Assembly: GCA_934119965.1 (NCBI GenBank)
Contig: CAKOTA010000006.1
Location: 3,933 to 67,932, forward strand
From: an uncultured Bacilli bacterium
GTDB taxonomy: Bacteria; Bacillota_I; Bacilli_A; RF39; UBA660
DNA: 64,000 bases
Direction: 5' to 3'
Part shown: positions 1 through 64,000 of the stretch, one piece after another
Layout of the letters: every line of letters starts with the position of its first letter
How positions within the stretch are numbered: the stretch's first letter is position 1
The notes under the pieces: model-generated
The model's input: the letters and a program-made list of their open reading frames with translations, nothing else
Told to the model about the DNA's origin: nothing
Database searches by the model: none
Position numbers and translations under genes: made by a program

Positions 1-584
1 AACTAACTTATGGTAGATTTATTATAAATAAAAAAGAGAACAAACTATCATTATTAACTAATGTAGATGTTATAAATAATTTGAATACAATAAAAAAAGA
101 TATAGTAAAAATGAGTTATTCAATTTATTTAATTGATTTAGCTGAGCAAGTAATAAAACAAAATAAAAATGAAAATATTTATAATTTATTAATTGAAACC
201 TTGGAAAAAATAAATGACAATTTTGATCCTCTATCATTAACAAATATATTAGAACTTAAATATTTAGAATATTTAGGTGTTTTACCTATTTTAGATGGAT
301 GTGCTATATGTGGTTCTAAAACAAACATAGTTACACTGTCAGGTAATAGTGGAGGATATATTTGTAAAAATTGTAGAACAAATGAAAAGCAAGTAAATGA
401 AAAAACAATTAAACTAGTTAGAATGTTTTATTATGTTGATATAAAAAAAATCGATAAACTTGAAATAAGTGAAGAAATAAAAAGAGAAATTAATACTTTT
501 TTGGAAAACTATTATGATAGATATACAGGATTGTATTTGAAAAGTAAACATTTTTTAAAGGATGTGATTTATGGAAAGTTATAA
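1..584 (+). CDS. recO: DNA repair protein RecO, C-terminal part (5' end is upstream of the window)
   Basis: The frame is open from base 3 with no stop, so the track start at 81 is internal. It has a CxxC...CxxC zinc finger (CAICGSK...CKNC) in a RecO-like context. Confidence 0.7.
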   Translation, partial: LTYGRFIINKKENKLSLLTNVDVINNLNTIKKDIVKMSYSIYLIDLAEQVIKQNKNENIYNLLIETLEKINDNFDPLSLTNILELKYLEYLGVLPILDGCAICGSKTNIVTLSGNSGGYICKNCRTNEKQVNEKTIKLVRMFYYVDIKKIDKLEISEEIKREINTFLENYYDRYTGLYLKSKHFLKDVIYGKL

Positions 585-1008
585 ATATATTATTTGTCCT
601 TTTACAGCACTTATAATATGTCAAATTATTAAATTTTTAGTTGAAACAATTACGACAAAAAAAGTTAATGTTTTAAGATTGTTTAATGGTTCAGGTGGGA
701 TGCCTAGTTCACATACAACTTTTTCTGTTTCATTAACAATGATTATAGGATATGAATTAGGATTTGATACGCCAATATTTGCTATTGCTTTAATATTTAC
801 TTGTATTACTTCATATGATGCTTTAGGGGTAAGATATGAAAGTGGAAAACAAGCAGAAGCTATTAATAAAATAAGAGAGGAACTATCTAAAGGAAATAGT
901 AAAAAGGCTTTTAAAAAATTGAAAGAACAACTCGGACATCAACCATTAGAGGTTTTAGTAGGTGGTTTATTAGGTGTGATAGTGGCTTCAATCTTCACTC
1001 TAGTATAA
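571..1008 (+). CDS. Divergent PAP2 / DUF212 (YuiD-like) membrane protein
   Basis: GGMPSSHT and YDALGVRYESGKQAE motifs in a 145-aa multi-TM protein. It overlaps the recO stop, suggesting translational coupling. Confidence 0.65.
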   Translation: MESYKYIICPFTALIICQIIKFLVETITTKKVNVLRLFNGSGGMPSSHTTFSVSLTMIIGYELGFDTPIFAIALIFTCITSYDALGVRYESGKQAEAINKIREELSKGNSKKAFKKLKEQLGHQPLEVLVGGLLGVIVASIFTLV

Positions 1009-1077
1009 ATTTGTAAAAAATATAAAAAACTATTTTATATTTTTTTTAATTGTGTTAAAATGAATGTAGGTGATAAT

Positions 1078-1623
1078 ATGATTACACTTGAGAATATAAA
1101 AGGGACTTTAGATAGAAATAGTAAATTAACTGATGAATTGAGAGATAATTTATATGGATTAATAGATATTTTTATTAAAAGATTTCCAGATGTAAGTTTA
1201 GAAAATTTAAATAGAAATCTTGAAACATTACAAATAATTAAATCAAATAAATTTATAAATAAAAGGGTATCTAAATATAATCCAGTAACTAATATTCTTG
1301 AATTTAATGTAGATAGAATAAATGAAGATTATGATATGAAACATGTTATGATGCATGAATTATTAAATATCATAACTAATAATGGTGAATATTGTGGGTT
1401 TAATAAAAATAATAAATTTGTTGCTCTTAATGAAGGTTATGCTGAAATAATAACAAATTATTTAGTAGGTAATGAAAGTGATAATGAATACTTAAAAGAT
1501 GAAATTATAACTACTAATATGATAGCACTTATGATTGGTAATGATGTCTTATATGATGCATTCTTTAATAATAATGTAGAGATATTAGTAAAAAACTTAA
1601 TTAATGAGGGAGTTGAGGTATAA
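1078..1623 (+). CDS. Hypothetical protein
   Basis: Long ORF. The ATG at 1078 follows GTAGGTGA; the track start at 1060 is also possible. No recognisable motif (HELLN is not HExxH). Confidence 0.45.
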   Translation: MITLENIKGTLDRNSKLTDELRDNLYGLIDIFIKRFPDVSLENLNRNLETLQIIKSNKFINKRVSKYNPVTNILEFNVDRINEDYDMKHVMMHELLNIITNNGEYCGFNKNNKFVALNEGYAEIITNYLVGNESDNEYLKDEIITTNMIALMIGNDVLYDAFFNNNVEILVKNLINEGVEV

Positions 1624-1844
1624 TGTCACCAATACAAAATGCTAATTACAATCACGAAAATTCAGGTGTTAAATTACCTGTTGATGAATTACTAGTTAGT
1701 TCTTGTAATTATGGAAAAATGACTGTTGAACAACAAGAACAATATAAATTATGGGCTAGTATGAGTAGAGAAAATGCAAACAATAAATTAGTTCAATTAA
1801 TAGAACAAGAAATAATGAATAAAAAAATGAATAATATAAAATAG
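1623..1844 (+). CDS. Hypothetical small protein (73 aa)
   Basis: The ORF overlaps the upstream stop (TAATG). No motif recognised. Confidence 0.35.
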   Translation: MSPIQNANYNHENSGVKLPVDELLVSSCNYGKMTVEQQEQYKLWASMSRENANNKLVQLIEQEIMNKKMNNIK

Positions 1845-1911
1845 CTATATAGCTTTTTTTTAATGTTTAATTTATCTTGAATGATTGATTAAAATATGAT
1901 ACTATGTATAT

Positions 1912-2028
1912 AGATGAGTGATACTCATATAATAAAAAAGGATATATCTAATTGCTCAAAGAGTTAGATACATTCCAAGTTTTTTTGAAAAGCACTATCC
2001 CCCTGTGATAGTGCATATTTTATTATTT
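1912..2028 (+). ncRNA. Candidate antitoxin sRNA (copy 1), ~115 nt, convergent with and overlapping the 3' end of the toxin mRNA
   Basis: Promoter is TTGAAT (1877-1882), a 17-nt spacer, then TGaTACTAT (1897-1905). Two internal hairpins are ATGAGT/ACTCAT and TATCTAA/TTAGATA. The intrinsic terminator GCACTATC-CCCCTGT-GATAGTGC (1992-2014) is followed by a T-rich tract. Ends are approximate. Confidence 0.55.
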
Positions 2029-2100
2029 ATACAATAATGTAATTATTATAAAAAATAATAGGAGTATTATTAAAAATAAAGATTTTTCTCTTTCTTTCAC
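2023..2100 (-). CDS. Candidate type I toxin, 25-aa hydrophobic peptide (copy 1): MKEREKSLFLIILLLFFIIITLLYK
   Basis: GTG start lies 4 nt after AGAAGGAGGTGG. There is a charged N-terminus, then an uninterrupted hydrophobic helix and a C-terminal YK. The ORF is conserved in all three repeat units. Confidence 0.6.
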   Translation of the reverse strand: MKEREKSLFLIILLLFFIIITLLYK

Positions 2101-2259
2101 AATACCACCTCCTTCTTTGAAGAAGGAATGCACTAACACCAATTAAATATATCGATTAATATTTTACTATAAATTTAATTATTTTTATCTAGTTTTTAAC
2201 ATACAAATTCCGACAAAAATCATCTTGAATGATTAATTAAAATGTGATATCATGTATAT

Positions 2260-2373
2260 AGATGAGTGATACTCATATAATAAAAAAGGATATATCTAAT
2301 TGCTCAAAGAGTTAGATACATTCCAAAGTGTTTTGGTTTGCACTATCCCCCCTGTGATAGTGCTTATTTTATT
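2260..2373 (+). ncRNA. Candidate antitoxin sRNA (copy 2)
   Basis: Promoter is TTGAAT (2225-2230), a 17-nt spacer, then TGaTATCAT (2245-2253). The same hairpins and terminator are present (2340-2363 plus T tract). Confidence 0.55.
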
Positions 2374-2449
2374 ATCTATACAATAATGTAATTATTATAA
2401 AAAATAATAGAAGTATTATTAAAAATAAAGATTTTTCTCTTTCTTTCAC
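2372..2449 (-). CDS. Candidate type I toxin peptide (copy 2), ends ...LLYR
   Basis: Same ORF as copy 1. The only differences are one synonymous change (CTC to CTT) and a conservative K to R at the last residue, consistent with selection on the peptide. Confidence 0.6.
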   Translation of the reverse strand: MKEREKSLFLIILLLFFIIITLLYR

Positions 2450-2608
2450 AATACCACCTCCTTCTTTTAAGAAGGAATGCACTAACACCAATTAAATATA
2501 TCGATTAATATTTTACTATAAATTTAATTATTTTTATCTAGTTTTTAACATACAAATTCCGACAAAAATCATCTTGAATGATTAATTAAAGTGTGATATT
2601 ATGTATAT

Positions 2609-2724
2609 AGATGAGTGATACTCATATAATAAAAAAGGATATATCTAATTGTTCAAAGAGTTAGATACATTCCTAGGTTTGTTTAGGAAAGCACTATCCC
2701 CCCTGTGATAGTGCTTATTTTATT
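2609..2724 (+). ncRNA. Candidate antitoxin sRNA (copy 3)
   Basis: Promoter is TTGAAT (2574-2579), a 17-nt spacer, then TGaTATTAT (2594-2602). The terminator is at 2691-2714 plus T tract. Confidence 0.55.
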
Positions 2725-2800
2725 ATCTATACAATAATGTAATTATTATAAAAAATAATAGGAGTATTATTAAAAATAAAGATTTTTCTCTTTCTTTCAC
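2723..2800 (-). CDS. Candidate type I toxin peptide (copy 3), ends ...LLYR
   Basis: Same ORF, RBS and start as copies 1 and 2. Confidence 0.6.
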   Translation of the reverse strand: MKEREKSLFLIILLLFFIIITLLYR

Positions 2801-2995
2801 AATACCACCTCCTTCTTTGAAGAAGGAATGCACTAACACCAATTAAATATATCGGTTAATATTCTACTATAAATTTAATTATTTTTATCTAGTTTTTAAC
2901 ATACAAATTCCGACAAAAACCAATGAATAGGTTTAACTATAAATAAATATAGTTATTTTTTTTAAAATATGGTATAATTTTGGAAGGTGATTAAA

Positions 2996-4642
2996 ATGGA
3001 TGAAAGAAAACAATTAGCAAACCTAATATTTCCAAATATTGATAAAACAATAGAAGATTATAAAAAAATGTATCCTGAAAGAAATATAGAAGGTAGTGTT
3101 ACAAGATTTGCACCTTCTCCTACAGGTTATATGCATTTAGGTGGATTTTATCAAGCAATAATAGACTATGTAATTGCTAAAAACACAAATGGAATATTTT
3201 ACTTAAGAAATGAAGATACTGATCAAAAAAGAGAAGTAGAATCTGCGGTAGAATTAATTATGTCTACACTAAAACACTATGATGTAATACCTAGTGAATA
3301 CGAATATGAAGGAAAAATAATAGGAGAATATGGGCCTTATATTCAAAGTGAAAGAAAAGAAATTTATCATACTTTTATTAAATATTTAATTGAAATTGAT
3401 AGAGCCTATCCTTGCTTCTGTTCAAAAGAAGAATTAGATGAAATAAGAGAAACTCAAGAGGGCGGTAAAAAAAGAACCGGTTATTATGGAAGATATGCTA
3501 AATGTAGAAGATTATCAACTAATGAAATGATTGAGAGAGTAAAAAAAGGAGAACCTTATGTTATTAGATTTAAATCATTAGGTAACTTTGAAGAAAAATT
3601 TAACTTTGATGATTTAGTAAGAGGAACAATCCAACTTCCACAAAATGATCAAGATATAGTTATTATGAAATCAGATAATAAACTTCCAACATATCATTTT
3701 GCTCATATAGTTGATGACTATTTAATGCATACAACTCATGTTGTAAGAGGAGAAGAATGGTTACCTTCAGTACCAATTCATATTGAATTATTTGAAGCTT
3801 TTGGATTTACTCCTCCAAAATATGTTCATACACCTTTAATTGTAAAAAAAGAAGGAAATAGTGTAAGAAAAATAAGTAAAAGAAAAGATCCTGAAGCAAG
3901 TATGAGTTATTATGATGAGTTAGGCTATCCAAAAGAAGCAGTAATTGAATCATTGATGACAATTATCAATTCAAACTATGAAGAATGGCATAGTGCTAAC
4001 CCAGACAAAAAATTTACAGAATTTGAATTTAATCCTAAAAAAATGAGTGCTACAGGTGGTGCTTTATATGATATCGAAAAATTAAATAATATTTCTAAAA
4101 ATATCATTAGTAGATTTAGCGCTGAAAAAGTTTTCGATGAATTAAATGAATGGACTAAAAAATATGATTTAGAATTCAATAAATTAATAAATAAAAATAA
4201 AGAATATACAATAAATATTTTAAACATTGAAAGAGTTCAAAATAAACCAAGAAAAGATTATGAAAATTATTCGTGTATCAAAGATAAAATATGGTATATG
4301 TATGATGAATTATATACACCAAATGAATATGAATTTCAAAAAATAACTGATAAAAATGAATTAAAAAATATATTTGATAATTACTTGGAAATATATAGTG
4401 AATCAGATGATAAAGAAACTTGGTTTAATAAAATAAAAGAATTATGTGATAAATTAGGTTATGCTTCTGATATGAAAGCTTACAAACAAAATCCCGATAA
4501 TTTTAAAGGAAATGTAGCTGATATATCAACTGCTATCAGAGTAGGGGTTACATCTAAATCACAAACACCTGATTTATATGAAATATTAAAACTATTAAGT
4601 TATGACAAAATAAAAGTTAGATTTGAAAAAGCTATACAATAA
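2996..4642 (+). CDS. gltX: Glutamate--tRNA ligase
   Basis: Class I motifs: PSPTGYMHLGG (HIGH-like) and KISKRK (KMSKS-like). The ATG at 2996 follows GGAAGGTGA, and a TGgTATAAT promoter lies at about 2969. Confidence 0.85.
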   Translation: MDERKQLANLIFPNIDKTIEDYKKMYPERNIEGSVTRFAPSPTGYMHLGGFYQAIIDYVIAKNTNGIFYLRNEDTDQKREVESAVELIMSTLKHYDVIPSEYEYEGKIIGEYGPYIQSERKEIYHTFIKYLIEIDRAYPCFCSKEELDEIRETQEGGKKRTGYYGRYAKCRRLSTNEMIERVKKGEPYVIRFKSLGNFEEKFNFDDLVRGTIQLPQNDQDIVIMKSDNKLPTYHFAHIVDDYLMHTTHVVRGEEWLPSVPIHIELFEAFGFTPPKYVHTPLIVKKEGNSVRKISKRKDPEASMSYYDELGYPKEAVIESLMTIINSNYEEWHSANPDKKFTEFEFNPKKMSATGGALYDIEKLNNISKNIISRFSAEKVFDELNEWTKKYDLEFNKLINKNKEYTINILNIERVQNKPRKDYENYSCIKDKIWYMYDELYTPNEYEFQKITDKNELKNIFDNYLEIYSESDDKETWFNKIKELCDKLGYASDMKAYKQNPDNFKGNVADISTAIRVGVTSKSQTPDLYEILKLLSYDKIKVRFEKAIQ

Positions 4643-4760
4643 AGTATAGTTTTTTTGAATAAATGATTAACTTTATTAACAATATATAATGTAAAGTAAA
4701 ATTACTTTCCTTGATTATATTGGCAATATATAGTAAAATTATTATGAGGATGTGTATAAA

Positions 4761-6140
4761 ATGATTGATATACAAAGTGATTCAAGAAAAATTAAACAAG
4801 GTGATACTTTTATTGCTCTAAGAGGAATTAGTAGCGATGGACACGATTACATTTATAAAGCAATTGAAAATGGTGCTACTAAAATAATTGCTGAAGAGGG
4901 TAATTATCCTGTTGAAACAATAATAGTACCAGACACAAGAATATATTTAAATGAATATTTAGCAGGACATTATAATTCTAAAATAAGTGAAATGAATATT
5001 ATAGCTATAACGGGAACAAATGGTAAAACAACAACTGCTAAGTTAATTCACGATAGTTTAAATATGTTAGGATCTAAAACTGCTTATATCGGAACAATTG
5101 GTTTTTATATGGGTGAAAAAGTTTGTAGTCTTCCTAATACAACTGTTGACATTTGTGATACATATGATTTATTAATGAAAGCTTATGATGCTGGATGTAA
5201 TAATGTTGTAATGGAAATAAGTAGTCATGCTGCAAGTATGGGAAGAATTGAAACTTTAGAATTTGATTATGCGATATTTACTAATCTAACTCAAGATCAT
5301 TTAGATTATCATAAAACAATGGGAAATTATGCGTTAGCAAAACAAAAAGTATTCGAAAAACTAAAATATGGTGGGACTGCTATCATTAATAATGATGATA
5401 AATATAAAGAATATTTCTTATTAGATAAAAATAAAAATATTACTTATGGATTTAATGAAGCCGATTATCAAGTTTTAGATTATGCTATGACATATGATAG
5501 TTCTTTATTTACTTATAAACATAATGAAGAAAACTATCAAATTCATTCATTATTACTTGGAAAATACAATATATATAATGTTTTAGCTGTTATATCTTTA
5601 TTATCTGAAATGGGTGTAAAATATGAACAAATTCATGAAGTAATTTGTAAATTAAAAGCCCCAGTCGGAAGAATGGAAATTATAAGACATAATAATAACA
5701 TTATAGTAATTGATTACGCTCATACACCTGATGCTATTGAAAAAGTTATAAATGCTGTAAAGGAAATAACTGATGGTGATATTTATGTTGTATTTGGTTG
5801 TACTGGAGATAGAGATAGAATTAAAAGACCTATTATGACTGATATAGTAGCTAAAGCAAGTAAATATTTTATCATTACTAATGATGATCCTCATTATGAA
5901 GAACCAGCTGAAATAGTTGATGATATGGTTAAAGATTTAGAATTGAACAATTATGAGGTATTGTTAGATAGGGAAGAAGCTATAGTTAAAGGTATATCTT
6001 TATTAAAAGAAAAAGATGCTTTGTTAATATTAGGAAAAGGTCATGAAGAATTTATGATTATTAAAGACAAAAAAGTTCCATTTAATGACCGAAAAGTAGT
6101 AGAAAATACTTTATCTGCTTTGAAAGTAGGTGAAGAATAA
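4761..6140 (+). CDS. murE: UDP-MurNAc-L-Ala-D-Glu:diamino acid ligase MurE
   Basis: Mur ligase P-loop GTNGKTTT and MurE-like layout. The position of the DNPR motif reads DDPH. Confidence 0.85.
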   Translation: MIDIQSDSRKIKQGDTFIALRGISSDGHDYIYKAIENGATKIIAEEGNYPVETIIVPDTRIYLNEYLAGHYNSKISEMNIIAITGTNGKTTTAKLIHDSLNMLGSKTAYIGTIGFYMGEKVCSLPNTTVDICDTYDLLMKAYDAGCNNVVMEISSHAASMGRIETLEFDYAIFTNLTQDHLDYHKTMGNYALAKQKVFEKLKYGGTAIINNDDKYKEYFLLDKNKNITYGFNEADYQVLDYAMTYDSSLFTYKHNEENYQIHSLLLGKYNIYNVLAVISLLSEMGVKYEQIHEVICKLKAPVGRMEIIRHNNNIIVIDYAHTPDAIEKVINAVKEITDGDIYVVFGCTGDRDRIKRPIMTDIVAKASKYFIITNDDPHYEEPAEIVDDMVKDLELNNYEVLLDREEAIVKGISLLKEKDALLILGKGHEEFMIIKDKKVPFNDRKVVENTLSALKVGEE

Positions 6141-7132
6141 TGTTAGTTTTAGCTAAGGCTATGTTATCATTGATGATTGGATTTGTTTTATCAATCATTT
6201 TGGGATTAGTTTTAATACCTTTTTTGAAAAGAATAAAGGCTAAGCAAAGTATAAGCATATTTTTAAGAAATAAGCATAAAGAAAAAGAAGGAACTCCTAC
6301 TATGGGAGGTATAATCTTTATTCTTTCTACAATTTTAACGATGATTTTATTAATTGTAACGAAAAAAATAGAATATTCTAGTAATTTATTTTTGATTATG
6401 TTTGTTTTCGTGGCATATGGAATACTAGGATTTATTGATGATTATTTAATTATTAAGAGAAGAAATAATATAGGACTTACAGAAATTCAAAAACTATTTG
6501 GTCAATTAGTTATTGCTCTTGTATTTTTCTTTATTTATATGAAAGCAGGGCACAGTTCTGTATTTGAAATTCATACTTTAAATATTAGTATTGATTTAAA
6601 ATGGTTTTTTGGAATATTTATTTTATTTATGCTAGTAGCAAGCACAAATGCTGTAAATATTACTGATGGCTTAGATGGTTTAGCGGGAGGATTGTCCTTG
6701 ATTGCTTTTCTAGCTATGGGGTTAATTACTTGGAACACAACATGGATTACTGGTAATACTGATATAGCTATATTTTGTTTTATTTTAGTTGGTTCATTGT
6801 TAGGATTTTTATTTTTTAATACATATCCAGCTAAGATATTTATGGGTGATACTGGTAGTTTAGCTTTAGGTGGTACTTTAGCAGCTATTGCTATTCTAAC
6901 AAAACATGAAATAACTTTTATAATAATAATGGGAGTATTTATCATAGAAACATTAACTTCTATAATTCAAATGTGTTCCATTATGTTATTAGGAAAAAAA
7001 GTATTCTTGATGACACCTTTACATCATCATTTCGAAAAATTAGGAATTGATGAAAGAGATATTGTTAAATCATTTTGGGTAGTAGGATTAATTCTTGCTA
7101 TGGCAGGAATTTTATTTGCTGTATGGATTTAG
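6140..7132 (+). CDS. mraY: Phospho-N-acetylmuramoyl-pentapeptide transferase
   Basis: Polytopic membrane protein with NAVNITDGLDGLA and MGDTGSLALGG motifs. The start overlaps the murE stop. Confidence 0.9.
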   Translation: MLVLAKAMLSLMIGFVLSIILGLVLIPFLKRIKAKQSISIFLRNKHKEKEGTPTMGGIIFILSTILTMILLIVTKKIEYSSNLFLIMFVFVAYGILGFIDDYLIIKRRNNIGLTEIQKLFGQLVIALVFFFIYMKAGHSSVFEIHTLNISIDLKWFFGIFILFMLVASTNAVNITDGLDGLAGGLSLIAFLAMGLITWNTTWITGNTDIAIFCFILVGSLLGFLFFNTYPAKIFMGDTGSLALGGTLAAIAILTKHEITFIIIMGVFIIETLTSIIQMCSIMLLGKKVFLMTPLHHHFEKLGIDERDIVKSFWVVGLILAMAGILFAVWI

Positions 7133-7193
7133 AAGAGTTTTAAAAACTCTTTTTTTGTTAACTTTTCTACTTAATAGTGATATAATTAAATAG

Positions 7194-8165
7194 GTGATAA
7201 AATTGAATAAAAAAATAGTTGTTTTAGGTGGTGGGACAGGAATGTCAACATTGCTTAAAGGTTTAAAACTATTTCCAGTTGATATTACAGCAGTTGTATC
7301 AGTCTGTGACGATGGAAAAAGTACAGGAAGACTTAGAGATGAATTCAATATAATTGCAGTTGGCGATATAAGAAGAGTTTTAATTTCTTTATCAGAAACA
7401 GAACCATTAGTTGAAGAACTCCTAAATTATAGATTTGATACATCTAGTGATTTAGATGGGCATACAGTTGGTAATTTATTATTAACTGCTTTAGCAAACA
7501 TAACTGGAGATTTATCAGTTGGAATATCTTCTTTATCTAAAGTTTTTAACTTAAAAGGTAAAGTATTACCACTCACTCAAGATAATGTTGTATTAATGGG
7601 TCAAATGGAAGATGATACAATAGTAGAAGGAGAACACAATATAACAAAAAGTTATAAAAAAATTAAAAAAGTTTTCTATAAAGAAAAAGCAACAACAAAT
7701 CCGTTGGTTTTAAAAGAAATCGAAAATTCTGATATGATTATTTTGAGTATGGGAAGTCTATATACAAGTATTATTCCGAATTTACTATGTGATGATATAA
7801 GAAAAACTATCAGTAATAGTAAAGCTAAAATAATGTATATTTGTAATATGATGACACAACCCGGTGAAACAGATGATTTTAAGGCTAGTGACCATTTAAA
7901 AGTTTTAAATAGTTATTTAGATAGAAATGTTGATGCTATTATTGTTAATAGTGGTACAATATCAGAAAAAACAACAAAGGAATATGAAACACTAGAACAA
8001 AAAAATAAGGTTATTTTTGATGTAGATAATCTAAAAAATATGAATGTTGATATCATTGATAATGATTATGTCTCAACTGATAATAATATCTTAAGACATA
8101 AAGTTGATAAATTATCATTAGATATATATACTTATTTATTAAATAGAGGTGAAAGAAATGTTTGA
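7194..8165 (+). CDS. yvcK: YvcK / CofD-like gluconeogenesis-morphogenesis factor
   Basis: N-terminal VVLGGGTGMSTLLKGLK motif. A TGaTATAAT promoter lies at about 7177. The TTG at 7203 is an alternative start. Confidence 0.75.
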   Translation: MIKLNKKIVVLGGGTGMSTLLKGLKLFPVDITAVVSVCDDGKSTGRLRDEFNIIAVGDIRRVLISLSETEPLVEELLNYRFDTSSDLDGHTVGNLLLTALANITGDLSVGISSLSKVFNLKGKVLPLTQDNVVLMGQMEDDTIVEGEHNITKSYKKIKKVFYKEKATTNPLVLKEIENSDMIILSMGSLYTSIIPNLLCDDIRKTISNSKAKIMYICNMMTQPGETDDFKASDHLKVLNSYLDRNVDAIIVNSGTISEKTTKEYETLEQKNKVIFDVDNLKNMNVDIIDNDYVSTDNNILRHKVDKLSLDIYTYLLNRGERNV

Positions 8166-9477
8166 AAATAAAAAAATATTTATATTTGGTATGGCTAGAA
8201 GTGGTTATGAAGCTGCTAAATTATTGGCTAATTACAATAATGAAATAATAGTAGTAGATGGAAAAGAACAAGATAGTGAACATATAAAAGAATTGGAAAA
8301 ATTAGGAGTAAAAGTTGTAATTACAGATAATCAAATTGATTTATTAGATGATTCTTTTGATTATATGATTAAAAATCCAGGAATTAAATATAATAATCCT
8401 GTGGTTTTAAAAGCTAGAGAATTAAATATAAAGGTAATTAATGAATTAGAAATGGCTTATAGTTTTTTACCAAGAAATGTTAAAATAATTGGAGTTACTG
8501 GTTCAAATGGTAAAACAACAACTGTAACACTTATTTATGAAGTGTTAAAAGAAGCTGGAAAAAATGTTCATTTATGTGGTAATATTGGAACTCCATTATC
8601 AAGTATGATTAAAGATGTAAAAGAAAATGATATATTAGTTATAGAAATATCTGATCATCAATTATGTGATATGTATGATTTTAAAACAAATATCAGTATT
8701 TTAACTAATATTAGTGAAACACATATTGATTTTCATGACTCATATGATAGATATAAGATGATTAAAAAAAGAATATTCAACAATCATACAGAAAATGATA
8801 TTGCAATTATTAACATAAATAATAAAGAATCATTAGATTTAACAACTGATATAAAATCTAAAAAAATGTATTTTGGTAAAGATGATTTTATTAAAGATAA
8901 TAGTATCTATTATAATGATGAATTAGTAATAAATACAAATGATGTTAAATTAAAAGGCAGTCATAACTATGAAAATATTATGGCAATGATTTTGGCTGTT
9001 AAACAATTTGATGTTTCTAATGAGGCAATATATAATGTTTTAAGTACATTTAAAGGGGTAGAACATAGAATTGAATATGTTGATACTATTAATGGAAGAA
9101 TATTCTATAACGACTCAAAATCAACTAATAATAAAGCTCTAATAACTGCTTTGAACTCATTTACAACACCAACCATATTAATAATGGGAGGTTTAGATAG
9201 GGGTCAATCATTTGATGAGTTAGATGAATATATGAAAAATGTTAAATATATTATATGTTATGGTGAAACAAAAGAAAAAATTAGAGATTTTGCTGCTAAA
9301 TACAAATATAATTGTGAAGTTGTTAATAATTTAATTGAAGCCACTCATAAAGCGTATGAATTATCTAGTGAAGGGGATATAATTCTTTTATCACCTGGAT
9401 GTGCTAGTTGGGATCAATATAAGTGCTTTGAAGACAGGGGCGACGAATTTAAAGAAGAAATAAAAAAATTTAGATAA
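8158..9477 (+). CDS. murD: UDP-N-acetylmuramoylalanine--D-glutamate ligase
   Basis: N-terminal Rossmann segment (IFGMARSG) and GVTGSNGKTTT P-loop. The ATG at 8158 follows AGAGGTGA. Confidence 0.85.
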   Translation: MFENKKIFIFGMARSGYEAAKLLANYNNEIIVVDGKEQDSEHIKELEKLGVKVVITDNQIDLLDDSFDYMIKNPGIKYNNPVVLKARELNIKVINELEMAYSFLPRNVKIIGVTGSNGKTTTVTLIYEVLKEAGKNVHLCGNIGTPLSSMIKDVKENDILVIEISDHQLCDMYDFKTNISILTNISETHIDFHDSYDRYKMIKKRIFNNHTENDIAIININNKESLDLTTDIKSKKMYFGKDDFIKDNSIYYNDELVINTNDVKLKGSHNYENIMAMILAVKQFDVSNEAIYNVLSTFKGVEHRIEYVDTINGRIFYNDSKSTNNKALITALNSFTTPTILIMGGLDRGQSFDELDEYMKNVKYIICYGETKEKIRDFAAKYKYNCEVVNNLIEATHKAYELSSEGDIILLSPGCASWDQYKCFEDRGDEFKEEIKKFR

Positions 9478-10045
9478 CTCTAAATTTTTTTTGTTCTATA
9501 TCATCTTCATTTTTATTTGGAAATAGTGTTATTTTATTTCTTCCTTTATTTTTACTTCTGTATAAGGCTTCATCTGCTAAATTAAATAGTTCTCTTCTTT
9601 TTTCAATTATTTCATTAAAACTACTAAATTCAAAATTGGAAATTTTTTCACTTACATAAATTCCAAAGCTCATTGTAATTGAAATTTTATTATGATTGAA
9701 TTCTAATTCAATGTCATCTATCTCTTTTTTTATTTCTTCAACTAATTTTTTTGTTTCATTTGCTGGAGTGTTTTTTATAACAAATACGAATTCATCTCCG
9801 CCAAACCTTCCGGCAACGAAATTTTCATATTTATTCATAAATCTTCTAAATACATCAGCAACCATTTTTAATACTTCATCACCAGCCAGATGACTATAAG
9901 TATCGTTGATTTTTTTAAAAAAATCAATATCACAAACTGTGATTGCTAATGTATTTAAGTCGTTGCTTTTGTTTAAGATATAATTGTCAATTATACTCAT
10001 TATTGAGTCTTTATTTAATACTTTAGTGGCTTCATCATATTTCAT
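9470..10045 (-). CDS. GGDEF-domain diguanylate cyclase (minimum extent; the frame stays open a further 101 codons upstream to 10348)
   Basis: RFGGDEFVF active-site motif and a GGDEF-domain layout. See the finding on the missing canonical start. Confidence 0.75.
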   Translation of the reverse strand: MKYDEATKVLNKDSIMSIIDNYILNKSNDLNTLAITVCDIDFFKKINDTYSHLAGDEVLKMVADVFRRFMNKYENFVAGRFGGDEFVFVIKNTPANETKKLVEEIKKEIDDIELEFNHNKISITMSFGIYVSEKISNFEFSSFNEIIEKRRELFNLADEALYRSKNKGRNKITLFPNKNEDDIEQKKFRVI

Positions 10046-10353
10046 TTTTTCTTCTATTCTTTTAAGTTTATTATTGTTTTCTATGATACTAAATGTATAT
10101 TGTTTACCACCATAATAACAGTTATTAGATTTAATTAAATAATTGTTTCCTGTTTTTTTGTCTTTAAATTCTTTTCCATCTTCTATTGATTTAGTTAATC
10201 TTTCAATGTCTTTTATTGTTTCAATATCTTTTGGAAAAATAATATTATTATTTTGATCTCTAATTATAATATATTTATCACAATTTTTTAAATTTGTGGT
10301 AATAAGTTCTAATATCTCATTTGCTGTCGTAAATATCCCCTCCTTATTTTATA

Positions 10354-11055
10354 TTATTTATAATTATTATTTATGAAACTAATATAAGCCTTATTCTCAA
10401 AATTTTCATTACTTTTCTTAATTTTAAAATTTTTATTTTTTTCTTTGATTAGATTGTTACATATGTATTCTAATAGTTTTGGATTTCTAACTAGTAGAGG
10501 ACCGATTAAATGTGTTCCATAGAAATTTTTGTATTTATATCCTTCATAATTACTTTTTGGATAGTCTCCAGTTCCTTTAATGACTTTAAATAAATGATTA
10601 TCATTTATTTTTAATATTTTTTCTTGGTTTTGAAATCCAATTATTTTATCTTTTAATAGAACACTTTCTAATAATACTTCATCAACTACTCTAAAATTGT
10701 CGTTAATTGTCGTATAATTAAAAATATTTAGGGCATCAATTTTATCTATTTTTGAACCAAACATTTCAATTGAATTTCCAGTACTTATTAATATTTTATT
10801 ATTTTCAATGTATTCTTTTATTTCTTTTTTATATTTTTTTAAGTGAGAAAGTGCTAACAACTGATTATTTTCCGTTCCATTGCCAATATATATTATATCG
10901 ATGTTTTTTAGATTTATGTCATCTCCAATTGTAACAAAGTGGATATTTACTTTTATATTTTGTTCTTCAAAATATTTTTTTAATATTTTAATATTACCCG
11001 ATTCTCCATATAAATTTAGTAAATCATAATATAAATGCATAATATTAATTGTCAT
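10354..11055 (-). CDS. gatD: Lipid II isoglutaminyl synthase, glutaminase subunit GatD
   Basis: CobQ-type glutamine amidotransferase-like protein of ~230 aa, immediately downstream of and overlapping murT. The ATG at 11055 follows GAGGTG. Confidence 0.7.
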   Translation of the reverse strand: MTINIMHLYYDLLNLYGESGNIKILKKYFEEQNIKVNIHFVTIGDDINLKNIDIIYIGNGTENNQLLALSHLKKYKKEIKEYIENNKILISTGNSIEMFGSKIDKIDALNIFNYTTINDNFRVVDEVLLESVLLKDKIIGFQNQEKILKINDNHLFKVIKGTGDYPKSNYEGYKYKNFYGTHLIGPLLVRNPKLLEYICNNLIKEKNKNFKIKKSNENFENKAYISFINNNYK

Positions 11056-12373
11056 TTCGCACCTCATTCATTAATTCGTTAAATGGTTTTACATAGTCAA
11101 AGTTTAATATTCCATAGATATTTCCTTTTGTCTTCTTTTTTATGTATTTTGTTGCTTCTTCTAAATTTTGAAAGGTAATTATTTTTGATTTATTTATGTT
11201 TGCTAATTCAATTCTGGTAGCAATGTCATAACAGTTTTCTCCAACACATATTATTTTGTCAATTTCATGTTTATTTAATATTTCAAAATCAATATCATAT
11301 AGCCAAGATATATCATTATATTTATATCTTCTACTTATTTCTTTCCAACCAATTACAATTGTTTTTAATTCTTTAAATCTATCTATGTATAATAGTGATT
11401 GATTAAATGTTGTATTATTTTCATTTTTATTATTTAAGACAGTTATTAATCGATTTTTATAATTATATGTATTATATATTTTTTTATTTTGTGGAATATT
11501 ATTTATTGTTTCAATTGTTTTCGTAGTTTCTAATTTATATATTTCACTTACTGTAAAGGCAGCTAAAGTGTTATATATTCCAAATAGTATATTATATGGA
11601 ATGTTAATTTTATATTTATCATTTATTGTTATTTCATTTTTTTCATAATTTAATTTTGTTACTTTGTATTTTAAGTCTGGTCTTTTGAAATTACATTTTG
11701 AGCAATAATAATCTCCGTTATTTTCAAATGTATAGTAATTATATTCTAATTTGTTATTACAAATAGGGCAGTAATTAATATTTAGGTTGTTGAATTTATT
11801 TTTTACATATGAGTATTTATTTTTATCAATACCATAATATATAATATTTTTTGCTTCAAATCTTCTTAATATTGGGTCATCACCATTTAATACTAGTGTC
11901 ATATTTTTAGAAATGGCTTTTATTATTTCATTAGATACTAAATCATAATTTCCTTGTCTTGGAGGTTGATCACGACATATGTTTGTAATTACTAATACAT
12001 TTGGTTTTATTGATTTAAATATGTATTTTGCGTATCTTTCGTCAACTTCCATAACTAATACATCTGTTTTGATTTTTCCTTTTAAATTTGAATCATTTAA
12101 TAATGCAGTTGTTATTCCCTCTATTAAGTTTGAATCTTTATTATTGTAAGTTACTTTATATCCTTGATTTTTGAATATTGAGGCAATCATATTAGAGGTT
12201 GAGCCTTTGCCATTACTTCCTGTTACAGCTATTATTTTTTTTGGTAATTCAAATTGACTTAATAGGTTTTTATTTAGTTTTAGTGCTATATAACCTGGTA
12301 GAACACTTCCTCTTTTTAAAATATTACCAGCTATTATTACTAATTTTCCAACAAAAATACTTATTATTTTCAT
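11045..12373 (-). CDS. murT: Lipid II isoglutaminyl synthase, Mur-ligase-like subunit MurT
   Basis: TGSNGKGST P-loop and a Cys4 ribbon (CPICNNK...CSKCNF) typical of MurT. It is paired with gatD. Confidence 0.75.
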   Translation of the reverse strand: MKIISIFVGKLVIIAGNILKRGSVLPGYIALKLNKNLLSQFELPKKIIAVTGSNGKGSTSNMIASIFKNQGYKVTYNNKDSNLIEGITTALLNDSNLKGKIKTDVLVMEVDERYAKYIFKSIKPNVLVITNICRDQPPRQGNYDLVSNEIIKAISKNMTLVLNGDDPILRRFEAKNIIYYGIDKNKYSYVKNKFNNLNINYCPICNNKLEYNYYTFENNGDYYCSKCNFKRPDLKYKVTKLNYEKNEITINDKYKINIPYNILFGIYNTLAAFTVSEIYKLETTKTIETINNIPQNKKIYNTYNYKNRLITVLNNKNENNTTFNQSLLYIDRFKELKTIVIGWKEISRRYKYNDISWLYDIDFEILNKHEIDKIICVGENCYDIATRIELANINKSKIITFQNLEEATKYIKKKTKGNIYGILNFDYVKPFNELMNEVRNDN

Positions 12374-12491
12374 AACATCACCCTATGTGTTGATTATACC
12401 ATAGTTTGTCTTATTTTAAAAGATTATTTCTAGTTTTGTCGAAGTGATTTTTTTTATGTTTTTAATGTGTTATAGTAGGATAGGTGATATT

Positions 12492-12716
12492 ATGAAAAGT
12501 AATCTAATTTACAATAGTGATAAGTTATATGTTAATTTAGATGGAAAGGCAAATAAGAAAGATTTTAAAAATCTTTGTAATAAGATTGATTATTTGGTTA
12601 ATGAATATCAGATTAATGATGTAGTTTTTAGTGTTGCTAAATTAGATAAAAGTATAGATAAATTAATAAATGATTATAAATATGAATTTAGTGGTGAGAT
12701 AACTATTGAAAAATAG
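12492..12716 (+). CDS. Hypothetical small protein (74 aa)
   Basis: The ATG at 12492 follows TAGGTGA. The N-terminal extension in the track is probably not translated. Confidence 0.4.
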   Translation: MKSNLIYNSDKLYVNLDGKANKKDFKNLCNKIDYLVNEYQINDVVFSVAKLDKSIDKLINDYKYEFSGEITIEK

Positions 12717-12744
12717 TTTTTTTATGTGTTATAATTAAATTGCT

Positions 12745-12821
12745 GGTCCGTTGGTGAAGTGGTTTAACACGTTGCCCTCTCAAGGCAATATTCATGAGTT
12801 CGAACCTCATACGGATCACCA
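12745..12821 (+). tRNA. tRNA-Glu (anticodon CUC)
   Basis: Hand-folded cloverleaf: acceptor GGTCCGT/ACGGATC, anticodon stem TTGCC/GGCAA with loop CT-CTC-AA, T arm ATGAG-TTCGAAC-CTCAT, encoded CCA. A TGtTATAAT promoter is at 12727-12735. A hairpin terminator AAATCAATA/TATTGATTT plus T run follows. Confidence 0.85.
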
Positions 12822-12863
12822 TATTAAATATTAAATCAATATTAATTATTGATTTTTTTAAAA

Positions 12864-12937
12864 GCCAATTTAGTTTAGTGGTAAAACAAATCCCTCGTAA
12901 TGATTAGAGATAAGTTCGATTCTTATAATTGGCACCA
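12864..12937 (+). tRNA. tRNA-Thr (anticodon CGU)
   Basis: Hand-folded: acceptor GCCAATT/AATTGGC, anticodon loop CT-CGT-AA (one C-U mismatch at the base of the anticodon stem), T arm ATAAG-TTCGATT-CTTAT, encoded CCA. Confidence 0.8.
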
Positions 12938-13055
12938 TATTGATACTAAACTCGAACTATAAAAGTTCGAGTTTTAAAATGATTAAATTTATGCTAAAAT
13001 ATTTGTGTAGATTAAATTCATTTTTTCAATTTAGAAACATACTTGCAAATTGACA
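12931..13055 (+). repeat. Junction element R0 (tRNA-Thr 3' end + right arm, type alpha)
   Basis: Reads GGCACCATATTGATACTAAACTCGAAC...GTTCGAGTTT hairpin, then a TGcTAAAAT box, then CAATTTAGAAACATACTTGCAAATTGACA. Confidence 0.8.
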
Positions 13056-13139
13056 TAATCAATTAGCATGCGGAATTACAGTTAGTGGTTCAATTTTAAA
13101 TAAGTTGTGATATAATAGTGAGTCAAAAGGAGGAAAAAT

Positions 13140-13799
13140 ATGATTAGTACAAGTAGTTATAATAATTGGCAATCAGATAAGTATATTACATACTCTATTT
13201 CTGGCAATCGTGGAAAAGATGCAAATTACCAAGGAAGATGCTATCCCGGGTTAGCACCAAAACTTTCTTTTTGGAAAACATGGCATGATAATATTGGAAA
13301 AGTTTCTGATGAAGAAAATAATAGATATTATGTTCAAGAATATTGGAATCAGGTATTATCAAAGTTAGATCCAGAACAAGTTTATAGGGAATTAGATTAT
13401 TCAGTATTATTATGTTATGAATCAAATGCTGAATTTTGTCATAGACATATAGTAGCTGCATGGTTTGAAATATTATTAGGTGTAAATGTCCCTGAAACAA
13501 AGGCAAATGACTATGCAATAGAAGAAGTAGAAAGACCAGCATATATTAAACAATATTTAGAAGAGGCAATGAGACATAATAGAAATATGAGAGGATTTAA
13601 TTCTTTAAGAGCATTATATTTATTTGAAAAAGGTGAGAAATTAGAGAGTTTGGCAAATGAATTAGAAGAAAAAAGCGGCAAATGTTATGGTGATTATAGA
13701 CAGGCTGCCTGCTACCTTAGATGTGATGCAGACGAAGTTGAATCAGAATATAATAAAAATCATAGTAAAAATTCATTAGTAAAAACTAAAAAAATATGA
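13140..13799 (+). CDS. DUF488-family protein with C-terminal extension (cassette A)
   Basis: LLCYESNAEFCHRHIVAAW matches the DUF488 C...CHR signature as I recall it. It has its own TGaTATAAT promoter at about 13107 and an AAAGGAGG RBS. Confidence 0.55.
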   Translation: MISTSSYNNWQSDKYITYSISGNRGKDANYQGRCYPGLAPKLSFWKTWHDNIGKVSDEENNRYYVQEYWNQVLSKLDPEQVYRELDYSVLLCYESNAEFCHRHIVAAWFEILLGVNVPETKANDYAIEEVERPAYIKQYLEEAMRHNRNMRGFNSLRALYLFEKGEKLESLANELEEKSGKCYGDYRQAACYLRCDADEVESEYNKNHSKNSLVKTKKI

Positions 13800-13822
13800 A
13801 TACTATAGTTAGTTAATAATTA

Positions 13823-13998
13823 TTACTAACTCTTTCTTTTGTTCTAGAAGTTGTTTTACTTCTTTCTTTAGGGCACCAGATTGATAGTAAACTCGAACAC
13901 TTTTATTGTTCGGGTTTTAAAATGATTAAATTTATGCTAGAATATTTGTGTAGATTAAATTCATTTTTTCAATTTAGAAACATACTTGCAAATTGACA
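13823..13998 (+). repeat. Junction element R1 (left arm + core + right arm, type alpha)
   Basis: Left arm and core read TTACTAACTCTTTCTTTTGTTCTAGAAGTTGTTTTACTTCTTTCTTTAGGGCACCAGATTGATAGTAAACTCGAAC. The right arm is nearly identical to R0. Confidence 0.85.
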
Positions 13999-14052
13999 CC
14001 AATATTAATTGATGCCAATAGTATTAATTACAATTAGAAGTTTGGTGGTAAT

Positions 14053-14757
14053 ATGACAAATAATATTAATATAAAAGATATTTCTCAAATTAATATAAAT
14101 AAAACTTTTTTTCACTATACTAATAAAAACAATTTAAATACTATTATAAAAAACGGTTTAGAGCCAAGAATAGGGAAAAATTCTTTATATGTAGAGAAAA
14201 GTAAAAAGGTATTTTTTTCTCAAGGAGGAACTGGAATATTAACTCTTATGGATGTTTGGCTAAGGTGGTTAACATCAAAATTTGGAATAAGTAATCAAAT
14301 TTATTGTTTGGGAACTTTTTATATGAGAATGCCATTATGTATTAAATGTATTCCTAATTATGTTGTTAGTAAATTTTTAAAAAGTAAAAATAAACGCATA
14401 AAAGTATTTAATCAACTTAAAAATATCTTAGATAATAGTGTTTTTTTGATTTTAGATTTAGAGGAAAATGTAGATTTTGACTACAATGATTTAGATGAAG
14501 TAAAGGAGACTTATTATGAGAGCTTTTTAAAGTTGTTATATCCTAGCGTAAGTGATTTAAAGGATAAAAAAATGGAGTATTGGAATATGCATACATACTC
14601 TAATAAGGTGATTGATAGTTCAAAAATTTCGTTATTAAAAGATAAAGATGAATATTCTGCTAGTAAGATATTAAAACAATTAATAGATGATAATATTTTA
14701 TATGTAAAACAGAATCTTGATTTTTTATATGAATATTATAACTATTTTTATAATTAA
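14053..14757 (+). CDS. Hypothetical protein (cassette B)
   Basis: 234-aa ORF. N-terminal FFHYTNKNNLNTIIKNGLEPRIG is reminiscent of the first motif of ART-fold / Tpt1 / DarT-like enzymes, but this is weak. Confidence 0.45.
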   Translation: MTNNINIKDISQININKTFFHYTNKNNLNTIIKNGLEPRIGKNSLYVEKSKKVFFSQGGTGILTLMDVWLRWLTSKFGISNQIYCLGTFYMRMPLCIKCIPNYVVSKFLKSKNKRIKVFNQLKNILDNSVFLILDLEENVDFDYNDLDEVKETYYESFLKLLYPSVSDLKDKKMEYWNMHTYSNKVIDSSKISLLKDKDEYSASKILKQLIDDNILYVKQNLDFLYEYYNYFYN

Positions 14758-14773
14758 CTATAATTTTTTGTTG

Positions 14774-14909
14774 GTTGTTCTACTTCTTTCCTTAGGGCAC
14801 CAGATTGATAGTTACTCGAATTTTTTCGAGATAACATAAAAACTACTCTCAAAATTAAATTGAAAGTAGTTTTATTTTGATAATTTAGAAACACACTTAC
14901 AAATTGACA
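14774..14909 (+). repeat. Junction element R2 (partial left arm + core + right arm, type beta)
   Basis: Reads GTTGTTCTACTTCTTTCCTTAGGGCACCAGATTGATAGTTACTCGAA, then hairpin AAAACTACT/AGTAGTTTT, then TAATTTAGAAACACACTTACAAATTGACA. Confidence 0.8.
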
Positions 14910-14945
14910 TAATCATTATGCATGTATAATAAATATTATATATTT

Positions 14946-16253
14946 TTAATCAGTTACCTTATTAAATAAACTATTCTTTATATATAATATGTCTTCTATG
15001 GATTTTCCTATATTAAATCTTCCATTTCCTACTGGATAAAAAACTGAATAACATTTATATTTTTTATTATTAATAATTTTTTCAAATTGTTTTTTTCTAC
15101 ATTGAGAAACAGATATTTTTTCATTTAGTACAATCGAACTAACTTGATTACCAAATAATACTATTACTTTTGGATTAATAATCTCAATTTCTTTTTCTAA
15201 TAAATGTAGGTATTCTTTGTAAACACTATCTGGTAATGGTCTTGCATCTATTTGTGTGCACTTTCCTAAATTAGTTATAAAATATTTGTGTTTTTTTACA
15301 TTTTCATATACAATGCTTGCAAACTCTTCAGTCCAATCAGTACCTTTAATATTTTTAATTTTATTATATATATCTTCATCAAGCATTCCGAGTGAATAAA
15401 ACAAATTCCAAATGTTTTTAGTTCCTATCCAAGGAGATTTTAATCCTTTCCAATTCTTGGAAGATGCAATATTTTTTTTTGTTGGATTCATAAATACAAA
15501 GCAAATATCAGGGTTTTTATCACATCCACCATTATAGATAGAATCTAATTCTTTAGCTCCATACTTTTGTTGCAATTTATCATACTCTTTAGTTAAATCA
15601 CCTAAAGTCATACACAACTCCTTTGTTAGCTTTTTATCTTTATTTTGTTCCATTGAAGTTATTGTATTTAATATAAAATCAAAAATATCTTTTTGTTCTA
15701 CATCCATAGTGTTTTTCTCTTCTTCTTCAGTTAATTCAGATTTAAACTTACCAACTGACTCTATTATTTGAATGGAAGCTAAAGGGTAACCTTCATCTAT
15801 TATTTCACTTTTCCTATTAGTAAATTCACGATTTGCTTTATATTCAAAAGTAAATGTATCATCACCATTAACAATAGCTACACCTTTTAGAAAATAACCA
15901 CGTAGTTTTCCATTGGCACCATATTGATTTACTAAAGAAGTATAATAATCTATCATTTCATCATCATTTAATCTTTTTCCATTTACTCTTCTTACATGAG
16001 TACCAGGTTGTATTTCATCTGGCACATCATCTAAAAATAATCCTTCATCTAAAGCAATTGTTGTCATATTACTTAAATTATTATATTCAGTAGCTTTTAT
16101 AATAGCATTTTCAATAGGATTTTTACCTGTTTCATCAACATCTGCTTCAATATTTAAATCGTTTAAGGTTACGATATCTAATCCTTTTTCTTTTAATTTT
16201 GTTCCATAATATCTAATCTTGGCTTTGTTTGTGGTTGCTAATAAATACTTCAT
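14946..16253 (-). CDS. Fusion protein: Ham1/RdgB-like non-canonical NTP pyrophosphatase (N-terminal) + uracil-DNA-glycosylase-superfamily domain (C-terminal) (cassette C)
   Basis: The N-terminus (LLATTNKAKI...DETG...ALDEGLF) has an ITPase-like pattern. The C-terminus (CFVFMNPT, YFITNLGKCTQ, PKVIVLFGNQV) has a UDG-fold pattern with divergent motifs. A TGgTATAAT promoter on the minus strand is at about 16290. Confidence 0.6.
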   Translation of the reverse strand: MKYLLATTNKAKIRYYGTKLKEKGLDIVTLNDLNIEADVDETGKNPIENAIIKATEYNNLSNMTTIALDEGLFLDDVPDEIQPGTHVRRVNGKRLNDDEMIDYYTSLVNQYGANGKLRGYFLKGVAIVNGDDTFTFEYKANREFTNRKSEIIDEGYPLASIQIIESVGKFKSELTEEEEKNTMDVEQKDIFDFILNTITSMEQNKDKKLTKELCMTLGDLTKEYDKLQQKYGAKELDSIYNGGCDKNPDICFVFMNPTKKNIASSKNWKGLKSPWIGTKNIWNLFYSLGMLDEDIYNKIKNIKGTDWTEEFASIVYENVKKHKYFITNLGKCTQIDARPLPDSVYKEYLHLLEKEIEIINPKVIVLFGNQVSSIVLNEKISVSQCRKKQFEKIINNKKYKCYSVFYPVGNGRFNIGKSIEDILYIKNSLFNKVTD

Positions 16254-16360
16254 TTTTGTACCTCCATTTTCTGTTTGATTATACCATATTTTGAGTATAT
16301 TTACTAGTTAAGTATTTTATAATTTATATTTTTATGCTATACTCGTATCAGTTAATTTTA

Positions 16361-16451
16361 TTACTAACTTTTTCTTTTGTTCGAAGAGTTGTTCTGCTTC
16401 TTTCCTTAGAGGGCATCAGATTGATTGATACTTGGACATGTCCTGAGTTTT
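16361..16451 (+). repeat. Junction element R3 (left arm + degenerate core + hairpin)
   Basis: Reads TTACTAACTTTTTCTTTTGTTCGAAGAGTTGTTCTGCTTCTTTCCTTAGAGGGCATCAGATTGATTGATACTTGGACATGTCC. The right arm is replaced. Confidence 0.7.
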
Positions 16452-16515
16452 AGTAATAGATTGCTAACAGAAATGTTAGTTTTTTTTACTTAAATCGAAA
16501 GGATGAGTAACGATT

Positions 16516-16790
16516 ATGTTTGAGATAGAAACTAAAAACTTAAAAATAAGTGATGAACTTAATAGAAAGTCGGTTTGCTTGTGTTAAATATGAATTTATA
16601 CTAGGTAATATTAAGTCAATTAAAAATACCAATGTTGCCTATGTAAAACCTCATATTTTAAAAGTTAAAGGAAATGATTACTTAATCTAGAAGAATGCAA
16701 AGAAGTCTTTATGAATGGCTATAATGACAAAATAAAACAAAAAGATTTAGAAATCTATCTAAAAAGGAAAGATAATTAACTGAATTTTAT
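16516..16790 (+). pseudogene. Decayed coding remnant (several short in-phase pieces broken by stops or frameshifts) (cassette D)
   Basis: Consecutive short protein-like reading segments in different frames (MFEIETKNLKISDELNRK..., ...YEFILGNIKSIKNTNVAYVKPHILKVKGNDY..., ...EECKEVFMNGYNDKIKQKDLEIYLKRKDN). Identity unknown. Confidence 0.3.
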
Positions 16791-16854
16791 GGTAAAATTG
16801 ATATAGGAAAACGGTTAGTCAGACTTGCCTGACTATTTAGAAAGGAGCAAAAAT

Positions 16855-17748
16855 ATGGCAAAAGACTTAGTAAAAACTGAAATAAATGTTATAGATAATA
16901 AAATAGGAATAATGAGAATTGGAGATGTTGATTATATATCACTTACTGATTTAGCAAAATATCAAAATCCAGAAGATCCATCAGGCGTAATTAGAAATTG
17001 GATGTCTAATAAAAATTCATTTGATTATTATGGTTTGTGGGAACAAATAAATAATGAAAATTTTAATTCCGTGGAATTTCACGTAATTAAAACTGAAGAA
17101 GCACCATACAATAGATTCACTATGACTCCAAAGAGATGGAAAGAGAAATTTAATGCAATAGGTATTGTTCCAAGCGCAGGAAAATATAGTGTTGGAACAT
17201 TTGCTCATCCTGATATAGCATTTGAATTTGCTAGTTGGTTAAGTCCAGAATTTAAACTTTATTTAATAAAAGAATTTGAAAGATTAAAGAAAAATGAAGC
17301 ATACCAACAAAAATTAGAATGGCATGCTAACAGGGTTTTATCAAAAGTAAATTATGTAGTTCATACAGATGCAGTTAAAAATTATATAGTTCCTATACTA
17401 ACAGAAGAACAAAAAAGATTTGTATATGCTGAAGAAGCTGATGTATTAAATGTAGCATTATTTGGAATGACTGCTAAAGAATGGAGACAAGAAAATCCAG
17501 AACTTGCTAAAAAAGGAAATATTAGAGACTATACAGATTTATTACATTTAGTAATATTAAATAATTTAGAAAATACAAATGCAGAGTTTATAAAATTAGG
17601 TATATCACAGAGTGAAAGATTAATTAGTTTAAATAATTCTGCTAGAAATCAAATGGAAATATTAAAAAATAATAATGGTATTAAAGAATTAGAATTATTA
17701 CAAGAAAGAATAAATGATAATAATAAAGTTTTGATAGAAAATAAATAG
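16855..17748 (+). CDS. KilA-N domain-containing protein (cassette D)
   Basis: The N-terminus has a KilA-N-like pattern (...VDYISLTDLAKYQ...VIRNWM...). The ATG at 16855 follows AAAGGAG; the track start at 16825 is probably too early. Confidence 0.55.
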   Translation: MAKDLVKTEINVIDNKIGIMRIGDVDYISLTDLAKYQNPEDPSGVIRNWMSNKNSFDYYGLWEQINNENFNSVEFHVIKTEEAPYNRFTMTPKRWKEKFNAIGIVPSAGKYSVGTFAHPDIAFEFASWLSPEFKLYLIKEFERLKKNEAYQQKLEWHANRVLSKVNYVVHTDAVKNYIVPILTEEQKRFVYAEEADVLNVALFGMTAKEWRQENPELAKKGNIRDYTDLLHLVILNNLENTNAEFIKLGISQSERLISLNNSARNQMEILKNNNGIKELELLQERINDNNKVLIENK

Positions 17749-17776
17749 TATTATTAATTTTATGGTGTATAATTAG

Positions 17777-18388
17777 TTTAGTGGTGCTGGGAAAACAAGT
17801 TTAGTAAATTTAATTCCGCGATTTTATGAACTGACTAGTGGAAATATTTTAATTAATGGTATTGATTACAATGAGTATTCTTTGAGTGATTTAAGAAGTA
17901 GAATAGGTTATGTTTTTCAAGATCCAATAATATTTAATATGAGTATATATGATAATCTAAAATTTGGAAATGATGATGTAACAAATGAACAAATAGAAAA
18001 AGTTTGTACTGAAATAGGACTAGATGAAAAAATTAAATCATTACCTAATGGTTATAATACATTAATTGATATATATTCAGATTTATTGTCATATGGTGAA
18101 AAACAATTGTTAAATTTTTCAAGAGAAATTTTAAGAAAAACTGATGTTATAATTCTTGATGAAGTGACATCAAATTTAGATTTGGAATTTGAAAAAAAAG
18201 TAATGATAGCTAATAAAAGAGTTTTAGAAAATAAGATTTCATTTGTTATTGCACATAGATTAAACACAATAAAGGATGCAGACTTAATTTTTTATTTACA
18301 AGATGGAATTATTAAAGAATGTGGAACTCATAAAGATTTAGTAAAATTAAAAGGCGAGTATTTTAAATTATATTTTAACAAAAAATAA
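17777..18388 (+). pseudogene. 5'-truncated ABC exporter ATPase domain (starts inside the Walker A motif)
   Basis: The frame opens at 17777 with FSGAGKTSLVNLIPRFY. It continues through the Q-loop, signature-like LSYGEKQ, Walker B ILDE and the H-loop AHR. There is no TMD, no N-terminal half and no start codon. Confidence 0.8.
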
Positions 18389-18465
18389 GTATATTTAATA
18401 AGTTTTGTGTTTAATTCTTATAGAAATTAATTTTTTAAAAAAATTTCTAAATGTCTATAACTGAC

Positions 18466-18576
18466 GCACTAGATTGATTGATACTCGAATTTTTCGAAAT
18501 AATATAAAAACTACTATCAAATTAAATTGGAAGTAGTTTTATTTTGCTAATTTATAAACATATTTGTAAATCAACA
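18466..18576 (+). repeat. Junction element R4 (core + right arm, type beta; no left arm)
   Basis: Reads GCACTAGATTGATTGATACTCGAA, then hairpin AAAACTACT/AGTAGTTTT, then TAATTTATAAACATATTTGTAAATCAACA. Confidence 0.7.
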
Positions 18577-18809
18577 TATTAATTAGTGTATGTAAATATT
18601 TTGAAGAATTTTAAATAGTAATTGTTATAAATCTATAATTCTTATGTTATAATTGGGATATGAGTAATAAAATAAAAGAGTATAAAAGAAAAAAAATAAA
18701 TTTAGTAAAGTTTTAAGTAGGTTTTTGAAAGGATTAGATTTCCTATTTTAGAATATATAAAGATTAATAATTATATAGAATTATTAAAAGAAGATAGGAG
18801 GAAATAAAT

Positions 18810-19529
18810 ATGAGCAAGGAATTAAATAATAAAATTAAATTATTAATAAGTGATTATGATCAAACTTTTTATTTAAATGATGAAGATATTGAAATTAATA
18901 AAAAAGCAGTTGATAAATTTAGAAAAGATGGTAATATTTTTATAATTGCTACTGGTAGAAGTTATATGGATTTTCATAATAAAGTAGATATGTATAATTT
19001 TAAATATGATTATGTAATTATTAATCATGGCGCAACAATATTAGATAAAAACGATAATGTATTTGCAAACTTTTCTATAGACAATAAAATAATAAATAAT
19101 ATAAAGGAAGATTTGCAATTAGAAAAATCAATAAAGGGTTTTTGTTGTAGTAAATTAGAAAGTAGGGTTGACTTTGAACATGATGATCTAACAAAGATAA
19201 ATGTTAGATATAATTCAAAAGAAGAAGCAATAGTTATTAACGAAATAATAAATAATAAATATCAAGATTATATTAATTCTTATTATGTTACTGAAAATTC
19301 ATTAGAAATAATTTCAAATAAAACAAATAAGTCAAATGCTATAAAGTTATTACTTGGTAAATTAAATATATTACAAGAAAATGTTTATACAATTGGCGAT
19401 GGTTATAGTGATATAGAAATGGTTAAAGATTTTAATGGATATGCTATGGTTAATTCAGTAGATGAATTAAAAAGGGTCGCCATAAAGGAACATAAAAGTG
19501 TTTCTGACTTAATAGAAGAAATAATATAG
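18810..19529 (+). CDS. Cof-type HAD-IIB phosphatase
   Basis: Carries DYDQTF (DxD-like), ATGRS and GDGYSDIEM motifs. Confidence 0.7.
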   Translation: MSKELNNKIKLLISDYDQTFYLNDEDIEINKKAVDKFRKDGNIFIIATGRSYMDFHNKVDMYNFKYDYVIINHGATILDKNDNVFANFSIDNKIINNIKEDLQLEKSIKGFCCSKLESRVDFEHDDLTKINVRYNSKEEAIVINEIINNKYQDYINSYYVTENSLEIISNKTNKSNAIKLLLGKLNILQENVYTIGDGYSDIEMVKDFNGYAMVNSVDELKRVAIKEHKSVSDLIEEII

Positions 19530-19678
19530 GTGGTAGTTACGTAATTAATTGGAGATTTATTCAACATCTTGGAGATATAAGAAACCTTTGTGATCATAAA
19601 AAACAAAGGGAACCATCAAAAGAAGAAATAGAAGAATTAATAACTGGGACGAATAAAGTAATAAAAACAATTTTTTAA
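19530..19678 (+). pseudogene. Possible C-terminal remnant of a HEPN-domain protein
   Basis: An open frame with no start codon reads ...WRFIQHLGDIRNLCDHKKQREPSKEEIEELI...; RNLCDH fits the HEPN Rx4H motif. Confidence 0.3.
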
Positions 19679-19758
19679 ACCTTGCATATATTCTGATTTA
19701 TTAAAACTTTATTTTTTTTAAAATTTATAATATAATTTAAATAGAAGGGAATGATAAA

Positions 19759-20469
19759 ATGTCTATAGCAGATGTAATTATAATTTTAGCAATTTTAATG
19801 GGGGCAGTTGTTGGATTTAAAAGAGGATTAACAACTCAATTAGTGAGTACAATTGGAATAATATTAGTAATAGTATTAGCTTTTATTCTAAAAAATCCAG
19901 TTTCAAAATTTATGTATGAAAATTTACCTTTCTTTGATTTTGGAGGATTATTAAAAGGTTTACCAGTATTAAATATATTCGTTTATGAATTAATAGCGTT
20001 TATATTAGTTCTTTCTATTCTAGCAATCCTTTTAAAATTATTATTGAAAGTAACAAAAATATTTGAATTCTTATTGAAATTAACAGTAGTACTTAGTATT
20101 CCGTCAAAAATAGGTGGCGCACTAGTAGGAATGATTGAAAATTTTATCTTTGTATTTATTGTTTTATACATTTTAAACTTACCAATATTTGATTTTAGTA
20201 TAAATTCAAAATATCAAGATAAAATATTAAATAATACACCAATATTGTCACAAATGGTTGATAAAAGTGTAAAAGTTATAGATGAATTTTCAGATTTAAA
20301 AGAAAAATATGAAAAAGAAGATAATTCAAATGAATTCAATAGAGAAACATTAGAACTATTCTTAAAGTATGATGTAATTGATGTAGATGCAGTTGAAACA
20401 TTAGTAAAAAAAGATAAATTAAAAATTAAAAATGCAGATGAAATAATTAAAAAATATAAGGAGGCATAA
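19759..20469 (+). CDS. cvpA: CvpA-family membrane protein
   Basis: N-terminal IIILAILMGAVVGFKRGL followed by four TM segments, typical of CvpA. Confidence 0.65.
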   Translation: MSIADVIIILAILMGAVVGFKRGLTTQLVSTIGIILVIVLAFILKNPVSKFMYENLPFFDFGGLLKGLPVLNIFVYELIAFILVLSILAILLKLLLKVTKIFEFLLKLTVVLSIPSKIGGALVGMIENFIFVFIVLYILNLPIFDFSINSKYQDKILNNTPILSQMVDKSVKVIDEFSDLKEKYEKEDNSNEFNRETLELFLKYDVIDVDAVETLVKKDKLKIKNADEIIKKYKEA

Positions 20470-20471
20470 TT

Positions 20472-20768
20472 ATGGCATTAATACATTGTAATAATGATAA
20501 CTTTAAAGAATTAATTAATGATGAATTAGTAATAGTAGATTTTTTTGCTACATGGTGTGGGCCATGTAGAATGTTAGGAACAGTGTTAGAAGAAATAAAA
20601 AATAATTATAAAATAGTAAAAGTGGACGTTGATGAATGTAGCGAAATTGCTAAAGAATTTGGTGTTATGTCAGTTCCTACATTAATAAAATTTAAAAACG
20701 GAAAAGAAATAGAAAAAAATGTAGGATTTTTACCTAAAGAACAATTAATAGAATGGATAGAAAGATAA
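20472..20768 (+). CDS. trxA: Thioredoxin
   Basis: WCGPC active site in a 98-aa protein. Confidence 0.9.
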   Translation: MALIHCNNDNFKELINDELVIVDFFATWCGPCRMLGTVLEEIKNNYKIVKVDVDECSEIAKEFGVMSVPTLIKFKNGKEIEKNVGFLPKEQLIEWIER

Positions 20769-20846
20769 TACGAAAAAATATTCGTATTTTTTTTAAAATA
20801 ATATTTTATTTTTGATAAACTATGGTATAATTGAATAGGTGATATA

Positions 20847-23054
20847 ATGAAAAATTATATAAAAGGAAACTACATTAGAAGTGTATTTGAATCTTCTAAT
20901 GGCTATAAAATAGGAATAATGAAAATTACAGAAACAAATGATCCAGACATAACTGATTTTGTAAATGATACATTAACATTTACAGGTTACTTTGCTGAAT
21001 TAAATGAAAAAGATACATATATACTATATGGCGAATTAATAGATCACCCTAAATATGGAATTCAATATGTTGTAAATGAATACGAAAAAATATTACCAAA
21101 TGATAAAGACGGAATAATTGAATTTTTAAGTAGTGATTTATTTAAAGGAGTTGGAGTTAAATTAGCAGAATCTATAGTCAAAACATTAGGAGAAAATACC
21201 CTTAATTTAATTTTGGAAGACAAAGAAAATTTAAAAAAAGTCCCTAAAATAAACAATAAAAAAATAGATGTAATTTATAATACATTAACAAAATATGAAG
21301 AAAGCCACGAAACAATAGTTTATTTAACAGAACTAGGATTTAATATGCGTGATTCTTTAGCAATCTATAATAAATATAAAAGCGATACTGTATTAACATT
21401 AGAAAATAATATTTATACATTAATTGATGACATAATGGAAATTAATTTCACTAAAGTAGATGAAATTGGCAAAAAATTAAACTATGATTTACTAGATTCA
21501 AGAAGAATTAAAGCTTGTATAATTTATATATTTAAAAATTTAACATTTAAAAACGGTGATACTTATTTATACTATGATGAAATAAAAGATAGTACTATAA
21601 AATATGTAAATCAAGAAATAGAAAATTTTGGCTTATATTTAGATGAACTAAGATTTGAAGGAAAAATAGTATTAGAAGATGAAAAATATTATTTAAAAGA
21701 TATCTATAATGATGAAAAGACAATAGTAAATAAAATAAAATATCTATTAAAAAAACAAAAAGATAGTTATAAAAATATTGATAAAATATTAAAAAAATTA
21801 GAAGAATTTAATAAAATAGAATATGATGAAAAACAAAAAGAATCAATAATAAAATCATTAGAAAATAATATACTAATAATAACAGGTGGACCAGGAACTG
21901 GAAAGACAACTATAATTAAAGCAATAGTAGATACCTTTATAACATTAAATGAATATACAGGTGATGAAGCATTAAAAAAAATAGCATTACTCGCACCAAC
22001 AGGTAGAGCAAGCAAAAGAATGAGTGAATCATGTGTTTTTCCGGCAACAACGATTCATAGATATTTAAAATGGAATAAAGAAACAAATAGTTTTGGTGTA
22101 GATATAACTAATCCTAATACTGAAAAGTTAATAATTGTTGATGAAGTAAGTATGATTGATACAAATCTTTTAGCAAGTCTTTTTAGAGGATTAACTGATA
22201 ATATTAAATTAGTCTTAGTAGGAGATTATAATCAATTACCAAGTGTTGGTCCCGGTCAAATATTAAAAGATTTAATAGAAAGTAAAACAATAGAAACAAT
22301 AGAATTAGAATTATTATATCGTCAAAATGAAAAATCATACATTTCTAAATTAGCCCAAGACATAAAAAATAATGAAGTAACAAATGAATTTTTGGAAGAA
22401 AAAAGCGATTTTAAATTTTTGGAATGTAACAATATTCTAATGAATGTTAAAAACTTAACTAAACAAATATTAGAAAAGGGATATAACTATAAGAATTTTC
22501 AAATATTGGTTCCAATGTATGCAGGAATAAATGGAATTGATAATCTAAATAAAGAATTACAAGATATATTTAATCCTAAAAATGATAATTTGAAAGAAAT
22601 AAAAAGTGGAACAACAATATTTAGAGAAAATGATAAAATATTACAATTAGTTAATATGGCAGATTGTAATGTATTTAATGGAGACATTGGAATAATAAAA
22701 AAAATCATTCCAGCTTCTGAATCTGATTCTAAAAAAAATGAAATATATATTGATTATGATGGTAATGAAGTAAAATATTTACCAAAAGACTTTTCAAATA
22801 TAAAACACGGATATGCTATTAGTATTCATAAATCACAAGGAAGTGAATTCGAATTCGTTTTAATGCCAATATGTAATGAATACTACCGTATGTTATATAA
22901 AAAATTAATATATACAGGAATTACGAGAGCTAAAAATAAATTAATAATTTTAGGCAATGTTAATGCTTTTTTAACAGGAATTCATAACAATAGTGAAATT
23001 GTTAGAAAAACAAATTTGAAAGAAAAATTAGAAAATATGTATAAAACTTTATAA
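20847..23054 (+). CDS. recD2: SF1B helicase RecD2
   Basis: GGPGTGKTT Walker A, VDEVSM Walker B and C-terminal SIHKSQGSEF motifs, with a long N-terminal extension typical of RecD2. Confidence 0.85.
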   Translation: MKNYIKGNYIRSVFESSNGYKIGIMKITETNDPDITDFVNDTLTFTGYFAELNEKDTYILYGELIDHPKYGIQYVVNEYEKILPNDKDGIIEFLSSDLFKGVGVKLAESIVKTLGENTLNLILEDKENLKKVPKINNKKIDVIYNTLTKYEESHETIVYLTELGFNMRDSLAIYNKYKSDTVLTLENNIYTLIDDIMEINFTKVDEIGKKLNYDLLDSRRIKACIIYIFKNLTFKNGDTYLYYDEIKDSTIKYVNQEIENFGLYLDELRFEGKIVLEDEKYYLKDIYNDEKTIVNKIKYLLKKQKDSYKNIDKILKKLEEFNKIEYDEKQKESIIKSLENNILIITGGPGTGKTTIIKAIVDTFITLNEYTGDEALKKIALLAPTGRASKRMSESCVFPATTIHRYLKWNKETNSFGVDITNPNTEKLIIVDEVSMIDTNLLASLFRGLTDNIKLVLVGDYNQLPSVGPGQILKDLIESKTIETIELELLYRQNEKSYISKLAQDIKNNEVTNEFLEEKSDFKFLECNNILMNVKNLTKQILEKGYNYKNFQILVPMYAGINGIDNLNKELQDIFNPKNDNLKEIKSGTTIFRENDKILQLVNMADCNVFNGDIGIIKKIIPASESDSKKNEIYIDYDGNEVKYLPKDFSNIKHGYAISIHKSQGSEFEFVLMPICNEYYRMLYKKLIYTGITRAKNKLIILGNVNAFLTGIHNNSEIVRKTNLKEKLENMYKTL

Positions 23055-23126
23055 AATCTATAAAATATTAATGTATATAGATTTTTTTATATACGGTATC
23101 ATATTTTTTAGCAAGAAGGTGATTTT

Positions 23127-23282
23127 ATGAAGTTAGGTAAAAATATAGCACTTATGGGTTTAGGTGCTGGGGCTGTTTTAGCATATCAAAAGTATAAGAA
23201 ACCTCTTATGAAAGAAATGAACAAGGTAATGAAAAGTACTAAGAGAAAAGCAAAAGATACGCTAGAAGATATGATGGAATAA
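23127..23282 (+). CDS. Small membrane-anchored protein (51 aa, YtxH-like pattern)
   Basis: Not in the track. It has an AGAAGGTGA RBS and the sequence MKLGKNIALMGLGAGAVLAYQKYKK..., and is followed by hairpin AAAATCCTCC/GGAGGATTTT. Confidence 0.45.
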   Translation: MKLGKNIALMGLGAGAVLAYQKYKKPLMKEMNKVMKSTKRKAKDTLEDMME

Positions 23283-23487
23283 CAAAATCCTCCTTTTAAA
23301 GGAGGATTTTAAAAAAATAAAGCACAAAGTGCTTTATAGAAAAGAAGTAATCTTAAAAAAGATTTGTCAAATTAAATTGACAAATAAATAATAGCATAAT
23401 AAAAAAATAATAACAATTATTTTCACAATAATTTCATTTTTTATTGATATAAATTTTTAAATATTCTATAATGGGTGTGGTGATAAA

Positions 23488-25002
23488 ATGAAAAAAAAGA
23501 TAATTCCAATTTTAGTTGTTTTATTAATTATTATTCTTTTAGCAGGTACATATTTAGTATGCGATAAAGTAAGAGTTGATAATATAATTAAAACAAAGAA
23601 AAATAATTATAGTGAGGTTATAAAAACAACTAAAAAAATCAAGCTTTATAAAAAAACTAAAGATGAATATATTGAAATAGGAGAAATAGGTGAAAATTCT
23701 AAACTATATTTGGAAAAAACTAATTATAAAAATGATTATTATAAATTATTAGATGAGGAATATTATATATACTATGAAAATATAAAACAAGTAAATGAAA
23801 AAATCAAAAATATTGATTATTTACCTTTTAATAGTAATATTGTAACAACTGATAAATTTGAATTAGATAATATTAAAATAAACGAGCAAAAAGAATTTAA
23901 TATTTATCTTAAAAAAGATGGAAATTATATTAAATTCAATAATCAATTATTTAAAATTGATCAAAAATATGTAAAAGAAGAAAAAGAAGTAAAAAATGGT
24001 GAATATGCAGATTCTATAGTAATATTAAATTTAATTAATTATGATGAAGAACAACTTAAATATATTAGTAGTTATAAAATGATAAATAACGAAACTTATA
24101 GAATGTGGAAAAATAATGAAATTGAATTATCCAATAATACTATTTTATTAGTTAGTGATAAAGATGATGAATTATTCAAAAAATATAACTTGATTGTTAA
24201 CAAAATAGAGTTTGAAATAAATAAGAATGATGAGGTAAGCACTAAAGAAAATCTTAATTCTTATGAAGTTGACAATATAACAATTGATACCTTAAAGAAA
24301 ATGCTTAACAAAGAAAAAATTATTAAATATGTTTACTCTAGTGAAGTTGCAGTACCAGTTCTGAATTACCATTTCTTCTATGATAAAAATGGAGAAGTAT
24401 GTAATGAAACAATATGTTTAGATACTGCTAAATTTGAAGAACATCTTAAGTATTTGAAGGATAATAATTTCAAAACATTAACAATGCAAGAATTTGTAGA
24501 TTGGTATAATGGAAAAATAGAAATCCCAACTAAAAGTGTTTTAATAACAGTAGATGATGGAGCAATGGGAACTAGTACCATAAATGGTAATAAACTAATT
24601 CCTTTACTAGAAAAATATGATTTAAATGCCACATTATTCTTAATAACTGCTTGGTGGGATCCTAAAAACTATCAATCAAAGAATTTAGATATTGAATCAC
24701 ATGGGTATGACATTCATAAAGTTGGTGCTTGTGGAAGTCAAAATATTAATTGTTTAAGTTATAATGAATTATATGATGACTTAAAAAAATCATTTGATAT
24801 AGTGGGAAGTTATAATTCATTTTGTTATCCATTTTATGTTCATAATGCTAATTCAACAGAAGTCCTTAAAAATTTAGGAGTACAAGTAGCATTTGGTGGA
24901 GGAAATGTTAATGCTACTAGAAATAGTAATAGATATTATATTCCTCGTTATCCAATTTATAGTAGTATTACAATGGAACAATTTATTAATATGGTTAATT
25001 AA
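23488..25002 (+). CDS. Membrane-anchored polysaccharide deacetylase (NodB homology domain)
   Basis: N-terminal TM segment. The C-terminal domain carries LITVDDGAMG and the histidine-containing segments expected of a CE4 fold. Confidence 0.65.
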   Translation: MKKKIIPILVVLLIIILLAGTYLVCDKVRVDNIIKTKKNNYSEVIKTTKKIKLYKKTKDEYIEIGEIGENSKLYLEKTNYKNDYYKLLDEEYYIYYENIKQVNEKIKNIDYLPFNSNIVTTDKFELDNIKINEQKEFNIYLKKDGNYIKFNNQLFKIDQKYVKEEKEVKNGEYADSIVILNLINYDEEQLKYISSYKMINNETYRMWKNNEIELSNNTILLVSDKDDELFKKYNLIVNKIEFEINKNDEVSTKENLNSYEVDNITIDTLKKMLNKEKIIKYVYSSEVAVPVLNYHFFYDKNGEVCNETICLDTAKFEEHLKYLKDNNFKTLTMQEFVDWYNGKIEIPTKSVLITVDDGAMGTSTINGNKLIPLLEKYDLNATLFLITAWWDPKNYQSKNLDIESHGYDIHKVGACGSQNINCLSYNELYDDLKKSFDIVGSYNSFCYPFYVHNANSTEVLKNLGVQVAFGGGNVNATRNSNRYYIPRYPIYSSITMEQFINMVN

Positions 25003-25021
25003 ACTTGGAGGTGAGTACAAC

Positions 25022-25438
25022 TTGAATATTAAATTAGAAACATTTACAGGCATCAGAGATGTTTGGGATGAATTTTCTGAAAAAATATTTGGAACTAAAA
25101 TATTAACTGATGGTGATGTTCAAAAACAATCAGAAGAATTTTTTGACAAAAAAGCAATTAATATGGATGAGTATACAATTAGTAGAACTAATAGAATAGT
25201 TAAAAATACATATGATATTAAAAATGCATCATATGTTGTTACTGTTAATTATATAGTTCCGATTTATTCTAATGATGATATTAATTATAAAATAGAAAAA
25301 GTATATTTGAATAAACAAGATAAAATGACATTAAAAAAAATTAAAACTCATTTACTAGGATTATCAGATAGATTAAAATATAGTGATTTTAAAATTAAAA
25401 GATTATCAAAACAAACTAATAGAGAACCAAAAAAATAG
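25022..25438 (+). CDS. Hypothetical protein
   Basis: The TTG at 25022 follows GGAGGTGAG. The longer track ORF (from 24893) overlaps the preceding gene. Confidence 0.4.
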   Translation: MNIKLETFTGIRDVWDEFSEKIFGTKILTDGDVQKQSEEFFDKKAINMDEYTISRTNRIVKNTYDIKNASYVVTVNYIVPIYSNDDINYKIEKVYLNKQDKMTLKKIKTHLLGLSDRLKYSDFKIKRLSKQTNREPKK

Positions 25439-25452
25439 ATTCAATTTTGAAT

Positions 25453-26091
25453 CTATTTTTGAATATTATTTTCATTATATCTTTCTATCAAATCAGTTAA
25501 GTTATTAATTTCAATTGTTTTTTCAATTTCTTCATTCATAATTTTTTGATGTGTTAAATTATCTTCAACTGTAATTGGTGTTTTATTATCTAAAAAATTA
25601 ATAAAATAATGAATTAAACATAATAACTGTAAATTTATAGTGGCATATATGAATCCATTTGTTAAATTAGTTGCTATCTTAAAATATAAACTTAACATAC
25701 AAGCAATTATTCCACAAAATAAAAATGTAGTTTTGATTTTTCCAATCATTAATGATTCCACTTTATTAGTTGAATAATAGTAATATAGATTAGTTATAGC
25801 AATAATAATTTCTAACACTAATATGTATATTAGTAAGTGTTTTTTTCTTATTAAACTAATAACTATACCAATTCCGAATACTTTATCAGCAATTGTATCT
25901 AATTTAGCGCCTTTTTTTGAAACAACATTCCATTTACGGGCTAATTTACCATCAAGCATATCAGTTAATGCACATATGATGGCAAATATAATTACTAAAT
26001 TAGTTTTATTTAATAAACCTAGTATAATTATGACTGGAGTTAATATAATTCTCGTCATAGTTAAGATATTAGGAATAGATTCTTTTTTCAT
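25453..26091 (-). CDS. pgsA: CDP-alcohol phosphatidyltransferase (PgsA-like)
   Basis: DMLDGKLARKWNVVSKKGAKLDTIADK matches DGx2ARx8Gx3Dx3D. Confidence 0.8.
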   Translation of the reverse strand: MKKESIPNILTMTRIILTPVIIILGLLNKTNLVIIFAIICALTDMLDGKLARKWNVVSKKGAKLDTIADKVFGIGIVISLIRKKHLLIYILVLEIIIAITNLYYYYSTNKVESLMIGKIKTTFLFCGIIACMLSLYFKIATNLTNGFIYATINLQLLCLIHYFINFLDNKTPITVEDNLTHQKIMNEEIEKTIEINNLTDLIERYNENNIQK

Positions 26092-26341
26092 ATAATCACC
26101 TAACTAATTGTAACATTTATTGACAAAATAATCAATTATATAATAATTATATTTATTAATTACATATAATATACTGTATTATTAAATTAATACACTTGAA
26201 CCAGGGTAGTGCTACTTTGGTTCTTTTTTATATTATAAATTACTTGTATTGACTTTTTAAATACAATATGATAATATTTATTTAGACACGAAAAGGTGTT
26301 TTTATTTTGAAAAAAATCATATATTTTAAAGAAGGTGTGAA

Positions 26342-26521
26342 ATGAAAAAAATAGCTAGATTTTTAGTAAGTGTAAAAAAAGAAATGACTAAAGTAAAATG
26401 GCCTGACAAAAAAACAATTATTGCATATTCAGTAGCAACACTATCATGTGTACTTATATTTGCATTATTTTTTGCAAGCTTAGACTTAATACTAACAGGT
26501 ATTAAGATGATTATAAAATAG
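26342..26521 (+). CDS. secE: Preprotein translocase subunit SecE
   Basis: Not in the track (59 aa). It has the KEMTKVKWPDKK motif plus one TM segment, lies directly upstream of nusG, and has a TTGACT-17-TGaTAATAT promoter. Confidence 0.85.
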   Translation: MKKIARFLVSVKKEMTKVKWPDKKTIIAYSVATLSCVLIFALFFASLDLILTGIKMIIK

Positions 26522-26530
26522 GAGGAAAAT

Positions 26531-27067
26531 ATGGAAAAAGAGTGGTATGTAGTTAATACCTATTCAGGTCATGAAAACAAAGTAAAAGAAAAACTAGAAA
26601 TGCGTGCTAGTACAATGGGAATGGAAGATTACATTTATAGAGTAGTAGTTCCGGAACAAGAAGAAGTTGAAATAAAAGACGGAAAAGAAAAGAAAAAAGT
26701 AAAAAAAATGTTCCCAGGTTATATATTGGTAGAAATGGTAATGAATGATGAAGCTTGGTTCATTGTAAGAAATACTCCAGGTGTAACAGGATTTATTGGA
26801 TCAAGTGGTAAAGGAGCAAAACCATTTCCATTATCTCCTCAAGAAGTAGATAAAATTTTAGGATCTATGGGTATGAGTAGATTAGAAATAGGAAATGACT
26901 TAAAAGTAGATGATCAAGTTAAAGTTATTTCTGGACCATTTGCTAATATGTTTGGAAAAGTTAAGAAAATTAATATAGAAACACAAGAATTAGAAATAGC
27001 AATTGATTTATTCGGTCAAGAAACAATAGTTGAAATTAATTTATCACAAATTGAAAAAGTAAATTAA
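26531..27067 (+). CDS. nusG: Transcription termination/antitermination factor NusG
   Basis: WYVVNTYSGHENKV N-terminus and a C-terminal KOW domain. Conserved secE-nusG-rplK context. Confidence 0.9.
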   Translation: MEKEWYVVNTYSGHENKVKEKLEMRASTMGMEDYIYRVVVPEQEEVEIKDGKEKKKVKKMFPGYILVEMVMNDEAWFIVRNTPGVTGFIGSSGKGAKPFPLSPQEVDKILGSMGMSRLEIGNDLKVDDQVKVISGPFANMFGKVKKINIETQELEIAIDLFGQETIVEINLSQIEKVN

Positions 27068-27071
27068 GGAA

Positions 27072-27566
27072 GTGTTCATAGTGGGGGAAAAAGAAATACA
27101 ATTAAAATTAAATGAATTATCAAAATTATTAAATAAAAAATATTTAAATGATAATACAAGTGAAAAATTAGAATATTTTATAAAAGATATGGATAATATT
27201 ATTAAACCAAAAGAAGAAAAGATAACATATCAAGATATTACTGATATGAGAGATATTTTTTATGAAATTAAAGAAGATAAGAAACTATATTCTTTAGCAA
27301 TTAAAAAGTATAAAAGTAGAATAATTGCTCTTGAATGTTTATTTTCAGAAGAATTAAACATAATTAAGTTATGTGAATTAATAAATGAAGAAAAAATTTG
27401 GGATAATCAAATTACCATTGAAATCAAATATAATTTGAATGTCGATGAACTAATTTATTTGAATTATTTATATAATGTTACAGTTAATTCATTTTTAGAA
27501 AATAAAGATGTTCAAATAACATTGGTAAAAAAAGAAAAAAATAACTCAAAGAAATTAATTAAATAG
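27072..27566 (+). CDS. Hypothetical protein inserted between nusG and rplK
   Basis: 164-aa ORF, Lys/Glu/Asn-rich, with no recognisable motif. Confidence 0.4.
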   Translation: MFIVGEKEIQLKLNELSKLLNKKYLNDNTSEKLEYFIKDMDNIIKPKEEKITYQDITDMRDIFYEIKEDKKLYSLAIKKYKSRIIALECLFSEELNIIKLCELINEEKIWDNQITIEIKYNLNVDELIYLNYLYNVTVNSFLENKDVQITLVKKEKNNSKKLIK

Positions 27567-27701
27567 TTTACAAAATAGATAAAATGTGTTATATTAAATT
27601 AGCTATATTTTAAATTAATATAGATGAAAGCGGGAGATATGAGTTAAAGCGGATATCATTTGGACCGCTCGCGAAAAAAAGTATAATAGGAGGTGTTTTT
27701 C

Positions 27702-28127
27702 GTGGCAAAAAATATTACAAGAGTTGTTAAGTTAGCAATCGCTGCAGGAAAAGCTACACCAGCTCCACCAGTTGGAACAGTTGTAGGACCATTAGGAATT
27801 AATATTCAAGAATTCTGTACAAAATACAACGATGCTACAAAAGATAAAATGGGAGATATATTACCAGTTGAATTAACTGTTTATGAAGACAGAACATTCG
27901 ATTTCGTAATTAAAACTCCACCAACATCTTTCTTAATTAAGAAAGTTACTGGAATTAAAAAAGGTGCAGTTAAAGGATCTAATGAAACAGTAGCAACTTT
28001 AACTAAAGACCAATTAAGAGAAATTGCAGAAATTAAATTACCAGACTTAAATGCTTATGATATTGAATCAGCTATGAAACAAGTAGCTGGAACAGCTCAA
28101 AATATGGGCGTTAAAGTAGAAGACTAA
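27702..28127 (+). CDS. rplK: 50S ribosomal protein L11
   Basis: The GTG at 27702 lies 8 nt after AGGAGG. VKLAIAAGKATPAPPVG is an L11 hallmark. Confidence 0.9.
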   Translation: MAKNITRVVKLAIAAGKATPAPPVGTVVGPLGINIQEFCTKYNDATKDKMGDILPVELTVYEDRTFDFVIKTPPTSFLIKKVTGIKKGAVKGSNETVATLTKDQLREIAEIKLPDLNAYDIESAMKQVAGTAQNMGVKVED

Positions 28128-28191
28128 TTCATATAGGTAAAACTATGTGGGAGGAATAAAATCCGCTATTAAACCACAAGGAGGTATAAAA

Positions 28192-28887
28192 ATGAAAAAA
28201 GGTAAAAAATATGTAGAAGCTTTATCAAAAATTGAAAAAGGTAAAGCATATACTAAAGAAGAAGCTATTGCTTTAGTAAAAGAAACATCAATATCTAGTT
28301 TTGATGCATCAGTTGAATTAGCTTTAAGATTAAATCTTGATACTAAAAAAGCTGATCAACAATTAAGAGGAGCTATTGTTCTTCCTAATGGAACTGGAAA
28401 AACTAAAAAAGTATTAGTTATAGCAAAAGGAGAAGCTGCTAAAGCTGCTAAAGAAGCTGGAGCTGATTATGTTGGAGATGTAGATATGATTGAAAAAATC
28501 GAAAAAGAAAATTGGTTCGATTTTGATACAATGATTGCTACTCCAGATATGATGCCTGCTTTAGGTAAAATAGGTAGAGTATTAGGACCAAAAGGATTAA
28601 TGCCAAATCCAAAAACTGGAACTGTAACAATGGATACTAAAACAGCAGTAGAAGATGTTAAAAAAGGTCGTGTTGAATATCGTACAGATAGTTATGGTAA
28701 TTTACACGTTATTATTGGTAAAGTATCATTTGATGCTGAAAAATTACTAGAAAACTTAAATGCCTTTGTATCATTAATAATTAAAACTAAACCATCAGTT
28801 GTTAAAGGTAAATACATTTTAAATGTAGCTGTATCTTCAACAATGGGCCCAGGAATTAAAATTGATACAAATAGCTTTGACATCTAA
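28192..28887 (+). CDS. rplA: 50S ribosomal protein L1
   Basis: The ATG at 28192 follows AAGGAGG. The L1 sequence begins [10 protein letters not shown]... Confidence 0.9.
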
Positions 28888-28904
28888 TTAAAGATGTGTT
28901 ATAA

Positions 28905-29040
28905 TTAGATTGTTCGTGAAAAAATATGTACCGTAGACAGTAGGAGCAAACAAGGCTTAATTACCTACCGAGGACTTTATAATAAAGATCTTTGGTCCCT
29001 TACTGTAATTAAGTAAGGGATTTTTTACGGAATAAAACTT
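28905..29040 (+). promoter_or_regulatory. Probable L10 (rplJ) leader with attenuator hairpin
   Basis: Structured leader ending in CCCTTACT/AGTAAGGG (28997-19) plus a T6 run, immediately before the rplJ RBS. The position matches the Firmicute L10 leader. Confidence 0.45.
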
Positions 29041-29055
29041 AAGGAGGTGCAACTA

Positions 29056-29547
29056 GTGGCAAATCAAAAAATAATTGAAATGAAAGAATCAGTTGTTAAT
29101 GAAATCGTTGACAAGATGCAAAACTCTTCTTCATATATTTTATTTGAATATCGTGGACTTACAGTTACTGAAACAAATGAATTAAGAAGAAAATTGAGAG
29201 AGTCTGGTTCAGAATTCAAAGTTTACAAAAACACTCTTACAAAAAGAGCATTAGAAAAAATGAACATCAATATCGATGAACATTTAAATGGACCTAAAGC
29301 TATTGCTTTTGGTACTGACGCAGTTGCTCCTGTTAAAGCACTAGCTGATTTCGCAAAAACACATAAAGCATTAGAAATCAAAGTTGGTGTAGTTGACGGG
29401 GCTGTCGCTGACGAAAAAATGTTAAACGAACTTGCTTCAATTCCATCAAGAGAAGGATTACTTACAATGCTTGCAGGTGGACTTATGGGAGTTGTTCGCG
29501 ACTTATCAATTTGCTTAGACTTATATAGTCAAGATTTAGAAAAATAA
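29056..29547 (+). CDS. rplJ: 50S ribosomal protein L10
   Basis: The GTG at 29056 lies 8 nt after AAGGAGG. L10 sequence and operon context. Confidence 0.9.
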   Translation: MANQKIIEMKESVVNEIVDKMQNSSSYILFEYRGLTVTETNELRRKLRESGSEFKVYKNTLTKRALEKMNINIDEHLNGPKAIAFGTDAVAPVKALADFAKTHKALEIKVGVVDGAVADEKMLNELASIPSREGLLTMLAGGLMGVVRDLSICLDLYSQDLEK

Positions 29548-29566
29548 TTAAAAGGAGGAATATAAA

Positions 29567-29935
29567 ATGGCAAAATTTACAAAAGATGAATTTATTAGTG
29601 GATTAAAAGAAATGACTATTCTTGAAGTTAAAGAATTAGTAGATGCAATGAAAGAAGAATTTGGTGTAGATCCAAGTGCAGTAGCTGTAGCTGCTCCAGT
29701 AGCAGGTGCTGCTGTTGAAGAAGGACCAAGCTCAGTTAATGTAGTATTAGCTAGTGCTGGTGCTAACAAACTTGCTGTTATCAAATTAATCAAAGAAATC
29801 ACTGGATTAGGATTAGGTGAATCTAAAGCAATCGCTGATAACGGTGGAGTTATTAAAGAAAACGTATCTACTGATGAAGCTAATGAAATGAAAGCTAAAT
29901 TCGAAGAAGCTGGAGCTACTATCGAATTAAAATAA
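29567..29935 (+). CDS. rplL: 50S ribosomal protein L7/L12
   Basis: Ala-rich hinge and a C-terminal domain ending ...EAGATIELK. Confidence 0.95.
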   Translation: MAKFTKDEFISGLKEMTILEVKELVDAMKEEFGVDPSAVAVAAPVAGAAVEEGPSSVNVVLASAGANKLAVIKLIKEITGLGLGESKAIADNGGVIKENVSTDEANEMKAKFEEAGATIELK

Positions 29936-30254
29936 TTTAATAGTTATGATGTTAGCCTGTACTTAAAAAACTAGTATGGGCTTTCGTCGTATTATAAATA
30001 AGACTTATTTTTATTGGATGCATCCCAATTTGTATCATACACAAAAATATAAGTTGATATTAATATAATTCATACAGACAGAAGAATCTTGAAATTGGCA
30101 AGAAAGAATGTTGTATAAATTATATTGATATTAAATTGTAAAAATGGTTTTAATACATTGACTTATTGATATAAATTTGTTAAAATCATATATTGACGTA
30201 TGCGCGATTTTTTGCGTATTGTTTTCCTAAAATTTAGTACATAGGGGTGAAATA

Positions 30255-33200
30255 GTGGCTTATAAAGTAAAAAAATTTGGAGACTATCGTGAAAGAAGAA
30301 GTTATGCAAAAACTAAAAATGCAATTGAATTAGAAAATTTATTGGAAATTCAAAAAAAATCATATGATGAATTTATGAAAAATGGTATCAAAGAAGTATT
30401 TGATGATATTTTTCCTGTAGAAAGTTTTACAGGTAATTTAACACTTGAATTTGGTAATTATTTCTTTGAAAAACCAAGATATTCAATTAAAGAATGTAAG
30501 GAAAGATATGCAACTTATGCAGCACCTTTAAAAGTAGAAGCTAGATTATTCAATCAAGAAACAGGCGAAGTAAAAGAACAAGAAATTTACTTAGGAGATA
30601 TGCCTGTTATGACTGAAAGTGGTACATTTATAATTAATGGGGCTGAAAGAGTTATCGTATCACAATTAGTAAGATCACCATCTGCTTATTATGGAAAAGA
30701 AATAGACAAAAATGGTAGATTGGTTATAACTAGTCAAATTATTCCAAACAGAGGTACTTGGCTAGAATATGAATTAGATGCTAGAGATGTAATCTACGTA
30801 AGAATTGATAGAACAAGAAAAGTTCCAGTTACTACATTACTTAGAGCAGTAGGACTATCAAATGATCAAGATATAGTTGATTTATTTGGGGAAAATGAAT
30901 ATTTAGAAAAAACAATTATAAAAGATACAAACAAAAATACAGATGAATCATTAATTGATATTCATTCTAAATTAAGACCAGGTGAACCATCTACATTAGA
31001 TAGTGCTAAAAACCAATTAATCACTAGATTCTTTGATGCATTTAGATATGATTTATCAAAAGTTGGTAGATATAAATTTAATAGAAAACTAAATGTTACA
31101 GATAGATTATTAGGTTTAACTTTAGCTGAAACAATTAAAGATGGCGATAAAGTATTCGAAAAAGGAACTAATGTTACAAAAGAAGTATTAGAAGAATTAA
31201 AACCAATTTTAGCTAATGGATATGGTATTAAAGAAGTTTTAATTAACAATGAATTAGACTCTTACAATAAAGTTCAAATAATCAAAGTTTATTCACCAAG
31301 AGATTCTAAAAAAATTATAAGTATTATTGGTAATGATCCTACAATTGAAGAAAAAAGATTAACAATATCTGATATTTATGCATCAGTATCTTATTATTTA
31401 AATTTATTGGAAGGTATTGGTTCATTTGATGAAATAGATCACTTATCAAATAGACGTGTTCGTCAAGTAGGTGAATTATTACAAAATCAATTTAGAATTG
31501 GTATTTCAAGAATTGAAAGAGTAATTAGAGATAGAATGAGTACTCAAGAAATAACTGAAGTTACTCCTAAAACTTTAATTAATATTAGACCACTTACTGC
31601 TTCAATTAAAGAATTCTTTGGTAGCAGTCAATTGTCTCAATTCATGGATCAAACAAACCCAATTGCTGAACTTTCAAATAAAAGAAGATTATCTTCTCTA
31701 GGACCTGGTGGTTTATCAAGAGATCGTGCTGGTATGGAAGTACGTGACGTTAATCCATCACACTATGGTAGATTATGTCCAGTTGAATCTCCAGAAGGAC
31801 CTAACATTGGGCTTATAACTTCTTTAGCAAGTTATGCAAGAATTAATGATTATGGATTTATAATGACTCCATATCGTAAAATAAAAGATAGAAAATTAAC
31901 AGATGAAGTTGTTTATATGACAGCTGATGAAGAATTAGAATATTATATTTCTCAAGCTGCTGTAGAAATTGATAAAGATGGTAGAATAGTATCTGATACA
32001 GTTCCAGTTAGATATCGTGGTGAGAATATGATGTTAGATGCTAACAAAGTTGATTATATGGATGTTTCTCCACAACAAGCAGTATCAATATCAACACAAG
32101 GTATTCCATTCTTGGAACACGATGATGGTAAGCGTGCTCTAATGGGTGCCAACATGCAACGTCAAGCAATCCCATTATTACAAGCAGAAGCTCCACTTGT
32201 AGGAACAGGTGTTGAAGGAGTAGCTGCTAAAGACTCTGGTGCAGTTGTAATTGCAAACGGAAATGGTGTAGTTGACTATGTAGATGCTAGAAAAATAATA
32301 GTTAAAACTTTAGGTGGTATGGATACATATTACTTAAATGGATATGAAAGAAGTAACGCTGGTACTTGTTATCATCAAGTTCCAATCGTAAGACTTGGTG
32401 ATGAAGTAAAAGCAGGACAAATAATAGCTGATGGACCATCAACTGAAAAAGGTGAAATGGCCTTAGGTAAAAATGTTACAGTAGCATTTATGAACTTTAA
32501 TGGTTATAACTACGAAGATGCTGTAATATTAAATGAAAGATTAGTAAAAGATGATGTATTTACATCAATTCATATAGAAGATTACCAAATCGAATGTCGT
32601 GATACTAAATTAGGGCCTGAAGAATTTACAAGAGATATTCCTAATATAAGTGAAGAAGCTCGTAAAAACTTGGACGAAAATGGTATTATTCGTATTGGTA
32701 CAGAAGTTAAAAATGATGATATTTTAGTAGGTAAAGTAACTCCTAAAGGAATGGCTGAACTTACTAGTGAAGAAAAATTATTACACGCTATATTTGGAGA
32801 AAAAACAAGAGAAGTTAGAGATACTTCACTTAGAGTTCCAAATGGTGGTGCTGGAATTGTTCACGATGTTAAAGTATTTACTAAAGAAGATTGTGATGAA
32901 TTACCAGCTGGTGTTTCTAAAATAGTTAGAGTTTATATTGCTCAAAAGAGAAAAATTACAGTTGGAGATAAGATGGCCGGACGTCACGGTAATAAAGGTG
33001 TTATCTCATTAGTATTACCTGAAGAAGATATGCCTTACTTACCAAACGGTGAACCAATTGACATCTTATTAAACCCACTTGGAGTTCCATCTCGTATGAA
33101 TTTGGGTCAAATCCTAGAAATGCATTTAGGTATGGCTGCTAAACAATTAGGAATTTATATGGCTACTCCAGTATTTGATGGTGCTACAAGAGGAGAAATT

Positions 33201-33842
33201 CTTGATGCATTAAAAGAAGCTGGATTAGAAGAAGATGGTAAGAGTTGGTTATATGATGGACGCACTGGTGAAAAATTTGATAACAGAATTTCTGTTGGTG
33301 TAATGTATATGATTAAACTTCACCATATGGTTGATGATAAATTACATGCTAGATCAACTGGTCCATACTCATTAGTAACACAACAACCACTTGGTGGTAA
33401 AGCACAATTTGGTGGACAAAGATTCGGAGAAATGGAAGTTTGGGCATTATATGCATATGGTGCTGCTCACGTACTACAAGAAATGATTACAATTAAATCT
33501 GATGATGTTGTAGGTCGTGTTAGAGTTTATGAAGCTTTAGTTAAAGGTACTCCAATTCCAGCATCTGGTATTCCAGAAAGCTTTAGAGTATTGACTAAAG
33601 AATTCCAAGCTTTAGGACTTGATATAACAGTTTTAAATAAAGAAGGAAACTTTGTTGACTTAAAAGAATTAGAAGCATCAGAAGAAGATTCTTACTTATC
33701 AACAGATGAATTTGAAACTACAGAAGATTTACCTGTAGATGATGAAATTGTTGAGGAAGAAGAAGACGAATTTGAAGATTTAGATGATATAGAAGATGCT
33801 CCAATTGAAGAATTGGAAGCTATGGAAGGGGCTGAAGATTAA
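30255..33842 (+). CDS. rpoB: RNA polymerase beta subunit (with an acidic C-terminal tail)
   Basis: Full-length RpoB motifs (e.g. [12 protein letters not shown]). GTG start. Confidence 0.97.
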
Positions 33843-36800
33843 TGGATGTTAATAATTTTGAAGGATTAAAAATATCAATTGCCTCTCCTGAAAGAATTAG
33901 ATCTTGGTCTTATGGAGAAGTAAAAAAAGCAGAAACAATAAACTATCGTACTTTAAAACCTGAAAGAGATGGTTTATTCTGTGAAAAAATATTTGGGCCA
34001 ACTAAAGATTTTGAATGTAGTTGTGGTAAATATAAAAGATTAAGATATAAAAATATTGTTTGTGATAGATGTGGTGTTGAAGTAACAAGAAGCAAAGTTC
34101 GTCGTGAACGTATGGGTCACATCGAACTTGCTACACCAGTTTCACATATTTGGTTCTTTAAAGGTGTACCTTCGAGAATGGGATTAGTTCTTGATATGTC
34201 ACCAAGAGAACTAGAAGAAGTTTTATACTTTGTTTCTTATGTTGTTTTAGATCCAGGTAGTGCACCATTAGAGAAAAAACAAACAATAAGTGATAAAGAA
34301 TATAGAGCATATTATGAAAAATATGGAAATAGTTTCAGAGTAGGAATGGGTGCTGAAGCTATTAAAGAATTACTTACTCAAGTTAATTTAGAAGAAGAAG
34401 TTGCTAAAATAAATAAAGAAATAGCAGAAATTAAAGATCCTGCTAGTCAAAAAAGAGTAAGATTAGTTAAGAGATTAGATGTATTAGATGCATTATTAGA
34501 ATCAGGAAATAGACCTGAGTGGATGATACTAGATGCTCTTCCAGTTATTCCACCAGAACTTAGACCAATGATTCAATTAGATGGTGGTAGATTTGCAACA
34601 TCTGATTTAAATGATTTATATAGACGTGTTATCAACAGAAATAATCGTTTAAAAAAATTAATGGAATTAGGTGCACCATCAATAATTATTCAAAATGAAA
34701 AACGTATGCTTCAAGAAGCCGTAGATGCTTTATTTGATAATGGTAGACGTGGAAGAAATATCACAGGAGCAGGAAATAGACCTTTAAAATCTTTATCTAG
34801 TATGTTAAAAGGTAAACAAGGTAGATTCCGTCAAAACTTACTTGGTAAACGTGTTGACTATAGTGGTCGTTCAGTTATCGTTGTAGGTCCAACTCTAAAA
34901 ATGTATGAATGTGGTATTCCAAAAGAAATGGCTCTTGAATTATTTAAACCTTATGTTATTAATGGGCTAGTTTCTAAAGAAATAGCAACTAATATTAAAG
35001 CTGCTAAAAGAATGATTGAAAATCAAGATCCTAGAGTATGGGATATTGTTGAAGAAAAAATAAAAGAACATCCAGTTATGTTAAACCGTGCTCCAACATT
35101 ACATAGATTAGGTATTCAAGCATTTGAACCTAAATTAATTGATGGTAGAGCAATAAGACTTCATCCACTTGTTTGTGCAGCATTTAATGCCGACTTCGAT
35201 GGAGATCAAATGGCTGTTCACGTACCTATTAGTAAAGAAGCTCAAGCAGAAGCAAGAATTCTTATGTTAGGTGCTAACAACATCTTAAAACCATCAGATG
35301 GTAATCCAATTGTTACTCCAGGTCAAGATATGATTTTAGGTAACTATTATATTACTATTGAAAAAGCAGGAGAAGTAGGAGAAGGTAGAGTATTTAAAGA
35401 TCCTAATGAAGCATTAATGGCTTATGAAAGAAGAGAAATTACTCAACATACAAGAATTGCTATACCTGCAAAATCATTTAAACATAAGTTATTTACTGAA
35501 GAACAATGTAAAAAATATTTAGTTACTACAGTAGGTAAATTAAAATTTAATGAAATATTCCCAGACAGTTTCCAATATATTAATGAAGGTACTGATGAAA
35601 ATATTACTGGTATTACTCCAAGTAAGTATTTCTTACCAATGGGAACAAATATAAAAGAAGCAATTAGTGAAATGGAATTAGTTAAACCTTTTGGTAAAAA
35701 AGTATTAACTAAATTAATTGCTCAAATTTATAAAAGATATCATACAACTGAAACTTCAATTATGCTTGATAAGATGAAAGATTTAGGATTTAAAGAATCT
35801 ACATTATCAGGTATATCAATTGGTATTGGAGATATTATTCCATCACAAGATAAAGAACAAATTTTAAATAGTGCTTCTGATAAAGTTGCACAAATTAATA
35901 AACAATTTAAACGTGGTCTTATTACTGATAGAGAAAGATATGAAAAAGTTGTTAGTACATGGAATGATGCTAAAAATCAAATTGCTGATGAACTTTCAAA
36001 TATTGTTAAAGAAAATAAAGATAATCCGATTTCAATTATGATTGATTCAGGTGCTCGTGGTAATATGAGTAACTACAACCAAATGGCAGGTATGCGTGGA
36101 TTAATGTCTAAACCAACTGGTGAGCCAGACGAAATCCCAATCAAATCTTCATTTATGGATGGTGCTAGTGTATCTGAATTCTTTACAGGTACCCATGCCA
36201 TCAGAAAAGGTTTCGTTGATACAGCCTTAAAAACTGCCGATGCTGGATATTTAACTCGTCGTTTAGTTGATGTATCACAAGATATTATTGTTAAATATGA
36301 AGATTGTGGTACTGATGAAGGTGTTGTAGTTGAAACATTCTATAATACAGATGGTACAGTTATCGAATCATTAAGAGATAGAATTGTTGGTAGATATACT
36401 AATAAAAAAGTTATCAATCCAGAAACAAAAGAAACAATTATTGATAAAAATGAATATATTACAGAAGCTATTGCTGATAAGATAATAGATGCTGGAATAA
36501 CAAAAGTATCAATCAGAACACTACTTACTTGTAAGAGTGAAAATGGTGTTTGTAGACATTGTTACGGTCGTAATTTAGCAACTGGTTCAATTGTTGAATT
36601 AGGTGAAGCTGTAGGTATTATGGCTGCTCAATCAATTGGTGAACCAGGTACCCAACTTACAATGCGTACAATTAACTCAGGTGGTGTTGCTGGAGACGAT
36701 ATTACACAAGGTTTACCTCGTGTTCAAGAGTTATTTGAAGCAAGAAATCCAAAAGGAAAAGCTACTATATCTGAAATAAATGGTATTGTATCTGAAATAG

Positions 36801-37474
36801 TTGAAGAAAATGGTAAATTCATTATCAGTGTTAAAAATGATGTTGAAGTTAAACAACATACTTCAAATTATGGTGCTAAATTAGCTGTTAACAAAGGTGA
36901 TGAAGTTAAATCAGGACAAAGACTTACTCATGGTGCTATTAGTCCAAAAGAGTTATTAGTAGTGACAGATCCAATCACAGTTCAACAATATATTTTATCT
37001 GAAATTCAAAAAGTTTATCGTTCTCAAGGTGTTGATATTTCTGATAAACACGTTGAGGTTATTGCTAAACGTATGATTTCTAAGATTAAGATTGTAACTA
37101 GTGGTGATTCTGAGTTCTTAATAGGAACAATGGTTAATATAAATCATTTTAGAGAAGTTAATAAAGAATTGATTCTAAACGGAAAAGTACCTGCTACAGG
37201 TAAACCAGTACTTCTAGGTATAACTAAAGCTTCACTTGAAACTGATTCATTCTTATCTGCTGCATCATTCCAAGAAACTACAAGAATCTTAACTGATGCT
37301 GCAATTCATGGTAAAGTAGATCATTTAAATGGTCTAAAAGAAAACGTTATTATTGGTAAACTTATTCCAGCTGGAACAGGTGCTAGAGAATATCGTGATT
37401 GTACTTATGAATTAGAGAAAAGTATGATAGATAGTGAACCATTAGAAGTATTAGAAGAAGAATTGATGAACTAA
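33842..37474 (+). CDS. rpoC: RNA polymerase beta' subunit
   Basis: NADFDGD catalytic motif and a zinc-binding CxC...CxxC N-terminus. Confidence 0.97.
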
Positions 37475-37496
37475 GAGAGTTTTAAACTCTCTTTTT
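37474..37496 (+). terminator. Intrinsic terminator after rpoC
   Basis: AGAGAG/CTCTCT stem followed by a T run. Confidence 0.6.
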
Positions 37497-37498
37497 AA

Positions 37499-37527
37499 TT
37501 GACATTTTGTGTAAAAATTACTATAAT
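37499..37527 (+). promoter_or_regulatory. Sigma-A-type promoter
   Basis: TTGACA (37499-37504), a 17-nt spacer, then TATAAT (37522-37527). Confidence 0.6.
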
Positions 37528-37549
37528 TAAATGTGAAACGGGTGAAAAA

Positions 37550-38209
37550 ATGGACAATAGATATATTAATCAAATTGAAGTTTTAGTTAATTTATTTACA
37601 ATTTCTAAAGGAAAATTAAATGTTCTCTTATTTAGAAAAGAAGAAGAACCATTCAAGGGATATTGGATGCTTCCAAGTAATCTACTTATGACTACAGAGA
37701 CAATTGAAGAATGCGCTAAATACACAATTAATGAGATGGCAGGCATAGATAATATATATTTAAAACAATGCAATGTTTTTAGTAAAATAGATAGACTTCC
37801 TAATGATAGAATATTAGGTAATTCTTTAATTGGGTTAGTTGATAATCAAACACTGTTATTAAAAAAACACAAAAGAAATTTTGAATCAGCTTGGTTTCCA
37901 ATAAATGAGCTACCAAAGATGGTATATGATCATGGCGATATTCTAAAAGATACTATCCATTATTTAAGAAAAGAATTAACAAATGTCGAATTATTAAAAA
38001 AACTATTTCCAAGTGATTTTACAATGCCTGAATTACAAGCGATATTTGAAGAGATACTTGCTAAAAAATTAGACAGAAGAAATTTTAGAAAAAAATTGAT
38101 TAATTTAGATATTTTAGAAGATACTGGCGATAAAAATAATATTAAAAATGGTAGACCAGCAAAATTATATAGATTTAAAGAATTAGAAAGTAATATAGAT
38201 ATATTTTAG
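37550..38209 (+). CDS. NUDIX-domain protein with C-terminal winged-helix (NrtR-like)
   Basis: NUDIX-fold N-terminus (...GYWMLPSNLL...EECAKYTINEMAGI) and a basic C-terminal ~80 aa resembling the NrtR DNA-binding domain. The ATG at 37550 follows GGTGA. Confidence 0.5.
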   Translation: MDNRYINQIEVLVNLFTISKGKLNVLLFRKEEEPFKGYWMLPSNLLMTTETIEECAKYTINEMAGIDNIYLKQCNVFSKIDRLPNDRILGNSLIGLVDNQTLLLKKHKRNFESAWFPINELPKMVYDHGDILKDTIHYLRKELTNVELLKKLFPSDFTMPELQAIFEEILAKKLDRRNFRKKLINLDILEDTGDKNNIKNGRPAKLYRFKELESNIDIF

Positions 38210-38218
38210 AGGTGAAAT

Positions 38219-38641
38219 ATGAAAAGATTAGATAATAAAGGGTGGGGGTTAAATGAATTTTTAATGTTTATTTTAGCTTTTTTTATTTGCTTAGTTATTG
38301 TAATAGTTTTATGTAATCAATTGATGAATAAGGAAAATAAAACGCCAATTGTTGACCCTATAATTTCTGGAGATAAAACTGACATTGGAGACTATATTGA
38401 ATTGGAAGATAGAATAACTGAACAGGCAAAGTTATATAATAATAGTGAAACAGAAGATACTGTTATAATAAAATTAAATAATTTAGTAAAAAATGGATAT
38501 ATTAAAAAAGTAGTTGATCCTAAAAACAATAAAGAATGTAGTGGTTATGTTGTTTATAATGGACAAAATAAAGAATATAAAACTTATTTGAGTTGTCCTG
38601 GAAATTATCAAACTAGTGATTACAATAAAGATTTGGAATAA
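38219..38641 (+). CDS. Pseudopilin-like protein with a prepilin-type N-terminus
   Basis: MKRLDNKG-WGLNEFLMFILAFFICLVIV fits G|xxxxE followed by a hydrophobic helix. Confidence 0.4.
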   Translation: MKRLDNKGWGLNEFLMFILAFFICLVIVIVLCNQLMNKENKTPIVDPIISGDKTDIGDYIELEDRITEQAKLYNNSETEDTVIIKLNNLVKNGYIKKVVDPKNNKECSGYVVYNGQNKEYKTYLSCPGNYQTSDYNKDLE

Positions 38642-38703
38642 TTGTTTAATAAAACACCTTGACATTATTATGATTATAATGTAAAATTATAATCGTAGTG
38701 TTT

Positions 38704-38794
38704 GGAGTAGTACTCAAGAGGCTGAAGAGGCGCCCCTGCTAAGGGTGTAGGTCGGGCAACTGGCGCGGAGGTTCAAATCCTCTCTACTCCGCCA
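38704..38794 (+). tRNA. tRNA-Ser (anticodon GCU)
   Basis: Acceptor GGAGTAG/CTACTCC, anticodon loop CT-GCT-AA, long variable arm, T loop TTCAAAT, encoded CCA. Confidence 0.85.
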
Positions 38795-38859
38795 TTTAGA
38801 ATTTAAACCTTGTAAAAGGTTTTTTCTTTTGTTATAATAGCAGTCAAGTAGGTGATTCT

Positions 38860-39456
38860 ATGTCAAAATTAAGTAATGCTATTACAATGATTGAATTATT
38901 GAATAGTGGGAAAAAGTATAGTATTGATGAGTTATCTAATATTTTAGAAGTAACTCCTCGTATGGTAAGAATATATAAAGAAGAAATAGAAAAATCAGGA
39001 ATATATATTGATACAATAAGAGGCCCATATGGTGGTTATGTTTTAAATAAAAGTATAAGAATTCCTACTAGAAAATTTAATTCAAATGATGTAAAATTAC
39101 TATCCAATTTAATAGAAAAAACAAAAGATATAGATGAGCAAAAAAAATTAGAAATATTAAAAGATAAAATTAGAGGAATTTACCAAGGAAGTAAAGTAGA
39201 ACAAAAAGAATCAAACGTTTTAAATAATGAAAAATATAATGTATTAAGTAGAGCTATAAAACAAAGAAAAAAAGTTGAGATATTGTATTATTCATATAAT
39301 AAAGGTGAAAATACAAGAATTATCCATCCATATGATATGTTTTTAACTGAAAGAGGATGGGGATGTGCTGCATATTGTGAAAAAAGAAAAGATATGCGTC
39401 ATTTCGAATTAGATCGAATAAGAAAAATTAAATTGTTAGATAAATTTTATGAATGA
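38860..39456 (+). CDS. HTH (HTH_11-like) + WYL domain transcriptional regulator
   Basis: N-terminal YSIDELSNILEVTPRMVRIYKEEIEKSGIYIDTIRGPYGGYVL. The C-terminal WYL-like segment reads EILYYSYNKGENTRIIHPYDMFLTERGWGCAAYC. No WCX-like tail. Confidence 0.6.
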   Translation: MSKLSNAITMIELLNSGKKYSIDELSNILEVTPRMVRIYKEEIEKSGIYIDTIRGPYGGYVLNKSIRIPTRKFNSNDVKLLSNLIEKTKDIDEQKKLEILKDKIRGIYQGSKVEQKESNVLNNEKYNVLSRAIKQRKKVEILYYSYNKGENTRIIHPYDMFLTERGWGCAAYCEKRKDMRHFELDRIRKIKLLDKFYE

Positions 39457-39507
39457 GACCGTATATTACCTCTTTAAGTATTATTATGTATTTAAGGAGG
39501 TTTTATT

Positions 39508-40434
39508 ATGAGAAGAAATATGCAAGAAAATTTTGAATTATTATTACCGAGAGTAATTGATTCGTTAGAAAAATCTGATTTGATTAAAATGAAAGACCAA
39601 ATAGAAGATATAAAAGGAAATACAATTATTACTAGTGTTGGTGGATCTAGTGTTGTAGCTGAATTTTTAAATCATATATTAAATGGAAAAAATATTGCTG
39701 TATGTAAAAGTCCAAGAGATTTAAAATATGAAAATATTGATAGATTTGACAATATATTTGGAGTTAGTTATAGTGGTAAAGGATATGTTGTTGATAGTAT
39801 GTTAAATAATAAGAAGAAAAAATATTTATTGACAAATAATTTAAAGGAATATGATACAATAGAAAAAATAGAATATAAAAGCAGTATTGAGAAAGAACAT
39901 AGTTTTATTTCTCTTGCCAGTACGTTAATGCCAATAAGTATTTTATTATCAACAAAATATAATATTGAAACAAAAGATATAATAATTGATATATTTGATA
40001 AGATAAAAAAAGAATTAATAGAAATTAGAAATAACAATGTTTATGAAATAATTTATGGTAATGAAGTAAAAGCAGCAGCTAATTACTTAGAAACAACAAT
40101 GATAGAATCAGCTATCGCACTATCAATACTACATGAAAAATACAATTTTTGCCATGGAAGAACTACAACATCATATGATAATGAAAATGGTTTGATATTA
40201 TTTAATTCAGATAAGGAATACGATAAAATAATATTAGAAGAATGGAATAAATATTATACTGAATTAATTAAAATTGATAAATATAGTGATGAAGTTTTAT
40301 TGAATGAATATTATATGATTTTAAAATGTATGTATTTAACTAAGAAATTAGCTGAAAACAAAAATAAAGATTTATCAAGTGTTGAATATTCACCATTTGT
40401 GAAGAAATTATATTTTTTTAAAGGAGATATGTAA
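39508..40434 (+). CDS. Double-SIS-domain protein (PGI/PMI-like)
   Basis: TSVGGSSVVAEFL and VSYSGKG match SIS sugar-phosphate-binding motifs. Confidence 0.45.
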   Translation: MRRNMQENFELLLPRVIDSLEKSDLIKMKDQIEDIKGNTIITSVGGSSVVAEFLNHILNGKNIAVCKSPRDLKYENIDRFDNIFGVSYSGKGYVVDSMLNNKKKKYLLTNNLKEYDTIEKIEYKSSIEKEHSFISLASTLMPISILLSTKYNIETKDIIIDIFDKIKKELIEIRNNNVYEIIYGNEVKAAANYLETTMIESAIALSILHEKYNFCHGRTTTSYDNENGLILFNSDKEYDKIILEEWNKYYTELIKIDKYSDEVLLNEYYMILKCMYLTKKLAENKNKDLSSVEYSPFVKKLYFFKGDM

Positions 40435-41036
40435 TGAAAGAAATAGTATTTGTAACTGGAAATAAAGGAAAAGTAGCAACAGCTCAAAAATATTTTGATG
40501 ATAATAATATAAAATTATTAACTTATGACTATGATTATGAGGAACCAAACATAAATGATATTGAGGTAATAGCAATTTCAAAAGTAAAGCAAGCCTATAG
40601 AGTTGTTGGTAAACCCTGTATTGCTTTAGACTCAGGTTTTTATATTCCAAATTATCCTAATAAACCTAACTTTCCTGGAGCTTTTCCTAAAAGAGAATTA
40701 TTAGAGAAAATAGGAATAGATGGGTTATTAGAAATAATGAAAAATGTAGAAAATAGATATTGTTATTTTAAAGAAGTAGTTGCTTACTTTGATGGAGAAA
40801 ATATTAAATTATTTTATGGAATTTCTGAAGGATATTTGAGTAGAGAAAAAAGAGGAATAGATATAAATAAAAAATGGTCTGATTTGTGGTCAGTATTTAT
40901 ACCATTTAATTGTACAAAGACTTTAGCAGAAATGACAGAAGAAGAAAGAAATAATAGAAATGATAATCATACATCAGCATTAAAAGAGTTTGCGCAATTT
41001 AATAATAAACAATATATTAAAACACGTGTAAATTAA
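40434..41036 (+). CDS. Ham1/RdgB-family non-canonical purine NTP pyrophosphatase-like protein
   Basis: [16 protein letters not shown]-terminal motif and DSGFYI. The start overlaps the upstream stop. Confidence 0.6.
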
Positions 41037-41082
41037 ATTACACGCGTTTTTTTTATTCAAATATAATATGGTAGGTGATATT

Positions 41083-41589
41083 ATGTTTATTAAAGAACAA
41101 ATAGAAAATATTAAAAAAAATGATCCTGCTATTCATAGTAATTTAGAAGCTATTTTATATCCTTCATTTAAAGCTATAATAGGCTATAAAATATCACATT
41201 ATTTTTATACAAGAAAACATTATTTTATAGCTAGACTAATTTCAGAAAAAGTGAAAAGAAAAACCGGTATAGAAATTCATCCAGGTGCTACCATAGGTAA
41301 AAATTTATTTATTGATCACGGTAATGGAGTTGTAATAGGAGAAACAACTATAATTGGTGATAATGTTACGATGTATCAAGGTGTTACCTTAGGTGGAACA
41401 GGAAAAGAAAAAGGAAAAAGACATCCAACAATAGAGAATAATGTTTATATTGGAAGTGGTGCTAAAATATTAGGTAACATTGTAATTGGTGAAAATTCTA
41501 AAGTAGGCGCTAACGCTGTAGTACTAAAAAATGTCCCTAAAAACTCAACAGTAGTAGGAATACCAGCGGAAATAAAAAAACAAACATAA
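41083..41589 (+). CDS. cysE: Serine O-acetyltransferase
   Basis: Left-handed beta-helix hexapeptide repeats and [11 protein letters not shown]...[12 protein letters not shown]. Confidence 0.8.
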
Positions 41590-41595
41590 AGTTTG

Positions 41596-42393
41596 TTATC
41601 CTAAAGCTACATCTAAAATCATCATAATTGAAAAACCAATTAGAGTAAATAAAGCCATTAAATCCTTTCTTTTATTAGTTTGACTTTCAGGAACTATTTC
41701 TTCAACAACAACATATATCATTGCTCCAGCCGCAAAAGCAAGTAAAAAAGGTAAAATTGTTCTTATTTTTGTAACTAATATTGCCCCTATAACTCCTGAA
41801 ATAGGTTCAACAATACCACTCAAACTACCAATTATAAAAGATTTGGTTCTGGACATTCCCTCTCTTCTAAGTGGAACCGAAACTGCTGTTCCTTCTGGAA
41901 AATTTTGAAGTCCAATTCCTAAAGCTAATAAACAAGCCGATAATATTGTACTGCCTTCTAATCCATAAGCAATTGATCCAAATGCAACTCCTACAACTAA
42001 TCCTTCTGGAATATTATGTAAAGTAATAGAAGAAATAAGCATAGTAATTCTTTTATATTTATTATTACTTTGTTTACTACAAACATCAAATATTTTATCT
42101 CCAATAAATAATAAAACTCCACCTGCAAAGAATCCCACAAAAGCAACTAACCAAGGAATCATATTTAAATTTTCTGCCATATCGATAGAAGGAGATAATA
42201 ATGACCAAAATGAAGCAGCTATCATAACTCCACCAGCAAATCCTAACATAGCATCCATAATATTTTTATTTATTTTTTTAAAAAATAAAACAATACTTGC
42301 TCCTAACATTGTTACACTCCAAGTAAATAGAGTTGCAATTAAAGCTTGAATTGAAGGATTCAAATTAATAAACCAATTTATCGTAATAATCAC
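41596..42393 (-). CDS. zupT: ZIP-family metal (zinc) transporter
   Basis: Eight-TM protein with HNIPEGL and QNFPEG motifs. Confidence 0.8.
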   Translation of the reverse strand: MIITINWFINLNPSIQALIATLFTWSVTMLGASIVLFFKKINKNIMDAMLGFAGGVMIAASFWSLLSPSIDMAENLNMIPWLVAFVGFFAGGVLLFIGDKIFDVCSKQSNNKYKRITMLISSITLHNIPEGLVVGVAFGSIAYGLEGSTILSACLLALGIGLQNFPEGTAVSVPLRREGMSRTKSFIIGSLSGIVEPISGVIGAILVTKIRTILPFLLAFAAGAMIYVVVEEIVPESQTNKRKDLMALFTLIGFSIMMILDVALG

Positions 42394-42470
42394 CTCGTTA
42401 TGTTAGTATATTCGTGTAATTAATATTTGAATGGGCTAATATATGATATAATAATTAAGAGGTTATTTTT

Positions 42471-43178
42471 ATGGAAATAGATAAATTAAAAAAAATTATT
42501 GATGAAAATGATAATATAGTTTTCTTTGGTGGTGCTGGAGTATCAACTGAAAGTGGTATTCCTGATTTTAGAAGTGTTGATGGTTTATATAATGAAAAAT
42601 ATGATTATCCCCCTGAACAAATACTTAGTCATACATTTTTTTACGATAATCCTAAATATTTTTATAAGTTTTATAGAGAAAAAATGAATTCTCTTAATAT
42701 AAAGCCTAATATTACGCATAAAAAATTAGTAGAGTTAGAAAAGAAAAATAAACTAAAATGCATTATTACACAAAATATTGATGGATTACATACTAAAGCT
42801 GGTAGTAAAAATGTTTTAGAAATACACGGTTCTATTTATCGTAATTATTGTGATAAATGCCATAAATTTTATAGTGCTGAAAGTGTATTTAATGAGGATG
42901 ATATTCCGTTATGTGAGTGTGGTGGTTTTATTAAGCCAGACGTTGTTTTATATGAAGAACCATTAAATGAAACATATAATGAAGCAATAGAATATATTAG
43001 TAAATGTGATGTTTTAATTGTTGGTGGTACCTCCCTAATGGTTTATCCGGCAGCTAACTTAATAAATTATTTTAGAGGTAAATATTTAATTTTAATTAAT
43101 AAAGATAAAACTAATTATGATAATATAGCAGATATAGTTATTCACGATAAACTTGGAAATGTATTTAAGGAGTTGTAA
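42471..43178 (+). CDS. cobB: NAD-dependent protein deacylase (sirtuin, CobB-like)
   Basis: GAGVSTESGIPDFRS, QNIDGLH and a Cys4 zinc site (CDKC...CECGG). Confidence 0.85.
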   Translation: MEIDKLKKIIDENDNIVFFGGAGVSTESGIPDFRSVDGLYNEKYDYPPEQILSHTFFYDNPKYFYKFYREKMNSLNIKPNITHKKLVELEKKNKLKCIITQNIDGLHTKAGSKNVLEIHGSIYRNYCDKCHKFYSAESVFNEDDIPLCECGGFIKPDVVLYEEPLNETYNEAIEYISKCDVLIVGGTSLMVYPAANLINYFRGKYLILINKDKTNYDNIADIVIHDKLGNVFKEL

Positions 43179-43179
43179 T

Positions 43180-44001
43180 ATGAAATATAATGTTGAATGT
43201 CAAAAAGAATTACTTTTATATTTAATAGAAAATTTAAAAATAGAAAGAAAAAAAGCTAAAGCAATGCTTACTAATAAATCGATTTATGTAAATAACAAAG
43301 TAATAACCAAATATAATTATTTACTAAAAAATACTGATGAAATATTTATAAATAAAAATAGTGATTTAAAAATAATTTATGAAGATAATGATATATTAGT
43401 TGTAGAAAAACCAAGCGGATTACTTACAATAAGTACTAAAAATGAAAAAGAAAAAACTTTATATCATTTAGTTAGTGATTATGTTAAAAAAAATAATAAA
43501 AAAAATCGTATTTTTGTTATTCATAGATTAGATAAAGATACGTCTGGAATTGTAATGTTTGCTAAAAATGAAAAAATTAAAAATATGTATCAAGATAATT
43601 GGAATGAAATTGTTAAAAAAAGAAAGTATTATGCTATTGTTGAAGGAGTTGTAAAAAAATCTGGAGTAGTGGAATCTTATTTAAAGGAAGATAAAAATTA
43701 TAATGTTTATAGTACTAAAGATAAAAATGGTAAATTTGCTAAAACGGAATATAAAGTAATTAAAAGTAATGAAAAATATACTTTATTAGATATTAATATA
43801 TTAACTGGTCGAAAAAATCAAATAAGAGTTCATATGAAAGATATAAATCATCCAATTATTGGCGATAAAAAATATGGTAATAACAATTTTAATCGTTTAG
43901 GACTTCACGCTTATGAATTAGAATTAATAAATCCCAAAAATAAAAAAATAATGAATTTTAAGTTAGATTTACCTATTGAGTTAAAAAAAGTTTTTAAATA
44001 A
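43180..44001 (+). CDS. RluA-family pseudouridine synthase
   Basis: HRLDKDTSG catalytic motif. The ATG at 43180 follows AAGGAG. Confidence 0.8.
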   Translation: MKYNVECQKELLLYLIENLKIERKKAKAMLTNKSIYVNNKVITKYNYLLKNTDEIFINKNSDLKIIYEDNDILVVEKPSGLLTISTKNEKEKTLYHLVSDYVKKNNKKNRIFVIHRLDKDTSGIVMFAKNEKIKNMYQDNWNEIVKKRKYYAIVEGVVKKSGVVESYLKEDKNYNVYSTKDKNGKFAKTEYKVIKSNEKYTLLDINILTGRKNQIRVHMKDINHPIIGDKKYGNNNFNRLGLHAYELELINPKNKKIMNFKLDLPIELKKVFK

Positions 44002-44145
44002 ACTTTTTTTATTGCAATAAAGGCTATTTTTTTATGAAAATATTGTTTAAAAACAAAAAAATTCAAAAAAATTTGAATTTTTTTTTAAAATTTTAAGGAA
44101 ATCAAAAAGTTTTGTCTAATAATTTTAATGAGGAGGTGAAAAGGT

Positions 44146-46137
44146 TTGAAAAAATATCCCTTTGTAAAACAGGATAACATTAAGGATTGTGGAGTAGCAT
44201 CATTACTTTCAATAATTAAATACTATGGTGGTTTAACTTCTATTCAAAAACTAAGAGAAATGACAAAAACTAATAAGAATGGAACTACTGCTTACAATTT
44301 AATTGAGACAGCTAAAAATCTTGGATTTGAAAGTTATGGAATAAAGTGTAAAATGGAAGAATTTGATAAAATAAATTTTCCAGCAATAGCTCATACAATT
44401 ATTGATAAAACATATAAACATTTTATTGTAATTTATGAAGTTGATTTTAAAAAACAAAAAATAATAATTTCTGATCCAATGATAGGTATTAAAAAGATGG
44501 AATTTAATGAATTTAAAGAAATATATAATGATATTTTAATAATTATGTATCCAATAAAAAAAATTAATTACGAAAAAAATCAAAATATATTTTTAAAAAC
44601 ATTAAAAAAACAAATTCTTAATAAAAAAATGATTTTAATTTTATTAATATCACTTTTATATGTAATACTAAATTTAATTACAATTTTATTTCTCAAAAAT
44701 TTAAAACTATTATATTTTTGTTTTTCTTTTATCCTTCTGAAAATAGTTTTAGATTATATAAAAAATAAAGTTATTATTAATTTTAATTACAAAATGGGTC
44801 TTAACATTACAAAAGAGGTATTTAGTAAAATCATTAAACTTCCTTATAATTTCTATCGTAACATAACAACTGGTGATGTCATATCAAGAATTAATGATTT
44901 ACAAAATATAGAAAATATGTTGCTTGTTACTATAATTAGTTATTTTCTTAATATTAACTTAGTAATAGCTTCAAGTATTTTGATTTGTTTTATTAGTTTT
45001 AAAATTTTTGTCATTTTGCTTATAACAGGATTATTATATTTTTTATTAAATAAAATATTTAATAAAAAAATAGAAATAAATGTTGAAGAAGAAAAAATAT
45101 TTAAAGAAAAATTATTTTCTAATTTAACTGAATATGTATCCGGATTTGAAACTATAAAAGGATTGAATATTGAAGATGTAATAATTGACAAAATAAATGG
45201 TGTTAATAAAGAATATGAAACTAAAATTAAAAATACAAGCAATAAATATAACTTGTTTCTATGTTTAAAAAATTTTATCTATAATTCTAGTAATATTTTA
45301 ATACTGCTAATTTCACTTATATTAATTAACTATAAAATAATTACGATAAGTGAATTACTAATAATTAATTTCCTTGTTCCTTATTTTTTAGAACCATTAA
45401 ATGAAATGATTGATAACATTAAAAATTTAAAAGAAATTATTATTTCAATAAGAAGAATTAATGAGTTATATTATGACCAAAAAGAATTAACAAACTATGA
45501 ATTTGTAAATAAAATCGAATTTAAAAATGTTAATTATAATAATGAAGAGAGCATATTAGAAAATATCAATTTCAAAATTAATAATGGTGAAAAAATAATG
45601 ATTATGGGTAATAGTGGAAGTGGTAAATCAACTTTATTAAAATTAATAAAAAATTATTATAAAGTAGATGGAGTATATATAAATAATCAAGAAAATATAA
45701 GTAACAAAAATATTCTATATGTTTCTCAAAATGAAATATTATTTACTGACACTCTTTATAATAACATAACATTAGGAAAAAATATTGATACAAAAGAACT
45801 AGAAAAAGTAATTAGAATTTGTCATATAGATGAAATGATTAAAGACAAAAAAATAGGTTACAATATGTTGATAGAAGAAAATGGCTTTAATATATCAGGT
45901 GGTGAAAAACAAAGAATTATATTAGCGCGTACCTTATTAACACACTCAAATGTTTTATTATTAGATGAATCATTAAGTGAAGTAGACATTGACCTAGAAA
46001 GAAAAATCTTAAAAGAATTATTAAAATTAAACAAAACTATTTTATTAGTCTCACATCGAAATAATAATTTAGATTTATTCGATAAATTATTTATTTTGAA
46101 AGACAAAAAATTAGAAATATGCGAAAGGAGTGATTAG
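44146..46137 (+). CDS. Bacteriocin-type ABC exporter with N-terminal C39 double-glycine peptidase domain
   Basis: N-terminal QDNIKDCGVASLL (C39 catalytic Cys), six TM segments, and GNSGSGKST / LSGGEKQR / LLLDE ATPase motifs. Confidence 0.8.
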   Translation: MKKYPFVKQDNIKDCGVASLLSIIKYYGGLTSIQKLREMTKTNKNGTTAYNLIETAKNLGFESYGIKCKMEEFDKINFPAIAHTIIDKTYKHFIVIYEVDFKKQKIIISDPMIGIKKMEFNEFKEIYNDILIIMYPIKKINYEKNQNIFLKTLKKQILNKKMILILLISLLYVILNLITILFLKNLKLLYFCFSFILLKIVLDYIKNKVIINFNYKMGLNITKEVFSKIIKLPYNFYRNITTGDVISRINDLQNIENMLLVTIISYFLNINLVIASSILICFISFKIFVILLITGLLYFLLNKIFNKKIEINVEEEKIFKEKLFSNLTEYVSGFETIKGLNIEDVIIDKINGVNKEYETKIKNTSNKYNLFLCLKNFIYNSSNILILLISLILINYKIITISELLIINFLVPYFLEPLNEMIDNIKNLKEIIISIRRINELYYDQKELTNYEFVNKIEFKNVNYNNEESILENINFKINNGEKIMIMGNSGSGKSTLLKLIKNYYKVDGVYINNQENISNKNILYVSQNEILFTDTLYNNITLGKNIDTKELEKVIRICHIDEMIKDKKIGYNMLIEENGFNISGGEKQRIILARTLLTHSNVLLLDESLSEVDIDLERKILKELLKLNKTILLVSHRNNNLDLFDKLFILKDKKLEICERSD

Positions 46138-46166
46138 ATGTTATTCAGAAGATTTATGAAATTAAC

Positions 46167-46343
46167 ATGTATGATATTATGGATGCTATTCAATTAGAAG
46201 AAGAAAACAATGTTGTGATAGAAATAGATATAGATGAGATGGTTAAAGTATATGATAACATTATATTAAGAATTACTTGTCAAGATGAAATATTAAAAGA
46301 ATTAAAGTTGGAGGAATTAATGAGTTATGAAGAAGATAGATGA
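46167..46343 (+). CDS. Small acidic ORF (58 aa) between the exporter and the bacteriocin peptides
   Basis: Not in the track: MYDIMDAIQLEEENNVVIEIDIDEMVKVYDNIILRITCQDEILKELKLEELMSYEEDR. Function unknown, and coding status uncertain. Confidence 0.3.
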   Translation: MYDIMDAIQLEEENNVVIEIDIDEMVKVYDNIILRITCQDEILKELKLEELMSYEEDR

Positions 46344-46461
46344 TAGTGAATTAAAACAAATTGAAGCAGGTGGTATTGGTTGGGGATTAATACTAGGTGG
46401 AGTAGTAACATTTCTAATTGGAATATTTGATGGTATAACGAGGCCTTTAGCGTGTCATTAG
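46327..46461 (+). CDS. Double-glycine-leader bacteriocin precursor, peptide A (44 aa)
   Basis: Not in the track. GGAGG RBS. Leader MKKIDDSELKQIEAGG, then core IGWGLILGGVVTFLIGIFDGITRPLACH with GxxxG-type motifs. Confidence 0.7.
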   Translation: MKKIDDSELKQIEAGGIGWGLILGGVVTFLIGIFDGITRPLACH

Positions 46462-46607
46462 AAAAAGAAGAATTATTGAGAATTAATGGTGGTTCTATAA
46501 CTGCAGCTTATATAACATCTTTAGTAAGAGGAATTAACTCTATATTAGAATTAGGTCGTAGTTTTGGAACTGCTTTAAGAAGAGTATTTACTGGCCAAAT
46601 GTGCTAA
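46452..46607 (+). CDS. Double-glycine-leader bacteriocin precursor, peptide B (51 aa)
   Basis: Not in the track. The GTG start overlaps the end of peptide A. The leader MSLEKEELLRINGG fits ELxxIxGG. The cationic core is SITAAYITSLVRGINSILELGRSFGTALRRVFTGQMC. Confidence 0.6.
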   Translation: MSLEKEELLRINGGSITAAYITSLVRGINSILELGRSFGTALRRVFTGQMC

Positions 46608-46696
46608 AAAAATCTTAGTATTAATTTTAACATTTCTAATCGGAGAATTATTAGGAAGTTATTTAAACCAATTTATAAATGGTATCTGCTGTATAT

Positions 46697-46721
46697 AAAA
46701 AGTCTAAAAATAGACTTTTTT
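46697..46721 (+). terminator. Intrinsic terminator closing the bacteriocin locus
   Basis: AAAAGTCTA/TAGACTTTT stem plus a T run. Confidence 0.65.
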
Positions 46722-46798
46722 CTTTATAAATAAAGAAAAATGTTGAAAAATAAAAATAAAAGTGTTATACTATCAGTAGTCGAGAAGGGAGGGATATC

Positions 46799-46993
46799 GT
46801 GACAAAAGTAATCGTTAAAAATGGAAATGTTGAAGGTGCATTAAGAGTTGTAAAACAAAAAAGTGCAAAAGATGGTTCCTCTAAAAAACTTCGTGAAAGA
46901 CAAGAAGGTTATATGAAACCTGGTGTAAAAAGAAGATTAGCAAAAAAAGAAGCTATAAAAAATAGTAGAAGAAGACAAAGAGAAAATTATTAA
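46799..46993 (+). CDS. rpsU: 30S ribosomal protein S21
   Basis: 64-aa basic protein ...ERQEGYMKPGVKRRLAKKEAIKNSRRR. GTG start after GGGAGGG. Confidence 0.9.
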   Translation: MTKVIVKNGNVEGALRVVKQKSAKDGSSKKLRERQEGYMKPGVKRRLAKKEAIKNSRRRQRENY

Positions 46994-47028
46994 GAGCTTT
47001 ATAGCTCTTTTATTGAAAGGAAATATAT

Positions 47029-47472
47029 ATGAGAGAAAGAATATTTGAAGATTTAAAAAATGCAATGAAAAATCAAGATAAAGATTTATTAGCTGTTATT
47101 CGTATGGTAAAAGGTGCTATATCATTAGAAGAAATTAATAAAAAAAGAGAATTAACTGATGATGAAATAATCGATGTAATCAGTAAACAAATAAAAACTA
47201 GAAAAGAATCAATTCTTGAATTTGAAAAAGGCAATCGTAATGATTTAGTAGAAAAAACACAATCTGAAATTGAAATACTAAATAAATATATGCCTGAACA
47301 ACTTAGTATGGATGAAGTAAATAAAAAAATAGAAGAAGCATTTGAAGAAATAAAACCAACTGGTATGTCTGATATGGGAAAAATAATGGGTAAAGTTACA
47401 CCAATATTTAGAGGAAAAGCAGATATGTCATTAGTTAGCAAGATAATAAAAGATAAACTTTCAAATATTTAA
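47029..47472 (+). CDS. yqeY: GatB/YqeY-domain protein
   Basis: Conserved rpsU-yqeY pairing and a YqeY-like sequence (LKNAMKNQDK...IKTRKES...). Confidence 0.75.
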   Translation: MRERIFEDLKNAMKNQDKDLLAVIRMVKGAISLEEINKKRELTDDEIIDVISKQIKTRKESILEFEKGNRNDLVEKTQSEIEILNKYMPEQLSMDEVNKKIEEAFEEIKPTGMSDMGKIMGKVTPIFRGKADMSLVSKIIKDKLSNI

Positions 47473-47548
47473 TGGCTTTTTTCAAATTTTTCTTTTTTTT
47501 TTACTTAATTTATAGTATAATTGTATTTAGATTATAGGGGATGATATT

Positions 47549-48793
47549 GTGAAATATGTCTATACAAGCATTGATATTGGCTCTGATTCTGTTAAGGTAG
47601 TTGTCTCAGAACTATTTCAAGGTAAATTAAACTTATTAGCAGCATCTTCTGTTAAATCTAAAGGAATAAAAAAGGGATTAATCGTTGATGGAAAAGAAGC
47701 AAGTTCATCATTAAAAAAAGCATTGAATGATGTTGAACAAATGCTAGGGTTCAAAATTAACAGAGTAATAGCAACTGTACCAAACTATTTTTCCGAATTT
47801 GTTATTATAAAGGGAAGTATTGACTTAAATCCAGATATGGAAATAAATGGACAAGATATTGTTAAAGTATTTGGAGAAGCAATGAAATCTAAAGATAAAG
47901 GTAACAAAGAAATGGTAACAATTATTCCTATTGATTTTACAGTTGATAATGAAACAGGAATTAAAGATCCAAAAGGAAAACACGGTAGTAAACTATCAAC
48001 TCGTTCTGTAATGGTGCTTACACCTAAGAAAAATATTTTGTCGGTAGTAAGTTTACTAGAAAATATGGGACTTGAAGTAATTGATGTTACATTAAATAGT
48101 ATTGGTGATGTTAATTCAATTAAAGATAAAGTTGTTAAAGAAAAAGTAGGAGCTGTAATTAATATTGGACATGAAACTACTTCAATATCTTTATATAATA
48201 AAGGAATTATTGTTAATAACTCAATGATTAGTGTTGGTGGAAAAAATGTAGATAGCGATATTGCCTATATATATAAACTAAAACCAGAAGATGCTAGAAT
48301 GGTAAAAGAAAATTTTGCGCTTGCTCATAAAAAATATGCAAGTAAAACTGATTACTATGAAGTAACTAATAAATTAGGTGAAGATATAAAAATCAACCAA
48401 TTTGAAGTTTCTGAAGTAGTACAAGCAAGATTAGAAGAAATATTAGTTTTAGCAAGAAAAGAAATAAATGTTTTGACAAATCGTGAAGTTGATTATATAC
48501 TAATAACTGGTGGAACTAGTAGTATGAATAATTTTTCCATAATTGCAGAAGATGTTTTAAGTGAAAAAGCAAGAGTAACAGACATTCATCTTATAGGACT
48601 TAGAAATAATAAATTCTCAGCTGCAGTTGGAAATATTGCTTATTTTATAAGTAAACAAAAATTAAAGGGAAAATATTTTTCACTAATTAGTAGAGATGAT
48701 ATGGAAGCTTTATCATCTACTAAAAAAAATTTAATAAATATTTCAAATGAATCAATGTTAGGAAAAGTATTTGGTTACTTTTTCAACGAATAG
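47549..48793 (+). CDS. ftsA: Cell division protein FtsA
   Basis: Actin-fold motifs ([17 protein letters not shown]) directly upstream of ftsZ. Confidence 0.9.
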
Positions 48794-48804
48794 GGAGGAT
48801 TATT

Positions 48805-49869
48805 ATGTTTGGATTGGAAATGGATCAATTAGCTAAGATTAAAGTTATTGGTGTTGGTGGCGGTGGAAATAATGCCGTTAATAGAATGATTGAATCAGGA
48901 GTTAAAGGAGTAGAATTTATAGTAGCAAATACAGATTTACAAGTATTAAATAATTCTAAAGCTCCAGTCAAAATACAAATAGGTGCTGAATTAACAAGTG
49001 GATTAGGTGCTGGAGGAAAACCTGAAATTGGTAAAGAATCTGCATTAGAATCAAGAAATGAAATTGAATCTGCTTTACAAGGTGCTGATATGGTATTCAT
49101 AACTTGTGGTATGGGTGGAGGAACTGGTACAGGTGCTGCTCCAGTTGTTGCTGATATAGCTCAAGGAATGGGTGCTTTAACAGTAGGTATTGTTACTAAA
49201 CCATTCTCATTCGAAGGTAAAAAAAGAATGGATCAAGCTTTAGCTGGATTAGATGAATTGAAAAAACATGTCGATACTTTAATTGTTATTCCAAATGATA
49301 AATTAAGAGAAATTATTGATAAATCAACACCATTATTAGAATCATTCAAAGAAGTAGATAATGTTTTAAGAAGAGGTGTTCAATCAATATCTGACTTAAT
49401 AGCTGTATCAGGATTAATTAACTTGGATTTTGCTGATGTTAAAGCTGTAATGGAAAAAAGAGGAAATGCCCTTATTGGAATTGGTATGGGTGTTGGTGAA
49501 AATAGAGCTACTGAAGCTGCAAGAGAAGCTGTTTCTAGTCCATTATTAGAAACAAGTATTAGTGGAGCTACTGATGCAATTATTAATGTAACGGGTGGTG
49601 CTAATTTAACTTTATTCGAAGTTGAAGAAGCCGCTGAAGTAATTAGAGCAAGTGCTAATACTGATATTAATACAATATTTGGAGCTGTAATTAATGAAAA
49701 TTTAAATGATGAAATTATTGTTACTGTTATAGCAACTGGATTTGAAGAGAAAAAAGATGAAATGCAACATGCTTATGTAGCTGAAGAAAAGAAAGAAGTA
49801 TTCAGTTCAGATGATGACGATGATGATGATTCAGATTTACCTCCAATTTTAAGAAAAAGAGTATTCTAA
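48805..49869 (+). CDS. ftsZ: Cell division protein FtsZ
   Basis: [13 protein letters not shown] and [10 protein letters not shown] tubulin signature. Poly-Asp linker and a conserved C-terminal peptide DLPPILRKR. Confidence 0.97.
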
Positions 49870-49947
49870 GAGATTTTATAAAAATCTCTTTTAATTTGAC
49901 AAAATTTTATTTTTTTATATAATATATTTCATTGAAAGGGGAATTAT

Positions 49948-50646
49948 ATGAAAGGTTTTCAAAAAATATATCCATTTACTACTGAATCAATAAGTGGTTA
50001 TATTACAAAAATGGATATAAAAGATAAAATGGTTTTAACACTTGGTTCTTCATGTGATCAAGCATTAAATAGTTTATTATTAGGAGCAAAGGATGTTACT
50101 ATTTTTGATATTAATGAACAGGTTAAGAATTTTTACGAATTGAAAAGGAAATTAATATTGTCCACATCTAGAGAAGATTTGAGAGAAAAACTGATTAATG
50201 AATTAAATAGCAAAGATTTTTTGTATTTTAATGAAATATTTTTAAATGATAGTTTAATAAAAATGAATTTATATTTACAAAATGATGAAAATTATAATAA
50301 ATTAAGAAATATCTTAAAAGAAAAGAAAATCAATTTTATAGTTGGTGATATATTTAATGTGACTGAGTATTCTAAGTTGAATCAAAAATACGACCGAGTT
50401 ATTTTATCCAATGTTTTAGATTATCTTCCTACTGATTTAGACAAAAGTAAAAAAGTTTTTGATATATATAAAGGACTTTCACAACACTTAAATGAAGAAT
50501 CATTAATTCAATTATATTATTTATATGGCACACTTTTTTCTAATGATTTTATTAAAGTTGTGAATAGATTTTTAGATTATAATATTTTATTTGAAAAAAT
50601 CCCTTGTGACGAAGAAGATTCGGCAATATTTGTAAAAAAGAAATAA
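49948..50646 (+). CDS. Rossmann-fold SAM-dependent methyltransferase-like protein (DUF3419-like?)
   Basis: VLTLGSSCDQALNSLLLGAKDVTIFDIN resembles SAM-binding motif I plus an acidic loop. Weak. Confidence 0.35.
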   Translation: MKGFQKIYPFTTESISGYITKMDIKDKMVLTLGSSCDQALNSLLLGAKDVTIFDINEQVKNFYELKRKLILSTSREDLREKLINELNSKDFLYFNEIFLNDSLIKMNLYLQNDENYNKLRNILKEKKINFIVGDIFNVTEYSKLNQKYDRVILSNVLDYLPTDLDKSKKVFDIYKGLSQHLNEESLIQLYYLYGTLFSNDFIKVVNRFLDYNILFEKIPCDEEDSAIFVKKK

Positions 50647-50718
50647 ATATGTTAAAGTATATTGACATTTTTAAATTCTAGGAGTATTATCAATTTAATA
50701 TTTTATTTGGAGGTACTT

Positions 50719-50814
50719 ATGGTAAATGAAATTATAAAAAAATGTTTATTAGAATCATTTACAAATGAAATCACTTGTATTGATTTTCTATGTGCTTCTT
50801 TAATAAAACGATAG
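50719..50814 (+). CDS. Small Cys-containing ORF (31 aa) upstream of rel
   Basis: Not in the track. GGAGGT RBS 5 nt upstream. Sequence MVNEIIKKCLLESFTNEITCIDFLCASLIKR. Its stop codon is embedded in a terminator-like hairpin. Confidence 0.35.
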   Translation: MVNEIIKKCLLESFTNEITCIDFLCASLIKR

Positions 50815-50847
50815 GCTGTAAATATTTTGCGCGCTTATCGTTTTTTT
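50806..50847 (+). terminator. Terminator/attenuator-like hairpin in the rel leader
   Basis: AAACGATA (50806-13) pairs with TATCGTTT (50836-43), followed by a T run to 50847. Confidence 0.45.
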
Positions 50848-50867
50848 GTTATATACGGAGGTGTTTT

Positions 50868-52313
50868 ATGAATCAAGTTGAAGAACTAAAAGTTAAATTA
50901 TTTGAAAATATTAAAGAATATAATGAGGAAGAGACTAATAATGTTTTAAAAGCATTTGAATTTGCTAATGAATTACATAAAGGCGTTTACCGTCAAAGTG
51001 GTGACCCTTATATAACACATCCTTTAGAAGTAGCAATTATTTTATCAGAAATGCATGCTGATAGAGATACTATTTGTGCGGGATTACTTCATGATACAAT
51101 TGAAGATACAAATATTACTAAAGAAGATATAGCTGAAGCTTTTAATAAAGATGTTGCGAAATTAGTTGACGGAGTTACCAAAATAAGTAAACTTAATTTT
51201 TCAAATAAACAAGAACAAAATGTTGCAAACACAAGAAAAATAATTACTAGTATCACTGATGATGTAAGAATTGTTATAATTAAATTGGCAGATAGGTTAC
51301 ATAATATGCGAACATTACAATTTAAAAGTGAATTTAAACAAAAAGAAAATTCAATGGAAACAATGGATATATTTGTGCCACTTGCTTATTATATTGGAGC
51401 TTATAGAATTAAAAGTGAATTAGAGGATTTATCACTACAATATTTATATCCTGATAAATACAAAAAATTAGAAGAAGTAAAAATAAAAATTGAAAATGAA
51501 AGTTCTAATTGTTTAAAAGAAATGTATGAAAATATAAATTGTATTTTAAATAATAGAGATATACCACATGAAATTAAAATAAGAACTAAAAATATTTATG
51601 GTATTTATAAAAGATTAGAACAAGGACATAAAATATCTGATATTCATGATCTTTTAGCGCTTAAAGTAATGGTTGATGATATAGCAAATTGTTATCAAAC
51701 ATTAGGTTTAATTCATTCTCAATATCATCCTATTAATGACAAATTTAAAGATTACATTTATAATCCAAAAACTAATATGTATAGATCACTTCATACTACA
51801 GTGTTTGGTGAAGATAATAGACTTGTTCAAACACAAATTAGAACATTTAATATGGATAAAGTTGCTTCATTTGGACTTACTGCATATTGGGATATTGAAA
51901 AAGGAAATGCTAGAAATGTAATGCAAGATGATTTAAAAAATAAATATCAATTCTTTAAATCATTAATTGAAATAAATCGTGTTTTTGGAGATAATCAAGA
52001 ATTTGTAAGGCAAGTAAAAAATGAACTTTTTACTGATAGAATATATGTATATACAACTAAGGGAGAAATAGTTGAACTACCAATTGGTTCTACAGCAATT
52101 GATTTTGCTTATAAAATTCATTCTGATTTAGGTAATACAATGGTTTCAGCAATTGTAAATGATAAGGTTGTTGAACCAGACTATGTATTGCATAATAAGG
52201 ATAGGGTAAGAATTATAACTGATATTATGTCATATGGACCAAGAGAAGAGTGGATAAATAAAGTTCAAACTACTAAAGCAAAAAGAAAGATAAAGGAGTT
52301 TAATAGAAAATAA
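50868..52313 (+). CDS. rel: Bifunctional (p)ppGpp synthetase/hydrolase Rel, short form ending just after the TGS domain
   Basis: HD domain (HDTIEDT), synthetase domain (YRSLHTTV) and TGS domain. The ATG at 50868 follows GGAGGTG; the track start at 50790 lies inside the leader terminator. Confidence 0.85.
   Translation: MNQVEELKVKLFENIKEYNEEETNNVLKAFEFANELHKGVYRQSGDPYITHPLEVAIILSEMHADRDTICAGLLHDTIEDTNITKEDIAEAFNKDVAKLVDGVTKISKLNFSNKQEQNVANTRKIITSITDDVRIVIIKLADRLHNMRTLQFKSEFKQKENSMETMDIFVPLAYYIGAYRIKSELEDLSLQYLYPDKYKKLEEVKIKIENESSNCLKEMYENINCILNNRDIPHEIKIRTKNIYGIYKRLEQGHKISDIHDLLALKVMVDDIANCYQTLGLIHSQYHPINDKFKDYIYNPKTNMYRSLHTTVFGEDNRLVQTQIRTFNMDKVASFGLTAYWDIEKGNARNVMQDDLKNKYQFFKSLIEINRVFGDNQEFVRQVKNELFTDRIYVYTTKGEIVELPIGSTAIDFAYKIHSDLGNTMVSAIVNDKVVEPDYVLHNKDRVRIITDIMSYGPREEWINKVQTTKAKRKIKEFNRK
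51927..52310 (+). repeat. Direct repeat copy 1 (3' end of intact rel)
   Basis: 384 bp recurring at 60099-60482 (constant offset 8172), with only a handful of substitutions by eye. Confidence 0.9.
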
Positions 52314-52765
52314 TGAATAAAGTGATTTATATAGATTTCGATGGCGTACTTGTTGATACTCCAAAATTTATAAATGAAGAGCTAAAAATAAATGGAAATT
52401 CAGAAGAAACTTGCAAAAATTTTCATTGGGATTATTTTTTAAAAAATTGTAATGAAATAGAAAATAATTTAACAGTTTTAAAAAAAATATCGCAAAAAAA
52501 TAAAGTCGTAATTTTAACACATGTTTATTCAGACAATGAAAAATTAGCTAAAGAGAAGTTTATTTTTGAAAAACTAAATAATATAAAGATTATTGCAGTT
52601 CCTTATTATATAGATAAAAATATAATTGTTAATCCAAAAGATAATATTTTAATTGATGATTATAGTAATAATATTGATAAATGGATAAATTCAGGTGGTA
52701 TAGGAATACAATTTAAAAACGAAAAAAGAATAGATAAATTATTAATTGATTACATAAGAATTTAA
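52313..52765 (+). CDS. HAD-superfamily phosphatase (5'(3')-deoxyribonucleotidase-like)
   Basis: YIDFDGVLVD (DxDG motif I) and IDD late motif. The ATG overlaps the rel stop (TAATG). Confidence 0.55.
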   Translation: MNKVIYIDFDGVLVDTPKFINEELKINGNSEETCKNFHWDYFLKNCNEIENNLTVLKKISQKNKVVILTHVYSDNEKLAKEKFIFEKLNNIKIIAVPYYIDKNIIVNPKDNILIDDYSNNIDKWINSGGIGIQFKNEKRIDKLLIDYIRI

Positions 52766-52778
52766 GGTGGTGAAAATA

Positions 52779-53657
52779 ATGATATCTTATTATAGTTGTT
52801 TTAATAAAAAAATTTTAATTAATTTATATAAAAAGTCGGATGATATGTTGGATTTTTGGCTAAAAAGATTTTGCCCTAGTATAATTAAAATTCAAGATTC
52901 AGCACAATTAAAAATTGATTTAGAAATTATTGTCGTAAAATCCGAAAAAACAAATTATAGTATAAAAAATAATAAAATATTTTTATTTGGAAATATAAGA
53001 GATAATATAAGCTATATTGCAAAATTTGTAACACAATGTTTTCAAAAATTATTAATAGAAGAAAATATTTTAATAATTCCAGCATCATGTGTCTCAAAAA
53101 AAAATAAAGCGTTACTTGTAATAGGTGATTTTTGGCAAGGAAAAACTTCTTCAGCATTAAATATCTCATCTAAATATAAGTGTAATTTAATATCAGACAA
53201 TTATGTTGCTATTAAAGATGGTTATATTATAGGAGCCACAAGTTTTATATCAGTAAGGAAAGAAGATATTAAAGATAAAACCAATCCCATATTTTTTAGC
53301 ATTAATGATAGATATTTTTATAATAATAAATATTTCTATGATAGTAATTTAAAGATAATTGGATTTATGTTACCATATATTAATAAAGGAGATAATAATA
53401 TTCATTACATATCAAAGGAAGAATCTTATTGGTATTTATATCAAAAATTTTCAAGATTATTATGTGGCGAAACGATTTTATTTGATGGAAAATTGCCATC
53501 ACCAATGTTTTTAAATAAGAGTAATTCAAAAACAATTTTAAAAATTGTAGATGAATTACTAATTAGCAATAGCATAAAATATGTTTCTGCTCCAATGGAT
53601 ATTATAACAAACGAAGGAAACAAAATATTATGTGATGGAGATGATAATAATGAATAA
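52779..53657 (+). CDS. HprK C-terminal-domain-like protein with degenerate P-loop
   Basis: IPASCVSKKNKALLVIGDFWQGKTSSALNISSKYKCNLISDNYVAI parallels the HprK pattern H(A/G)S.V...G.G.L..G.SG.GKS..AL.L......L.(A/S)DD. Confidence 0.45.
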   Translation: MISYYSCFNKKILINLYKKSDDMLDFWLKRFCPSIIKIQDSAQLKIDLEIIVVKSEKTNYSIKNNKIFLFGNIRDNISYIAKFVTQCFQKLLIEENILIIPASCVSKKNKALLVIGDFWQGKTSSALNISSKYKCNLISDNYVAIKDGYIIGATSFISVRKEDIKDKTNPIFFSINDRYFYNNKYFYDSNLKIIGFMLPYINKGDNNIHYISKEESYWYLYQKFSRLLCGETILFDGKLPSPMFLNKSNSKTILKIVDELLISNSIKYVSAPMDIITNEGNKILCDGDDNNE

Positions 53658-54672
53658 GGATTTTAATTTTATTGTAAAATTAACAACCGGTTGTCCTGGA
53701 AATTGTAAGTGTTGCCGCGATAGACAAGAAAACTTTAAATTAAAAAATGAAAAAAATAGTATTTTTGATATAAATATTTTTGAAAAAATATGTAAGAATA
53801 TAAAAAAATTAAACGGATCGTATGTATGCATTTCTGGCGGAGAGCCAACTATGGTAAGAAATATTGATGATTATATAAAAATAGCAAAAAAATACGAATT
53901 AGCGACAAGAATAAATACAAATGGATGGAATGTCACAAAAGACAATTTAGAATGTTGGTTAAAAAATGGATTAGATCAAATTGTTTTATCAATATATGGG
54001 TTAGATGAAAAGAGTATTATTGAGACCAGAGGTAATAGATTTATTTTTGATAAAAGTATGAGGGCTATTGAAGTTATAAAAGAACTAAGAAAAAAATATA
54101 AATTTATATTTATTATTCAAACTATAATAATGAAAGAAAATTATAAGCAAATGCCAGAATTACTTAATTACTCAATTGATAGTAATGTAAATTTATTTTG
54201 GCCTTCATATTTGGAAGATGCAATTAATTTACCAGAAATAAGGTTGAGTACTGAAGAAATAAGTGATTTCAAAAATAATATAATTCCAAATATGAAAAAA
54301 ATAATTGATGAAAAAGTTATGGATAATAAGATAAAAGAGAATATTATGAAATCATTAGATAGTTATTATAATGATGGTACAAAGTTATATCAATACCATA
54401 AAGAAAATGAGAATTGTCATTGGAGCGGTAAACATTTCACATTTTATCCTAATGGGACAATAGATCCATGTCCTGGTCATGAATATTTTAAGAGTAAATA
54501 TCAATTTAAAATAAATTATAATGAGATTGATGAGTTTATGAAATTAGAAAATTTAACTAAATGTAAAAATGTATGTTTTGATTATTGTAAGTATTGTCCA
54601 CAAGGTGTTCATCACGAAATATCATTTATGCCTGTTTCATTTAATGAACATGATAGTAAAGAGGAAATTTAA
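53650..54672 (+). CDS. Radical SAM enzyme with C-terminal SPASM/twitch-like Cys cluster
   Basis: CPGNCKCC contains CxxxCxxC near the N-terminus. GGEP motif. C-terminal CHWSG...DPCPGHE...CKNVCFDYCKYCPQG. It overlaps the upstream gene by 8 nt. Confidence 0.7.
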   Translation: MNKDFNFIVKLTTGCPGNCKCCRDRQENFKLKNEKNSIFDINIFEKICKNIKKLNGSYVCISGGEPTMVRNIDDYIKIAKKYELATRINTNGWNVTKDNLECWLKNGLDQIVLSIYGLDEKSIIETRGNRFIFDKSMRAIEVIKELRKKYKFIFIIQTIIMKENYKQMPELLNYSIDSNVNLFWPSYLEDAINLPEIRLSTEEISDFKNNIIPNMKKIIDEKVMDNKIKENIMKSLDSYYNDGTKLYQYHKENENCHWSGKHFTFYPNGTIDPCPGHEYFKSKYQFKINYNEIDEFMKLENLTKCKNVCFDYCKYCPQGVHHEISFMPVSFNEHDSKEEI

Positions 54673-56007
54673 ATGATATATACTACCGAAGAAAATAGGT
54701 ATTTATCATACAATACACCTTTAATAGAATATATTAGGTCAAAACATTTATATACAAACGAAAATCTGATGTATACAAAAAAATATTCTGATGGTACATT
54801 TTCAATAACAAAGCCTACAGAAATATTTACAAATTGTGAGTTTATCAATGGATATCCACATTTTCAAATACCACTTTCAAAATGTATAGAAGAAATTGAG
54901 TTTTTTATAACAGGTGAAAAAATGTATGATAATAATTTTTATATTAGATATGGTGATACTCATCCACATAAATGTATCCCTAAATTGGCACAAGTAAGAA
55001 ATTTAGTTATAGAAAATTCTTTATCAAATATGATAGGCAAAAATGTAAAAAGTTTTTACGGCTTTGGAGACATAAGTTTGAAATCATTAAAGGATTTTAT
55101 TGAAAAATATCATATAAATATGACACCCAATGAAATGTTTATAATGCTTGTTAATAATAATATATCTAATGATATTTTGAAAAAATTAGAGGAATATGAT
55201 TTATCAGCCTTAAAACAAATTTTTATTTTTTTAAGACAGTTAAGATTAGTTCCGAAAGAATTTTTAGTTGAATCGAAACTATACTCAAATCAAAATTTAT
55301 ATAGATCATTAAAGAGTAATCCAAATTTTACAGAAGAATTAAAAAAAAATGGAGAATTGAAATATTCACTACAAGAGTTAATATTTATTAATTCAATTTT
55401 AGATAATAATGATGATGTATTATTTAATATTATAGGTGCAAATCAAAATTCACATGTATTAAAAGTAGAAGAATTGTTAAAAGGAAATTATGATTTGAGA
55501 GGTAGATTTTTAACATATGAAATATGTAGAAATGCAGATGAACGTGATATTAATTTATGGTCTGAAAAGTTAAATAAGTTTATTGAAAAAAATAATTTAG
55601 AAATAAGTGGTGATAATCTTGATTACCAAGATTTATTAAAAATATTAATGATAATTAATAGTAATGATGTAATTATTGATTATGACAAATTAGATAAGTA
55701 TAAAAACAATATTAGAAAATTTACTAATATTGTTACAAGTATAGATGGTATAAATAATAAAAAAAATATTAATTCTGGTAATGATTTAATTTATAAAATG
55801 GCATTAGTTTGTTATAATTTAAATAGATCTATTGAAATGGGAAATCAAAGTAATTTTTACAGATACTTAATTGTTGTAGTTGATGAATATGAAAATAATA
55901 AAGATAAATATATTAATATTCAAGGACTGTATAAAGAATTTTTGATTAAGTGTTTAGATAGACTGGGGTATAAAAAGAAAGATAAAATAAAGGAGTTGAA
56001 AAAATGA
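54673..56007 (+). CDS. Hypothetical 444-aa protein
   Basis: Long ORF abutting the rSAM stop. No motif recognised. Confidence 0.5.
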   Translation: MIYTTEENRYLSYNTPLIEYIRSKHLYTNENLMYTKKYSDGTFSITKPTEIFTNCEFINGYPHFQIPLSKCIEEIEFFITGEKMYDNNFYIRYGDTHPHKCIPKLAQVRNLVIENSLSNMIGKNVKSFYGFGDISLKSLKDFIEKYHINMTPNEMFIMLVNNNISNDILKKLEEYDLSALKQIFIFLRQLRLVPKEFLVESKLYSNQNLYRSLKSNPNFTEELKKNGELKYSLQELIFINSILDNNDDVLFNIIGANQNSHVLKVEELLKGNYDLRGRFLTYEICRNADERDINLWSEKLNKFIEKNNLEISGDNLDYQDLLKILMIINSNDVIIDYDKLDKYKNNIRKFTNIVTSIDGINNKKNINSGNDLIYKMALVCYNLNRSIEMGNQSNFYRYLIVVVDEYENNKDKYINIQGLYKEFLIKCLDRLGYKKKDKIKELKK

Positions 56008-56978
56008 TTTATCCTAAAAAAGTAAATAAAAATGATATAATAGAAATAATTTCACCATCAAATGGTGTGAAAAGTAAAAAAATACAAAAAATCGAAAAAG
56101 CAGTAGAAAAATTAAATAATTATGGATATAAGGTAGTTGAAGATAGATATGTAAGAAATACTGAAAATGGCGTTAGTTCATCTGCATTTAATCGATCAGT
56201 TGAACTAAACAACGCAATTAAGAATAAAGAAGTAAGAGCCTTAATTGCATGTTCAGGTGGAGATTATTTAGTTCAAATTATGGGTTTAATAAGTTTTGAT
56301 CAATTTAAAAAAAATATAAAATGGATACAAGGTCAATCCGATATTACACCTTTGTTATTTTATATAACAACTAAATTAGATGTTGCAACAATTTATAGTT
56401 TTAATGCCAAATCTTTTGGTGATGATAATTTACCAGAATCAATGATAAAAAATAACATGGAATTTTTAAGTGGAAAAATGCCGAAACAAATTGAATATGG
56501 ATATAAAATAGATGATGATAAAATAGAACAACCATGGGAGTGTATAACAGAGGATAGAGAATTTAAAGGAAGAATTATAGGAGGATGCTTAGATTCATTA
56601 AAAGATATAATAGGGACAAAATATGATTGTGTAAAAAATTTTATAAATAAATATAATGAAGATGGAATAATTTGGTATTTTGATGTGGCGGAAATGACAA
56701 ATGAAGATATATTAAGAACAATGTGGCAATTTAAAAATGCCGGGTGGTTTATAGGGTGTAAAGGTATTTTATTTGGAAGAATAGAAAATGAAATTAATTA
56801 TACAGGCATAACACTAAAAGATGCAGTTAATTATAATCTTTTTGATTTAAATATTCCAATTTTTATAAATACAGATATAGGACACACGAATCCAGTATAT
56901 ACATTAATTAATGGTTCAATTGTAAGAGTTACTAAAAATAAAGATAATAAGCATATTATGGAGACAATTTTTGAATGA
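56004..56978 (+). CDS. S66-family serine peptidase (LD-carboxypeptidase LdcA / MccF-like)
   Basis: GQSDITPL (nucleophile elbow GxSD), C-terminal DIGHTNP (catalytic His) and SGGDY. Overlaps both neighbouring genes by 4 nt. Confidence 0.7.
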   Translation: MIYPKKVNKNDIIEIISPSNGVKSKKIQKIEKAVEKLNNYGYKVVEDRYVRNTENGVSSSAFNRSVELNNAIKNKEVRALIACSGGDYLVQIMGLISFDQFKKNIKWIQGQSDITPLLFYITTKLDVATIYSFNAKSFGDDNLPESMIKNNMEFLSGKMPKQIEYGYKIDDDKIEQPWECITEDREFKGRIIGGCLDSLKDIIGTKYDCVKNFINKYNEDGIIWYFDVAEMTNEDILRTMWQFKNAGWFIGCKGILFGRIENEINYTGITLKDAVNYNLFDLNIPIFINTDIGHTNPVYTLINGSIVRVTKNKDNKHIMETIFE

Positions 56979-58033
56979 AAATATTAATTGGAATTTGTGG
57001 AATTGGAAATGGACATTTAAGCAGACAGACAAATGTAATAAATTTATTAATGAATAAAAATCATAAAATAGTTATAGTAACTACGAAGAATAATATTAAT
57101 TATTTTAAAAATAAATTTCCAGAGTTTAAAGTATTAGAAATTAGTATTCCATGGATAGCATGCAATTCAACAGGAATTGATTTTGAAACATCTTTAAAAA
57201 AATATCAAGAGGGGAAAATAGATCAATTTTTTGAATTTTTAAAATTTTCTATGAATGTAGAAAATGCATTTTCTGGAGTTCCGGATTTGGTAATTACAGA
57301 TTATGAACCGAATGTTGCTCAATATTCTTATGCAGTTGATATACCTTTAATTTGTATGGAACAGCAATCAAAATTTTTATATTTAAATGAAGTAAAAATA
57401 AGTAATTTCTCAATTTTAGAAGAAAAAAAAAGAATTAATTATTTTTTTCCAAAATACTCGTATAAAGTAATTTCATCTTTTTTTCCAATAACTATAAAAG
57501 AAAAAAATGTTAAAGTGGTTACACCGATTATATCTCCATTAAATGAGATAAAACATAAAAAAAATCATATATTAGTATACTTTTCTCCATATGAAAATTC
57601 AGATAAGTATAAAAAAATAGTAAGAGCATTAGAAGATATACCAAATCGTAATGTAATTGTTTATACAAAGGAAGACTTCGATATTGATTCGAATAACATT
57701 ACATTTAAATCTTATTCTAATGAATTTAAAAACGATCTTGAAAATGCTTACTGTATAATATCTACTGCCGGGCATCAGTTGCTAAGCGAATCTATCTCAA
57801 TTGAAGTGCCAGCATACTTAATACCATTAAGTACATATGAACAAAATTATAATGCTAAAATGATTGAAAAATATGATTTGGGAAAAATATCACATAATAT
57901 AAATGCCGAAGAAATAAATCAATTTATTAAAGAAATACCTTACTATAAGAAAAGAATTATAAAGTTCAAAAATAAATATTATAAAAATAATTGGGAAAAG
58001 AGTTTGTTAGAAATTATTGATACTTTTATGTAA
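56975..58033 (+). CDS. GT-B glycosyltransferase (MurG/GT28-like; MJ1255-type N-terminus)
   Basis: MKILIGICGIGNGHLSRQ N-terminus and a C-terminal nucleotide-sugar-binding-like TAGHQLLSES. Confidence 0.55.
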   Translation: MKILIGICGIGNGHLSRQTNVINLLMNKNHKIVIVTTKNNINYFKNKFPEFKVLEISIPWIACNSTGIDFETSLKKYQEGKIDQFFEFLKFSMNVENAFSGVPDLVITDYEPNVAQYSYAVDIPLICMEQQSKFLYLNEVKISNFSILEEKKRINYFFPKYSYKVISSFFPITIKEKNVKVVTPIISPLNEIKHKKNHILVYFSPYENSDKYKKIVRALEDIPNRNVIVYTKEDFDIDSNNITFKSYSNEFKNDLENAYCIISTAGHQLLSESISIEVPAYLIPLSTYEQNYNAKMIEKYDLGKISHNINAEEINQFIKEIPYYKKRIIKFKNKYYKNNWEKSLLEIIDTFM

Positions 58034-58041
58034 AAAAATGC

Positions 58042-58069
58042 TTGACTTTTAGTAAGGGCTCATTATAAT
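58042..58069 (+). promoter_or_regulatory. Strong sigma-A-type promoter for argS
   Basis: TTGACT (58042-47), a 16-nt spacer, then TATAAT (58064-69). No T-box-sized leader. Confidence 0.6.
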
Positions 58070-58109
58070 ATATGTAAATTAAATTTTGTTAGTGAAAGAG
58101 GGAATTTTT

Positions 58110-59795
58110 ATGTTGAATTTAAAAAAATATATCAAAGAAGAAATAGAAAAGGTAGGTATTCAATTAGATAGCGTTGATGTTGTAAGACCACCTAAAGAGG
58201 AAATGGGTGATTTTACTATACCATGTTTTACTATAAATATGGATGGTATAAATAATCCACATGAAAAAGCAAAAGCTATTTTAGAAAAATTAAATATGAA
58301 TGAAGATATTATTTTAGATACAAAAGTTATAGGACCATACTTAAATTTTACTATTAATAGAGATTTTTTGGCAAAAGAAACATTAGAGACTATTAGTTCA
58401 GAAGGAAATAATTATGGTTCAAGCAGAATTGGAAATGGAAAGGAACTTTTAATTGAGCATACATCAATAAATCCAAATGCTTCACCTCATATTGGTAGAT
58501 CAAGAAACAGTATTATAGGAGATTTTTTAGTTCGACTATATAAATTTGAAGGTTATAATGTTGAAGCAAATTATTTTATAAATGATATTGGAAAACAAAT
58601 TTCAATGTTATTGGTGGGGGTAGAAAAATTAGGTAATATTGACACTATAGCATTTAGTGATATGCTAAAGTTATATATAGAAATAAATGATATAAGTAAA
58701 ACAGATAAAGAAGTAGAAAAAAAGATCTTCTATTATTTACACGAATTAGAAAATGGAAATGAAGAAGTTAGAGATAAATTTAAGAAAATTACAGATATAT
58801 GTGTTGAAGGACAACAAGAAATATTTAAGAAAATGGATATTAGATGGGATAGATTTACTCATGAATCTGATTTTGTTTTTGAAAATAAAACCACAAAAAT
58901 ATTAGAACGATTAAAAGAAAGAAAAAAATTACATGAAGATGAGAATGGCAGATTATATGTTGACTTGAGTGAATATGATATACCAACAAAATCACCAGTA
59001 TTAGTTCTTACTAGAGAAGACAAAACTTCATTATATCCATTGAGAGATATTGCTTATACTATTTCAAAACTAGAAAGAAATAAAGAAAATAATGTTATTG
59101 TCTTGGGAGAAGATCAAGAAGTCTATATGCAACAAATTGCTGCAACACTAGATATTCTAGGATATACTGCTCCAAAACTTGTCTCATATGATTTTGTTCT
59201 ATTAAATGGTGATAAAATGGCTACTAGAGAAGGAAAAGTTGTCCTACTTGATGAATTTATTGAAAAAGCAAAAGAAAAATTAGCTATGACATTTAAAGAA
59301 AAAGGAACAAATTTATCAAATGATGAAATTGTAGATTTAGCTGCGTCTTGTATTAAATATAACATGTTAAATGTTAATAGAAAAAGAACAGTTAATTTTA
59401 ATTTAGAATCAGCAACAGATTTTCAAGGTAATTCGGCTATTTATCTATTATATAATTATGCAAGAATAAATTCTATTTTAGAAAAGGTAAATTATTGTGG
59501 ATCTGATGAAGATATTTATAAATTTAAAGAAGAATTAGAATATTCATTAATAAATAGTCTATATAAATTTCCAGAAGTTGTAGATAATTCATATAATACT
59601 CAAGAATCAGTAATTATTACCAATTATTTATATGATGTAGCTCAAAAATTTTCAAGATATTATAAAAATATACCTGTATTAAATGAAGAAGACAAATTAG
59701 TAAGACAATCAAGACTCGCATTATTAAATTCAACTAAAACAGTTTTATCAAACGGAATGAAAATTCTTGGAATAAATCCAGTTAAGAAATTATAA
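58110..59795 (+). CDS. argS: Arginine--tRNA ligase
   Basis: N-terminal Arg-tRNA-synthetase add-on domain, SINPNASPHIGRSRN (HIGH region), MATREG (KMSK-like) and a DALR-type C-terminus. The ATG at 58110 follows AGAGGGA. Confidence 0.85.
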   Translation: MLNLKKYIKEEIEKVGIQLDSVDVVRPPKEEMGDFTIPCFTINMDGINNPHEKAKAILEKLNMNEDIILDTKVIGPYLNFTINRDFLAKETLETISSEGNNYGSSRIGNGKELLIEHTSINPNASPHIGRSRNSIIGDFLVRLYKFEGYNVEANYFINDIGKQISMLLVGVEKLGNIDTIAFSDMLKLYIEINDISKTDKEVEKKIFYYLHELENGNEEVRDKFKKITDICVEGQQEIFKKMDIRWDRFTHESDFVFENKTTKILERLKERKKLHEDENGRLYVDLSEYDIPTKSPVLVLTREDKTSLYPLRDIAYTISKLERNKENNVIVLGEDQEVYMQQIAATLDILGYTAPKLVSYDFVLLNGDKMATREGKVVLLDEFIEKAKEKLAMTFKEKGTNLSNDEIVDLAASCIKYNMLNVNRKRTVNFNLESATDFQGNSAIYLLYNYARINSILEKVNYCGSDEDIYKFKEELEYSLINSLYKFPEVVDNSYNTQESVIITNYLYDVAQKFSRYYKNIPVLNEEDKLVRQSRLALLNSTKTVLSNGMKILGINPVKKL

Positions 59796-59799
59796 TAAA

Positions 59800-60098
59800 A
59801 TGAAAATATGTGTTGTTGGCACGGGATATGTTGGCTTTTCTCTACCTGTTCGTCTTAGTGAAAAAAATGATATTGTCGTTTATGATATAGATAAAGAAAA
59901 ATTAATATGATAAATAATAATATAAGTCCATTGAAAATGATGGTATTTATTAATATTTAAATAATAAGAAGCTGAAACTAAAATCCACCCGTAATTATCA
60001 GGTGGATTTTGAAAATTCAAAGTACATTATAATATGTACTCCAATTGATTTTGGCTATAAAACTAATTTGTTTGATACTTCTTCTATTGAAAATATAG
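59800..60098 (+). pseudogene. ugd: Decayed N-terminal part of UDP-glucose 6-dehydrogenase
   Basis: MKICVVGTGYVGFSLPVRLSEKNDIVVYDIDKEKLI then a stop. Further Ugd-like pieces follow in other frames (...IIICTPIDFGYKTNLFDTSSIENI), cut off by repeat copy 2. Confidence 0.7.
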
Positions 60099-60494
60099 GA
60101 TGATTTAAAAAATAAATATCAATTCTTTAAATCATTAATTGAAATAAATCGTGTTTTTGGAGATAATCAAGAATTTGTAAGGCAAGTAAAAAATGAACTT
60201 TTTGCTGATAGAATATATGTATATACAACTAAGGGAGAAATAGTTGAGTTACCAATTGGTTCTACAGCAATTGATTTTGCTTATAAAATTCATTCCGATT
60301 TAGGTAATACAATGGTTTCAGCAATTGTAAATAACAAGACTGTTGAACCAGACTATGTATTGCATAATAAGGATAGGGTAAGAATTATAACAGATATTAT
60401 GTCATATGGACCAAGAGAAGAATGGATAAATAAAGTTCAAACTACTAAAGCAAAAAGAAAGATAAAGGAGTTTAATAGAAAAATCATTGAATAG
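60099..60494 (+). pseudogene. Orphan 3' fragment of rel (direct repeat copy 2: 60099-60482)
   Basis: Encodes DDLKNKYQFF...TGS domain...EFNRKIIE with no 5' part. It differs from copy 1 by a few substitutions and has a 3-residue longer tail. Confidence 0.85.
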
Positions 60495-60526
60495 TGTAAA
60501 ATCAATAAAAAGGAGGTTTTCTAATT

Positions 60527-62149
60527 ATGGAAAAAAGAGATATTTTTATAGGTGGTGCATGGCCTTATGCCAATTATTATTTACATGTTGGTCATTTAGC
60601 TGCCTTATTACCTGGAGATATACTTGCAAAATATTTTAGGGGTAAAGGTGATAATGTAATTTATGTGTCTGGTTCTGATTGCCACGGGACACCAATAACT
60701 GAAAGAGCAAAAAAAGAGAATGTTTCTCCAAAAGAAATTGCAACACATTATCACAATGAATTTGTAAAGACATTTAATAATCTTGGTTTTGAATATGATG
60801 AGTATTCAAGCACTATGTCTGAACATCATAAGGAATATGTAGAAGAACAATTTAAAAGGATGTTGGATAATGGTTATATTTATGAAAAGGAAGAACTTCA
60901 AGATTATTGTGAAGAATGCAATTCGTTTTTATCGGATAGAGAAATTGTAGGAGTATGCCCACACTGTGGTGGTAAAAGTACTGGAGACCAATGTGATATA
61001 TGTGGAGATTCTTTAGATAGCAGTGAGGTACTAGATAAACATTGCAAAACTTGTGGGTCTAGTACTATTATGAAAGAAAACAAACATCTTTATTTTAAAT
61101 TAACTGCTTTTGAAAAAACATTACAAGATTTAATTAATCGAAATAAAGAAAAATGGAGAAAAAATGCATTGGGCGAAGCACAAAAATATATTGATATGGG
61201 TTTAGTTGATAGGGCAGCTACTCGTCAATTAGACTGGGGAGTAACTGTACCTGTTGAAGGATATGATGATAAAAGAATTTATGTATGGATAGAGGCGGTA
61301 TTAGGATATTTATCTGTGGGTAAAGAAGTAGCAGAAAAAAGGGGAATAGATTTTGATAAATTTATGTCAAAAGATAATCAAAATTTGAAAACATACTATG
61401 TTCATGGAAAAGATAATATACCATTTCATACAACTATATATCCGGCATTAATTTCTGCTATTAAAAATAATTATAATTTACCAGATTATATTGTTTCATC
61501 AGCATATGTTAATTTGAATAATGAAAAAATGAGTAAATCAAAAGGAAATTTGATTACTGCAAATGAATTACTTGAAATGTTTGACAGAGATACATTGAGA
61601 TTTTATTTTTCATTTAAAGGACCAGAAACTAATGATATGAATTGTTCTTTATCTGATATTATTCAAACACATAATAAGTTTTTAGTTGGAATGTTAGGAA
61701 ATTTTGTAAATAGAAATCTTTCATTTATTAATAAAAAATTTGATGGTAGTATTCAGGAAGCACATATAGATGAGAAGATAAAGGAAGCAACTGAAAAAAG
61801 TTTTAAATTAATTGGTGATTTTTTTGAACGAGGCGAATTAAGAAATGCAGTAACACAAATTTTTGAATATGTAGCAATTGCCAATAAATATTATGATACT
61901 TGTCAACCATGGGTCCAAGTAAAGGAAGATATTAATGCTTTTAATGATACAACATATACTTGTACTTATATGATTGCAAATATGGCAAATATGATAGCTC
62001 CTATATTACCTCATGCTTCACAAAAAATTAAACAAATGTTGGATTTACCTGATTATAAATGGGAGGAAACCAAAATAATAGGTAATTATCAAATTAGAAA
62101 TTTACAAGTTTTATATGATAGAATAGACGAGACAAATTTTAAAATATAA
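60527..62149 (+). CDS. metG: Methionine--tRNA ligase
   Basis: YLHVGH (HIGH), KMSKSKGN and two zinc knuckles (CEECN...CPHCGG, CDICG...CKTCG). Confidence 0.9.
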   Translation: MEKRDIFIGGAWPYANYYLHVGHLAALLPGDILAKYFRGKGDNVIYVSGSDCHGTPITERAKKENVSPKEIATHYHNEFVKTFNNLGFEYDEYSSTMSEHHKEYVEEQFKRMLDNGYIYEKEELQDYCEECNSFLSDREIVGVCPHCGGKSTGDQCDICGDSLDSSEVLDKHCKTCGSSTIMKENKHLYFKLTAFEKTLQDLINRNKEKWRKNALGEAQKYIDMGLVDRAATRQLDWGVTVPVEGYDDKRIYVWIEAVLGYLSVGKEVAEKRGIDFDKFMSKDNQNLKTYYVHGKDNIPFHTTIYPALISAIKNNYNLPDYIVSSAYVNLNNEKMSKSKGNLITANELLEMFDRDTLRFYFSFKGPETNDMNCSLSDIIQTHNKFLVGMLGNFVNRNLSFINKKFDGSIQEAHIDEKIKEATEKSFKLIGDFFERGELRNAVTQIFEYVAIANKYYDTCQPWVQVKEDINAFNDTTYTCTYMIANMANMIAPILPHASQKIKQMLDLPDYKWEETKIIGNYQIRNLQVLYDRIDETNFKI

Positions 62150-62361
62150 TGAATTTTATCGTTTCACGAAATAAAAAAACAAAGAAAAATAATGTTTCAT
62201 CAAAAGCTGAAGGAAGAAGAATGATTGAACAAAATAGGGTAAGTATAAATGGATCAAAAGAAAGTGATGTTAATAAATTAATTACCACAACTCATTTTAA
62301 TAATGGCAAATTAATTATCCAAAAAGGTAAAAAACAATTTAAAAAAATAGTTATAAAATAA
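62149..62361 (+). CDS. Stand-alone S4-like RNA-binding domain resembling the C-terminus of TyrRS (probable gene remnant)
   Basis: SKAEGRRMIEQNRVSINGSKESDVNKLI...GKLIIQKGKKQFKKI parallels the TyrRS S4 tail. No catalytic domain. Confidence 0.45.
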   Translation: MNFIVSRNKKTKKNNVSSKAEGRRMIEQNRVSINGSKESDVNKLITTTHFNNGKLIIQKGKKQFKKIVIK

Positions 62362-62379
62362 TATGAAAAGAGGGATGTT

Positions 62380-63510
62380 ATGAGCAACATAATTTTAACT
62401 GGGGATAGACCAACAGGAAGATTACATTTAGGACATTTAGTTGGTTCATTATCTCAAAGAGTTCAATTGCAAAATTCAGGTTCATATGATGAAATGTATA
62501 TAGAAATTGCTGATGCACAAGCAACAACTGATAATTCTGGCAATATTCAAAAAGTAAAAGATAATGTTATAGAGGTTGCACTTGATTATTTATCTTGTGG
62601 ACTCGATCCAAATAAATGTACGATTTTTTTACAATCTGAAGTACCTGAATTAAGTGATTTAACTTTTTATTATATGAATTTAGTAACACTTTCTAGATTA
62701 CAAAGAAATCCAACAATTAAACAAGAAATAATTTATAGAAATTTTGAAAATAGTATTCCGGTTGGTTTTATGACTTATCCAATAAGTCAAGCAGCAGACA
62801 TTACAGCTTTTGATGCTAATATAATTCCTGTTGGAGATGATCAATTACCAATGATTGAACAAACAAGAGAAATAGTTAGAACATTTAATAGATTATATGG
62901 TGAAACTTTGGTTGAACCTAATGCTGTTTTACCTAAGAATACTGTATGTCATAGATTGCCAGGTACTGATGGTCAAGCAAAAATGAGCAAATCAATTGGT
63001 AATTGTATTTACTTGGCCGATAGTAAAGAAGATGTAAAAAGAAAAGTAATGGGGATGTTTACAGATCCAAATCATTTAAGAATAGAAGATCCAGGGGTTA
63101 CTGATGGAAATCCGGTATTTATATATTTAACTGCATTTTCTAAAGAAAAGCATTTTCAGGAATATTTTAAAAATTCTGAAACAGGTAAACTTGAATATAA
63201 TAATTTAGAAGAATTAAAGGCACACTATGAGCATGGCGGTTTAGGGGATATGAAAGTGAAAAAATTTCTAAATTATGTTCTTGAAGATACATTAGCTCCT
63301 ATTAGGGCTAGAAGACATGAATTAGAAAAGCATATTCCTGAGGTGTATCAAATTTTATTTAGTGGTAGTGAAAAAGCTAGAAAAAAAGCTGCTAAAACTT
63401 TAGAAAGAGTAAAAACAGCAATTGGTTTAAATTATAAAAATGATTTTGAATTAATAAATGGACAAGTAGAAAAATATTCAAAATTGCATTCTGAAGAAGA
63501 AAATCAATAA
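62380..63510 (+). CDS. trpS: Tryptophan--tRNA ligase
   Basis: TGDRPTGRLHLGHLVG (HIGH), KMSKS and GxDQ. Confidence 0.9.
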   Translation: MSNIILTGDRPTGRLHLGHLVGSLSQRVQLQNSGSYDEMYIEIADAQATTDNSGNIQKVKDNVIEVALDYLSCGLDPNKCTIFLQSEVPELSDLTFYYMNLVTLSRLQRNPTIKQEIIYRNFENSIPVGFMTYPISQAADITAFDANIIPVGDDQLPMIEQTREIVRTFNRLYGETLVEPNAVLPKNTVCHRLPGTDGQAKMSKSIGNCIYLADSKEDVKRKVMGMFTDPNHLRIEDPGVTDGNPVFIYLTAFSKEKHFQEYFKNSETGKLEYNNLEELKAHYEHGGLGDMKVKKFLNYVLEDTLAPIRARRHELEKHIPEVYQILFSGSEKARKKAAKTLERVKTAIGLNYKNDFELINGQVEKYSKLHSEEENQ

Positions 63511-63712
63511 TGTTTAAATAATTAAAAAAGTTGTATTTAATTCTTTAAAGAACAGTGCTACAAAAACATATTGACATAATTGGAAAAAAAGGTAGAATAA
63601 ACCTTAATTAAATTTAATTGGTGTTTTATTGTTAATATTTTTGAGGAGGCGGACCTTGTTTTGTGTCTTTTTTTATCAAAATAATGAAATACTAAAAAAT
63701 GAGGAGGGAAAA

Positions 63713-64000
63713 ATGAATATTAGTGTAGAAAAAGTTGCATCTAGTGAAAGGACAAATTTGGAAAAATTATTACAATTGTATTTACATGACTTAAGCTTAT
63801 ATTTTCCTATTACTTTTGATTCAAAAGTATGTGAATATGGATATGATTTGAATAAGTATTTTGATGATAATTATGCATACTTTATTAAGTCAGATAATGA
63901 TATTTTAGGTTTTGTATTAGTAGATGATAATTCAGAAAATAATTACGAAATAAGTGAGATGTTTGTTTTAAATAATTATAAAGGAAAAAATGTTGGTGAA
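63713..64000 (+). CDS. GNAT-family acetyltransferase (3' end beyond the window)
   Basis: The ATG follows GAGGAGGG. GNAT-like segment ...ISEMFVLNNYKGKNVGE; the ORF is open to the window end. Confidence 0.5.
   Translation, partial: MNISVEKVASSERTNLEKLLQLYLHDLSLYFPITFDSKVCEYGYDLNKYFDDNYAYFIKSDNDILGFVLVDDNSENNYEISEMFVLNNYKGKNVGE

What the first reader, a model, noticed from the sequence alone, without database searches (positions are those of the whole stretch)
52313..58033. Tightly coupled operon HAD / HprK-like / radical SAM-SPASM / 444-aa unknown / S66 (MccF-LdcA-like) peptidase / GT-B glycosyltransferase with no precursor peptide gene: candidate uncharacterised biosynthetic or modification system
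Seen: six genes with overlapping or abutting stops and starts (TAATG, 8-nt, 0-nt, 4-nt and 4-nt overlaps) and no internal intergenic space for a small ORF. The rSAM protein has CxxxCxxC plus a C-terminal multi-Cys SPASM-like cluster. The preceding protein follows the HprK C-terminal domain pattern with a degenerate P-loop (GDFWQGKTS). The S66 peptidase has GxSD and a C-terminal GH motif. Established knowledge: SPASM rSAM enzymes are mostly peptide or cofactor maturases. HprK-related proteins are recurrent partners of rSAM/SPASM maturases in RiPP-like cassettes (TIGRFAM HprK-related kinase families; SynChlorMet-type cassettes, as I recall). S66 enzymes are either LD-carboxypeptidases of murein recycling or MccF-type immunity enzymes that cleave aminoacyl-nucleotide antibiotics. 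Inference: the combination of phosphatase/nucleotidase, kinase-like, rSAM, GT and MccF-like proteins, delivered on an inserted island, does not match any cluster type I know. It could make or modify a glycosylated peptide or nucleotide-type metabolite, with the S66 enzyme acting in self-protection or processing. The substrate could be the 444-aa protein, a peptide encoded elsewhere (see 50719-50814), or a cell-wall precursor.
Basis: partly seen in the sequence, partly recalled or inferred. Interest (0 to 1): 0.8.

Follow-up and report, generated by a model that had tools for sequence, protein, structure and literature searches.

The report
ArgRS-paralog glycosyl/radical-SAM cassette beside argS
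The six-gene operon is real and recurs in uncultured gut bacteria; its "unknown" 444-aa protein is a previously undescribed, motif-stripped copy of arginyl-tRNA synthetase that usually travels with a sugar transferase, a radical-SAM enzyme, a kinase-like protein and a genuine arginyl-tRNA synthetase, probably to make an unknown arginine-linked sugar or nucleoside compound.

Summary
In detail: six tightly coupled + strand genes lie at 52313-58033, with no conserved small ORF.

New finding: the 444-aa "unknown" is a diverged arginyl-tRNA synthetase (ArgRS) paralog.
- AF2 pLDDT is 92, and the top 18 PDB fold hits are all ArgRS.
- Profile-profile E is 4.5e-7 over 387 columns.
- It lacks HIGH and the KMSK-type loop. 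It keeps the Tyr/acid pair that binds arginine's guanidinium.
- The family is tiny (54 representatives among 1.84 billion) and matches no Pfam or NCBIfam model.

Across loci of 23-41% GC the conserved core is PEPCK/HprK-fold kinase, one-auxiliary-cluster radical SAM, ArgRS paralog and GT-B. A genuine ArgRS is adjacent in 6 of about 10 architectures. HAD, the MccF-like S66 peptidase and UDP-glucose dehydrogenase are accessory; the window holds only a ugd remnant.

The cassette sits between relA and argS, which are directly adjacent in a relative without it. It also occurs in mobile contexts.

Best reading (about 0.4): a small-molecule pathway with albomycin-like AbmF/AbmK logic, making an arginyl sugar or nucleoside conjugate. 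The RiPP reading is poorly supported. No product or activity is shown.

The parts
50868..52313 (+). relA/spoT-type (p)ppGpp synthetase-hydrolase; upstream flank, its stop overlaps the first cassette gene
   Evidence: TIGR00691 scores 524 bits. TAATG junction with the HAD gene. The longest ORF starts at 50790; 50868 is the likely start, preceded by GGAGG.
52313..52765 (+). Small HAD phosphatase, 5'(3')-deoxyribonucleotidase-like (accessory gene)
   Evidence: Motif DFDGVL. phrog_2643 E 6e-15. Pfam NT5C is below cut-off. Present only in window-type loci; L015 carries a different HAD.
52767..53657 (+). P-loop phosphotransferase of the PEPCK/HprK fold (core gene); the likely start is ATG 52779
   Evidence: AF2 pLDDT 89. 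Foldseek top hit is ATP-dependent PEPCK, E 2.6e-11, TMq 0.6. The profile's best PDB match is the HprK P-loop region, E 0.75. Walker A GDFWQGKT is conserved family-wide.
53650..54672 (+). Radical SAM enzyme with one conserved auxiliary 4-Cys site (core gene); the longest ORF starts at GTG 53632
   Evidence: Radical_SAM E 5e-15. C15/C19/C22 plus C256, C274, C313 and C316 are invariant. Pfam SPASM gives no hit. Best PDB sequence matches are SuiB, BlsE and PqqE, all remote.
54673..56007 (+). ArgRS paralog without HIGH or a KMSK-type loop (core gene, new family)
   Evidence: AF2 pLDDT 92. Top 18 Foldseek hits are all ArgRS. hhalign probability 92.6%, E 4.5e-7. No Pfam or NCBIfam hit. 54 representatives among 1.84 billion.
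56004..56978 (+). S66 serine peptidase, MccF-like (accessory gene)
   Evidence: Both S66 Pfam domains hit. GQSD and GHT align with the catalytic Ser and His of MccF-like structures, E 2.5e-19.
56975..58033 (+). GT-B glycosyltransferase, MJ1255/VC2487-type (core gene)
   Evidence: PF13528 scores 119 bits, full length. TIGR00661 scores 117 bits, below its cut-off of 196. murG scores only 29 bits.
58042..58069 (+). Sigma-70-like promoter upstream of argS (TTGACT, 16 nt, TATAAT)
   Evidence: 11 of 12 consensus positions match. This is a consensus match only. Rfam finds no T-box in the region.
58110..59795 (+). Genuine arginyl-tRNA synthetase, linked to the cassette in most architectures
   Evidence: TIGR00456 scores 444 bits against a cut-off of 262. 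Adjacent to the GT in 6 of about 10 architectures, including loci of 32-41% GC.
59801..60091 (+). Remnant of UDP-glucose 6-dehydrogenase (ugd); intact at 386 aa in relatives
   Evidence: The N-terminal MKICVVGTGYVG... and a later fragment are read directly. The gene is intact in L009, L010 and L021.
51920..52303 (+). Left copy of the 384-nt direct repeat (3' end of relA)
   Evidence: Repeat families D1 and D10, about 96% identical, spacing 8172 nt.
60092..60475 (+). Right copy of the direct repeat (orphan relA 3' fragment); marks the right boundary of the block
   Evidence: Homology to relatives L009 and L010 stops at 60091-60097.

Best explanation
The cassette encodes a cytoplasmic small-molecule pathway built around a repurposed ArgRS paralog.

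**Proposed mechanism.**
1. The GT-B enzyme glycosylates an acceptor, probably using UDP-glucuronate made by the associated Ugd.
2. The PEPCK/HprK-fold kinase and the one-auxiliary-cluster radical SAM enzyme remodel that sugar or nucleoside scaffold.
3. The ArgRS paralog has lost the ATP-binding signatures but keeps ArgRS's arginine side-chain pocket and both tRNA-binding domains. It transfers an arginyl (or similar basic) group to the scaffold.
4. The adjacent genuine ArgRS supplies that group as Arg-AMP or Arg-tRNA. This is the same two-protein logic as AbmF (aaRS-like) and AbmK (SerRS) in albomycin biosynthesis.
5. Where present, the HAD phosphatase removes a transient phosphate.
6. Where present, the MccF-like S66 hydrolase cleaves the aminoacyl amide for self-protection or maturation.
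7. The product would be an arginyl glyco- or nucleoside conjugate, possibly an ArgRS-directed antimetabolite.

**Shown here:** gene content, folds, motif loss and retention, and conserved linkage.

**Inferred:** every chemical step, the arginine specificity and the nature of the product.
For: **The 444-aa protein is an ArgRS paralog.**
- Foldseek's top 18 hits are all ArgRS (E 1.6e-11 to 2.4e-8). CysRS, MetRS and MshC follow.
- hhalign of the family profile against an ArgRS profile gives E 4.5e-7 across residues 53-444.

**Motif changes in that alignment.**
- HIGH: 'PHIGRSRN' in ArgRS aligns with 'PKLAQVRN'.
- The 'KMATREGKVV' loop is deleted.
- 'YPLRD' aligns with 'YSLQE'; Y231 and E235 are invariant.
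- The Q of 'GEDQ' aligns with invariant Q258.

**Conserved linkage.**
- Kinase-like, rSAM, paralog and GT stay together down to 25% paralog identity.
- ArgRS is adjacent in 6 of about 10 architectures, including a convergent orientation in L027.
- In L018 the paralog instead pairs with a MetRS-like protein that keeps HIGH.

**Small-molecule indicators.**
- The kinase-like protein's best structural matches are PEPCK.
- The rSAM has a single conserved auxiliary site and no N-terminal recognition domain.
- BlsE is among its few PDB sequence hits.
- ugd is linked in four architectures.
- The S66 enzyme is MccF-like.
- L018 carries NUDIX, a dTMP-kinase-like protein and a carbamoyltransferase.

**Precedent.**
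- AbmF (aaRS-like) plus AbmK (SerRS) plus a radical SAM enzyme make a SerRS inhibitor (PMC9092360).
- aaRS genes inside biosynthetic clusters serve as immunity or supply (bioRxiv 10.64898/2025.12.02.691738).
Against: - No exporter, aminotransferase or regulator is part of the conserved core.
- The argS here looks like the resident housekeeping gene. A relative has relA directly followed by argS without the cassette. ArgRS identity co-varies smoothly with paralog identity. Adjacency could therefore reflect origin of the paralog by argS duplication, or argS serving as a recombination arm.
- Linked and unlinked ArgRS show no obvious active-site differences.
- S66, HAD and Ugd are not universal.
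- Three architectures lack any adjacent aaRS, and L035 has ugd rather than argS after the GT.
- The hosts appear to be low-GC uncultured gut bacteria, and the operon is translationally coupled to relA. Both fit a physiological role as well as an antibiotic.
- Loss of HIGH and KMSK could mean the paralog is a non-catalytic binder.
Confidence: 0.4

Rival explanations
1. The system modifies a macromolecule of the translation apparatus. The ArgRS paralog acts as a specificity subunit that docks tRNAArg (or a tRNA-shaped protein). The GT, rSAM enzyme and kinase then install a glycosyl-type modification on it.
For: - The paralog keeps the ArgRS N-terminal domain and the DALR anticodon-binding domain to its very C-terminus, while losing the ATP motifs.
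- It is persistently linked to argS.
- The operon is coupled to relA and sits in an aaRS-rich neighbourhood.
- There is no exporter.
- From general knowledge: aaRS paralogs are known to modify tRNA or EF-P (GluQRS, EpmA with the rSAM enzyme EpmB, and the GT-B enzyme EarP).
Against: - The S66 peptidase, the HAD nucleotidase-like protein and Ugd have no obvious role on tRNA.
- The distribution is patchy, mobile and decay-prone: L013 is a pseudogenised copy and L006 is disrupted by an IS. That is unusual for a translation-critical modification.
- The invariant pocket keeps the arginine side-chain ligands, which a pure tRNA docking module would not need.
Confidence: 0.2
2. The system decorates the cell envelope. 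The GT and Ugd build a glucuronate-containing glycolipid, teichoic-acid-type or peptidoglycan-precursor structure. The paralog aminoacylates or amidates it, and S66 acts as an LD-carboxypeptidase.
For: - The GT has a weak MurG/GT28 C-terminal-domain match.
- ugd is linked.
- The S66 family includes LD-carboxypeptidases (NF008424, E 1e-12).
- Relatives carry a different cassette at the same place upstream of argS: aminotransferase, PHP, SDR, AsnB-like and AMP-binding.
Against: - All six proteins lack obvious membrane segments or signal peptides (direct reading of the sequences).
- There is no flippase, polymerase or lipid-carrier enzyme.
- The murG and LdcA equivalog scores are far below cut-off: 29 against 250, and 47 against 378.
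- The S66 enzyme's best structural relatives by sequence are MccF-like.
Confidence: 0.15
3. This is a RiPP-like cassette. The rSAM enzyme and HprK-like kinase modify a ribosomal peptide encoded elsewhere. The GT glycosylates it and S66 trims it.
For: - There are weak HprK-related kinase B matches (TIGR04355, E 0.004 and 1e-4).
- The rSAM enzyme's best PDB sequence hit is the streptide maturase SuiB (E 2.6e-8).
- From general knowledge: HprK homologs phosphorylate lasso peptides.
Against: - No small ORF is conserved across loci. The 31-aa ORF at 50719-50814, the 41-aa ORF in L004 and the 63-aa ORF in L025 are each lineage-specific.
- There is no RRE or PqqD domain, and the rSAM core starts at residue 15.
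- Only one auxiliary cluster site is conserved, and no SPASM hit was obtained for the window protein.
- The kinase-like protein resembles PEPCK over both of its domains.
- This reading does not explain the invariant presence of an ArgRS paralog.
Confidence: 0.05

Closest known systems
AbmF / AbmK pair of albomycin biosynthesis (aaRS-like transferase plus SerRS, with radical SAM enzymes)
   Same: An aaRS-like protein works next to a genuine aaRS that supplies the activated amino acid, together with radical SAM tailoring. The result is an aminoacyl-nucleoside that inhibits the cognate aaRS (PMC9092360). The distant variant L018 also carries a carbamoyltransferase.
   Different: Here the pair is ArgRS-type rather than SerRS-type. 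A GT-B enzyme, a PEPCK/HprK-fold kinase and, in some lineages, Ugd and S66 are present. There are no siderophore genes. The hosts are uncultured gut Firmicutes. No sequence comparison with AbmF could be run, and no product is known.
Canonical arginyl-tRNA synthetase (TIGR00456 / PF00750+PF05746+PF03485)
   Same: Same three-domain fold (Foldseek TMq 0.52-0.70). Collinear profile alignment, E 4.5e-7. The conserved Tyr/acid pair and the Gln of the arginine pocket are kept.
   Different: HIGH is replaced by K-L-A-Q. The KMSK-type loop is deleted. The protein is about 120 residues shorter. The Glu that binds the substrate's alpha-amino group is replaced by a nearly invariant Arg (R92). No ArgRS HMM detects it.
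Cyclodipeptide synthases and MshC (class I aaRS-derived biosynthetic enzymes)
   Same: Class I aaRS catalytic folds recruited into metabolite biosynthesis. From general knowledge, CDPSs have likewise lost HIGH and KMSKS and use aminoacyl-tRNA. MshC works with a GT and a phosphatase in mycothiol synthesis and appears among the fold hits (rank 35).
   Different: CDPSs derive from TyrRS/TrpRS-type enzymes and lack anticodon-binding domains. MshC keeps HIGH and KMSKS. This family derives from ArgRS and keeps both tRNA-binding domains.
MccF / MccF-like S66 hydrolases (microcin C immunity)
   Same: S66 fold, nucleophile Ser and His in place, and best sequence matches to MccF-like structures. Genomic association with aaRS chemistry.
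   Different: Only about 25% identity. Substrate-specificity loops were not assessed. The gene is absent from several cassette variants. No microcin C-type MccA-E genes are present.
HprK-related kinase / radical SAM-SPASM cassettes of TIGRFAMs (e.g. TIGR04355 neighbourhoods, SynChlorMet)
   Same: A P-loop protein with the HprK-type 'GDxxxGK[ST] ... L[IV]SDN' pattern sits next to a radical SAM enzyme.
   Different: Scores are 16-21 bits against a cut-off of 200. There is no PqqD or precursor. ScmE/ScmF matches are generic (27-45 bits against 400). An ArgRS paralog and a GT are not part of those cassettes, as far as I recall.

Membership tests
Arginyl-tRNA synthetase (class I aaRS) | Three-domain fold: N-terminal Add1 domain, Rossmann catalytic domain, DALR anticodon-binding domain | tested here: met
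   Foldseek's top 18 hits are ArgRS, E down to 1.6e-11. hhalign covers residues 53-444 against ArgRS 69-559.
Arginyl-tRNA synthetase (class I aaRS) | HIGH signature motif | tested here: not met
   ArgRS 'PHIGRSRN' aligns with 'PKLAQVRN'. No His is conserved at these positions across the family.
Arginyl-tRNA synthetase (class I aaRS) | KMSK(S)-type mobile loop ('KMATR' in this lineage's ArgRS) | tested here: not met
   There is a 12-residue deletion at this loop in the profile alignment.
Arginyl-tRNA synthetase (class I aaRS) | Recognition by the family HMMs (PF00750, PF05746, TIGR00456; also the ArgS-related NrtL model NF045898) | tested here: not met
   No Pfam or NCBIfam hit at E <= 0.01. 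The family profile finds no aaRS in PDB sequences.
Arginyl-tRNA synthetase (class I aaRS) | tRNAArg aminoacylation or ATP-PPi exchange activity | not testable with these tools
   Needs biochemistry.
Radical SAM / SPASM maturases | CX3CX2C motif and Radical_SAM HMM | tested here: met
   C15, C19 and C22 are invariant. PF04055 E 5e-15.
Radical SAM / SPASM maturases | SPASM domain (PF13186) with seven Cys for two auxiliary clusters | tested here: not met
   No hit for the window protein. Two orthologs reach only E 0.05. Only C256, C274, C313 and C316 are invariant; C305 and C309 are not. The Cx17C...Cx2C spacing resembles a single-cluster 'twitch' domain; that comparison is from memory.
Radical SAM / SPASM maturases | N-terminal RRE/PqqD-type peptide-recognition domain, or a partner protein carrying one | tested here: not met
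   The rSAM core starts at residue 15. No PqqD-like gene appears in any locus.
HPr kinase/phosphorylase (PF07475) and HprK-related kinases (TIGR04355) | HMM score above cut-off | tested here: not met
   TIGR04355 scores 16.4 bits against 200. PF07475 E 0.16 in 1 of 8 members. HprK in PDB E 0.75.
HPr kinase/phosphorylase (PF07475) and HprK-related kinases (TIGR04355) | PEPCK-like P-loop fold with Walker A followed by the L-I/V-S/A-D-D/N strand | tested here: met
   Foldseek hits PEPCK, E 2.6e-11, TMq about 0.6. The motif alignment to 1JB1 is shown. G120, D121, Q124, G125, K126 and T127 are invariant.
Peptidase S66 (MccF / LdcA) | Both S66 domains, with the nucleophile Ser and catalytic His | tested here: met
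   PF02016 and PF17676 hit. GQSD and GHT align with the catalytic residues of 5USD, 4E5S and 4H1H. The catalytic Glu is only inferred.
Peptidase S66 (MccF / LdcA) | LdcA equivalog (muramoyltetrapeptide carboxypeptidase NF008424) | tested here: not met
   47 bits against a cut-off of 378. All 20 PDB sequence matches at E <= 0.001 are MccF-type entries.
GT-B glycosyltransferase, MJ1255/VC2487 family | Full-length PF13528 match; TIGR00661 cut-off | tested here: inconclusive
   PF13528 scores 119.5 bits against 25, full length. TIGR00661 scores 117 bits, below 195.9. The murG equivalog scores 28.8 against 250.
RiPP biosynthetic gene cluster | Precursor peptide gene conserved with the tailoring genes | tested here: not met
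   There is no intergenic room inside the operon. No small ORF is shared between loci.
aaRS plus aaRS-like aminoacyl-nucleoside pathway (albomycin AbmK/AbmF type) | aaRS-like protein genetically paired with a genuine aaRS and radical SAM tailoring | tested here: met
   ArgRS is adjacent in 6 of about 10 architectures. In L018 a MetRS-like protein with HIGH is adjacent instead. An rSAM gene accompanies the paralog in most architectures; the ParB-like variants (L001-type, L004-type) have none.
aaRS plus aaRS-like aminoacyl-nucleoside pathway (albomycin AbmK/AbmF type) | Nucleoside substrate, aaRS-inhibiting product, resistant second aaRS copy | not testable with these tools
   No product is known. 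The ArgRS copy number per genome could not be determined. The 64-kb window holds only one copy.

The most novel reading that the evidence does not exclude
The 444-aa family is a new class of enzyme: an ArgRS-derived protein that has abandoned amino-acid activation. It either (a) uses Arg-tRNAArg as an arginyl donor for a non-ribosomal acceptor, or (b) docks tRNAArg so that the GT, rSAM enzyme and kinase can install a new glycosyl-type modification. Option (a) would make it an ArgRS-lineage counterpart of cyclodipeptide synthases.
Probability: 0.2. Interest if true: 0.85.

Novelty: new variant of a known kind. Interest (0 to 1): 0.7.

Why it matters
The work identifies a protein family that no domain library recognises as a motif-stripped ArgRS paralog, and shows that it anchors a conserved, mobile cassette in uncultured gut Firmicutes.

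- If the albomycin-like reading is right, this points to a new arginyl glyco- or nucleoside metabolite from the human gut microbiome. It may be an ArgRS-directed antimetabolite with a built-in MccF-type detoxifier.
- If the rival reading is right, it is a new tRNAArg-directed modification system.
- Either way it is a clean, testable case of how a class I synthetase is repurposed after losing HIGH and KMSK.
- It also gives a five-gene signature for genome mining: kinase-like protein, rSAM enzyme, paralog, GT and ArgRS.

Tried and rejected
- **Direct sequence searches for the 444-aa protein found nothing informative.** This covers Pfam, NCBIfam, PADLOC and PHROGs and a family profile against PDB sequences.
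- **A first hhalign with shallow alignments was insignificant** (E 0.22). It became significant only with broader profiles.
- **PADLOC** matched only the rSAM enzyme, generically, to viperin models (44 bits). I rejected this as evidence of a defence role.
- **No relatives in other collections.** None were found in IMG/VR viral contigs, GenBank phages or PLSDB plasmids.
- **Rfam** found no T-box or other RNA family across 49500-61000.
- **Literature searches** found no description of this cassette. Terms tried were ArgRS paralogs, NrtL, PF13528/TIGR00661/MJ1255 and MccF+aaRS+rSAM combinations. The useful returns were the tiarin and albomycin precedents.
- **The idea that the island's ArgRS is a resistant second copy was considered and downgraded.** L044 shows relA-argS as the native arrangement. 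No active-site differences separate linked from unlinked ArgRS. Copy number per genome could not be checked.
- **The 31-aa ORF at 50719-50814 was rejected as a precursor.** It is not conserved and overlaps a terminator-like hairpin.

Full report
**1. Observation**

The window is about 24% GC throughout.

Junctions, read directly:
- relA stop and HAD start share TAATG.
- HprK-like and rSAM overlap by 8 nt, using the ATG at 53650.
- rSAM and the 444-aa gene abut.
- The next two junctions are ATGA overlaps.

HMMs support most labels:
- Radical_SAM, both Peptidase_S66 domains and Glyco_trans_1_3 are clear matches.
- The HAD assignment is weak. It rests on a PHROG match to 5'-3' deoxyribonucleotidase (E 6e-15) and the DFDGVL motif.
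- The HprK-like protein and the 444-aa protein have no significant family hit.

**2. The 444-aa protein is an ArgRS paralog**

- A word-seeded search found only 125 relatives, none with a domain. The only source name was 'hypothetical protein'.
- An exhaustive profile search of 1.84 billion representatives found only 54.
- With a 33-sequence alignment AlphaFold2 gave pLDDT 92 and pTM 0.90.
- Foldseek against the PDB returned arginyl-tRNA synthetases as the top 18 hits (E 1.6e-11 to 2.4e-8, TMq 0.52-0.70). CysRS, MetRS and MshC followed.
- A shallow profile-profile comparison was insignificant. With 24 family members down to 20% identity and 11 ArgRS sequences, hhalign gave probability 92.6% and E 4.5e-7 over 387 columns. 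The alignment runs from the end of the N-terminal domain to the C-terminus of the DALR domain.

What that alignment shows:
- ArgRS 'PHIGRSRN' corresponds to 'PKLAQVRN', so HIGH is lost.
- The 'KMATREGKVV' loop is deleted.
- 'YPLRD' corresponds to 'YSLQE', and Y231 and E235 are invariant. From general knowledge of ArgRS structures, this is the Tyr/Asp pair that binds the guanidinium.
- The Q of 'GEDQ' corresponds to invariant Q258.
- The family-wide invariants cluster at the former active site: G94, D95, H97, P103, R109, Y231, E235, Q258 and H261.

The protein is therefore a conserved-pocket, ATP-motif-less ArgRS derivative. It is not a substrate protein.

**3. The other proteins**

- **Kinase-like protein.**
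  - The model has pLDDT 89.
  - It matches ATP-dependent PEP carboxykinases over both domains (E 2.6e-11).
  - Its profile's best PDB sequence match is the HprK P-loop segment (E 0.75).
  - Walker A GDFWQGKT is conserved family-wide: G, D, Q, G, K and T are invariant and F and W nearly so.
  - 'HprK-like' is right at superfamily level. Membership in HprK is not shown.
- **rSAM enzyme.**
  - The radical SAM cysteines C15, C19 and C22 are invariant, as are C48, C60, C256, C274, C313 and C316.
  - Pfam SPASM does not hit it.
  - I read this as one conserved auxiliary-cluster site.
  - PDB sequence matches are remote: SuiB, BlsE and PqqE.
- **S66 enzyme.** The nucleophile Ser and the His are aligned, and it is nearest to MccF-like structures.
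- **GT.** It is a full-length PF13528 member and is far from murG.

**4. Comparative genomics**

Forty-four loci were collected and scored with tblastn. GC ranges from 0.23 to 0.41.

| Architecture | Loci | Gene order |
|---|---|---|
| Window type | L007, L009, L021, L028-L032, L034, L036 (contig ends after GT), L043 | relA-HAD-kinase-rSAM-paralog-S66-GT-ArgRS-Ugd |
| Window type, other context | L010 | same block, no relA upstream |
| ParB-like variant 1 | L001-3, L012, L037-39 | paralog-ParB/Srx-like (DGQHR)-GT-(Ugd)-ArgRS |
| ParB-like variant 2 | L004/5/11 | ParB-like-GT-paralog-S66, next to a large serine recombinase |
| Minimal core | L024, L025 | kinase-rSAM-paralog-GT-ArgRS |
| Short contig | L040 | rSAM fragment-paralog-GT-ArgRS |
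| Convergent argS | L027 | kinase-rSAM-paralog-GT, then ArgRS on the opposite strand |
| No aaRS partner | L015-17 | HAD2-unknown-kinase-rSAM-GT-paralog-Ugd-GNAT |
| ugd directly after GT | L035 | rSAM-paralog-S66-GT-Ugd |
| Large rSAM-rich cluster | L018-20 | paralog with a MetRS-like protein that keeps HIGH, plus dTMP-kinase-like, NUDIX, carbamoyltransferase and several rSAM enzymes |
| Decayed copy | L013 | pseudogenised cassette flanked by IS genes |

Conclusions from the table:
- The paralog and GT co-occur in every architecture except the L018 type.
- The kinase and rSAM genes accompany them in most.
- ArgRS is adjacent in 6 of about 10 architectures.
- HAD, S66 and Ugd are accessory.

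**5. Island question**

- L044 (ArgRS 72% identical) has relA followed 27 nt later by argS, then tyrS and metG, with no cassette.
- L022 and L023 carry a different five-gene cassette upstream of argS.
- The cassette therefore occupies a variable slot between two housekeeping genes, and argS here is most simply the resident gene.
- In the window, the block from the cassette through argS and a truncated ugd is bounded by a 384-nt, 96% direct repeat of the relA 3' end. Homology to relatives stops exactly at the repeat. This is the pattern expected from single-crossover integration of a circular fragment; that mechanism is my inference.
- L010 has the same block in another context, between perfect 240-nt repeats.
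- L034 has it next to a serine recombinase and an IS30-like gene, and carries two full-length relA genes.
- The block is thus exchanged among relatives together with its flanks.

**6. Mechanism**

The gene set points away from a RiPP:
- No small ORF is conserved.
- There is no recognition domain.
- There is one auxiliary cluster site.
- The kinase-like protein has a PEPCK-like fold.

It points toward small-molecule sugar or nucleoside chemistry:
- Ugd and a GT are linked.
- BlsE is among the rSAM enzyme's few hits.
- The HAD is nucleotidase-like.
- The hydrolase is MccF-like.
- L018 has a nucleotide-enzyme context.

The recurrent pairing of a HIGH-less aaRS-like protein with a genuine or HIGH-bearing aaRS mirrors AbmF/AbmK in albomycin biosynthesis. 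There an aaRS-like protein adds serine supplied by a SerRS, and a radical SAM enzyme then acts, giving a SerRS inhibitor (PMC9092360). aaRS genes in clusters are known to serve as immunity or supply. ArgRS needs tRNA for arginine activation (abstract of PMC2034488, seen). The donor could therefore be Arg-tRNA.

I commit to an arginyl glyco- or nucleoside conjugate pathway at about 0.4. All chemistry is inferred. The main rivals are tRNAArg-directed modification (0.2) and envelope decoration (0.15).

**7. Weaknesses**

- No exporter is present.
- argS looks resident.
- Accessory genes vary.
- Loss of HIGH and KMSK may mean a binding role rather than a catalytic one.
- ArgRS copy number per genome could not be checked.

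**8. Verdict**

This is a real, conserved cassette that I could not find described. Its interpretation is partly right, but it missed the central fact that the unknown protein is an ArgRS paralog linked to ArgRS. I rate it a new variant of a known kind, namely aaRS-paralog-dependent biosynthesis, with a credible chance of something more novel.

Noticed in passing
window 51920-52303 and 60092-60475; ugd remnant 59801-60091: A 384-nt direct repeat (96% identical) of the relA 3' end brackets the cassette, argS and a truncated ugd. Homology to relatives ends exactly at the right repeat. This looks like single-crossover (Campbell-type) integration of a circular fragment.
   Followed up: partly
L010 4196-4435 and 13987-14226: The same HAD-to-Ugd block sits in a different genomic context. 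It is flanked by a perfect 240-nt direct repeat of the 3' end of an unrelated 281-aa gene. No integrase lies inside the block.
   Followed up: partly
L034 382-4859, 5205-6644 and 16856-18292: This locus has two full-length relA genes (76% nt identity) flanking the block. A large serine recombinase, an HTH protein, a sigma-70-like protein and an IS30-like transposase lie just upstream. The block can evidently be carried with a spare relA.
   Followed up: partly
window 50719-50814 and 50801-50851: A 31-aa ORF with a good RBS overlaps a strong terminator-like hairpin (-19 kcal/mol, z -3.7) followed by a U-run, just upstream of relA. It may be a leader-peptide attenuator. It is not conserved in the related loci.
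   Followed up: partly
L022 2062-8920 and L023 2071-8949: Relatives without the cassette carry a different five-gene cassette immediately upstream of argS: aminotransferase, PHP phosphoesterase, SDR, AsnB-like amidotransferase and a 790-aa AMP-binding enzyme. The slot next to argS appears to be a variable biosynthetic locus.
   Followed up: no
L044 4886-18090: This is an aaRS-rich neighbourhood: Asp/AsnRS-type, relA, ArgRS, TyrRS, MetRS and TrpRS-type genes. It also holds a separate S66 peptidase flanked by NUDIX genes and an AAA_33 kinase.
   Followed up: no
L018 2140-17305 (also L019, L020): The most divergent paralog sits in a large cluster. The cluster includes a MetRS-like protein (HIGH kept), a dTMP-kinase-like protein, NUDIX, a carbamoyltransferase, at least four radical SAM enzymes (one B12-binding), ADP-ribosylglycohydrolase and ASCH.
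   Followed up: partly
L001 11307-12020; L004 8233-8931: A roughly 235-aa protein ending in 'YIRDGQHR' (a ParB/Srx- or DndB-like DGQHR motif) replaces the HAD, kinase and rSAM genes in two cassette variants.
   Followed up: no
window 58033-58110: argS has a near-consensus sigma-70-type promoter and a short leader. Rfam detects no T-box, which is unusual for a Firmicute aaRS gene.
   Followed up: partly
window 58110-59795 and ArgRS genes in L021-L027: All ArgRS genes in these lineages carry 'PH[IM]GRxRN', with Arg in place of the second His of HIGH, whether or not they are linked to the cassette.
   Followed up: no
window 50868-52313: RelA here is short (about 480 aa from the likely start, ending right after the TGS domain). 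The same length is seen in relatives.
   Followed up: no
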